This document shows, piece after piece, positions 1-46,874 of a DNA stretch of 46,874 nt. The stretch is taken from sequence record PZ445467.1. One strand, written 5' to 3'. How positions within the stretch are numbered: the first letter of the stretch is position 1; every line of letters begins with the position of its first letter. The DNA comes from a phage. Both the position numbers and the translations under genes were made by a program. The notes beneath the pieces are model-generated. The model was not told the DNA's origin and made no database searches. It was given only the letters and a program-made list of their open reading frames with translations.

Positions 1-1425
1 ATGGCTCGTAAACGACTCTCCGCGCTGGCAATCGAAAAACTTGAACAGGTAGTTGGCAACTCAACTGCAAAGCCTGAATCAGCAGTTTTTGGGCTTGTAG
101 ATAAGTTACTTCAGGATGGTTCTCCCAGTGTCGTAAAGCGACTTAAGATGACAGCCACTGGGGTATCTGAAACTGATGAAGAGCCAACAATATTAATTCC
201 TGAGCGGATGGAGCTTATCCTTTACCCACGGCGCTTTAAGGTGTTTTATGGTGGTAGGGGCAGTTCCAAGAGCCGAACGTGTATATCCTACCTTATCGAA
301 AAGGCAAGGTTCCGCAACAGTCGCGTTGGTTGTTTTCGTGAGATACAGAACTCAATCAAAGAATCAAGCTATGCAGAGCTGGTCGATGAGATAAACAGGA
401 AGGGGCACGCTCAGGAATATCGTTGCGTTGATGGTGAGATAACGCACCACTCAACGAGATCAAAGTTTGTTTTCCGTGGACTGTGGCGAAATATAACCGC
501 CATCAAGGGTATGGCTGGTCTGACTGATGTATTCTGCGAAGAGTCTGAAAACATCAGTCAGGTGTCATGGGATACGCTGATTCCAACAGTTCGCGCCGCT
601 GGCTCTGAAATTATTATTGTTTTTAACCCAAATAAAGAGACAGACCCGACGTGGACTAACTTTGTTGAGCCTTACATCGACAAGATGGTTGATGGCATAT
701 ATCAGGATGATGACATAGTTGTTGTTAATGTTAACTACGTCCACAACCCGTGGTTCACGGAAGAACTTAAACAGCATATGAACCAGATGAAGGCGGTGGA
801 TTATGACCGCTATCTGTGGGTGTATGAAGGATTATTCAACAAGCGGTCTGAGGAAGCTGTGCTTGGCGGGAAATGGCAAACGCTGGACTTCGAGCCATCT
901 CCCGAATGGGGAGGGCCATATTATGGCATTGACTTTGGTTTTTCTCAGGATGCAACCGCAGCAACAGAATCATATGTAGAAGATTTGGGAGATGGGCGCA
1001 GAAATCTATATATCTATCGTGACTTTGCAAAGGTTGGCCTTGAGATAACTGACACGCCAGAAGCGATGCGCTCAGCATTCCCAAATTCAGAGAAGTACAG
1101 GTGGTATGGGGATTGCGCAAGGCCTGAAACAATAAGCCATATACGACGATCTGGATTCGATATTCATCCGTGCGCAAAATGGCCGGGTAGCATTGAGGAC
1201 GGGATTACGTGGCTGCGTGGGTGTGACAGAATTTACGTACACTCAAGATGTAAGCACGTCATTGAAGAGATGACAATGTACAGCTACAAGGTGGATAAAT
1301 TAACAGGAAACATACTCCCTGACATAGTTGATAAGTACAATCACGCGATTGATAGCCTACGCTATGGCCTTGGTGACCACATCGTTCAGCGCGGTAGCGG
1401 AATGCTAATCCGGCGCAGGCGATAA
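1..1425 (+). CDS. terL: terminase large subunit (may be 5'-partial at window edge)
   Basis: 474-aa ORF; Walker A-like YGGRGSSKS near N-terminus; size typical of TerL. Confidence 0.8.
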   Translation: MARKRLSALAIEKLEQVVGNSTAKPESAVFGLVDKLLQDGSPSVVKRLKMTATGVSETDEEPTILIPERMELILYPRRFKVFYGGRGSSKSRTCISYLIEKARFRNSRVGCFREIQNSIKESSYAELVDEINRKGHAQEYRCVDGEITHHSTRSKFVFRGLWRNITAIKGMAGLTDVFCEESENISQVSWDTLIPTVRAAGSEIIIVFNPNKETDPTWTNFVEPYIDKMVDGIYQDDDIVVVNVNYVHNPWFTEELKQHMNQMKAVDYDRYLWVYEGLFNKRSEEAVLGGKWQTLDFEPSPEWGGPYYGIDFGFSQDATAATESYVEDLGDGRRNLYIYRDFAKVGLEITDTPEAMRSAFPNSEKYRWYGDCARPETISHIRRSGFDIHPCAKWPGSIEDGITWLRGCDRIYVHSRCKHVIEEMTMYSYKVDKLTGNILPDIVDKYNHAIDSLRYGLGDHIVQRGSGMLIRRRR

Positions 1426-1441
1426 ATCCGCATAACCACAC

Positions 1442-1481
1442 TTGACCAATCTACACCGAGCGCATAGTATAATCTACATCA
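1442..1481 (+). promoter_or_regulatory. sigma70-like promoter (TTGACC 1442-1447, TAGTAT 1465-1470) overlapped by two copies of the conserved ATCTAC motif
   Basis: -35/-10 hexamers with 17-bp spacer; motif copies at 1447-1457 and 1471-1481; 21 bp upstream of ATG 1502. Confidence 0.45.
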
Positions 1482-1501
1482 TGCTTACCGGAGATATTAC
1501 T

Positions 1502-1708
1502 ATGCGCAGCTATGCAGGATTCACACAGGAGGAAAAAGAGCAGGTTTATTCACTGGCGCGCGCTGGTGTGCCTGATGAGGTGATTTGCCGTCGGTATGAC
1601 ATCGACGAGGATTTTCTGCTGCGCGTTCTGGATGATGTCTTCGTTAACCTGCAAGAGAGGCGCGGGTACAAGGGTATCTGCTGCAAGAATGATTTTTTGA
1701 GAGGGTAA
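1502..1708 (+). CDS. hypothetical protein (68 aa)
   Basis: ATG with GGAGA 7 nt upstream; within track ORF 1442..1708. Confidence 0.5.
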   Translation: MRSYAGFTQEEKEQVYSLARAGVPDEVICRRYDIDEDFLLRVLDDVFVNLQERRGYKGICCKNDFLRG

Positions 1709-1709
1709 T

Positions 1710-2117
1710 GTGTTTAATAATAAATTAAAGAAAAGAATCCGTGACGCTGCGGATAAGAAATACACCAAAAAGATTGACATATCATTCATCGACGGTGCTG
1801 GATTGTACAATCACGCCTGCCACCTGAATGCAGTGAACCGTGCGCGGGATGGTAGCTCGTGCGCAGTGGTTGAGGTGGTTATAATTAATGATGATGGCGC
1901 AACAGCTCATTACATCAATATGCAGTCGGACGGTTCTTATGTTGATTACACGCTCGGCTGGCACTGGTCTGGCGCTGATTACCGATTTGTGCGATTTGTT
2001 CCGTTTACTGAATGGTCGGATATTACAGGCTCGTTAAGCAGACTGAAGGCCGGGCTGTGCAGGTCAGTGGCTAAATGGCAGAAGTTGTTGATGATAACTG
2101 ATGGTGAACTTTGCTGA
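1710..2117 (+). CDS. hypothetical protein (135 aa, GTG start)
   Basis: ORF abuts previous stop; no in-frame ATG near the start. Confidence 0.45.
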   Translation: MFNNKLKKRIRDAADKKYTKKIDISFIDGAGLYNHACHLNAVNRARDGSSCAVVEVVIINDDGATAHYINMQSDGSYVDYTLGWHWSGADYRFVRFVPFTEWSDITGSLSRLKAGLCRSVAKWQKLLMITDGELC

Positions 2118-2126
2118 GGTGATGTG

Positions 2127-2300
2127 ATGAAAATCGAAGGTGATTACGGGCAGTATATTATGATTGATAAGGATTTTGAATACGGAAGCGATCTACTAGT
2201 TGTCAGGCAGACAGGTGATGTAATAGTTGTTGCAATTGAGCAAGCAGAGCAACTAATCGAAGTCCTGCAACGCTGGGTTAATGGTGAGGAGATTGAGTGA
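2127..2300 (+). CDS. hypothetical protein (57 aa)
   Basis: ATG after GAGGTGA; stop overlaps next start; below ORF-track size cutoff. Confidence 0.4.
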   Translation: MKIEGDYGQYIMIDKDFEYGSDLLVVRQTGDVIVVAIEQAEQLIEVLQRWVNGEEIE

Positions 2301-2485
2301 TGAGCGTTTATTTTATTCATGCTGAAGTGCTTGGTGGTGGCGATATTGTTACCAAGGTTTGCGCGATAGCTACGACATCAAACGCCAATGAAGCGTTTGA
2401 TTGGTTTTTAGGTCAGGAATTGGTTGCAAAATACGAAATAAAAGGCTACGACGTCATCATTGATAAACTTGAAAAGGTGGAGTGA
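2300..2485 (+). CDS. hypothetical protein (61 aa)
   Basis: ATG 8 nt after GAGGAG; coupled to neighbours. Confidence 0.45.
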   Translation: MSVYFIHAEVLGGGDIVTKVCAIATTSNANEAFDWFLGQELVAKYEIKGYDVIIDKLEKVE

Positions 2486-2685
2486 TGGATAGAAAACATC
2501 TTCACGAAATGGCGGTCGAACTTAGAAAAAACTTTGAGAGCATCTGGTTTGATAGTCATGATAAATTCAATAAGCAGTATCAGGTTTACGCAAAATGCAG
2601 AGGGTTAGTGATTGGTGATAGAATGGAAAATGCCGTACTCCATCATAGCAACGCCACTATGCACAGGCGAGCATTCGACTACTGA
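2485..2685 (+). CDS. hypothetical protein (66 aa)
   Basis: ATG after AAGGTGGAG; ATGA-type overlap with previous stop. Confidence 0.45.
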   Translation: MDRKHLHEMAVELRKNFESIWFDSHDKFNKQYQVYAKCRGLVIGDRMENAVLHHSNATMHRRAFDY

Positions 2686-2697
2686 TACCATGCTATA

Positions 2698-2725
2698 ATC
2701 CCATCCAACGTGATGGGATTTTTTA
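2698..2725 (+). terminator. rho-independent terminator
   Basis: 8-bp perfect stem ATCCCATC/GATGGGAT, 6-nt loop, followed by TTTTTT. Confidence 0.6.
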
Positions 2726-2735
2726 TTGGTGACAT

Positions 2736-4148
2736 ATGTCAAAAATTGATGCATTAAACGCCTATATACGCGACCGCGTGGCGAACAATAACCGGGCGCT
2801 TCAGCAGCAGCGGCTTTGTGCTGGCGGGAAGAATCTGGACCAGAAACGTGAGTTCATGTGGAAGGAACTGGGCTACCCGCAGGAAATAACCGCCGAGATG
2901 TTCCGCTATGCATACGAGCGACATCCAGCCGCCGCCGCTGGCATTAACCGCATTATTAATAAATGCTGGCAGAAATATCCTGAAGTGGTCGAAGATGGCG
3001 AGGATGATAAGAACTCAACGCCGTGGGAGTTGTCCATCAACGATATGATGAAGCGTGCCTATCCGTTCATCAAAGAGGCCGACAAGCGCAACGCCATCAA
3101 CAGATACTCCGCTGTTATCCTGCAAATCCGCGATGGTCGCCAGTGGAGTGAGCCGGTAGACATCACCAAAACCCGCCGCATTAAAGATAAATCCATTGTT
3201 CGCTTTATCCCAGTATGGGAAGAGCAACTCCGCGTCAGCGCATGGAATAACGATGAAACAAGTGAAGACTACGGCATGCCTGAGATGTACGAATATCAGG
3301 AAAGCGCCGTAGAGGATTTCGATAGCGACGGCAAGCCTGAGCGTTCCGTGCAGATTCATCCTGATCGCATTATCATTCTGGCAGAGGGTAGCTTCGATGG
3401 CAGTATGTTCAGTGGCATCCCGATGCTACGTGCTGGCTACAACAGCCTTATCGACATGGCTAAGGTTTCCGGTAGTTCAGCAGAAGGCTTCCTGAAGAAT
3501 GCCAGCCGTCAACTGGCTGTTAACTACACGAAGGACAACGTAACGCCAGCAAGCCTTGCACAGTCAATGGGTGTATCTCAGGATGAGCTTATTGACATCA
3601 TGAATGACAATATCGAGATGCTGAATTCTGGCATTGACGCTGCACTATTTAGCATGGGCGCCGAGACTCAGGTGTTATCCGTAACGCCAGCTGACCCGAA
3701 ACCAACATGGGAAGTGGCTGCCAACCAGTTCGCTGCATCAATGGCGCTTCCGTTCACCGTCATTTTCGGGCAGCAAACCGGACGCCTTGCGAGTGATGAA
3801 GACAAGATGCAGGAGGCGATGACTGCCAAGCAGCGCCGAGAAACATGGGTGGATTATGTTATCTCAATGTTCGTTGAGCGCATGATTCAGTTCGGCATCG
3901 TCGATAAAGCACCGGAAAATGGCTACAAGGTTAAGTGGGACGACCTGCTTGCTCCATCAGAGCTGGATAAGGCGGAGTTGCTGTCTAAGCTCGCCACTGC
4001 GAACAAGTCGTTCTTTGATGCTGGTCAATCTGCGTTGCTTACCGTCGATGAGGCTCGCGGCATGGTTGGTATGGAGCCGATTGAACTTGATGAAAGTTAT
4101 CGCGAAGACACGCCACCGGAAGATGAAAATGAAGATACTCCGGTTTAA
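2736..4148 (+). CDS. portal protein
   Basis: 470-aa ORF in the canonical position downstream of terL; size typical of portal proteins. Confidence 0.7.
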
Positions 4149-5082
4149 CGCAAGACTTCCGCAGCCGCGCATATCGCAGAGCCTGACCGACCCGTTAGGC
4201 GCTGCAACCCGCATGTCGAAGATGGACAAGGTGATAACGCGCAAATATAAGCAACTCAGGACTCGTGCGCTTGAGTTGTTTCGCACCATTCCGCATAGTC
4301 AGACTAACGCAGAATCAAGCGGTCTGTATTTCTATGATTTCAGTAGTGCGCGCGCCGCTACTTTCATGGATGAGTTGCAGGCGCTGATTGACGAGATTCT
4401 GCTGGAAGGTGACGACTTCAGTCACGGCAGGATGTGGGCCAATGTGTTCATCGGTGATGCGTATCAGGCAGGAACGCAGAAGGCCAACTCTGAACTATCA
4501 AGCCTGTCTCCGGTTTATGCCGAGCAAAGGCCTATTGCCGCGATACTCTACAGTGAGCCATATCTGAATCGGCTGCGGCTTGCGTATACAGCTGGTTACT
4601 CGGACTGGCGAGGATTGAGTGATTACTCACGCCAACAACTGGCATCCGTCATTATGGAAGGCATTGCCCGTGGTGCCAATCCTCGAGATGTTGAGGCTGA
4701 TATTGTTAAGCGTGTTGACGTGTCACATAGTTACGCGAAGCAGATAGCGCAGACTGAAATCACCGGAACGCTGCGGCAGGCTAACAGGAGAGAAGTCATT
4801 GAGGCTCGCGAGGAATTAGGTATTGAAACGGTGATGCTGTGGCAATCGGCATTATTGCCTGGTCGAACGAGATTTACTCACGCGGCACGGCACGGGCGGT
4901 TTTACGCGCCAGAGGAGATTGACACGTTCTATAGCGAGAATGGCAATAGATATAATTGCCACTGTGCACAAGTACCAACATTGATAATGGATGGCAAGCC
5001 AGTCATTCTTGAGTCGTCGCAGGAAAGGCTTGATAAGCAGCGTGAAGCGTGGCAATCAGCCAATAAAAAGCCCTCTAAGTGA
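4129..5082 (+). CDS. head morphogenesis protein (Mu F / SPP1 gp7-like)
   Basis: ORF overlapping portal 3' end; ATG 4129 has GGAAG 6 nt upstream (alternative ATG 4123 or 4213); position and size fit MuF-like minor head protein. Confidence 0.6.
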
Positions 5083-5098
5083 GGGCTTGGTTTTATCT
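5069..5098 (+). terminator. rho-independent terminator
   Basis: stem AGCCCTC/GAGGGCT overlapping the stop codon, followed by TGGTTTTAT. Confidence 0.55.
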
Positions 5099-5104
5099 TA
5101 TCAG

Positions 5105-5182
5105 CATACACAGAACGAATATTATTATCGCATACACAGAACGAATATTATTATCGCATACACAGAACGAATATTATTATCG
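5105..5182. repeat. three perfect tandem copies of a 26-bp unit CATACACAGAACGAATATTATTATCG
   Basis: read directly: units at 5105-5130, 5131-5156, 5157-5182; intergenic between convergent genes. Confidence 0.9.
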
Positions 5183-5217
5183 CATAGCACAATATCTCTA
5201 CGACGCTGAATATTGTT

Positions 5218-5826
5218 TTAATCATCAAGTTTCACGCCGGGAATTTTGCCTGCTGCGATGGCTTCATAAATTAGCTTAGCCTCATCCTCGCGCTTGTAAT
5301 CTTGCGCTACCATTTCTAATACCGCGCAGATAGATTCAAGTACAGCCTCATGCTTCCTTTCTGCTTCTGTGCGAAATGGGATGAAAACATCCTTATTGGA
5401 TGGGGTTATTGCGTAGTAAATCTCACCAGATGGTCTGATAACTATTTTTTCGCCATCAAGACCAATAACCTTGACTTTTCCCCATGACGTTCCGTTGCTG
5501 ATATACTCACATTCACACCCAACTGGCGGCAGTCCTTCTCCGTTCCATGCTGAATTTTTCGATGCTGCGAGTGCTGCTTTGTATTGCCAATAGGTTACTA
5601 TCGACTCCTTATGGTCGGAAGATAATTGCGTAGCCCATTCTTCTCCATACCAGAAATGCACAAGGCTATTTCCTGTGTGATGTTTCCATGAGAACCCATC
5701 ATAGTGTGGGTCATTTGTGTCCCATGCGCACAGCGAACCGTCATTATCTTGAGTAATTGACAGCGCGTTTTGAGGCCACCAACCACGCTTAGGCAATTCT
5801 TGAACTAACAGGTCGATAAGTTTCAT
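5218..5826 (-). CDS. hypothetical protein (202 aa)
   Basis: ATG preceded by GGAGAA; last gene of a four-gene leftward block. Confidence 0.55.
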   Translation of the reverse strand: MKLIDLLVQELPKRGWWPQNALSITQDNDGSLCAWDTNDPHYDGFSWKHHTGNSLVHFWYGEEWATQLSSDHKESIVTYWQYKAALAASKNSAWNGEGLPPVGCECEYISNGTSWGKVKVIGLDGEKIVIRPSGEIYYAITPSNKDVFIPFRTEAERKHEAVLESICAVLEMVAQDYKREDEAKLIYEAIAAGKIPGVKLDD

Positions 5827-5838
5827 TTTTGTTCTCCG

Positions 5839-6054
5839 TTAATAATTTGGCTTTACGTCTTTCATTGTTAGTGGCTTCCATCCACTTGCGATTGCAATAT
5901 CAATACAATCCTCAAGCGTTTCAGCTTTTATTGGCTCACCAACTTCACTATCATCAAATTTTCTCTGTATTTGATAGCCATCTACGACATAAAGAATCTC
6001 TACAGAACCATGTAGTGTGTGCATCGACTCAAGCCATTGCAGGTGGTAGCTCAT
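5839..6054 (-). CDS. hypothetical protein (71 aa)
   Basis: ATG start; ATGA overlap with upstream gene stop. Confidence 0.45.
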   Translation of the reverse strand: MSYHLQWLESMHTLHGSVEILYVVDGYQIQRKFDDSEVGEPIKAETLEDCIDIAIASGWKPLTMKDVKPNY

Positions 6055-6320
6055 TTTGTTCCCCCTAATGCCTTATTAACCGCAGCACGCGCATTATCTA
6101 GAGCGCGGCGCTTACTTGATGTTGTCCAGACTTTGCCGGAGTGGTCGTCGTAGATTTCCAGTAGTTGCTGGAGTGCTGATAGCATGGCCTTGTTATTATC
6201 GTGGCAATACCCAACAGAAAAGCCATGCCATAATTCATCCTTTTCTCTATCGGTCATGTCGCCAAACCCAACCGAATCAAACCATTCAATAAATAATTGG
6301 TACACTTCGCGTTGCGTCAT
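6051..6320 (-). CDS. hypothetical protein (89 aa)
   Basis: ATG at 6320 preceded by GAGG; track ORF extends to a GTG at 6332. Confidence 0.5.
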   Translation of the reverse strand: MTQREVYQLFIEWFDSVGFGDMTDREKDELWHGFSVGYCHDNNKAMLSALQQLLEIYDDHSGKVWTTSSKRRALDNARAAVNKALGGTK

Positions 6321-6328
6321 TATCAACC

Positions 6329-6490
6329 TCACTTAATATATTCAATAATCTCAACTTCACGCATCTGCACCAGACTAAATGGCGCAACCACTTTGCCGCA
6401 TGGGCGGATTTTGATTTGCTCAAGGCCGAACATTCCGCAGCGTCCGTTTTCTTTGAATTTGACCATTACCATAATTTCTTCCTCACTCAT
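6329..6490 (-). CDS. hypothetical small protein (53 aa)
   Basis: ORF MSEEEIMVMVKFKENGRCGMF...; no clear SD; below ORF-track cutoff. Confidence 0.3.
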   Translation of the reverse strand: MSEEEIMVMVKFKENGRCGMFGLEQIKIRPCGKVVAPFSLVQMREVEIIEYIK

Positions 6491-6577
6491 CGTTTGATGT
6501 AGATACTATGCACCACCACTCAATCTACGTCAATAGCCATTGTGATAGAATTAATCATTATTTGAACAGGAGGCAGA
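6491..6577. promoter_or_regulatory. divergent promoter region with two copies of the ATCTAC motif
   Basis: motif at 6521-6533 (+) and inverted copy at 6496-6506; TGTGATAGAAT -10-like at 6541-6551; AGGAGG SD before ATG 6578. Confidence 0.5.
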
Positions 6578-6856
6578 ATGAAACTATCGCAACGCGGCAT
6601 GGAGGTGTTTGGAATTACCGATGCCGTAGATATATCGCCTTACATCACCACTGAGACAACACAGAATCAGTTTGATGCGCTGACAAGCCTTGCCACCGAC
6701 ATCGGCATTGACTCGTTCCGCAAATCAACGCTTCTGAAGAAACACAATCTCCGCTGCTTCTCATGTGTCGTCGCGCATTTCATCGTGTGGGGTGAGAAGA
6801 CTGGCGACAAAGCAAAATGCAAGGCTGAAAAAGAGGTTTACTGGTATGGCTATTAG
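6578..6856 (+). pseudogene. 5'-truncated GH24 (T4/P22 gp19-type) lysozyme remnant, 92 aa
   Basis: QNQFDALTSL...IGIDSFRKSTLLKKHNL resembles the C-terminal half of P22-type lysozymes; N-terminal catalytic region absent; intact SD and ATG. Confidence 0.45.
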
Positions 6857-7310
6857 CAAAAACATGAAGGCGTTTCTGGATATGCTGGCGTACAGCGAGG
6901 GCACTGATAACGGGCGGCAGAAAACCAATAATCATGGTTATGATGTGATTGTTGGCGGCTCACTGTTTACCGACTATTCCGATCACCCGCGCAAGCTGAT
7001 TAGCCTGCCTAAGCTGGGCATCAAATCCACTGCCGCCGGGCGCTATCAGGTGCTGGCTAAATTTTATGATGCGTACAAAAAGCAACTGCGCCTGCCTGAC
7101 TTCTCCCCCGCGTCACAGGACGCTATCGCAATGCAACTAATCCGTGAATGCAAAGCCACCGCCGATATTGAGACTGGTCGCATTGCTGATGCTATCCATA
7201 AATGCCGCTCCCGCTGGGCTTCATTACCGGGCGCTGGCTATGGTCAGCATGAGCAGAAGCTGGATAAGTTGATTCAGGTATACAAAGAGGCTGGCGGAGC
7301 TGTGGCATGA
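6846..7310 (+). CDS. endolysin, lambda R-type lytic transglycosylase
   Basis: 154 aa; FLDMLAYSEGTDNGRQKT.NHGYDVIVGG.LFTDYSDHPR and WASLPGAGYGQ closely match lambda R; GAGG SD. Confidence 0.9.
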   Translation: MAISKNMKAFLDMLAYSEGTDNGRQKTNNHGYDVIVGGSLFTDYSDHPRKLISLPKLGIKSTAAGRYQVLAKFYDAYKKQLRLPDFSPASQDAIAMQLIRECKATADIETGRIADAIHKCRSRWASLPGAGYGQHEQKLDKLIQVYKEAGGAVA

Positions 7311-7546
7311 AAAAGCTAAGCAACTGGCTGCTCGGCGCGTGGATTTCATTCTGCTCACTATTGCAGCTATGGCCTGATGCAATGATGCACGTGTGGGTAA
7401 TGATGCCGGACGACCTGAAAGCGGCGCTACCGCCAATCGTGGTCAAAGGTGTAAGCTACTCCATCATGCTGGTTGGTATTCTCGGAAAAATGCACGGCAT
7501 GAGGAAGGAGAACCGGAGGCTGCGCAATGATGTCAATTCTCGCTAA
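7307..7546 (+). CDS. small membrane protein with two hydrophobic segments and basic C-terminus (holin/antiholin candidate)
   Basis: ATGA overlap with endolysin stop, GGAG SD; sits between endolysin and spanins. Confidence 0.4.
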   Translation: MKKLSNWLLGAWISFCSLLQLWPDAMMHVWVMMPDDLKAALPPIVVKGVSYSIMLVGILGKMHGMRKENRRLRNDVNSR

Positions 7547-8018
7547 ATACTGGCGACCACTGGCAATTATTATAATTGTTGTCTCTGGCGCGTTGTGGGC
7601 GCGTAGCGAAATCATCAGCTACGGCGACCAACGATACGCAGAAGGCAAATCCCAAGCAATCGCCGAACAGAAGGCCGCAGACGAACAAGAGGAGCAACGA
7701 CGCAATGCAGAACTGCAAAAGATTCAGGCTGACGCACAGCAAAGGATTGACGCTGCGCGCAATGATGCTGTCAATGCTGCTGCTAAGTCTGGCAGGTTGC
7801 AGCAACAGCTCGCAAATATCCGCAAGCAGCTCGTCGGATATTCCACCGCTGAGTCCATTGGCAATCCAGCCGCAGAAACCGGAGTTTTGCTTGGAGACGT
7901 GCTCGGCAAATCTGTCGAAAGAAATCGACAACTGGCAGATTATGCTGACAGGGCAAGAGAGGCAGGATTAGCGTGTGAGGCGCAGTATAATTCGCTGCGT
8001 AATAAAAAAGCCCCGTGA
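7527..8018 (+). CDS. Rz: i-spanin (Rz-like)
   Basis: N-terminal TM segment then Ala/Gln-rich coiled-coil region; GGAGG SD; follows endolysin. Confidence 0.65.
   Translation: MMSILAKYWRPLAIIIIVVSGALWARSEIISYGDQRYAEGKSQAIAEQKAADEQEEQRRNAELQKIQADAQQRIDAARNDAVNAAAKSGRLQQQLANIRKQLVGYSTAESIGNPAAETGVLLGDVLGKSVERNRQLADYADRAREAGLACEAQYNSLRNKKAP
7762..7971 (+). CDS. Rz1: o-spanin (Rz1-like lipoprotein) embedded in +1 frame of Rz
   Basis: MMLSMLLLSLAGC lipobox signal, Pro/Ser-rich 69 aa, wholly inside Rz. Confidence 0.55.
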   Translation: MMLSMLLLSLAGCSNSSQISASSSSDIPPLSPLAIQPQKPEFCLETCSANLSKEIDNWQIMLTGQERQD

Positions 8019-8036
8019 TGGGGCTTGTGTTTAATT
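8003..8036. terminator. bidirectional rho-independent terminator
   Basis: stem AAGCCCC/GGGGCTT flanked by A-run and T-rich tract between convergent genes. Confidence 0.6.
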
Positions 8037-8157
8037 GGTTTGTTAAGATTCTTCCCGCTGCTTCCACATCTGTTTCAGCTGGAAATAAGCATACGCTTCA
8101 TCACCATCTTTCGCATTGCGCTCCATTTGCTCACACCATGCCGATGGTTTTGGCGGC

Positions 8158-8463
8158 TCACTCTGCTGGCAATGTTGTTGGCTCATTAACAGATTCCTCA
8201 ACCGCAGATTCAACGATGCGCACCAGTGAGCACTCAAGATTCGGTGCATTGTAATTACCAGCCAGAAACAGAACACTGCCGGTGCTGATTAATACCTGCT
8301 TTGCGTTCGCCTGTGACAGATTCTGCACGATGAATTGCGCTGTTTCCGTGCCGATTTTTAGCACTGCGCTGCCGTCGCTGTTCAGTGATACCAGTTGTGC
8401 TGAAGTGTCGGTAATATTGGTGTAGCTCGCGTTTCGTTGCGCGATTGTTATGTCTGTGAACAT
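8158..8463 (-). CDS. hypothetical protein (101 aa)
   Basis: ATG preceded by AAGAGG. Confidence 0.5.
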   Translation of the reverse strand: MFTDITIAQRNASYTNITDTSAQLVSLNSDGSAVLKIGTETAQFIVQNLSQANAKQVLISTGSVLFLAGNYNAPNLECSLVRIVESAVEESVNEPTTLPAE

Positions 8464-8464
8464 A

Positions 8465-8686
8465 TTAGCCTCTTACGTTTAATTTGATTTTTCCATCCAC
8501 GTCGCGTGATGCACACTCAACAGTGATTGTTAACTTGGTGATCTCTTCGACGTCTGCATCAAGAATCAAGCGGACGCAACCACCAACTATTCTACCATCC
8601 TGATCAACAACGCGAATTTTATCATCGACTCTTTCAACGTGGAGCCAAACCTTTTCTTCATCACAGCCATTATTGAGAATTGACAT
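8465..8686 (-). CDS. hypothetical protein (73 aa)
   Basis: ATG with TAATG overlap to upstream stop. Confidence 0.45.
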   Translation of the reverse strand: MSILNNGCDEEKVWLHVERVDDKIRVVDQDGRIVGGCVRLILDADVEEITKLTITVECASRDVDGKIKLNVRG

Positions 8687-9117
8687 TATTTAATCTCCAG
8701 TTCTTTTGCGCGAATTGCGCTGTCAATGATGTCTTGCAAATCCTGTTCGCGCGATTTATGTCCGCGCTCGCCAGCCTGTAATGCCTTCTTGATTAAGTGC
8801 TGCAATGCAGGGTTGGTGACATTCCACGCCATGAGCACATCGTATACGTCAACAAATATACCCGGCTTAATCTCGTGCAGGTATTTGTTATCAGCCTCAG
8901 GAGCGCCAATGCAATCATTGAGGTCTTGTTCGTCGGTAATTGGCTCGCGGTATGCAATAACAACATCCCCGCGACCCTCAATCACTTCAATGCGATCAGC
9001 ATAATATTTGCTTAGATAGAAAATCTCACCAGTCCTTTCTGACTTAACTACAAGATAAGCCGCGTTATGGCCAGCAAAATCATCCTCATAACCTTTCAGA
9101 TATTTCCATTTTTTCAT
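8686..9117 (-). CDS. conserved phage protein of unknown function (143 aa)
   Basis: ORF coupled to neighbours; C-terminal AxQHxIKK...RGxK-like signature, family not verified. Confidence 0.5.
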   Translation of the reverse strand: MKKWKYLKGYEDDFAGHNAAYLVVKSERTGEIFYLSKYYADRIEVIEGRGDVVIAYREPITDEQDLNDCIGAPEADNKYLHEIKPGIFVDVYDVLMAWNVTNPALQHLIKKALQAGERGHKSREQDLQDIIDSAIRAKELEIK

Positions 9118-9308
9118 TTCATCGTCACCCGATTATTTTCATCAACATTAAAATTATCACGAATCAAATCGTACATCTCATCCTTCGGCATATCAGCCAG
9201 CGCCACATAGCAACGGGCAAAGTAGCGAACATCACGGAGTGTCAGCGGCTGCCGCTTCTCCACAATGCTGGTGATAATGTCCATCGGCTCGCGTCGTGGT
9301 CTTGGCAT
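9114..9308 (-). CDS. hypothetical protein (64 aa), first gene of leftward block
   Basis: ATG preceded by AGGAG. Confidence 0.5.
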   Translation of the reverse strand: MPRPRREPMDIITSIVEKRQPLTLRDVRYFARCYVALADMPKDEMYDLIRDNFNVDENNRVTMK

Positions 9309-9412
9309 ATTTACTACTCCTTTTTCGAAATTTATTATTGACGAATCTACGTCACTTAGTCAATACTGTTGGTGTAGAATGATTCTACCACAACGAAAGA
9401 GGTGATGTGGAA
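9309..9412. promoter_or_regulatory. divergent promoter region with ATCTAC motif copies and a 15-bp palindrome
   Basis: TTGACG 9338-9343; motif 9343-9355; palindrome GTAGAATGATTCTAC 9374-9388. Confidence 0.5.
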
Positions 9413-9610
9413 ATGCGATACAAAGAAATAGCAGCGAGCTATCAGAAGGAAGTTCGCGAGGTTATGGAAATCCTTAACGTTCGAGAGGATACCATTAAGT
9501 ATGTGGAAACTGCCATGTGTTCACTTGCTCTTGAAGCGGAGGTTGCAGGTCGTGAAAAGGCTGACGAACTTATATCTGCGTTGGTTTATAGTTCAACCAG
9601 TAACGGTTGA
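9413..9610 (+). CDS. hypothetical protein (65 aa)
   Basis: ATG 8 nt after AGAGGTGA. Confidence 0.5.
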   Translation: MRYKEIAASYQKEVREVMEILNVREDTIKYVETAMCSLALEAEVAGREKADELISALVYSSTSNG

Positions 9611-9670
9611 ATATGAAGGTTATCTGTGCGTTGAGCACGTTGTTATCAAGTTCTACGGGAGAAGTTATAA

Positions 9671-9865
9671 ATGGCGCATGACGAACTGTACGAAGAATCG
9701 TTAATCCAGCGACTGAATGAAGTTGAGCGCACACGCGAATGGCTGGAGTGCGAATTGCGAGAGGTGCGCAATCGACTGCAACGCAAACGCAGTCAACAGA
9801 AAGATGTTATCGACTGGTCTGGCAATGCACCTAAATTTAACAACATTGGAGAATGGTTGAAATGA
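9671..9865 (+). CDS. hypothetical protein (64 aa)
   Basis: ATG with GGGAGAAG upstream. Confidence 0.45.
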   Translation: MAHDELYEESLIQRLNEVERTREWLECELREVRNRLQRKRSQQKDVIDWSGNAPKFNNIGEWLK

Positions 9866-10083
9866 GAAAGTTCAGTACGTTAGTTGATTTAATTTTTGCT
9901 GACATAAGTGAGGATAACGCCAGAAGCGAGAAGTCAAAAAATCAGCGTCAGGATATTACGTTTCGCACACTGCTTAAGCAATCAATGCGCAATAAGAAGG
10001 AGTGGAGATACAGGCGCGACAGAGTTCTGATAAGACTGTGCAAATTGAATATGAATAAGATACTTAAGGATATGACCAAATGA
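9862..10083 (+). CDS. hypothetical protein (73 aa)
   Basis: ATG 9862 after GGAGAA, ATGA overlap with previous stop; track ORF starts at 9853. Confidence 0.45.
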   Translation: MRKFSTLVDLIFADISEDNARSEKSKNQRQDITFRTLLKQSMRNKKEWRYRRDRVLIRLCKLNMNKILKDMTK

Positions 10084-10328
10084 CAGCACCACATATGCCA
10101 ATGATGAATGATAGCGGGTTGCTGTGCTGCCCATTCTGTGGCGGGAATGAAGTTTACTTGAATATTGATTTAGTGCTTGTATCTGTCGAATGCGGAGATT
10201 GCTGTGCAAGTTCAGGTGAATGGGGTTCACCGGAAACCGCTGTCAGGCACTGGAACACCCGCAACGGACACCTATACACCGCAGACGACTTCAATCAGGC
10301 AGCAGAGGAGCGTGATTATGGACTATAA
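10080..10328 (+). CDS. Lar-family restriction alleviation protein-like Zn-ribbon protein
   Basis: 82 aa with CPFCGG...ECGDCC zinc-ribbon pattern and HWNTR segment typical of Lar-like proteins. Confidence 0.5.
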   Translation: MTAPHMPMMNDSGLLCCPFCGGNEVYLNIDLVLVSVECGDCCASSGEWGSPETAVRHWNTRNGHLYTADDFNQAAEERDYGL

Positions 10329-10806
10329 ATCACAAATCATGCGCGTGATTATGAATCACCCCGGTTCAACGCGCGCATATATTGAGAAGCATTGCGGAGG
10401 AAAGCATTCAAGCACCACAACGCATCGTTTGCATGAGATGCTTGCGCTTGGATTCATTCGCCGCGAGAAGTCCGTGATTCGCGGTGGGAAGTGGCAGTAT
10501 AAATATTTCATCTCTGATGATGCAGCTGGTATTGATGATGCTATTAAGTGCCATTTGCTTGATAACGCTGGCGCAGAGGTGAAAGAAATCAGCGTAGCCA
10601 CTGGCATTGATTACCGAATCGTGAAAAGCCGCATCCGCATTATGTTTCATAACGGTGATGTAACGCGAAGATATGACCACCACAAGAAGCTGTGGCGTTA
10701 TTCTTGGCATGAGAAGGAAGTTAACGTCAGCAACCTGTTTAATTCACTTCTTCGCAATGTAAGAGGTCGTCATGGGGAAAGCCAAACGCAAGAAGCAAGA
10801 GTATGA
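10318..10806 (+). CDS. putative DNA-binding protein with two winged-helix-like repeats (162 aa)
   Basis: ATG 7 nt after GAGGAG; two related segments (IMRVIMNHPGSTRAYI / KCHLLDNAGAEVKEISVATGIDYRIV). Confidence 0.4.
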   Translation: MDYKSQIMRVIMNHPGSTRAYIEKHCGGKHSSTTTHRLHEMLALGFIRREKSVIRGGKWQYKYFISDDAAGIDDAIKCHLLDNAGAEVKEISVATGIDYRIVKSRIRIMFHNGDVTRRYDHHKKLWRYSWHEKEVNVSNLFNSLLRNVRGRHGESQTQEARV

Positions 10807-10948
10807 GCCATTACCGCCATGCGAAATGTCAGGAATGCCGCAGCAGGAGGATGTGATTCTCACCGAGGCTGAGTGGCGCAAGGTGGCAAGAGTGCAAATC
10901 ATGTTCCGCAAACTTGCTGAGGACGTACTAAATGAGATGGGCTATTAA
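10772..10948 (+). CDS. hypothetical small protein (58 aa), overlaps both neighbours
   Basis: ATG after AAGAGG; below ORF-track cutoff. Confidence 0.3.
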   Translation: MGKAKRKKQEYEPLPPCEMSGMPQQEDVILTEAEWRKVARVQIMFRKLAEDVLNEMGY

Positions 10949-11279
10949 GCATAAATCTGGCAGAACTCTGTTTATTACATCGGATGAGTTTATTGCCAAT
11001 AACCGTAGAAAGATGGGCTGGATAGTGGAGGAAGTGAAGATGACGAGTAGAGAGCAGTTTGAGGAGTGGGCCAAGGAGAACGGAATGAGTCTTGTTTATG
11101 GTGACTGTGATTATGTGTATTCGCCAACCGTATGGGCGTGGAAAGCATGGCGAGCATCGCGCTCAGCAATTGAGATTGAATTGCCAGCGGTAGAGATTGG
11201 TTATGAAATGATGGAATACTACGAGCCTCAACAGGTTATTGAGGCAATCAAACAAGCAGGCTTAAAGGTGAAAAAATGA
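10932..11279 (+). CDS. hypothetical protein (115 aa; alternative start ATG 11040 after GAGGAAG)
   Basis: track ORF; GAGGAC upstream of 10932. Confidence 0.45.
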   Translation: MRWAIKHKSGRTLFITSDEFIANNRRKMGWIVEEVKMTSREQFEEWAKENGMSLVYGDCDYVYSPTVWAWKAWRASRSAIEIELPAVEIGYEMMEYYEPQQVIEAIKQAGLKVKK

Positions 11280-11602
11280 TTATCCCATTAAACGACATTA
11301 TGAAAGCAGACATCATTCAGCTTGAAGATTATGACATGCAACTGGCGTTTGAAATAGAAACTGTTGAGCGTCAACTGCAATATGCTGATAAGAAGAATGA
11401 TCGCATCTGGCATGAGAAAGCGCTTAAAGCACGGGACCACATGAAGCGCACGCGCGCACTTATTAAAACTCGTCTGGATAAGCTGTATTTTGGCGAGGAA
11501 AGATATTTGCATGGCGCAATTCTTGCGCAAATCCGTAAGGAAATGCCAATTGGCAAGTTTATGTCATACGTTCACCGCGCAAAGCAGGAGGCCGGGTTAT
11601 GA
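11276..11602 (+). CDS. hypothetical protein (108 aa)
   Basis: ATG after AAGGTGA; ATGA overlap. Confidence 0.5.
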   Translation: MIIPLNDIMKADIIQLEDYDMQLAFEIETVERQLQYADKKNDRIWHEKALKARDHMKRTRALIKTRLDKLYFGEERYLHGAILAQIRKEMPIGKFMSYVHRAKQEAGL

Positions 11603-11787
11603 GCGAACCAAAATTTCCAGAGCTGCCTGTTGAGGTTCAGGTTGCATTGATCAATGCGGCAAGTGCAATGGCGACAAAGAAGATTGAGGCAATAGGCAGT
11701 GATTACAACAGGAGCATAGACTGGTTTCAGAGGGAGTATCAAAAAATCTGCGACGCACTCTACAAAGAAAACAGGGGTAGATCATGA
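11599..11787 (+). CDS. hypothetical protein (62 aa)
   Basis: ATG start, coupled to neighbours. Confidence 0.45.
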   Translation: MSEPKFPELPVEVQVALINAASAMATKKIEAIGSDYNRSIDWFQREYQKICDALYKENRGRS

Positions 11788-11930
11788 TTCCATTACTGTG
11801 GATATTATCAGCATACGCATTCGCAAGGGTATTTGAGGCTGACACTCTGTACCAGATGATTTGCTATGGCGCTCTGTTCTGCCTATCTGGTGCTGCACTT
11901 GCATTTATGGATGATGTGATTTCAGACTAA
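11784..11930 (+). CDS. small hydrophobic membrane peptide (48 aa)
   Basis: ATGA overlap with previous stop; MIPLLWILSAYAFARVF...GALFCLSGAALAF hydrophobic segments. Confidence 0.4.
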   Translation: MIPLLWILSAYAFARVFEADTLYQMICYGALFCLSGAALAFMDDVISD

Positions 11931-11950
11931 CTCCGTATATCTTTTGTTCA

Positions 11951-11989
11951 TCATGGGCTGCTATCATTTAATCAGGAGGTAGCCCATGA
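11951..11989 (+). promoter_or_regulatory. 9-bp perfect stem-loop enclosing the SD and pairing with the start codon of the downstream peptide ORF
   Basis: TCATGGGCT (11951-11959) pairs with AGCCCATGA (11981-11989); loop carries AGGAGG. Confidence 0.5.
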
Positions 11990-12108
11990 ATATAATCCCT
12001 ATCACTTACTTTCTCACGCTGTACGCACTCACCAATTCGCCATTGTTTGCACTGGCTACCGCCTCATGGTGCTACATCTCCCTGTGTTATAATTCGACCA
12101 CAAACTAA
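11986..12108 (+). CDS. small hydrophobic peptide (40 aa)
   Basis: ATG 6 nt after AGGAGG; MNIIPITYFLTLYALTNSPLFALATASWCYISLCYNSTTN. Confidence 0.4.
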   Translation: MNIIPITYFLTLYALTNSPLFALATASWCYISLCYNSTTN

Positions 12109-12124
12109 CCGTGGAGAGTTAACC

Positions 12125-14004
<1,880 letters not shown>

Positions 14005-14006
14005 TA

Positions 14007-15077
14007 ATGGAAAAGATTATTTTTACCAAAGACCTGGTAGCCAACTCCGCAGTGGTGGCTGACCAGTGGAAACATCTGACCATCGACCGCAAGGTGTTCT
14101 GCAATGCAGAAGCTGAACTGGCGAAAACATACGGTGTTAACGCCACCGCACTGGTAACGAAAGATTACTGGCGCGACGTGGATAACGTCACCACCCGCGT
14201 TTTCCGCAACGAAGCTGGTCAGGACATGATGGCTGACCTGATGGGCATCGCGGCAAACATCAACATCGGAAAGACTGTGGCAATCAGCCGCATTGCTTCC
14301 GATGCTGGCAAGGTAGTCCGCACTCTGTCTGGTCAGGAGCCGGAAGATTTGGATAAAACTCGCTACGATTACACTGGCGATGTGATCCCAATCTTCAAAA
14401 CTGGCTACAGCCGAGAATGGCGCGAGCTGCTGGGTATGCAGTCTGAAGGCTTCGACCCACTGCTGGACGATCAGGCCAACGTCACCTTTAACCTGCGTTC
14501 CGACATGGCGCAGTATCTGCTGACCGGCGACCAGACTCTGAACGTGAACGGCGTTTACACTGGCTATGGTATCACCAACCACCCGAACACTGTTCAGGTT
14601 AACCTGAATGCTTCCGGCGGCCTTAATATCGACCTGCAAACTGCAACGCCAGACGAAATCGTGACCTTCTTCAATCAGGATTTCCAGGCTATTCTGGATG
14701 CGCAGAACGTATTTGAGCAGGTGACTCTGTGGGTTTCTCCGGCAGTGCGTCGTAGCTTCATGCGTCCGTATTCTGATGCGGCAGGCTTCAAAGGCGGCAC
14801 TGTTGAGCAGTACATCACGCAGTTTGGCAATGGTCGCATCGGTAAGATTGGCACCAACTTCCTGCTGACTGGTAACCATTTCGTTGGCTACGTTCGCAAC
14901 GACATGTACATCCGTCCGCGTGTTGCTCAGCCAGTTTCCACCTACGCGGCAGCTCGTGCCAACCCGCACGATAACTTTAACTTCCTCGTGTGGTCTGCTT
15001 TTGGTTTGCAGATTCGCAAGGACGCCACTGGCAAGTCCAGAGTGTTCAACGGCTACGGTACGCAAACTCCGGTGTAA
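14007..15077 (+). CDS. major capsid protein
   Basis: 356 aa; GGAG SD; position after scaffold/decoration genes; terminator follows. Confidence 0.7.
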   Translation: MEKIIFTKDLVANSAVVADQWKHLTIDRKVFCNAEAELAKTYGVNATALVTKDYWRDVDNVTTRVFRNEAGQDMMADLMGIAANINIGKTVAISRIASDAGKVVRTLSGQEPEDLDKTRYDYTGDVIPIFKTGYSREWRELLGMQSEGFDPLLDDQANVTFNLRSDMAQYLLTGDQTLNVNGVYTGYGITNHPNTVQVNLNASGGLNIDLQTATPDEIVTFFNQDFQAILDAQNVFEQVTLWVSPAVRRSFMRPYSDAAGFKGGTVEQYITQFGNGRIGKIGTNFLLTGNHFVGYVRNDMYIRPRVAQPVSTYAAARANPHDNFNFLVWSAFGLQIRKDATGKSRVFNGYGTQTPV

Positions 15078-15080
15078 TAA

Positions 15081-15104
15081 AAAAAGGGGCGAAAGCCCCT
15101 TTAT
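15081..15104 (+). terminator. rho-independent terminator after capsid gene
   Basis: stem AGGGGC/GCCCCT with GAAA loop, then TTAT. Confidence 0.55.
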
Positions 15105-15120
15105 GAATTTGAGGTGAATA

Positions 15121-15318
15121 ATGGCTAAATACGAAGTGATCGCTCGCGGAATCTTTGTTAAAGAGAAGGGCAAGATTCGTGAATTGCAGCTTGGCGAGGT
15201 GATTACCGAGCCAGACGAGCATCTGCTACCAAAACTGCGCGTTATGCCAGAACTGGAAAAGACTTTCGAAGTCGCAACCCCGCAACAAAAGACGACAAAG
15301 AAAAAGAAAGCAGAGTAA
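15121..15318 (+). CDS. hypothetical protein (65 aa)
   Basis: ATG after GAGGTGA; Lys-rich C-terminus. Confidence 0.5.
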   Translation: MAKYEVIARGIFVKEKGKIRELQLGEVITEPDEHLLPKLRVMPELEKTFEVATPQQKTTKKKKAE

Positions 15319-15320
15319 AC

Positions 15321-15348
15321 AAAACCCGCATCATGCGGGTTTTTTATT
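15321..15348. terminator. bidirectional rho-independent terminator
   Basis: stem ACCCGCA/TGCGGGT flanked by A-run upstream and TTTTTATT downstream, between convergent genes. Confidence 0.65.
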
Positions 15349-15349
15349 G

Positions 15350-15886
15350 CTACAGACGCATCGGCATAACAACAATCTTAGCAGTCTCGCCAGATGGCGC
15401 ATTAAGACAGCAAACTGCGGCATTTGTGTTTCCATTAAGTTCAAATTTGATACAACTGAATTTAGGATTAAACAGCTTCGCCACTTTCTCAACGTCAACC
15501 AGATATCCAGCATTGAAGCCAATTTCCTCTGCTGGCAAGGTCTGCTTCGGAATGACGCGATCAATATCAGGGAATCGCCCGTCAATCTCTTCACAGATAC
15601 CAGCACCAACCATAACGCCAGCTTCATCATGATACGTTGCAATTTTCGACTTTGTATCAATGATGGCGTAGTCATAGCGTTTTGTTGGTGACTTGCCAAT
15701 CTTGATAATCACATTTTCTGTAAGATTATTATCATGGTTTCCACCAATAAATGCGCGATGACCGTCAGTTGATGCAATACGACCATCAGGCATAAAGCAA
15801 ATGCCATTCAGGTAATATCGCACATCGTTGCGCGCCTGAAATATTAATGCTGATTCAAGTAATAGTTTGCCGATTTTTAGTTTCAT
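15350..15886 (-). CDS. truncated DNA polymerase III beta sliding clamp (DnaN) homolog, 178 aa
   Basis: blocks DVRYYLNG, TDGHR, DGRFPD..RV.PK, EIGFN..Y..DV and C-terminal VVMPMRL match E. coli DnaN domain II and the end of domain III; domain I absent. Confidence 0.7.
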   Translation of the reverse strand: MKLKIGKLLLESALIFQARNDVRYYLNGICFMPDGRIASTDGHRAFIGGNHDNNLTENVIIKIGKSPTKRYDYAIIDTKSKIATYHDEAGVMVGAGICEEIDGRFPDIDRVIPKQTLPAEEIGFNAGYLVDVEKVAKLFNPKFSCIKFELNGNTNAAVCCLNAPSGETAKIVVMPMRL

Positions 15887-16059
15887 CACTTCACCTTAAT
15901 CATATGCTGTTTTGCAACCTTCAGGCACTCCTCAAAAATGCCACCCTTCTTTGCGCTCTGATTGCGCTTGTAATACTGAACTGCCGCATCAATTGCCATC
16001 TGGTCGATTTCAGGCAGTTTGGTACGTAGTTGTTTTTCAATGAATTGTTCTGGTGTCAT
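15886..16059 (-). CDS. hypothetical protein (57 aa)
   Basis: ATG with TAATG overlap to MTase stop; stop overlaps DnaN-like start. Confidence 0.4.
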   Translation of the reverse strand: MTPEQFIEKQLRTKLPEIDQMAIDAAVQYYKRNQSAKKGGIFEECLKVAKQHMIKVK

Positions 16060-16856
16060 TAAACGGACCTCATGAATGCTTTAATGAATTCTGCTGCGAC
16101 TTGTGGAACTATGGCATTGCCATAACCGCGCAATCGTCCCACTCTTGCGGATACCCCATGAGTTGCCTCGCAAAATCCGCCTGGTATGACTCTAGTTTCC
16201 TTATCTGCTCCATGGTTGGGTTTCCATGAATCCCATAAACATGAAGCCACATCTGGCGATAAAGAGTATCGTTCCTGAATTTTCCGTCCTTTCTGTAAAA
16301 TGTCTTGCTGAGATCCCCGTAATCCTTCCATCCTCGCGCCGTTGGTGTCGCCCATCCTCGCGCCAAAGATGATTCTTTTCCTTTCCTGTGGAGAGCCGAC
16401 GCTGCAAGCTGGCAATACTGACGCCCCGCAGGCGTAGCCTTTGTCTTCCAGGTTAAGGAATACAAAATCGAGCCAGTGCTTCCCAATTGCTGCTGCAACC
16501 TGCTCTCCAAACAGCAATTCAGGCTTGCACTCTCTGATGAGCCTGAGAAATGCTGGGGCAAGGTGTCGATCGTCGTCAAATCCGAGAGACTTACCGGCAA
16601 CGCTAAACGGCTGGCAAGGTGGTGATCCTGTCCAGAGTCGAGTGCTTTCTGGTATTCCTGCCAGCTGGAGTGCAAGGGGCCACCCTCCGATTCCGGCAAA
16701 GAAGTGACACTGTGTAAATCCTTCCAGGTCTGAAGGGGTGACTTCGGTGATTGATCGTTCATCGACATATCCGTAAGGAATTAGTTTATTGTTAATTAAT
16801 TCACGCAGCCATGCCGCTGCGCCCTTGTCCCACTCATTGTAATAGTGGACCATCAT
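16059..16856 (-). CDS. DNA (cytosine-5)-methyltransferase, orphan; TRD/motif IX appear to lie in the +1 frame
   Basis: frame A has FAGIGG (I), PPCQPFSVAG (IV), GEQV (VI), QERKR (VIII), GNAIVPQVAAEF (X); overlapping ORF 16109..16768 carries IRKL...ARQLMGYP (motif IX-like). Confidence 0.7.
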   Translation of the reverse strand: MMVHYYNEWDKGAAAWLRELINNKLIPYGYVDERSITEVTPSDLEGFTQCHFFAGIGGWPLALQLAGIPESTRLWTGSPPCQPFSVAGKSLGFDDDRHLAPAFLRLIRECKPELLFGEQVAAAIGKHWLDFVFLNLEDKGYACGASVLPACSVGSPQERKRIIFGARMGDTNGARMEGLRGSQQDILQKGRKIQERYSLSPDVASCLWDSWKPNHGADKETRVIPGGFCEATHGVSARVGRLRGYGNAIVPQVAAEFIKAFMRSV

Positions 16857-17665
16857 CACATCTTCTCCAGAATTGCCATCACCTCGTGAATATCAGCAAC
16901 AGGAATCTGGATAAACTCCTCATTCTCTGCCACTACATGACCAGCAGGAAGAATAACGTGGTCAGCTGGCTTCAGTAACTCAATCAGTCGGTCTACTGGC
17001 TTAATCTTTTTCGACTTAAGCACCTTCGCCGTTACCTTATCCTTGCCTTGCGCCTTCGCTTCTTCGACTGCCTCGTCGATAACTTTAACCGCATCATCGC
17101 CATGTTCGCGAGTTACTGCTACGGCATTTGCATAGCTGATTTGCCCTGCACTGATTCGCGCTTTTACTTCGGCTGGCACATCACCCAGTGACAGGTGCAT
17201 CTGCACGTCAGAAACTGAGCGCCCTACCTTCTTGGCGATTTCCTCGTTGGTCCAGCCAAAACCCTTCAGTCGCGTGTAAGCCTTTGCGCGTTCAAACGGG
17301 TCAAGCTGCTTACCCTGACTGGACGACACCATGAAGGCGATTTTATCTGCTTCGCCTCCTGTGAAATCCTTGCACTCAATACGAACAATTGGTGCGCCAC
17401 GCTCAATGGCACGCAACGCTCCGAGATAGCGATGCTGACCATCAAGAATGCGGATTCCCTTCTCGTCTGGAATAACTGTTAATGCTGGCAATGGCTGACC
17501 TGACTCCCAGCACTGCGCGAAATACTCCACATGCTGCTCATCTGCTTCGCGGATGTTGTATCCTGGTTCCAGATAGATTTGCTCAACTGGCACGAGATAT
17601 GTCTTGTTTACCGCGATTCCGTTGCGCGTTTCTTTGTCTGAATAGATTTTGCTTAGTGTTTTCAT
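16856..17665 (-). CDS. ParB-like nuclease/partition-domain protein (269 aa)
   Basis: ILDGQHRYLGA ParB-box-like segment followed by a likely HTH region; GAGGAG SD; stop overlaps MTase start. Confidence 0.55.
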   Translation of the reverse strand: MKTLSKIYSDKETRNGIAVNKTYLVPVEQIYLEPGYNIREADEQHVEYFAQCWESGQPLPALTVIPDEKGIRILDGQHRYLGALRAIERGAPIVRIECKDFTGGEADKIAFMVSSSQGKQLDPFERAKAYTRLKGFGWTNEEIAKKVGRSVSDVQMHLSLGDVPAEVKARISAGQISYANAVAVTREHGDDAVKVIDEAVEEAKAQGKDKVTAKVLKSKKIKPVDRLIELLKPADHVILPAGHVVAENEEFIQIPVADIHEVMAILEKM

Positions 17666-17668
17666 TGT

Positions 17669-18292
17669 TTACTCCTCATCACCGGAATTAGCAATATCGT
17701 AAAACTGACCGTATGTTATCTGCTTAAAGTTATCAGGTATCGTTACCTGTCCATGACCTTCACCTTTTGTATTTGGCACGGCAAAAATCAGGCAATCATC
17801 CTTTTGCGGGTGTTTGCCGCCATGAGTAGACAGCATTGCAAAACCAAATCCGCGACCAGATTGCTCTCCGATTCCGGTGCGTGCGATGCCATAATGATTA
17901 ACAATATAGTCTTTCCATTCTGGCAATAACTTTAATTTCTCGTTTGCCTCGCGCATCACCGCGTCCAGATTTTTGTTGTATTCCCGCCCGTCTTTTGTGT
18001 TTCCTTTTCCGCGAGCCACGATTACACGCTGACCATCCAAGAACTCTTCGCGCTTTATTGTCACAGGGCACGGAAATTCAAACTGCTTACTCCACACAAA
18101 GCTCTCAAGTAAGCCACCACCGACTGCTCCCCAGCTACGTGTCGTGGTGAAAGCGATAGCGCCAACCTTTTTCATGGCGTCGCCAAGAACTTCATTGCGG
18201 CGCTTTTGGATGTCATCATATGCGTCAATAACTTTCTTAACATCAGCACCTTCAACCATGTAATAATCATAATGTTTTGCATTGCTGCTCAT
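17669..18292 (-). CDS. hypothetical protein (207 aa), first gene of leftward operon
   Basis: ATG 18292 is 8 nt after GAGGTGA; track ORF extends to 18310. Confidence 0.5.
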   Translation of the reverse strand: MSSNAKHYDYYMVEGADVKKVIDAYDDIQKRRNEVLGDAMKKVGAIAFTTTRSWGAVGGGLLESFVWSKQFEFPCPVTIKREEFLDGQRVIVARGKGNTKDGREYNKNLDAVMREANEKLKLLPEWKDYIVNHYGIARTGIGEQSGRGFGFAMLSTHGGKHPQKDDCLIFAVPNTKGEGHGQVTIPDNFKQITYGQFYDIANSGDEE

Positions 18293-18310
18293 CTTCATCA
18301 CCTCTAGCAT

Positions 18311-18409
18311 TTATTGTTGTTTCTACGTCACTAACTATAAACGCCACATCAATCTACGTCAACAGGAATATGCTAAAATCATGCTAATCAAAAAACAGGA
18401 GATTTGAGC
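18311..18409. promoter_or_regulatory. divergent promoter region with two ATCTAC motif copies
   Basis: motifs at 18319-18331 and 18350-18363; TGCTAAAAT extended -10 at 18371-18379; AGGAG SD before ATG 18410. Confidence 0.5.
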
Positions 18410-18529
18410 ATGGGTTCAACAAACGGTCCTTCTCGTTCGCGCGCTACTGGAAATACCAAAACTGGCGGAAAAACTGGCGCAGTTAAGCCAAACGGTTCCA
18501 CCCGTTCACCATCGCGCGGGAAGAAATAA
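18410..18529 (+). CDS. small basic Ser/Thr/Gly-rich protein (39 aa)
   Basis: ATG 9 nt after AGGAG; TAATG coupling to next gene. Confidence 0.4.
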   Translation: MGSTNGPSRSRATGNTKTGGKTGAVKPNGSTRSPSRGKK

Positions 18530-18969
18530 TGTTCGGCGCAGACATTGCCATCATGATCATGTATGTGCTGGGTTTTGCCTGCACGGGCATGGTTGCGTTT
18601 CTGGTGTTCATTCCGGCAATGGCGATGTCTGTGTATCTTGGATGGGTGCTTGCTGATTCATTTCCCGCCGAATATCTGTATTACCTTGCGCAGTCTATGG
18701 TCTGGCTATTCCCGGCTATTGCACTGCGCAAAAGTACAAAAATGGCGCTCTGCGTGCTGACGATGAGCCTTTACGAATGGCTGGTAGCGATAGAGTCATT
18801 CGTATGGGAATTTATCACGCCTGTAGAAACGCCGCTTCATGCGCAGTACGCATTTATTATTATCGGCATCCATCTGTTCATCCTTTCCATCACTTTTAAA
18901 TGGGGCGGCGAAATTGGACATTATTCTTGGCGTGGTCGCCATTGTTTTTTCGCTGATTCAAGTCTATAA
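18529..18969 (+). CDS. multi-pass membrane protein (146 aa)
   Basis: about four hydrophobic segments; translationally coupled to the upstream small ORF. Confidence 0.5.
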   Translation: MFGADIAIMIMYVLGFACTGMVAFLVFIPAMAMSVYLGWVLADSFPAEYLYYLAQSMVWLFPAIALRKSTKMALCVLTMSLYEWLVAIESFVWEFITPVETPLHAQYAFIIIGIHLFILSITFKWGGEIGHYSWRGRHCFFADSSL

Positions 18970-19001
18970 GTGCTGGAAACATATCATCAGCGAGACACGC
19001 A

Positions 19002-19286
19002 ATGAACGAAACACTAAGGCAGGCAGCAGAGCAAGTTATAAGCGGGACGACAGGACAGGTGATTGACAAGGCTGGATATGCCTCCATTGGTACTGGTATT
19101 GGACTGAAAGTTGCAGAGCAAACGCCTGTCACGCAGTCTTATTTTGAGGCTATGATTCCACACAGTCTGACGGAGTGGGCGGCAGTAGCGTCAATCCTTG
19201 GCGCTCTGTCTCTGGTAATAAAGAACCTGTTTGAAATGTGGTGGAAAGTCCGGGAGTCAAAGAGAAATGACAGCACCAACACCTGA
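19002..19286 (+). CDS. holin-like protein (T7 gp17.5-like architecture)
   Basis: 94 aa; IGTGIG segment, one TM segment (WAAVASILGALSLVIKNLF), basic C-terminus KVRESKRND. Confidence 0.35.
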   Translation: MNETLRQAAEQVISGTTGQVIDKAGYASIGTGIGLKVAEQTPVTQSYFEAMIPHSLTEWAAVASILGALSLVIKNLFEMWWKVRESKRNDSTNT

Positions 19287-19659
19287 AGAACTGGTCAGCC
19301 AAATGGCGAATCGCGGAATGACCATCACCACAACAGATGCGTCTGGCATTCTGTGTCTTGTGGCGTCAATCAGTGAATGCCTTGAGCTGAACTACCCCAA
19401 TGATGAATGCCGGCAAAATGCGATCATGCTGTGGGCTTCCATCCTGATTAGCGCAAATACCGCAGGGCGCTACGTCACCAGTCAGAGCGCACCATCTGGC
19501 GCATCGCAATCATTCGCTTATGGCAGCAAGCCGTGGGTGGCGCTGTACAATCAGATGAAGCTACTGGATACGGCAGGATGCACTGGCGATTTGGTGGAAG
19601 ACCCTGACGGAAGCGGTAAGCCGTGGTTTGCGGTTGTGCGTGGGAGTAAGTGTAAATGA
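19267..19659 (+). CDS. head-tail connector/adaptor protein (putative)
   Basis: ATG 19267 after GGGAG; first of four coupled genes preceding the major tail gene. Confidence 0.4.
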   Translation: MTAPTPEELVSQMANRGMTITTTDASGILCLVASISECLELNYPNDECRQNAIMLWASILISANTAGRYVTSQSAPSGASQSFAYGSKPWVALYNQMKLLDTAGCTGDLVEDPDGSGKPWFAVVRGSKCK

Positions 19660-19997
19660 CTTCACTGGCTAACTGGAGCTACACGCAACCATGCACCATC
19701 TGGCACAAAAGCGGCACTGACAAGTACGGAAAGCCGACTTTTGATGCACCAGTAAGCATCATGTGCGATTATGGCTTTAACGATGATGTATCGACCGATG
19801 CGAAAGGCAATGAGATTGTGCAGAAGAATACCTTCTGGACAGAATACACTGGCGCTAAGGTTGGTGATTACATCATGACTGGCACAGTGACAGAAGCTGA
19901 CCCGCTGGCGGCTGGCGCAAACCAGATTCTGAATGTGATTAATTATGGCAACACGTTCAATCGTGCTGAGCCGCCTGACTTTGCACTGGTGACATAA
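19656..19997 (+). CDS. head closure / head-tail joining protein (putative)
   Basis: ATGA coupling; position in connector cluster. Confidence 0.4.
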   Translation: MTSLANWSYTQPCTIWHKSGTDKYGKPTFDAPVSIMCDYGFNDDVSTDAKGNEIVQKNTFWTEYTGAKVGDYIMTGTVTEADPLAAGANQILNVINYGNTFNRAEPPDFALVT

Positions 19998-20461
19998 TGC
20001 CAGCGAAATTAAGAGGCATTCAGGAGGCAATTCGCAAAACTGAGCAGATAGCTGGCACTATCACGGCAGAAAAAGCGGTGAGAGCAATCAAAAGTGCCAA
20101 CTATATTATTCGCACAGAAGCGGCAACAATAACGCCAATTGATACATCAAACCTTATCAATAGCCAATATGATACGGTGGAAGTGTCAGGGACGAGGATA
20201 ACAGGAAAAATAGGATATTCTGCTGATTATGCTCTATATGTTCACCGCGCACCGGGGACACTAAAAGGAAAGCCACGCGCTCATTTTGGCAAGACCAATA
20301 ACCTTTCAGATTTTGGCCCGAAACAGGTTAAGGAATTTGGTGGCGGCTCGCTGACAGGTAACTACTGGGACCCAAATGCCGAGCCACAATTCCTGACCAA
20401 GGCGGCGCAGCGCACAAAAGACCTGGTTGATAGTGTGATTAAGAAGGAGATGAAACTGTGA
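19997..20461 (+). CDS. tail-component protein (HK97 gp10-like, putative)
   Basis: TAATG coupling; position. Confidence 0.4.
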   Translation: MPAKLRGIQEAIRKTEQIAGTITAEKAVRAIKSANYIIRTEAATITPIDTSNLINSQYDTVEVSGTRITGKIGYSADYALYVHRAPGTLKGKPRAHFGKTNNLSDFGPKQVKEFGGGSLTGNYWDPNAEPQFLTKAAQRTKDLVDSVIKKEMKL

Positions 20462-20832
20462 ACATGCTTGAGCTGGTTGATGCATATCTTCAGGATGCAG
20501 GATTGTATGATGGCTGGACTTCGCAGTTGCAGTTCTGGAACGACACCGGAGATGGCAACGAGCAATTTATTGTTCTGCAATCCAATGGTGGCACGCAGGT
20601 GATGGACGGCCTCGGCGGTGACTTCTATTTCTCGCTGTACGTTGTTGGGAAACAAGGCCAGTACAATGTTGCTGATGTCGACGCTAAAGCCAATGAGATT
20701 ATCGAATACATCAAGACACATCCGATTGATTCATGCGTGAACTACATCCAGTTGCAGGCTCCTCTCGGACGACCAATGTTGACGGAGGAGAAGCGCCCTG
20801 TGCATGAGTTGCTTTTGCGGGTTGTGAAATAA
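20458..20832 (+). CDS. tail terminator / completion protein (putative)
   Basis: GTG start 8 nt after AGGAG; last gene before the major tail region. Confidence 0.4.
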   Translation: MNMLELVDAYLQDAGLYDGWTSQLQFWNDTGDGNEQFIVLQSNGGTQVMDGLGGDFYFSLYVVGKQGQYNVADVDAKANEIIEYIKTHPIDSCVNYIQLQAPLGRPMLTEEKRPVHELLLRVVK

Positions 20833-21497
20833 ATAAAGCCGCACGAAGCGGCCTTATTGCTGGTTTAAGCATTGCCAGCATGCTTTCTTAATATCCAGCC
20901 CCGTAACCCATACATACCCCTACATATGATTGCGATAATGCTGGATATTAAGTGTTGTGGTGGCCGGTGCTGATATCCGGCATAAGGCGCTTATTCGGCG
21001 GCGTCGAGCTTGCTTATTCGCTTGAGCCATCCTCGTGAGTCAGCCACGTCCCACTGCGCATCAGCCTGCGCATTCACCACAACGGAAATAGCACTGGATA
21101 ACCAAGCGCGCAGACTCTTCACGATTATCTGCTCAATGCTCTTACCTGTTGTGTGCCACGTTTCGTGTGGCTTACGGCAACGACATTACCGGGTTATTCG
21201 CTGCACCCTTGAGGGATTTACTAAGGCGACATGCCCGTTGTTACCCACGAATGAGAGTACTGTCTTCGAGCAGACTTTGCCGCGCAAGAACGACGATCAA
21301 TCACAATACCCTCATTTGTGGGTGCCCATTATTAATCACAGCGGGCCACTGCGCCGAATTTGCTTACAAGGAATCGGAAGACCTTGCTGACTTACAGGCT
21401 ATTACGCCGCCATCAGAACAACATCATCGTTTGCATTTATCTTTGTGGTCAGTTTCTAAAAAGTCCGCAAAGTCGCTTACGAAAACCATCTGAAATA
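20833..21497. other. ORF-poor, inverted-repeat-rich region
   Basis: no convincing CDS; 13-bp inverted repeat CTTAATATCCAGC (20887-20899) / GCTGGATATTAAG (20940-20952); hairpins at 20867-20885 and 20963-20981. Confidence 0.5.
20838..20860 (+). terminator. weak rho-independent terminator
   Basis: stem GCCGC/GCGGC with 5-nt loop then CTTATTGCTGGTTT. Confidence 0.3.
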
Positions 21498-21542
21498 CAA
21501 TCTACACCACAAAATAATCACTGTCAACACCTGTGATATAAT
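21498..21542 (+). promoter_or_regulatory. promoter of major tail gene with ATCTAC motif
   Basis: motif 21498-21510; extended -10 TGaTATAAT at 21534-21542; GGAGA SD before ATG 21579. Confidence 0.5.
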
Positions 21543-21578
21543 CACCACGTTAGCAGCTAACACAATTCGGAGATCGAA

Positions 21579-22295
21579 ATGGCTATTTGTGCAAATGATA
21601 AAGGCGTTCTGGTCGGTCGCATGACCAGACTGTTCCTTGCTGAAGGGTGCGGAGACGCAGTTCCGGAGGCGGGAGACTGGAAGTATTTAGGCTCAACCAC
21701 CAGTAAGGGTGTTGACTACTCGCCGCAGACTACCACGTCGGAGGCAGATACCACTGGCGGTTTTGTTTCCACTCTCGTTACCAGCTCTGATATGACCATC
21801 AGCGCAGAGGTGGAAATCCGCAAGAATGACCCGAGCGATGAGTTTGGCTTCCATCGTCTGGTTGAGATTTACGCCACCGAACTGAAAGCTCGTCGCCAGC
21901 CTTCCTTGTGGGTGCGTCAGGTGACTGGTGCGACTATCGTTACGGCGTATTGCAACATCACCAGCATCAGCTACGAAGGTGGTACGAACGATATCGTTAC
22001 TGGCAGCCTTGAGTTCAAGGTTTACGATTCTGATAGCGTTACCGTCGAAAGCCTTGAGCCTCTGGCATTCACTACAGACCTGCCATCAACTGGCACGGCT
22101 GGCAACCCGTTAACTGTTGCTGTTGAAGGTGGTGTCGCTCCTTACACTTATGTATGGCGCAAAGATGGCGTGGTTGTCGGCAGCGAATCAGGCGCGTCTC
22201 TGGCAAGCCCTACCGCTGGCGTGTATACCGTCACGGTGACTGATTCGTCTACTGACCCTGAAATTATTATCAGCACGGCTTGCACTGTGTCCTGA
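21579..22295 (+). CDS. major tail protein with C-terminal Ig-like domain
   Basis: 238 aa; Thr/Val/Gly-rich C-terminal ~80 aa typical of Ig-like decoration; position before chaperone and tape measure. Confidence 0.6.
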   Translation: MAICANDKGVLVGRMTRLFLAEGCGDAVPEAGDWKYLGSTTSKGVDYSPQTTTSEADTTGGFVSTLVTSSDMTISAEVEIRKNDPSDEFGFHRLVEIYATELKARRQPSLWVRQVTGATIVTAYCNITSISYEGGTNDIVTGSLEFKVYDSDSVTVESLEPLAFTTDLPSTGTAGNPLTVAVEGGVAPYTYVWRKDGVVVGSESGASLASPTAGVYTVTVTDSSTDPEIIISTACTVS

Positions 22296-22302
22296 TAAAT
22301 AA

Positions 22303-22330
22303 AAAAGCCCCGGAAGGGGCTTGTTTTATT
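22303..22330. terminator. bidirectional rho-independent terminator
   Basis: stem AAGCCCC/GGGGCTT with GGAA loop, flanked by A-run and TTGTTTTATT. Confidence 0.65.
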
Positions 22331-22592
22331 CTTGCGGTGGCTCTGGTAGTGGCATCCAGTGGGTGGCATCACTAATCCAGCCATATTCATTAGTTTGAGG
22401 GTGATTACCGCGCCCATCTCCGTATTTAAAACTCTCCATAAAGCCATAATGTTTATCACCATTAATGTTCACAAAACCGTAATAAGCAGGAATAACGCCG
22501 ATCTCACACGTAACCAGTAAGGGAAAACTAGTTCTCCAGTTTAGCTCGCCAATTACAGGCATCCTCTCACTGCACTTAATCCACTGGATCAT
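22326..22592 (-). CDS. DUF551-like protein (88 aa)
   Basis: C-terminal WISDATHWMPLPEPP resembles the DUF551 phage domain signature. Confidence 0.45.
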   Translation of the reverse strand: MIQWIKCSERMPVIGELNWRTSFPLLVTCEIGVIPAYYGFVNINGDKHYGFMESFKYGDGRGNHPQTNEYGWISDATHWMPLPEPPQE

Positions 22593-22732
22593 ATCACCTT
22601 ATCCTCATCAAAAATCACACCAATCACACGAAGCAAGTCTTTCGCCATGCGTTCAGCTTCTTCATAGTCGTAACCCGCATCGACATACAAATCGGTGTAG
22701 AAAATCAGGTCGGATTTTGTTTGTTCGTTCAT
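22589..22732 (-). CDS. hypothetical small acidic protein (47 aa)
   Basis: ATGA overlaps on both sides; below ORF-track cutoff. Confidence 0.35.
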   Translation of the reverse strand: MNEQTKSDLIFYTDLYVDAGYDYEEAERMAKDLLRVIGVIFDEDKVI

Positions 22733-22923
22733 TTTTTATCGTCGCTCTTAACTAATGCCCAAACAAGCGCGGCGACCCAGCCAATAAAACTCCATCCAAC
22801 GAGAATATTCAGTACGCAGATTGCAGTCGTGTTTACGTGCTTGCGTTGCAGAGCCACAAAAGATGGCAGGAGGTACGCAAATATCACCAACCCAACAAAA
22901 AACAACAAAATAACGACGTCCAT
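22729..22923 (-). CDS. superinfection immunity-type small membrane protein
   Basis: 64 aa; RKHVNTTAICVLNILVGWSFIGWVAALVWAL matches the LLGW..IGW..AL.WA signature; GAGG SD. Confidence 0.55.
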   Translation of the reverse strand: MDVVILLFFVGLVIFAYLLPSFVALQRKHVNTTAICVLNILVGWSFIGWVAALVWALVKSDDKK

Positions 22924-22955
22924 AGCTAACCTCAACTGTTAATAACTTGTTTATA

Positions 22956-23249
22956 TTACATGCCATTCTTTTCACACAAAGCAACAGCCACATCACGCAA
23001 TTGCTCTTTAGTCATATCCTTGCGTGCATAAACCATTTCTACGATAGCAAGGCCGATTATTTCTGCTGATTCGTTGTTTTTTGCAGAACCTTTTACCACC
23101 ACTTCCGCAAGATTCTTGCTGATACCGTTATCGCGAACATCAGCAGTGTTCATGGCGATTTCTCCAATGTTTTTGCACATATCGGAAGTCGCACTGGCGG
23201 CAAAAGAAGAAGCCAATAGTACAGATGCAATCAACATTTTAATTTTCAT
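22956..23249 (-). CDS. small secreted protein with signal peptide (97 aa)
   Basis: MKIKMLIASVLLASSFAASA then AxA-type cleavage site; GAGGTGAG SD. Confidence 0.5.
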   Translation of the reverse strand: MKIKMLIASVLLASSFAASATSDMCKNIGEIAMNTADVRDNGISKNLAEVVVKGSAKNNESAEIIGLAIVEMVYARKDMTKEQLRDVAVALCEKNGM

Positions 23250-23287
23250 AACTCACCTCATTTATTCATCACTCGTTTCGATGACTT

Positions 23288-23337
23288 GAATCTACATCAC
23301 CACCTCGCAGGTGTCAACACCACTGAGATGATATAAT
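23288..23337 (+). promoter_or_regulatory. promoter of tail chaperone/tape measure operon with ATCTAC motif
   Basis: motif 23288-23301; GTCAACACC element; extended -10 TGaTATAAT 23329-23337. Confidence 0.5.
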
Positions 23338-23366
23338 CAACATCAGTCAAATTCAGGATGCAAAAC

Positions 23367-24074
23367 ATGAGCAATCGCACGCCACTAACAGAAATCGGGG
23401 AGATGCGCATCTCTCTTTCTGACAGGAGTTTTTTCTTTAAGCCATCATTCCGCGCAATGAATGAAATTGGCACACCAAAAGAAATCGTCGAGGTGTACGC
23501 TAAGCTCAATGGCATTGATTATGTTGCGCCATTGCAGCACGTCGAGTACCTGCCATTTGGCGCGCAGATGCAGGTTATGAAGACCATCAGCAAGCCTGTT
23601 TATGGTCGCCATGTGCTGAGTGCGGCCTATATCGTAATGCAGTCATGCTGTGAAGATGATGTTTCTGTGCTGATTGGTGGATGGAAGCCAACTCCGCGCG
23701 GCGTGCGATATGTGCCGGGCATCATGCCTGTGAGCGACATTATTATTATTGCGCGCAACCTGATGCAGCACGGCGTCATTGGCAAATCACCACTCAAAGT
23801 GCCTGAACGCCTGGAAGAGCAGGGCAAGAAAACCACAAACGAGTTTCATGCGTCTCAATACATCATCTCAGCACGCACGCATTTCGACATGACGCGCGAT
23901 GAGGCTGAAAACCTGTCTATGACAGAGTTTCAAATGATGATTAAGAATAAATATCCAGAGCCGAAAGGGTTAACGAAAGAAGAGCGCGCGGCAGAGTACG
24001 ATCAGGCCAAAGCAGACCGTGAGCGCATGAAGGCACTGGCTGAACGCAAAGCGAAAAAAGCGAGGAATACATAA
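23367..24074 (+). CDS. putative tail assembly chaperone (235 aa)
   Basis: position immediately upstream of tape measure; charged Lys/Arg/Glu-rich C-terminus; no frameshift site identified. Confidence 0.35.
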   Translation: MSNRTPLTEIGEMRISLSDRSFFFKPSFRAMNEIGTPKEIVEVYAKLNGIDYVAPLQHVEYLPFGAQMQVMKTISKPVYGRHVLSAAYIVMQSCCEDDVSVLIGGWKPTPRGVRYVPGIMPVSDIIIIARNLMQHGVIGKSPLKVPERLEEQGKKTTNEFHASQYIISARTHFDMTRDEAENLSMTEFQMMIKNKYPEPKGLTKEERAAEYDQAKADRERMKALAERKAKKARNT

Positions 24075-27015
24075 TGGCTGAAGAAGTCGGCGGAATTGTC
24101 TATGAAGTCGGGATGGATGTATCCGGACTTAAAGCTGGCACAAGTTCAGCGGAATCAGAATTATCAAAATTTGACTCCGCTGTAAGTGGCTCCACGAAGA
24201 ATTTAAATAAACTTGATGGTCAGGCTGACTCAACTGGCAAGGCATTCTCCTCCCTTGTCTCCGTGGTTAAAAGCATTGATGCAACACTCAGCAAGATGGC
24301 AGCTTCCAGTGATGGTGCAGCAAGCGCTGTCAAGTCAACATCGCAATCTGCTGAGTCAGCGAATCAGGTTATCGATGCATTAAATCAGCAACTTGCCATG
24401 ATGCAGCAGCAACAGCAACAAGCCGCTGTATCAACAGGAAGGCTGGAAACCTCAATTAATGCCGTTACGACTGCTATTCGTGAGCTTGGAACATCAACTG
24501 GCGGCGCTGGCGCAAGCATATCTGGCACAGAAAGATTAATTGAAAGCCTCGGCAATCAGGTTGCCATTCTTGAAGAGCAAATGGAAAACGGCGCGAGAAG
24601 TGCGGCAATTCTTGCGGCGCAACTCAGAGCTGGAGATGGCGCAACTGACGCGCAAAAGGCCAAGATTGCTGAGCTGACTGGTCGCCTGTACGACATGAAG
24701 AATGGCACAGAGTCGGCTGGCAAATCCACAAACGGATTCAGGAACGCGCTACAACAGGGCGGTTATCAGGTTCAGGACTTTATTGTTCAGGTTCAGAGTG
24801 GGCAGTCTGCTCTTGTTGCATTCAGTCAGCAGGGTTCGCAACTTGCATCTGTATTCAGTCCGGTGGCTGGCGCAGTGTTAACGATAGCGACAGTTATCGC
24901 CGGCTCACTGATGGCCTCACTTAGTAACGGCAAGAATGCCATTAATGCCATGAAGGATGCCATATCTGCAATGGATCAGGTCATCAGTGTTTCCAGTAAC
25001 GGCGTGGCAGCATACTCAGATAAGTTTGCAGCACTGGCAAAAGCCAACACAACAGTTGCGACACTGATGCGCCAGCAAGCGCAACTTGAACTTTCAGCGG
25101 CTCTCTCTAAGGTATCGAAAGAAGTATCAAAAGCATCAGGTGAGTTCGTCACCTTTGGTGACAGACTTTTCGCATCTTTTGCTGGTGCAAACGTCAGCGT
25201 TAAATCATTCAACGATTACCTCTCAATGCTGAATATCACTACCAATGATTTCAGCGAGGCAATGAAGCAGGCTGCATCTGCCGGACTTGCCGGGCAATCC
25301 ACGATGAATAATATGATTGCCACCGTTGGCGCTCTGGCAAGTCGATTTGATTTGACCGACCAGCAAGCATTTGAATTTGCTAAACAACTCTCTGAAATCG
25401 CCAAAAACCCGAGCAATGAAAAACTTAATGCTTTAATTGTTACTCTGCAAAAGGTAGGTGAAGGACAGTCATCTGGCGCACAAAAGGCACGAGAATATGC
25501 TGCTCGTTTGCTGGAAATTGCCACCACAACAACTGACGCAACAATGCGCCTGAAAGCTCTTAAGGAGATGACTGACTCCTTAACGTCAAGTCAGGACAAG
25601 GCATTGCAAACTGCTCGTCAGACACTGTTTATTGAGAAGCAAACTGGCGATGAAAAACTAAAAGCTCAGGCATGGCGTGATGCGGAGGCTCAGGGATTAA
25701 AGCAGAATACCGCTGCGTTTCGTGAATATTACAATGTCAGACTTGAGACGTACCGTCAGCAGGAAAAAAACGCTCAGGCAGCAAAAGATGAACGTAATGC
25801 AAACAACCAGCTAAAAACTGAATTAAAGCAACAGGAAACAATCCAGCAGAAATTAAATAAACTGCGGCAGGAAGCTCTACTTGCTGGTCAGGCAGAATCC
25901 ACAAAAGAACTATCCCGCGAGCAAGCCATTCTCAACGCGCAGCAATCGCTTGGCAAAGCTGCCACTCAGGAGCAAATAAAACTGGCTGGTGAGTACGCTG
26001 CGAAGATTTGGGACCAGAAGAATGCACTGAAGGAACAGGCGGAAGCGGAGAAAGAAAAGCAGCGGGTAGAAAAATCATATCAGGGATTACGTGCCATTGC
26101 GTCACCAACGACTGGCATTGACAGCGAATACCAGCAACGCATGGCTGACCTTGATGCTTATGCTGCTGCGTACCCACAGAAAATTACAGAGATTGAACAG
26201 ACTCGCGCGTCCATTGAAGCACAATACCGCCAGCAGAGAATGGATGCTATGTGGGCTGAATGGCAGCAACAAAGCCTCGGAGCGCAACTGTTTGGCACCG
26301 CGCTGGATTCTGCAATGAGCACGGCATCAAACAGCATCACCGGATTGCTGACAGGTACAATGAGCGTTCAGGATGCCATGCGCAGTCTCGGCTCTACAGT
26401 GCTTAACTCGCTGGTAAATAGCTTCGTCGAGATGGGCGTGCAGTGGGTAAAATCTGCCGTTATGGGACAGACTGCACAGGTTACGGCTACGGCAACCACA
26501 ACGGCTGCGCAAACGGCAGGACTGGCAACTACAACAGCAGCATCCACTGCGGCGGCAGCCACCACCACGGCAGCGTGGACTCCGGCAGCAATCGTCGCAT
26601 CAATCGGTTCATTCGGCGGCGCTGCTGCAATTGGGGTAGGCGCTGTTCTTGGGGCGCTGGCGATGGGTATCGCTGGCAAGCGAAAAAATGGTGGTCCTGT
26701 TAGCGCCGGAAGTATGTACGAAGTGGGCGAAAATGGCTTACCTGAGATATTCCAGGCATCCAACGGTCGCCAGTACATGATTCCCGGAAATGACGGTTCA
26801 GTTATCAGCAACAAAGACCTGACAGGCGGCAGCGGTGGCGTCGTGGTTTATAATAGCATCATCAATAACAGCTCAGCGCAGGTTAGCAGCAGCGCCAGAG
26901 ATAATGGTGATGGCAGCGTAACAGTTGAGACGATTGTGAGTGATATTGAGAACAACGGCGCGATAGGGCAGGCTATTTCAAGAAATTACTCAACAAACCG
27001 GAGAGCAACAGAATA

Positions 27016-27016
<1 letters not shown>
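24074..27016 (+). CDS. tail tape measure protein
   Basis: 980 aa, Ala/Gln-rich helical protein with Ala/Thr low-complexity tract and hydrophobic segment near C-terminus. Confidence 0.85.
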
Positions 27017-31738
<4,722 letters not shown>

Positions 31739-31777
31739 TACAATATACATCAAATTCACAAAGGAGCATTTATTATA

Positions 31778-33685
31778 ATGACTACCACACCAACTAATAA
31801 ACCAATTCCGTCTGAAGACCCGCGCGACCTGAAATTTAATGCCGGGAAAATCGACGAGGTGGTAACATCTAACGCGCATTACTACACCGACCGCTTCGGA
31901 GTTCGCCGGTTTACTATCGCCGGTTTCCAATATACAGCAGAAGAAGCTATCCGTAATTATGGCTATATCACGATGGACAGTTTTGAGGATGGGGCGACAC
32001 TGACGTTGCCTAATCAGGTTCTGCGCTATGAGGCTACTGGCGAATATTACCGCTGGGACGGTGAATTTCCTAAAACTGTTTCTGCCGGCTCAACACCTGA
32101 AGCATCTGGTGGTGTTGGTATTGGTGCATGGGTTAGTGTTGGTGATGCTTCATTGCGCAGTGATTTGGCCCTAAGCACTGGCGCAGGGTTAGTTGGGACA
32201 ACATCCGGCAGGACCGTACAGGCAGAGTTTGACCATTTCAAAATAGGGTATATGACACCCGATGATTTCGGCGCGGTAGGTGATGGTGCCACCGACGACA
32301 CCACGCCTTTGCAACAGGCTATTGACTATTGTTCAAGCAACGGTATCGCGTTAAGAATCCCCGCAAAATCTTATGTTTGGAATGGCGGTATTATAACTTC
32401 ACCCATAACAATAATCGGTGACAGACGTCCAGATTACAATTTTAGCTCCAATTCTATGTCTAACGGGTCTGTCATAATTGGCAATTTAAGATTTTCCGCA
32501 AGCCAGGTGATTATTAAGTCACTTGGTGTGCGTAGGCCTACAGGCTCCCCCGGAGATTGTCTGGTGTTATCGACCGATAACTATGCTGGTGGGTCTTGTA
32601 TTGTTCAAGATGTAGTTGCCGCGGGCCTTTCCGGTTCGGACACGTACCACAGCGTTCTTGTTGAAGGCTACGATTCCGCGCATGTATCTCAAATAACTGG
32701 CGGTTATAATCTTTTTGGCCTCGCGATTAAGTCAAGAAACGTTGTTGCCAGAGGCGTAATAACCGTAAGCTGTGATACTGGCGTTATCATTAAATCTGAT
32801 AGTGAGTTCAGCACGGCAAAAAATGTGGTGCTGGACGGGCACATTAATGTCGGTAATGGTGTTTCTAGTCAAGGTGTTTGGATTTACAGCACAACCGCAC
32901 AACTTGAGCGTATTACCTGCGCAAACTTACAAAGCATCGATTCCGCTATACATATGCGGATTAAGTCCGAAAACGTAGCTAATGACGTGCAAATTGTTGG
33001 GGCAAATTATTCAGGATCTACTTATGCGGATGTGCTCGTCGAAGGCACTTCGGCTGGCACGTTGAACAATGTTAGTTTAGATAGTATAACCGCAGTAAAT
33101 AGCCAGAAATTTATGGCTGCAGGTTTCTGTGAACAACTGATGGTAACAGGATTCTATGGGTCCCTGAAACCCGGCGCTCCCGCCGATACTGCGTTTGAGG
33201 TTAGCGCCGCCGTAGGGCTTTTTAGCGGGTCAAATATCCAACTAGTCCGTCAATACAGCAGTGACCTAATGACAATGAATCTCGGTAACAGTTATCTTAA
33301 TAATAGATTATCATCTGTTAAGGCGAAAGTAATAGGAAACGGCAAACCTAGGCCTGGGTATAAAGAACAGAATCTTAGCGGCGCTGCGGCTACAATGATT
33401 GTTGGCGACAGTTTGGGGCCCTCTGGGGTTGTGTCTGTCACCGCGATATCCTCCGGCAGTTCATTCAGCAGTATTGCTATTAATGACGACTATGGTCAGC
33501 CGGTTAAGCCAGGTTTTCTTCTAATAATCCGAAACGCATCCGCTATCTCGTTCGTTATGAACCATAATCCAGGGTCTGGTGGAATCGCAAATAACGGGGC
33601 GGTTGGTAAGACCATTGCGGACGGAGACACTATAATGTACGTTTTTGACGGGACGAATTGGCGTCAAACTCCATCTATAGCTTAA
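31778..33685 (+). CDS. tailspike with pectate-lyase-fold (beta-helix) depolymerase domain
   Basis: 635 aa; DFGAVGDGATDDTTPLQQAIDYCSSNGIALRIPAKSY is the classic pectate-lyase-3 N-terminal signature; conserved N-terminal anchor region. Confidence 0.75.
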   Translation: MTTTPTNKPIPSEDPRDLKFNAGKIDEVVTSNAHYYTDRFGVRRFTIAGFQYTAEEAIRNYGYITMDSFEDGATLTLPNQVLRYEATGEYYRWDGEFPKTVSAGSTPEASGGVGIGAWVSVGDASLRSDLALSTGAGLVGTTSGRTVQAEFDHFKIGYMTPDDFGAVGDGATDDTTPLQQAIDYCSSNGIALRIPAKSYVWNGGIITSPITIIGDRRPDYNFSSNSMSNGSVIIGNLRFSASQVIIKSLGVRRPTGSPGDCLVLSTDNYAGGSCIVQDVVAAGLSGSDTYHSVLVEGYDSAHVSQITGGYNLFGLAIKSRNVVARGVITVSCDTGVIIKSDSEFSTAKNVVLDGHINVGNGVSSQGVWIYSTTAQLERITCANLQSIDSAIHMRIKSENVANDVQIVGANYSGSTYADVLVEGTSAGTLNNVSLDSITAVNSQKFMAAGFCEQLMVTGFYGSLKPGAPADTAFEVSAAVGLFSGSNIQLVRQYSSDLMTMNLGNSYLNNRLSSVKAKVIGNGKPRPGYKEQNLSGAAATMIVGDSLGPSGVVSVTAISSGSSFSSIAINDDYGQPVKPGFLLIIRNASAISFVMNHNPGSGGIANNGAVGKTIADGDTIMYVFDGTNWRQTPSIA

Positions 33686-33687
33686 AA

Positions 33688-33717
33688 CTAAGGCCCCGAA
33701 AGGGGCCTTTTATCTTT
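33688..33717. terminator. bidirectional rho-independent terminator
   Basis: stem AAGGCCCC/GGGGCCTT with GAAA loop, T-rich tail; between convergent tailspike and ssb. Confidence 0.7.
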
Positions 33718-33726
33718 GGTCACCAT

Positions 33727-34212
33727 TTAGAAGGGTATTGAATCATCGAAGTCTATCGGATGCTCATTGCCTCCTTGTATGCTTTGTTGTTTTTGCTGTT
33801 GTTGTTGCTGTTGCGATTGTTGGCCTGATTGCTGTCGTGGTTGCTGCTGACTGGAATCATCACGTTTACCACCAAGCATCTGCATAACGCCGCCCACCTG
33901 TGGAATAACAATCTCAGTGGTGTATCGGTCTACGCCATTGCTGTCAGTCCACTTACGAGTGCGTAGCTGACCTTCGATATAAACCTGCGATCCTTTGCGA
34001 AGGTATTCTCCTGCAACTTCTGCAAGTTTCCCGAAGATGACAACGCGATGCCATTCAGTTTGCTCTTTCTTTTCTCCTGTTTGCTTGTCCTTCCACTGTT
34101 CAGATGTTGCAACAGAAAGATTGGCAATTGCAGAGCCTGATGCTGAATATTTAACTTCAGGGTCGTTGCCGAGAGTGCCGACAATAATTACTTTATTTAC
34201 GCCGCGTGCCAT
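33727..34212 (-). CDS. ssb: single-stranded DNA-binding protein
   Basis: 161 aa; OB-fold-like N-terminus, Gln/Gly-rich linker, C-terminal DFDDSIPF acidic tail. Confidence 0.9.
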
Positions 34213-34215
34213 TTA

Positions 34216-35253
34216 TTAAAATCCTTCAATTGGAGTTGGTTTGTGTTCTGTTTTTTCTTCCTGCGGTTCTGGCTGCTGTGGTTGCGGTTTAGCCAGTTTT
34301 GCAGGATTGAAATTATCCTGCGGAGTTATTACCACAGGAGATAATTGCTCATCATTGATAAAAGACTCAATGCGATCATATTCAGCGGCAGAAGCAGCCA
34401 GAGAAGGCCAGATTGCGCGAATTTTATCTTTCAGGTTATCAGGTATTGATTTTGCTTCTTCCTTCAGGCCTTCCATGCCTTTTGCTGCAGAAAGCTGAAG
34501 TCTTGAGCGCCATGACTCAAACTCTTCGTCAACTTTAACGCCAGAGTCAACCCATTTGATGAGTCCGCGACCATGCGCCTCTCCAATATATCCATGGCGA
34601 ACACTTTCACGACCAGACTCAAAGAATATTGGGCGTAGTTCTTCTGGTAATTTTGTGAACTCCTGAATTTTTCCTCCATCGTGCATCATCATGCTCACGG
34701 TCATCTCGAACATGAAATCTTTCTCGCACACTGGTTGCAACCCAAGTGATACAGGTTCCTTCGGGTTTGCGAAATCAGTTTTCTGACGTGCGCGAAGGCA
34801 GACAATGATATGCATATTGCTTTGTAGCATGGCATTCATGAACTTCTTGTGTTCAGCTTTGGCGCGCTTCCAGTCAGCCATCTTTTTACCGTTAAGCAGC
34901 GGCTTTTCAGCAATCTCCGTGCAACTGCCTTCACCTTCCCATTCATGCGAACCTGAATCAATAACAAGAACCTTAACGCCGGCAGCCTGAAACTCTTCAA
35001 TGGCCTGACGGTAACGGGCCGGGCTGAATGGAGCATACATATCAGCGTGCAGGAATTTGCCATCAAGGATGTTTGAGTACAGGCGACCGCGACCGTTTTC
35101 AGTATCAAGGAATCCGATTTCTTCTGGTGAATCAACCATCCCGCGAGCCAGCTTAAGTGCGCTATATGTTTTGCCGCTACCTGACTGGCCTGAAATGCCG
35201 ATGACCACGCGAGAACCTGAACGCTCTGCTGGTTTAATATTGAGAATACCCAT
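34216..35253 (-). CDS. RecA-like/AAA ATPase (Sak4-like recombination protein, putative)
   Basis: Walker A GISGQSGSGKTY; ATG 35253 is 8 nt after GAGG; track ORF extends to 35271. Confidence 0.5.
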   Translation of the reverse strand: MGILNIKPAERSGSRVVIGISGQSGSGKTYSALKLARGMVDSPEEIGFLDTENGRGRLYSNILDGKFLHADMYAPFSPARYRQAIEEFQAAGVKVLVIDSGSHEWEGEGSCTEIAEKPLLNGKKMADWKRAKAEHKKFMNAMLQSNMHIIVCLRARQKTDFANPKEPVSLGLQPVCEKDFMFEMTVSMMMHDGGKIQEFTKLPEELRPIFFESGRESVRHGYIGEAHGRGLIKWVDSGVKVDEEFESWRSRLQLSAAKGMEGLKEEAKSIPDNLKDKIRAIWPSLAASAAEYDRIESFINDEQLSPVVITPQDNFNPAKLAKPQPQQPEPQEEKTEHKPTPIEGF

Positions 35254-35263
35254 TTGCATTACC

Positions 35264-35452
35264 TCACTCAAATTCTACAAAATCACCACCAACCATTTCG
35301 ACGATAATGAATCCAGATTCATCATCATATGTTGCCTGCCATATAGCTCCAGTTTCGTCGCTTATTTTAAAGGTACCACCAAAAAAGTCAGCGCTATACC
35401 ACTCATCTTCTTTAAATCTTTTGCTTGTTGAGCTTGCACAAAATAATTTCAT
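35264..35452 (-). CDS. hypothetical protein (62 aa)
   Basis: ATG 35452 preceded by GTGAGGTG. Confidence 0.4.
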   Translation of the reverse strand: MKLFCASSTSKRFKEDEWYSADFFGGTFKISDETGAIWQATYDDESGFIIVEMVGGDFVEFE

Positions 35453-35469
35453 TTGCATCACCTCACTAA

Positions 35470-36408
35470 TTATAAATTAAACTGTTTTTTGAACCATTCA
35501 GGCGTTTCCATTTCTATGACAGGATTACCCATTGAATAACCGGGCCACGAATTGGCTTTTTTGCACGCCTTGTAAATTTCCATAGCGCCATGCAACTGAA
35601 TTCGACCGATGCGTAATTGCTCTTCAGTCAAGCGAATTAACGCAGGAATAAATGGTGCTTTCTTTTCCTGAACGAGAAGATTAACAGAGCGTGGCGCATG
35701 ACCATATGCCGCAACAAACATGTCGTGCTGCATCGCCATTTTCATAAAGTACCCAAGTCTCGCAGCATGACGGAAAAACTCTTCTGGCTTGGCGCTCACC
35801 GCTGTTTTGTAGTCGATGATGTCGCCACCTTTGGTAAGGCAGTCAAAGCGAACTTTTGCCTTCTCTCCGTTAAGTTCACCTAGAATTGACACTTCAGCAT
35901 AAGCACCAGCGAGAAGACTGCTGTAATAGCTGTTTGCGTGGATTACAGCACGCATTTGCTGAATAGCGTCATAATCACCACCTTCCAGCATTTGCTTTCC
36001 TACAGCAGCTTTTTCAGCCTCTTCACGGATGACATCGTAAATTTTCACTGGCTCGCCAGTCGCCTGGATGATTTTGATCACCTCAGCTTTCGACTTTCCT
36101 GAAAGTCCTTTGATGCCTCGTTCTTTTGCCCATGAGTTCATATCACTTACAGTAACAAGCAGGTCATCACCAAAATCTTCTTTGGTTGGCATTCGTGCAT
36201 ATTCAGCATCAAAACGCTCTGGTTCAAGCAACGCAGTATGGCTACCTGTACCGAATATAAGAGCTTTTGATTGCTCATCCTCTTCGTCTTTGTATCGCCA
36301 TGCTGCTGGGCATCTGTCAAGTATATTCCATAATCCAGAGCCATTAATATGCTCTGTGTCTGCGTGGTAATCTTCATTACTGAGTTCATTATTGAAATAG
36401 ACTTTCAT
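35470..36408 (-). CDS. PD-(D/E)xK family nuclease (DUF3799/Cas4-like, putative exonuclease)
   Basis: GTGSHTALLEP and DIIDYKT segments consistent with PD-(D/E)xK nucleases; GGAGAG SD. Confidence 0.5.
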   Translation of the reverse strand: MKVYFNNELSNEDYHADTEHINGSGLWNILDRCPAAWRYKDEEDEQSKALIFGTGSHTALLEPERFDAEYARMPTKEDFGDDLLVTVSDMNSWAKERGIKGLSGKSKAEVIKIIQATGEPVKIYDVIREEAEKAAVGKQMLEGGDYDAIQQMRAVIHANSYYSSLLAGAYAEVSILGELNGEKAKVRFDCLTKGGDIIDYKTAVSAKPEEFFRHAARLGYFMKMAMQHDMFVAAYGHAPRSVNLLVQEKKAPFIPALIRLTEEQLRIGRIQLHGAMEIYKACKKANSWPGYSMGNPVIEMETPEWFKKQFNL

Positions 36409-36410
36409 CA

Positions 36411-37037
36411 TCACTCTCCGTGGTTACAGAATTCTTTATGCATCTTTTCTCTAAACTTCATGACAGCAACTCTTGCTTTATCAATATCATGAAATAATCC
36501 AATGTGGTATTTAATACCATTAACCGTACATCTGGCATGCCATTTTTTGCATTGTTTGTTCCAGTAAACACCTTTCACTCCAGATGTATTATTTTTTTGC
36601 TTTTTACGATTAAACTGATTCTGTTCATTGCTTGCTATTCTTAAGTTATCAATCCTGTTGTCATCTCTAATGCCATTAATGTGATCAATATTATCTTCTT
36701 GCCAATAACCATAACAAATCAACCACGCGAGTATGTGAGCATAATACCTATTATTATTTATGCTTATTTCTATGTAACCGTTATCTTTTTTGCAGCCCGC
36801 CAAATCTCCATTGTTTACGCAACCAACAGTCTTGTTCCATGCAAACAAACCAGTTACCAGATTGTAAGTTAAGTTATCTAAAACAACATTACGAGGTATT
36901 CTTTTTCTTCCACCTATGGTGTTTGACCCTGCATTTCCCTGAGCAAAATCTTGCTTTTGCAGTTCCGATAAACTCATTTCCGCAAACCTCGCACTTCTTA
37001 ACGGTGATAGCCATTTCTTAACCTCTATTGTAATCAT
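36411..37037 (-). CDS. HNH homing endonuclease with C-terminal AP2 DNA-binding domain
   Basis: HNH_3 pattern YYAHILAWL...DHINGIRDDNRIDNLR; AP2-like GVKGVYWNKQCKKWHARCTVNGIKYHIGLF. Confidence 0.8.
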   Translation of the reverse strand: MITIEVKKWLSPLRSARFAEMSLSELQKQDFAQGNAGSNTIGGRKRIPRNVVLDNLTYNLVTGLFAWNKTVGCVNNGDLAGCKKDNGYIEISINNNRYYAHILAWLICYGYWQEDNIDHINGIRDDNRIDNLRIASNEQNQFNRKKQKNNTSGVKGVYWNKQCKKWHARCTVNGIKYHIGLFHDIDKARVAVMKFREKMHKEFCNHGE

Positions 37038-37082
37038 TTACCGTTACATTGCAAGTAACTTTTATTTGTTACTAACAATACA

Positions 37083-37430
37083 TCAATCTACATCATTCAG
37101 CAAGCCAAAATAGAAAAGTGTGGCTCTTTTTAGTTCATCAAGACCGTAAGCAATGGCGGCATAATGACCAAGTCTGCACATCTCAGTTAACACAGCCGAT
37201 TGCTCCTTGCTCACTCTGCTTTTGCTTTTATCGCGGCGCTTTGACTCAATCATCCCGCAACTGTGATTCGCACCCGGCGTCATTATCACGTTGTCGCCTA
37301 TTCCAGGCTTAACCCCCATCTTCTGGCGCTTCAGTACGAACTGGACGCGGCTGGATGTTCCTGTTTCATTCGGGACGTGAAACCATAGCACATCAGGGAA
37401 ACAGTGTTGCATCCATGTTCCATAACCCAT
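37083..37430 (-). CDS. VRR-NUC domain nuclease
   Basis: HVPNE...GVKPGIGDNVIM...ESKRRD pattern; ATG 37430 after GAGGAG (track ORF has TTG at 37523). Confidence 0.5.
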   Translation of the reverse strand: MGYGTWMQHCFPDVLWFHVPNETGTSSRVQFVLKRQKMGVKPGIGDNVIMTPGANHSCGMIESKRRDKSKSRVSKEQSAVLTEMCRLGHYAAIAYGLDELKRATLFYFGLLNDVD

Positions 37431-37494
37431 CTGGTCAGTCTCCTCTTTTGGGCATTCGCCGCGATAACCGCTATCAAATACCCATATACCGCTA

Positions 37495-39432
37495 TCAAGC
37501 TGCTTCACTTTGTTCTCCTGCAAAATCTTTTCTATGGATTATGTCGCGACCTTTATCATTAATGCGATGAGTGATGCGTTTTGGCGCTTTAATCAATCCA
37601 GCATACATCATGAACTGCTTAGCATTCTGGCATTTCAGGATTTTCCCCGCCATTGACTTATCATCAAGGTGAGGAAAAATAGCCTTTGCCTTGAACATGT
37701 TTTTCATGTGAGTCGCACCGCCATATGGGTAGAAAACTTCGTTAGCCCAGCCTTCTTTGCCATCACAACGATTAATCCAGTAGCGATACAAAATACCTTC
37801 TCCATCCTTTGTTAGCTGGACTTTGAAATCAATAACATCAGCCCACTCATTATCGGTATACGCACGCTCATTCAGTGCCGCATTCGGGTCGCGCAACACG
37901 TGATCGCAATGCCGGCAATAGCGCGCCGTTGGGTCGTTTTTAGTGCCGCATCCATCATCAAAAATCCGTATTCCGTGCTTATCAAAACCGCAACGAATAT
38001 AACTGAAAAACTCCTCGCAGCGACCATCTGGCGACAATGCATCTTTGCCAATGCATCGACGCGCATATGGGCTGTTCATTGTTCCACATGTATGACACGG
38101 AACTTGTTCGCCACTGCGTTTTGAACGTTGCGCTTCAGCTTCTTCCAGAATTGGGTCTTCATATAGCTGACCAAGCTCAAACATCGTGCCTGAGAAATCA
38201 AGAACCAGATGGTTTTCTTTATGATACCCGGCGTCAATTTGGTCTTTCTTCAGCAGTCGCATTCCGCGACCAAGCAACTGAACAAGAAGGGTGAGCGACA
38301 TTATTTTTCGCAATATAACGCTTGTATCCCATAGCGGGATGTTTACGCCGGTCGTCAAGCAACCAATTTGGAAAACATATTTAATCTTGCCAGTGTATGC
38401 ATCCTTTAATGCCTTGCGTCTGGCTTTCTGTCCCATATCTTCGGTGACGATCGCATAACTTCCTTCAGGTAGGTATTTTGCCGCCTCCTGACAGTGCTTC
38501 TTGCCAGCGCATGTAATCAATACGCCGTTTCTGTTTTTTGTCAGCTCCATAACCTTGAGCATGATTTTCTGCGTGAGTGTTCCTTGCTCAAGGATTTCTT
38601 TCTGCATCTGCTTGAGTTGCTCGGTGGTAAATTCCTGAACTCCATCACTTCCTGACGCCTCAAATGCTGACAGGTCGTAATGCAGATCATCAATATCATG
38701 AAGACCAAAAATTGTAGGGACAAGAAAGCCATTATCAACAAGGTATTTGGTATCAATATTTATTATTTCATGCTTCCAGTAAGAACCCTTAATTGACTCA
38801 GTTCCACGAAATGGGCTGCCAGTGTAGCCAATAACAATGACATCGTGTCCGTATTTAGCTTTGCACCTACGGTTAAATTCGGTCATTATTACGCCGTACT
38901 GTGTGTCTGAATCTTCTCCAACAATATCCTCCCAGTTCACTTGATGGCACTCATCAACCAAAATATATCGTGGGCAAAAGTCTGAAAGTGCACACTTTGA
39001 GATAACATTGCCTGATTCATCCTTTATGTCGAAAAGTGAGTTTTTTATTGTTCTCTCCGTCCCAGCAATAAGCGGGTATGCCGTTGACTTTCTGCCAAGA
39101 GACGCGCTGAAAAGTGAGTTTTTAACACTCAGATTCCATAGCTCTTCCGCATCCTGCTCAATAATTTCCCCCTGTCTGGCAATAACAAGGCCTTCCCACC
39201 CCATATCCTGAAAGCGTCGCGCAATCATGGCAATCATAATGGTCTTTCCAGCACCTACAGATGCCGTCACAAAACTTGGCTTAGGGTCTTTGCCAAACTT
39301 GCGGATAACTTCAGCCGTCTTTTCATAAACCAGCCACTGATATGGTCGCGGCTCAATCTCACCCGTATGAACAACTGACCGCAATTTGTCTATATCCAAT
39401 TCAGCAATCATTGCGTCTATTTTATGCGTCAT
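37495..39432 (-). CDS. DExH-box superfamily II helicase (645 aa)
   Basis: Walker A ASVGAGKT; DECH box (VDECHQV); Cys-rich C-terminal region. Confidence 0.7.
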   Translation of the reverse strand: MTHKIDAMIAELDIDKLRSVVHTGEIEPRPYQWLVYEKTAEVIRKFGKDPKPSFVTASVGAGKTIMIAMIARRFQDMGWEGLVIARQGEIIEQDAEELWNLSVKNSLFSASLGRKSTAYPLIAGTERTIKNSLFDIKDESGNVISKCALSDFCPRYILVDECHQVNWEDIVGEDSDTQYGVIMTEFNRRCKAKYGHDVIVIGYTGSPFRGTESIKGSYWKHEIINIDTKYLVDNGFLVPTIFGLHDIDDLHYDLSAFEASGSDGVQEFTTEQLKQMQKEILEQGTLTQKIMLKVMELTKNRNGVLITCAGKKHCQEAAKYLPEGSYAIVTEDMGQKARRKALKDAYTGKIKYVFQIGCLTTGVNIPLWDTSVILRKIMSLTLLVQLLGRGMRLLKKDQIDAGYHKENHLVLDFSGTMFELGQLYEDPILEEAEAQRSKRSGEQVPCHTCGTMNSPYARRCIGKDALSPDGRCEEFFSYIRCGFDKHGIRIFDDGCGTKNDPTARYCRHCDHVLRDPNAALNERAYTDNEWADVIDFKVQLTKDGEGILYRYWINRCDGKEGWANEVFYPYGGATHMKNMFKAKAIFPHLDDKSMAGKILKCQNAKQFMMYAGLIKAPKRITHRINDKGRDIIHRKDFAGEQSEAA

Positions 39433-39507
39433 AGCTACTAACCTTTGTTGATGTTTCTACGTCAGTTAGCTTATACTCAATCTACACCAACAATCAAGGG
39501 TCAATTT
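39433..39507. promoter_or_regulatory. divergent promoter region (helicase leftward, primase rightward) with two ATCTAC motif copies
   Basis: TTGATG 39448-39453, TATACT 39472-39477; motifs 39453-39465 and 39478-39491. Confidence 0.5.
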
Positions 39508-40461
39508 ATGAGATATGACTGGAAGGAAATCGAGCCAAAAATGATCGGCAACTGGCAGGCTGCCATCATGTCTATCGTCAATGTGGATAGCAGAGTTTTC
39601 AATGGCAAGCACCAGCCATGCCCTCATTGCATGGGGGTTGACCGGTTCCGTTGGGATAATCACTTCGAAACAAAAGGCGATGGCGGCGCAATCTGCAATC
39701 AGTGCGGTTCCGGCAGCGGCATGAATTGGCTGATGAAACTCTCCGGAATGAGCTTTCCTGAAGCACTGGAGGCGCTTGGTGGATTCCTGAACATGCACCC
39801 GCGTGAAAAGCTGGAGGCAATCAGGAAAGAGCTACCGAAGATAAATCACAGCGATGACTTCATCACCGAGCAGGAAGTCGCAGCAATCATGGCTAAAACG
39901 ACTCGTGTCGCGATGAATGAGTGGACTTTGATAAATGGTATTGGTTGCGACGTTAACGTCACCAGAGGCAAATCTGGAGAACTTATTGCGGTTGAGATGA
40001 TGCGAGCTGACACAATGAAACTGTGCAACGTGGCATTCATTGGCATGGATGGTGATTCAATCAGAACGTTTTTCCGCGCAGGATACAACAAGGACTCAGC
40101 CATCAACGGCAAACTCACGCGCGGCGCGATAAGCCCAATCGGAGAAGACAACGGGAAGTTCATTTACCTGGTATCTGATTATGCCGATGCGTGGAAGTGC
40201 CATTACTTCACTGGCGCGCATGTCTGGTGCTGCTGGTCGCCGGAAAACATGTGGGAAGTAATGCGCTCTGTTAGCGATGAAACGAAGGCGAGGTTGCGCT
40301 GCATAGTTAATTATAAATTCGACGAACTGTGTGCAGCAGAAAACGCAGGGATTCCGGTGATGCTTCCTGATGATGCCGACACTATCAGGATGGCAAAGAG
40401 AATCAGGAGAAAGATTTATGACGCTGGCGAGTTGATAGAGAAAATGTCAGTTAGAAGATAA
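39508..40461 (+). CDS. putative DNA primase / Zn-ribbon replication protein (317 aa)
   Basis: CPHCMG...CNQCG zinc-binding pattern near N-terminus; AAGGG SD; divergent from helicase. Confidence 0.45.
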   Translation: MRYDWKEIEPKMIGNWQAAIMSIVNVDSRVFNGKHQPCPHCMGVDRFRWDNHFETKGDGGAICNQCGSGSGMNWLMKLSGMSFPEALEALGGFLNMHPREKLEAIRKELPKINHSDDFITEQEVAAIMAKTTRVAMNEWTLINGIGCDVNVTRGKSGELIAVEMMRADTMKLCNVAFIGMDGDSIRTFFRAGYNKDSAINGKLTRGAISPIGEDNGKFIYLVSDYADAWKCHYFTGAHVWCCWSPENMWEVMRSVSDETKARLRCIVNYKFDELCAAENAGIPVMLPDDADTIRMAKRIRRKIYDAGELIEKMSVRR

Positions 40462-40490
40462 AAGAAACCCTCCGACTGGAGGGTTTTTGT
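40462..40490. terminator. bidirectional rho-independent terminator
   Basis: 9-bp stem AAACCCTCC/GGAGGGTTT with GACT loop, followed by TTTTT. Confidence 0.7.
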
Positions 40491-40795
40491 TATGCTTTGA
40501 TGTTAACTTTTATTGCGAACACTTCCACCGGGTCAGGACCGAAATGTGGGTGGGTGATGGTCTTAACCGTCCATCCATCGTATGGGATATCAATACGCCT
40601 GGATTTATCGTCCTTCTTTGGATATCCTTTTGTGATAATTAACCTTTCGTACTTCCTTCCAATCTGTCCGCTATCTTTAAAGTTAATAAGGCGCTTCTTC
40701 CAGTAGTCATTAAAAAGGCGATACTCTTCCGTTTTATCTCCGCGAATCATGGCATCGAAGTATTCACCTTTGACGGCAAGTTGCAGGTTAGCCAT
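40490..40795 (-). CDS. ASCH/PUA-like domain protein (putative)
   Basis: 101 aa from ATG 40795; GEYFDAMIRGDKTEEYR resembles ASCH N-terminal motif. Confidence 0.4.
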   Translation of the reverse strand: MANLQLAVKGEYFDAMIRGDKTEEYRLFNDYWKKRLINFKDSGQIGRKYERLIITKGYPKKDDKSRRIDIPYDGWTVKTITHPHFGPDPVEVFAIKVNIKA

Positions 40796-41051
40796 TATTT
40801 CCCTCCAGAATCCAAACTGAATTACCAATACGACTGTTATTTAAATCCTTTGACACGCGGCCATCCTTACAAAGAGAAATCAGAACCTTCCGTAACTTCG
40901 CTGCTGTCCATTCATCATCAGGAAATTCATTCACCATTGATAGACGCAAACTCCACGTAGCCACTGAGAACTTACGAAAAATTCCAAGTTTCTCCTCCTC
41001 AATGGATTTTCTCTTTCTCATCACATATAAAACCTTATCCTTCACATCCAT
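40788..41051 (-). CDS. hypothetical protein (87 aa)
   Basis: ATG with AAGGAA/GAGGG upstream. Confidence 0.45.
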   Translation of the reverse strand: MDVKDKVLYVMRKRKSIEEEKLGIFRKFSVATWSLRLSMVNEFPDDEWTAAKLRKVLISLCKDGRVSKDLNNSRIGNSVWILEGNNG

Positions 41052-41061
41052 TTCCTTACCC

Positions 41062-41253
41062 TCACTTAATCATCATCTTTGAAATATCAACGTGACCAAC
41101 ACAAAATCTGTGCCAGTAATCATCAAGCATGTGGTAATTAGAGCGAATCCATACTTTGTTAATCCGGCTCCAGAAAAACCACGTCGAATAACCATGCGGC
41201 CTGAAATGCCATAAACCTTCTGAGCGACAAATTTCGCCTGATATTGTTCTCAT
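41062..41253 (-). CDS. hypothetical protein (63 aa)
   Basis: ATGA overlap with upstream gene stop. Confidence 0.4.
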   Translation of the reverse strand: MRTISGEICRSEGLWHFRPHGYSTWFFWSRINKVWIRSNYHMLDDYWHRFCVGHVDISKMMIK

Positions 41254-42806
41254 TTCAACCTCGGATTTATGTGAACAGTATTCCCGATAAATACGCAGTA
41301 ACCATCCTCTTCAAGTGATGGCAATACACTTGACCTGAGTCGGTCATAAATTTTAGGTATCCCTTTGAATGGTCGTACGTTTTTAAGTGAATCATAAAGC
41401 CACTTCACCGTTACGTTTGTTTTTCCTTTCTGAGCGGCAGAGCGTAGCTTTTCGGCAACAACATCAAATTCAGAACGCTCACCAGCATATCCATTTGATT
41501 CCACGGCGTCGGTGAATGTTTTTGTTAGTGCGTCATAAACACTGATGGCGCGACTAATTTCATTTTCACCGATAATCTTTGATTGCTTTCCTCCATCACA
41601 CCAGTTTTCAGCAGCGTGAAATATTGCTGCCAGACGTATTATTTGCTTATCAGCTTTACCCATCGCGCCACGAAGAAGGACGTGATCCCACTTACCGCCG
41701 GGAAGGAAGTTTTTCTCCCACTGATTTCGTAACAGGCCAATCATTCTTGCTGAGTCATTGTGAAGCGTCAGTTTTGTTTTTTCTGCTGACACAACATTAT
41801 GTATAAATCTTGCATATTCCGACCTCAAGCTATCTGGCATTGGCTTGCTTACAGGGCAATCATTAACCATGTCCCAGTGTTCGCGATAGCCAAGCATTGA
41901 TTGCTCTCGCAACATCAGGAAACGTTCAGAAAGACCGTTCCCCCTGTCGCCAGCGGCAAGAATGGCATCAATACTTTCATCCTGCGCAATCACACTTATG
42001 TTTCCAAGCACGTAACCAGATGAAACGCCACGACCAACACGAGCAGAACCAATGAATCCGCCATCCCAGCCCTTCAGGATGACTTCGGCGTTTGCCTTTC
42101 CACCTTCTTTTCCGTAAGAGAGGCCAAGACATGTGTTAAGGACGCTTGCCTCGTCACTTATCAGATTAAAAAAACCACCTTCATGAATGGCCTGATGCTG
42201 GACAGCCTCCGGAGTTGCGTCCGTCAGTGGATATGTGATCGTATAAAGCTCCTCCAGCTTCTCCTTTTCGCGAGCAATATCATCGCCGATTAGTGCCTTT
42301 GCATTCTGATTACTGGCCTCTTTGTATGCCTTCATCAACTCTTCAATGCGAAGATTTATTTTTATGATCTGCTTTTCCATCTTTTTGGAAAGGTTGTCAT
42401 ATTCAATCTTCACCGGATTCATGTGCATTGAGTTGATGGCAGTTTTCCCTGCTGATGGAGGCTGAGAAGTAACCACGTAAAGAGAAACTGGAAGCTCTGA
42501 ATGGTAATACTCAACGCTAAAGTTTCTCGTCATTGCGCTGGCAACGCACCCAAGTAAATGCATGAACGATGTATTTATTGGGAACTGAACAGCACGAGCT
42601 GCAGCGATTGCATAACGAGACAGCAAATCTGTTCTGTGCTCACTGGTCAGTTCTGTTTCTGAGTACGTTACATCACGCTCCTTACCTTCCTTGATATCCA
42701 GCCACATATTTGAGCTTGGTGTCATGCCATGATGGAAGGCGACGCGAGCAGGAGATACTTTCAATTCCCTTGCTTCGTTGAAGATATCTTGAGCTGTGAT
42801 CATCAT
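41250..42806 (-). CDS. replication-associated protein (518 aa; possible P-loop NTPase)
   Basis: large ORF heading the leftward replication module next to the origin-like region; SAGKT P-loop-like segment. Confidence 0.45.
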   Translation of the reverse strand: MMITAQDIFNEARELKVSPARVAFHHGMTPSSNMWLDIKEGKERDVTYSETELTSEHRTDLLSRYAIAAARAVQFPINTSFMHLLGCVASAMTRNFSVEYYHSELPVSLYVVTSQPPSAGKTAINSMHMNPVKIEYDNLSKKMEKQIIKINLRIEELMKAYKEASNQNAKALIGDDIAREKEKLEELYTITYPLTDATPEAVQHQAIHEGGFFNLISDEASVLNTCLGLSYGKEGGKANAEVILKGWDGGFIGSARVGRGVSSGYVLGNISVIAQDESIDAILAAGDRGNGLSERFLMLREQSMLGYREHWDMVNDCPVSKPMPDSLRSEYARFIHNVVSAEKTKLTLHNDSARMIGLLRNQWEKNFLPGGKWDHVLLRGAMGKADKQIIRLAAIFHAAENWCDGGKQSKIIGENEISRAISVYDALTKTFTDAVESNGYAGERSEFDVVAEKLRSAAQKGKTNVTVKWLYDSLKNVRPFKGIPKIYDRLRSSVLPSLEEDGYCVFIGNTVHINPRLK

Positions 42807-43042
42807 GAAATCCTTTTTACGTAAACCATATCTTTGTCAGGGTATCCAACCTTTGTTGAGAATTTCATGCCTTCATTCCTGCGCATGAAATAGTTTAATG
42901 CGTTCCTCAGGCTTGCAATACCTCCAAACCTCTTCGAGTCAATCATCACAGTCTCCCCTACTGAAACCGCCGACAACCCAGAAAGAGCTGCATTCTTTTT
43001 GCCATACTTATCAAGTTTCACAAAATCCTCCAACAGCAACAA
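42803..43042 (-). CDS. hypothetical protein (79 aa, TTG start)
   Basis: track ORF; no ATG near start and no SD; stop overlaps downstream start. Confidence 0.3.
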   Translation of the reverse strand: MLLLEDFVKLDKYGKKNAALSGLSAVSVGETVMIDSKRFGGIASLRNALNYFMRRNEGMKFSTKVGYPDKDMVYVKRIS

Positions 43043-43486
43043 ATTATGATTGAATCATATCATAAGTATTGAATCATGCAACATCAAATACGACTCACGT
43101 GGGTAACGTGGGGCAGCCGTGGGGAACATCACCTTCCCCACGAACTTTTACTCTAAGTATATGTAATATAATATAATTATTATTATTTGGGTTAATGGGT
43201 AATATTATTATTCATATTATAGATAGTAATTAACATAATATTAACAAATGGATTATTTGAATATATTTATAAGGGGATGGGTATGAAATCTGCCCCTTTT
43301 TACCCACGAAAAATAAAAACATTCAAATCAATAATTTACGATGAAAAACGTGGGGCAACCAACCTTCCCCACGACCTGCCCCACGAGCAAAAATTTACCC
43401 CACGGGCACGTTTTTAACGCATCCCTGTTGACGTAGAATCATCGTTGATGTAGATTGAACTCATCGAAACAAACGAGGGTGAAGAG
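43043..43486. promoter_or_regulatory. origin-like region: two clusters of CGTGGGG/CCCCACG heptamers flanking a ~155-bp AT-rich tract, plus divergent promoters
   Basis: heptamer copies between 43098-43142 and 43301-43407; AT-rich 43145-43300; TTGACG 43428-43433 and TAGATT 43451-43456; inverted motif copies 43429-43439, 43446-43457. Confidence 0.5.
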
Positions 43487-43672
43487 ATGAACAAAGAAAG
43501 CACGTACAGCATCGACCAGATGAAGTTGTTCAGCGATATATGCATGGCATTGTCACAACAGGTTCCAAGTCTACCTGCTGATATGCGCTCAAATGCCATC
43601 ATTGATGCGGCAAACATGATTTGTGAGGCATATGCTATGACTGAAGATGAATATAAGGCATCGAAGAAATGA
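43487..43672 (+). CDS. hypothetical protein (61 aa)
   Basis: ATG after GAGGGTGA. Confidence 0.5.
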   Translation: MNKESTYSIDQMKLFSDICMALSQQVPSLPADMRSNAIIDAANMICEAYAMTEDEYKASKK

Positions 43673-43764
43673 CAGGCGCATCATTCGAGCTTATCTCCAG
43701 TCTGGTTATCGTGGCATTCATCATTATCGCAGTGGCGGTTTCTAAATCAGGGTATAAGGAGTAA
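43669..43764 (+). CDS. small membrane peptide (31 aa)
   Basis: ATGA overlap; MTGASFELISSLVIVAFIIIAVAVSKSGYKE. Confidence 0.3.
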   Translation: MTGASFELISSLVIVAFIIIAVAVSKSGYKE

Positions 43765-43767
43765 CAA

Positions 43768-43950
43768 ATGGCAAAGACTATCTATCGTCGCGAGAAACTG
43801 GAGCCTGAACTCGGTCACGTTGGCGCGCAAAACTTTATGAGCAAGCAGGCACGCAATGCAATGGAATCTATACGCGTGAATCGCGTTGTGCGCGTGTTTA
43901 ATGGTGAAGGTAAGCGAAGAGTAATGGATGAACTGATTATCGTATTTTGA
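43768..43950 (+). CDS. hypothetical protein (60 aa)
   Basis: ATG 6 nt after AAGGAG. Confidence 0.5.
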   Translation: MAKTIYRREKLEPELGHVGAQNFMSKQARNAMESIRVNRVVRVFNGEGKRRVMDELIIVF

Positions 43951-43986
43951 CATCGATTCAGCAGGCTTATTTCTAATGGTGATGAT

Positions 43987-44220
43987 ATGGAAAAAGTAAA
44001 AACATACGAGTTCTGGTTTGTGCAGAACAAAATGTATGCAAGCAGGACAATCAAGAGAGTCAGCTGGTGGAATAAGTGGTTAATCCTCTCCGGCTGCATC
44101 GTGCTGGCAAAGTGCAAATTCAAAGCGATTGACATCACCGGTGAAGATGCACTCACAATCGCAAAGATTGAGTTTGAAGAAGATGGCTATTACGAAGAAA
44201 TTATGGGGGTTAGGGTATGA
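43987..44220 (+). CDS. hypothetical protein (77 aa)
   Basis: ATG start; one hydrophobic segment. Confidence 0.45.
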   Translation: MEKVKTYEFWFVQNKMYASRTIKRVSWWNKWLILSGCIVLAKCKFKAIDITGEDALTIAKIEFEEDGYYEEIMGVRV

Positions 44221-44495
44221 GTGAAGAATCACGCGGAACAGTAAAAGCAAAAACATACTCAGTACCGAGAAGCGCAATTCCGCATCCTCCTGATGGTGAT
44301 GGATATTACGTGACTGTTGTTGAGATTGCTGACTACATGGCCTGCCTCAACAGAATCACAGAAATGAGCGTCGAAAACTATCACATGAAGAATCGCATTG
44401 CAGAGCTTGAGTCTGCATTAAATCGCCATTATGAGTTACCTGACGTTTATGATATGGCAGTAAAGCAATTCGAAAGCCTGGCTAAAAGTGAATAG
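44217..44495 (+). CDS. hypothetical protein (92 aa)
   Basis: ATGA overlap with previous gene. Confidence 0.45.
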   Translation: MSEESRGTVKAKTYSVPRSAIPHPPDGDGYYVTVVEIADYMACLNRITEMSVENYHMKNRIAELESALNRHYELPDVYDMAVKQFESLAKSE

Positions 44496-44558
44496 CTACC
44501 CGTTCATATTAATTATCAGTGCGCTCTATGTGGCGCACGCTTTAGTGGAGATGTATGG

Positions 44559-44945
44559 ATGAGCAATAGATATATTTATCACTACAACGCAATATCTGTG
44601 GGCGGCGCGTCATCAGTGGCTGGCATCGCTCAGTTGACATTCAGAATTAAATCGCAAGAAGATGTCGAGATGCTGAAGAGTTTGATTGGCCGTGACGGTT
44701 TCACAGCAGTAGCAATCGCATCTCTTTCATATCTCTGGCGAGAGAATGATGACGAAGGGTATGACGCAACAAAATTCGACCAGGCGTTTTTGATTAACAA
44801 ATTCTACGAGCGTTATCCGCTTCCTGAATTTAAGAGTGATTCAGAGCGAGCAGAGGCACTTGGTTACTTCATGACTGGTGCAGAATTACAGCGACTTGGA
44901 AAGTTTATCGAATACAACGATGAGGATGATAGTGATGATTACTAA
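44559..44945 (+). CDS. hypothetical protein (128 aa) with acidic C-terminus
   Basis: ATG after GGAG. Confidence 0.5.
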   Translation: MSNRYIYHYNAISVGGASSVAGIAQLTFRIKSQEDVEMLKSLIGRDGFTAVAIASLSYLWRENDDEGYDATKFDQAFLINKFYERYPLPEFKSDSERAEALGYFMTGAELQRLGKFIEYNDEDDSDDY

Positions 44946-45045
44946 ACAACAACGACGCCGCTACACCACTGGCGCTAAAATCTTCCTTACTGTTTATGTG
45001 CTGGCACTGGTGGCGGCTATTGCAGGAGTTGTGCATTATGTTTAA
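44935..45045 (+). CDS. small membrane peptide (36 aa)
   Basis: MITKQQRRRYTTGAKIFLTVYVLALVAAIAGVVHYV; overlaps both neighbours; speculative. Confidence 0.25.
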   Translation: MITKQQRRRYTTGAKIFLTVYVLALVAAIAGVVHYV

Positions 45046-45343
45046 TCAATTATCTGATTTTTATAAAGCATATTCAGACTGGGTTGCCGCTGGCGCAACA
45101 GAAGGCAAACCATTTAGCCGTCACGTCGGGCTTTGTGGCTCTATTTTTCTTTACCTTTCTATGAAAGGATATCCAATAAAAGATAGAAAAATTACTCTTG
45201 AGATGATGCGAGCGCAGTTTGTTAAGGCTGGTCTTGACCGTGAGTACCCGTTTAATAACCAAAAGAACCCATACCGTATGGAAAGCATTAATGGGCTGAT
45301 TCACACCAACAAGAATCGCATCCAGTGGGTTAAAAAGGAGTAG
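45038..45343 (+). CDS. hypothetical protein (101 aa), flanked by 19-bp direct repeats
   Basis: ATG 45038 after AGGAG; track ORF starts at 44996. Confidence 0.45.
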   Translation: MFNQLSDFYKAYSDWVAAGATEGKPFSRHVGLCGSIFLYLSMKGYPIKDRKITLEMMRAQFVKAGLDREYPFNNQKNPYRMESINGLIHTNKNRIQWVKKE

Positions 45344-45585
45344 TGCATTATGTTTAACGATATCAGTGACGCAATGCAAAACATGTGGGAATGATACTGG
45401 AACAGCATGAAGACGTGTCACTACATGATGGTACAGATAGGTAATTACATTGAGGTTGTGCCTGATACTGGTGTTCACAACATTAAGTGCATGTGTTCTA
45501 CGAGGGCTTTTGCGAATGCAAACAACTAAGCAGAAAGTCTGGCAACTCGCCAAACAACACGAATTAGACGATTTCATCGCGAAGG

Positions 45586-46110
45586 TTGCAAAGACATTCC
45601 CTGACGCGCTTGAAGTCGTTCATGTGCAGACGCGAAATGAAAATGCATGGTGCTACACAAAAAATCATACAAATGGTAGATGAAATGAAGCTAACAAAAA
45701 AACAACGCGAAGAGCTACGCATGAAGTTCGGTGGTCGCTGTGCTTATTGTGGGTGTGAGCTACCCGAGAAAGGTTGGCATGCAGACCATGTTGAACCAGT
45801 GCTACGTAAATCTGAGCAGTGCATGAAGGCAGCGGCGAAAGGGATTTTCAAGCTGAAGGCAACCGGTGAGCTATATCGACCAGAAGCCGAGCGACTGGAA
45901 AACCTTTACCCTGCGTGCGCCCCCTGCAATCTGATGAAAACTTCCTATTCCCTGGAAATGTTCAGGAAGCAGGTATCTCTTCAGGTTGCTCGTGGGCGCA
46001 AAAGCAGCATGAATTTCCGCACTGCAGAGCGTTTCGGTCTTATCGCCGTGGTGGAGAAACCAGTTGTTTTCTGGTTTGAGAAATACCAGGAAGAGAACGA
46101 AAAAAAATAA
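45586..46110 (+). CDS. HNH endonuclease (terminase-associated type); start uncertain (45622 or 45685 likely)
   Basis: CAYCG...HADHV...CAPCN HNH zinc-finger pattern; lies just upstream of the putative terS. Confidence 0.65.
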   Translation: MQRHSLTRLKSFMCRREMKMHGATQKIIQMVDEMKLTKKQREELRMKFGGRCAYCGCELPEKGWHADHVEPVLRKSEQCMKAAAKGIFKLKATGELYRPEAERLENLYPACAPCNLMKTSYSLEMFRKQVSLQVARGRKSSMNFRTAERFGLIAVVEKPVVFWFEKYQEENEKK

Positions 46111-46206
46111 ATGTGTTTATGATGCTCTGTTGGCAAGCGCGATAATGATGGTGTACAATAAACGCATAACCACCATTGCTTTCACTCATATCATCACCCA
46201 ACCTTT

Positions 46207-46233
46207 AACCCGCCTTGTGCGGGTTCTTTTTTA
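46207..46233 (+). terminator. rho-independent terminator
   Basis: stem AACCCGC/GCGGGTT with 5-nt loop then CTTTTTT. Confidence 0.6.
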
Positions 46234-46254
46234 TCTACGTCTATGTGTTAAAAT
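46232..46254 (+). promoter_or_regulatory. promoter-like element with ATCTACGTC motif upstream of putative terS
   Basis: motif 46232-46241; TGtgTTAAAAT extended -10-like 46245-46254. Confidence 0.35.
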
Positions 46255-46290
46255 TAGCGTATGTGAGTTACTCAAAGAACACAAAAAGAC

Positions 46291-46734
46291 ATGGCGAATC
46301 CAAATCCAAAACACAAGTTTTCCTCTACAAATCAACCGCCTCCGCGCGGTAAGAGTTATCGCACAGTGCTGCTTGAGGCGCTTCGTGCTGCAAATACACC
46401 GATGAATGAGATTGAATTCGTCACGTATTACATCAATAGGGCCATGACATGCGAAGACGCTCAGGCAACTGGTATGCTTCGAGAGATATTCCTGCGGCTC
46501 AACCCAATTCCTAAGCCTGTAGCTCCTCCTGTGGAGTTTGACTTCCCTGCTGACGGAACTCCGGTTCAGAAAATGGATGCAATCATCAAGGGTGTATCCA
46601 CTGGCGTTGTGCCTGCTGACATAGGCAAGATGATGGCTGACATTATCAAGTCTGGCCTTGATATTCAGGAAATCACCGAACTCGCCGCGCGACTTGAGCG
46701 ACTGGAGAAATTACTGGAGCAGCAGAATGCGTGA
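46291..46734 (+). CDS. putative terminase small subunit (147 aa)
   Basis: position between HNH and terL if the genome is circularly joined; N-terminal NPNPKHKFS...PRGKS basic segment. Confidence 0.4.
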   Translation: MANPNPKHKFSSTNQPPPRGKSYRTVLLEALRAANTPMNEIEFVTYYINRAMTCEDAQATGMLREIFLRLNPIPKPVAPPVEFDFPADGTPVQKMDAIIKGVSTGVVPADIGKMMADIIKSGLDIQEITELAARLERLEKLLEQQNA

Positions 46735-46874
46735 TGTTGTTACGTGGTGCTTTGTGGCATCTATCGCTATGAGCATGATCAGCGTCATTACGCCATCGGG
46801 AGATTTTGCTGTAAGCATATTCGGTTTTATGTTCTGGATATCAGGATGGGTTATCGCTTGGGGGCGGATTCGAT
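46727..46874 (+). CDS. small membrane protein, 3'-partial at window end
   Basis: ATG overlapping terS stop, GGAG SD; hydrophobic; if circular the ORF would end at window position 11. Confidence 0.35.
   Translation, partial: MRDVVTWCFVASIAMSMISVITPSGDFAVSIFGFMFWISGWVIAWGRIR

Follow-up and report, generated by a model that had tools for sequence, protein, structure and literature searches.

Gene X, a small accessory gene of a siphophage genome (record PZ445467.1; the whole stretch analysed, 46,874 nt, is called the window here), is flanked by two nearly identical copies of a 22-nt sequence in which one gene ends and the next begins. We consider that this locus is probably the outcome of phage recombination at a duplicated gene junction, followed by a cross with a genome resembling that of Escherichia phage Bas78. 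The evidence includes comparisons of alleles with and without X among related phages, of the window with Bas78 base by base, and of the right-hand junction of X with the same junction in other X-bearing phages.

Sequence matches identify the window as a Jersey/K1G-like (Guernseyvirinae-like) siphophage type, the relatives of which infect Escherichia and Salmonella. Its first 24 kb matches Escherichia phage Bas77 at 98.3% identity and Bas78 at 97.7%; these two are BASEL phages, about 98% identical to the window. The X locus is a rightward operon of small early accessory genes, with genes for an HNH endonuclease and the terminase directly downstream, and three of the small genes, all on the plus strand, are chained by an identical stop/start overlap. 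Gene A (44935-45045) codes for a small protein of membrane type, 36 aa long (MITKQQRRRYTTGAKIFLTVYVLALVAAIAGVVHYV; phrog_9340, E 8.5e-18) and is found in every relative, with X present or not; the allele in the window is only 84% identical to that of Bas78. Gene X (45038-45343) encodes a small helical protein of 101 aa that resembles gp3 of phage N4. Gene Y (45350-45529) is a conserved 59-aa gene (phrog_5407) and is interrupted in the window by an in-frame TGA at 45392-45394, codon 15 of Y, where Bas78 has CGA. Beyond the TGA the Y frame continues undamaged and translation may restart at Met-20 (45407), and premature stops in Y have arisen independently in other phages too (the relatives L033 and L046). 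A 14-codon ORF (MFNDISDAMQNMWE) at the second repeat copy had been taken in the first-pass annotation for the remnant of a displaced gene start; the ORF exists, but it is the normal start of Y, intact in relatives and stopped here by the TGA, and is therefore not a remnant. The N-termini of X and Y have only MFN-x-(L/I)-S-D in common, and the MFN part of this likeness is imposed by the junction. No promoter-like site was found on the plus strand between 43456 and 46130, and the one terminator-like site was a weak match inside X.

Copy 1 of the repeat (junction J1; 45024-45045, plus strand; AGGAGTTGTGCATTATGTTTAA) is the last 22 nt of gene A, the 3' end of which reads …GGA GTT GTG CAT TAT GTT TAA. 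It contains the Shine-Dalgarno motif AGGAG, the start codon of X (ATG at 45038) and the stop codon of A (TAA, 45043-45045), which overlaps that start (ATGTTTAA); the ATG of the next gene is in this way embedded in the end of A, 9 nt past AGGAG. Copy 2 (junction J2; 45336-45357, plus strand; AGGAGTAGTGCATTATGTTTAA), a 3' end of gene A of the Bas77/78 type joined to the 3' end of X, supplies the stop codon of X (TAG, 45341-45343), a Shine-Dalgarno motif and the start codon of Y (ATG at 45350). The copies agree at 21 of 22 positions with a spacing of 312 nt, which bears out the near-identical direct repeats of the first-pass annotation and extends them by 3 nt to the left; the ORF and the coordinates likewise agree with its statement that the repeats bracket a 101-aa ORF at 45038-45343. 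What is repeated is a translation junction of 13-22 nt, composed of a Shine-Dalgarno motif, a start codon and an overlapping stop codon, and the repeat is thus a duplicated gene junction.

A pair of 22-mers with at most one mismatch is expected 0.003-0.004 times in the whole window (one in 300 shuffles; analytic estimate 0.004), and none of 100 separate repeat-search shuffles gave such a pair. When up to three mismatches were allowed, the 22-mer had only these two copies in the window, and a 13-mer with up to one mismatch had a single extra match, at 10637. Only two gene-flanking cases were found when the window, Bas77 and Bas78 were scanned for close direct repeats; the boundaries of the 128-aa gene upstream of A and of Bas77_0006, where the Shine-Dalgarno regions are weakly alike, were not counted as repeats. 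A search for inverted repeats between 44980 and 45400 returned only an internal, 71%-complementary palindrome at 45150-45191 and none at the segment ends, and an attC-like structure was absent from both ends of the X segment.

We used 125 matching phage records in GenBank to examine whether related phages carry an allele without X. Eleven of them align across the whole region and have X, and about 114 align in two pieces. Records without X span approximately 211 bp where the window spans approximately 523 bp. They are shorter by 312 bp, which is the spacing of the repeat, and their alleles contain exactly one junction copy, through which A directly overlaps Y. The single junction of Bas78 (46211-46232, 22 nt) aligns to both copies in the window. 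With the exception of an engineered seszw mutant, all 125 records measure approximately 211 or 523 bp at this site, and X is the only gene that uses the slot between A and Y among them. Overall, more than 100 related phages lack X and about 14 have it. The presence/absence polymorphism for which the first-pass annotation had suggested comparing relatives was found, bounded exactly by the repeat; the opposite outcome that it had named, relatives without any such polymorphism and repeats alike by chance, was not observed.

Both states of the site occur within narrow groups of phages. Within the genus Skatevirus, SeSz-2 has X and seszw does not, and the same difference separates phages that are 98% identical overall, namely the window with X and Bas77 and Bas78 without it. 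Rare variants of the Y start are common to X-bearing and X-less alleles. The presence of X was not associated with flank haplotype on either side: the fraction of nearest neighbours in the same state was 0.457 for the A flank compared with a permutation mean of 0.47, and 0.48 compared with 0.48 for the Y flank, in a test whose power is limited by flanks of 90 and 180 nt that are themselves recombining. The family-wide polymorphism may have arisen by gain or by loss.

By its profile match to phrog_2510 (E 6.5e-30), X is a member of the N4 gp3-like family, a family without an assigned function. A tblastn search with X gave matches in 249 phage records, N4 gp3 included, and the family alignment has 16 invariant columns; the residues common to X and the family are F8, Y12, W15, G19, A20, G31-L32-C33, P71-F72, H89, N91, R94 and W97. 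Pfam had no match for X, a profile search against PDB sequences gave nothing credible (best E 0.39), and a Foldseek comparison of its AlphaFold2 model, which is all-helical with a moderate pLDDT of 73, gave no meaningful match in the PDB (best E approximately 8). The GC content of X is 0.41 and that of its neighbours is 0.41-0.43.

The homologues of X form 74 clusters, almost all of 106 aa, and X in the window is 5 residues shorter than all of its relatives, ending …WVKKE where they end …WVK(K/R)EWQHYV; an exact look-up found no record of the 101-aa form. The …EWQHYV end of the 106-aa protein is a second copy of the …HYV end of A, and carries the start of Y. At the other end of the gene, the last valine codon of A is GTG in an IMG/VR relative (L020) and X there starts with MCK rather than MFN, so that the first three codons of X are set by the 3' end of A; its last three codons are likewise dictated by the junction copy. 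Distant homologues, which include N4 gp3, multi-copy genes of phAPEC8/phi92-like phages, and genes of N4-like Erwinia and Achromobacter phages and of Rhizobium phages, are of equal length and share the invariant residues but have different termini, which suggests that a complete gene was captured, with junction sequence replacing no more than its extreme ends. The amino acid sequence of X in the window is 86-88% identical to those of four relatives (P0055, P0058, P0062 and P0064) and only 50% identical to that of L020, and on this sequence comparison it is nested within a family whose other members have the long form of J2.

Another way to view the locus is as part of a mosaic, read against Bas78. 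The backbone at 39505-44226 is 99.15% identical to Bas78; at 44227-44464, part of a 92-aa gene, unrelated sequence stands in place of that of Bas78; and identity is again high, at 97.7%, in the intergenic stretch 44465-44550. The 128-aa gene at 44551-44937 is absent from Bas78, the stretch of gene A at 44938-45045 is 84% identical, and the stretch of gene X at 45046-45335 is absent. From 45336 to 46874, which takes in copy 2, Y, the HNH gene and the terminase gene, the window is 99.74% identical to Bas78 over 1539 nt. High identity to Bas78 therefore resumes at 45336, which is the first base of copy 2. The block that is foreign to the Bas77/78 backbone (44551-45335, plus strand) consists of the 128-aa gene (44559-44945), the divergent A and X, and the L076 lineage has this block too, followed by Y; over 44484-45654 its nucleotide identity to the window is 88.8%, with a single gap.

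The two copies of the repeat carry marks of these different sources. Copy 1 has GTT, inside an allele of A that is 84% identical to that of Bas78, and copy 2 has GTA. The right-hand junction of the window (AGGAGTAGTGCATT) is the X-less junction of Bas78, GTA for the first valine included, and among 23 unique alleles and the IMG/VR junctions the GTA variant is confined to Bas77 and Bas78. We compared it with J2 in other X-bearing alleles from eight GenBank phages, six IMG/VR contigs and the Logan contigs L076-L078; all of those examined, at least 13, have a J2 of the form GGAGTGG(C/A)A(G/A)CATTATGTTTAA and an X of 106 aa. This family-type J2 (GGAGTGGCAGCATTATGTTTAA) is 1 nt longer than the end of A and matches it only over 13 contiguous nt and GGAGT; nearly all X-bearing alleles have the same 13 nt, non-signal positions included. 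No joint of the window type was found elsewhere when metagenome and IMG/VR contigs were scanned for the pattern. The joint in the window is 1 nt shorter than the family junction, which places X and Y in the same frame. A frame test showed that an A end with GTA gives an X that terminates in …KKE, and that GTT or GTG would fuse X to Y; X thus stops at the TAG at 45341-45343 only because Bas77 and Bas78 use GTA for that valine. The first-pass annotation had read the flanking repeats as the signature of a cassette insertion. Its repeat-bounded polymorphism stands, but the near-identity of the copies does not mark a recent insertion, as the copies come from different lineages and J2 is diverged elsewhere. 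We infer from these sequences that the near-perfect repeat is the recombination scar of a later cross, and not the footprint of a fresh insertion.

The explanation that we favour proceeds in two stages. The junction is dual-coding and hence very conserved, and would act as a short island of homology; recombination at it could add, remove or exchange X while every gene stays translationally coupled. The family-wide duplication would have arisen once, through the capture of a full-length N4 gp3-like gene at two joints of short homology that were staggered, so that about 21 nt of the end of A became duplicated. Later, in the lineage of the window, an X-bearing donor with an L076-like block (the 128-aa gene, A and X) would have been crossed with a Bas78-like genome without X, the crossover point being the 6-nt AGGAGT at 45336-45341, where the ancient homology between the tails of X and A begins on its left side. 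Such a cross would have swapped X's own tail (GGCAGCATT…) for the tail of A (AGTGCATT…), which is 1 nt shorter, and by the same step would have regenerated a near-perfect 22-nt repeat, put X in the frame of Y and shortened it to end at …KKE. The J2 of the donor is assumed here from the family consensus, the closest X-bearing block being only 89% identical, and the window-type joint is represented by one sequence.

Several genes of these phages could carry out this recombination. The recombination genes of the genome, as given by the annotation of Bas77 and Bas78 and by a Sak4-like match, are exonuclease VIII, a Sak4-like ATPase, SSB and RusA. The model predicts that in crosses of X-less with X-bearing phages, such as Bas78 with Bas80, exchange points would be concentrated at GCATTATGTTTAA/AGGAGT, with occasional joints of the window type, and that the 22-nt repeat would now predispose X to precise loss by single-strand annealing. 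An exchange point of 6 nt is short for annealing-type recombination, and may instead reflect heteroduplex repair of a joint that was initiated in Y. A further reservation is that repeat-bounded cassettes are few, with one or two in each genome; these phages differ mostly by replacements that lack boundary repeats, and most of the indels relative to Bas77 and Bas78 are replacements or have a boundary overlap of at most 6 nt.

Other origins for the repeat can be weighed against the same observations. Both copies hold a Shine-Dalgarno motif and an ATG, which are constrained signals, and two translation-start contexts could in principle have come to look alike by chance or convergence, the copies being historically unrelated. 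However, only about 0.004 such pairs are expected per genome, the 13 nt that are identical in nearly all X-bearing alleles include positions outside the signals, and in relatives the ends of the indel coincide exactly with the repeat. This last finding, a presence/absence polymorphism with the repeat as its boundary, refutes the chance reading, to which we give practically no weight. That the collections searched contain no second instance of the joint or of the 101-aa X, and that Y has an unusual nonsense codon, would also fit an artefact, whether a chimeric assembly of two co-occurring phages or sequencing errors at the junction and at the TGA of Y. Against this, AGGAGT (6 nt) is all that the inferred parents have in common at the switch, where it is followed by 3-4 nt of heterology with an indel, and since a 6-nt match is far below any assembler k-mer, an assembly-graph chimera should not have been able to make this joint. 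The frames are moreover coherent, in that X gains a stop codon and the Shine-Dalgarno motif and ATG of Y are intact, and the stops of L033 and L046 give the nonsense codon in Y independent precedents. An artefact is on these grounds very unlikely.

Two further readings accept the repeat as real and differ on how it came to be nearly perfect. Short direct repeats 312 bp apart can undergo gene conversion, and homogenisation of the right junction against the left within one genome, with no second parent, would also give a near-perfect repeat. Yet conversion from J1 would have copied GTT and not the GTA specific to Bas77 and Bas78, and the window is 99.7% Bas78-like from copy 2 onward while the sequence to the left is not, so that we regard conversion as most improbable. 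The remaining reading is that X was freshly inserted into the A/Y junction, either by a mobile element or by one staggered double joint, and that the copies are a new target-site duplication. It draws on the 21 of 22 positions at which the copies agree, on the identity of copy 2 with the X-less junction of the closest relative, and on the second cassette of this genome (35251-35467), which may well be such an event, made by recombination. It is at odds with the origin of the copies in different lineages (GTT in the 84% allele of A, GTA in Bas78-like sequence) and with the nesting of X in a family whose other members all have a diverged J2 with 1 extra nt. Since the 128-aa gene and the A allele are foreign to the backbone as well, it was a block that was exchanged and not a cassette. 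Neither does X look like part of a mobile element, as it lacks a Pfam match and terminal inverted repeats, and the annotation of the closest relatives contains neither a transposase nor an integrase. We thus consider a fresh insertion of X unlikely, and retain recombination at a duplicated junction with a later cross as the probable explanation for this locus.

The second cassette lies on the minus strand, where the first-pass annotation had pointed out a similar duplicated start context; that likeness holds, and it too brackets a gene that is present in some phages and absent from others. The upstream copy (35450-35467, read from 35467 to 35450; AGTGAGGTGATGCAAATG) contains a Shine-Dalgarno motif and ATG-CAA-ATG before the cassette gene (35264-35458), which encodes 64 aa from the first ATG or 62 aa from the second and belongs to phrog_4788, with no function assigned. 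The downstream copy (35251-35268, read from 35268 to 35251; AGTGAGGTAATGCAAATG) contains the stop codon of the cassette gene (TGA, 35266-35264) and the start of the ATPase gene (34216-35259). The copies agree at 17 of 18 positions with a spacing of 199, where 0.04 pairs of 18-mers with at most one mismatch are expected within 1 kb. Relatives differ by 199 bp exactly at the repeat, and the empty allele in AB4P2 contains exactly one copy (ttagtgaggtgATGCAAATGggtatt).

The gene of this second cassette sits between the genes for exonuclease VIII and the Sak4-like ATPase and, among phage records, is found at this site only in Bas77, Bas78 and the window. Its GC content is 0.365 compared with 0.466 for the neighbouring ATPase gene. 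Homologues have different neighbourhoods: in Klebsiella phage RCIP0071 the gene is beside genes annotated only as hypothetical, and in the Kagunavirus Ro145clw it follows a helicase gene. The native start (gaggtgATGgAtATGAAg) and end (GAGTTCGAGTAA) of the cassette gene show microhomology to the recipient site, the counterparts there being the ATPase start (gtgaggtgATGCAAATG) and the stretch that directly precedes it (ttAGTGAgg). Two joints at these microhomologies, with the right joint upstream of the left in the recipient, would duplicate the intervening 18 nt. From its sequence, we infer that the second cassette is a younger example of the process that gave rise to the X cassette, with the original duplication still 17/18 identical.

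In its logic, the X cassette is closest to the shuffling of PeSL elements in T4-type phages, in which an ORFan lies between two promoter-terminator motifs in one phage and a relative has a single motif (Arbiol et al. 2010, PMC2839356; see also Comeau et al. 2014, PMC4122927). X likewise lies in a plastic accessory region and has on either side a copy of a motif of which X-less relatives have one; in the PeSL relatives the single copy is chimeric, and recombination between copies explains both loss and gain and supplies ready expression signals. Excised mini-circles with the ORFan and one motif copy are a further feature of PeSLs. However, the PeSL motif is about 100 bp long, consists of a sigma-70 early promoter and a stem-loop terminator and is present in many copies, whereas the repeat at X is 13-22 nt long, has two copies and lies inside an operon with no promoter near X. 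The X cassette is therefore not a PeSL. As for the enzymes involved, phage recombinases act on short or diverged homology during lytic growth and are a source of mosaicism, as described for Rad52-like recombinases of temperate lambdoid phages, with homologous stretches of hundreds of bp (De Paepe et al. 2014, PMC3945230). The X locus, in comparison, has a 6-nt match that borders on 13 identical nt, and any recombinase here is a candidate only; relaxed recombination by phage exonuclease/annealase systems is the likely enzymology. An initial literature search on direct repeats and microhomology at phage gene boundaries gave nothing specific.

X also has features in common with other classes of inserted DNA. 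Morons, known from lambdoid phages (Hendrix and Juhala), are dispensable genes with a promoter and terminator of their own and often an atypical base composition. X resembles a moron in being dispensable and in lying between two genes, A and Y, that are adjacent in about 114 records, but we rejected this assignment, X having no promoter or convincing terminator and a GC content like that of its neighbours. A transposon or IS was considered for the direct repeats that flank X and for the empty site with one copy, and was rejected too: there is no transposase, there are no terminal inverted repeats, and the 22-nt repeat is itself a functional junction. Unlike the duplication made by an IS, the two copies do not match perfectly in any other X-bearing genome, where they differ by an indel. 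An integron cassette was rejected for the lack of an inverted-repeat structure at either end of X and of an integrase in the annotation of Bas77 and Bas78, in which no transposase is annotated either. Insertion by a homing endonuclease was set aside because X is not a nuclease by Pfam and phrog comparison and because the HNH gene is unlinked to X; the HNH gene, which ends at 46110, is also in X-less Bas77 and Bas78 and is missing at that position in X-bearing Akira. With the N4 gp3-like proteins, X agrees in length, invariant residues and location in the early accessory region, and it differs from the others in that its termini are set by an A-type junction in this phage group. We conclude that the X locus is a case of ordinary phage mosaicism, and that it involves no new type of element or mechanism.

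We also considered whether the unit of an accessory gene plus one stop/start junction is genuinely mobile, in the sense that annealing between the two junction copies excises it as a small circle or deletion product and that it re-enters genomes that have the junction, and find this unlikely. If the unit were mobile, it would be a siphophage counterpart of the T4-type PeSL mini-circles that works through translation signals, and would offer phages a general way to acquire ORFans that are coupled from the outset to the translation of an operon; the two cassettes, and adjacent early genes that share start motifs, would then be its footprints.

The X locus provides a clean, base-resolved example of how accessory genes enter and leave the genome of a lytic phage. 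The exchange takes place at a very short, dual-coding stop/start junction, with the consequence that the signals for translation are intact in every recombinant. A near-perfect flanking repeat, as this locus also shows, is not necessarily the mark of a new insertion. For the engineering and comparison of BASEL-type phages, the 22-nt repeats make it likely that X is lost precisely, and X and the 62-aa gene, which differ between near-identical phages, could underlie phenotypic differences between them.

Gene Y (45350..45529, plus strand; 59 aa; phrog_5407), which lies downstream of gene X, the N4 gp3-like gene (45038-45343) that is present or absent among relatives, carries an in-frame premature stop in the window (R15*, 45392-45394). 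An independent premature stop, W17*, interrupts the same gene in L033 and L046, two IMG/VR sequences of VSt472-like phages. In all three, the conserved downstream frame from Met-20/21 (MKTCHYMMVQIG…) is unbroken. Because the frame after each premature stop is intact, the sequences suggest that the ~15 N-terminal residues of Y would be dispensable, with translation restarting at Met-20/21.

Upstream of gene A (44935..45045), a 128-aa gene (44559-44945; phrog_27229 and phrog_29890) is missing in the BASEL phages Bas77 and Bas78, where only 8 bp stand in its place. It is carried by L076, of the donor-like lineage with X, and is cut to 85 aa in L020, another relative. In Bas78, gene A is served by a Shine-Dalgarno region that the 128-aa gene takes over in the window. 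Bas77 and Bas78 have an extra 204-nt gene, Bas77_0006 (Bas77 2964-3167), that the window lacks (at ~1710), and the Shine-Dalgarno/start regions at its boundaries, GGGTGATTATG versus GGTGGATTAATCATG, are only weakly alike. To the left of the 128-aa gene, the neighbouring early genes 43987-44220 and 44217-44495 have an N-terminal motif in common and also share a repeat of 16 nt (AAAAGTAAAAACATAC at 43992, AAAAGCAAAAACATAC at 44243), and their L020 counterparts (460-696 and 693-1160) both start M-x-KVK-x-YE. This pair may reflect an older start-context duplication, or the two may be paralogues.

Elsewhere in the window, a 26-bp unit (GCATACACAGAACGAATATTATTATC) is repeated almost perfectly in slightly more than three tandem copies at 5103-5187. 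Three copies of a CGTGGGG…CCCCACG stem-loop motif (ACCTTCCCCACGA) are located between divergent transcription units, at 43118-43146 and 43349-43386; one is terminator-like by score, and the stem-loops may be regulatory elements.

One record among the relatives, OR544125.1 ("Acinetobacter phage vB_AbaM_AB4P2"; L002/L021), matches these siphophages of Escherichia and Salmonella at 81-93% identity in each of the two regions compared; its host and morphotype label looks doubtful.

The 152-aa ENA protein P0069 joins an N-terminal XRE-type HTH (PF01381, PF12844) to an X-like C-terminal part, starting at …KLADFYKAYSDW; the fusion is natural or else the product of mis-assembly. The phAPEC8-like phages (~150 kb; for example OR786310.1 and OP172791.1) have up to six X-homologue sites per genome, and the X family is therefore expanded in these phages.
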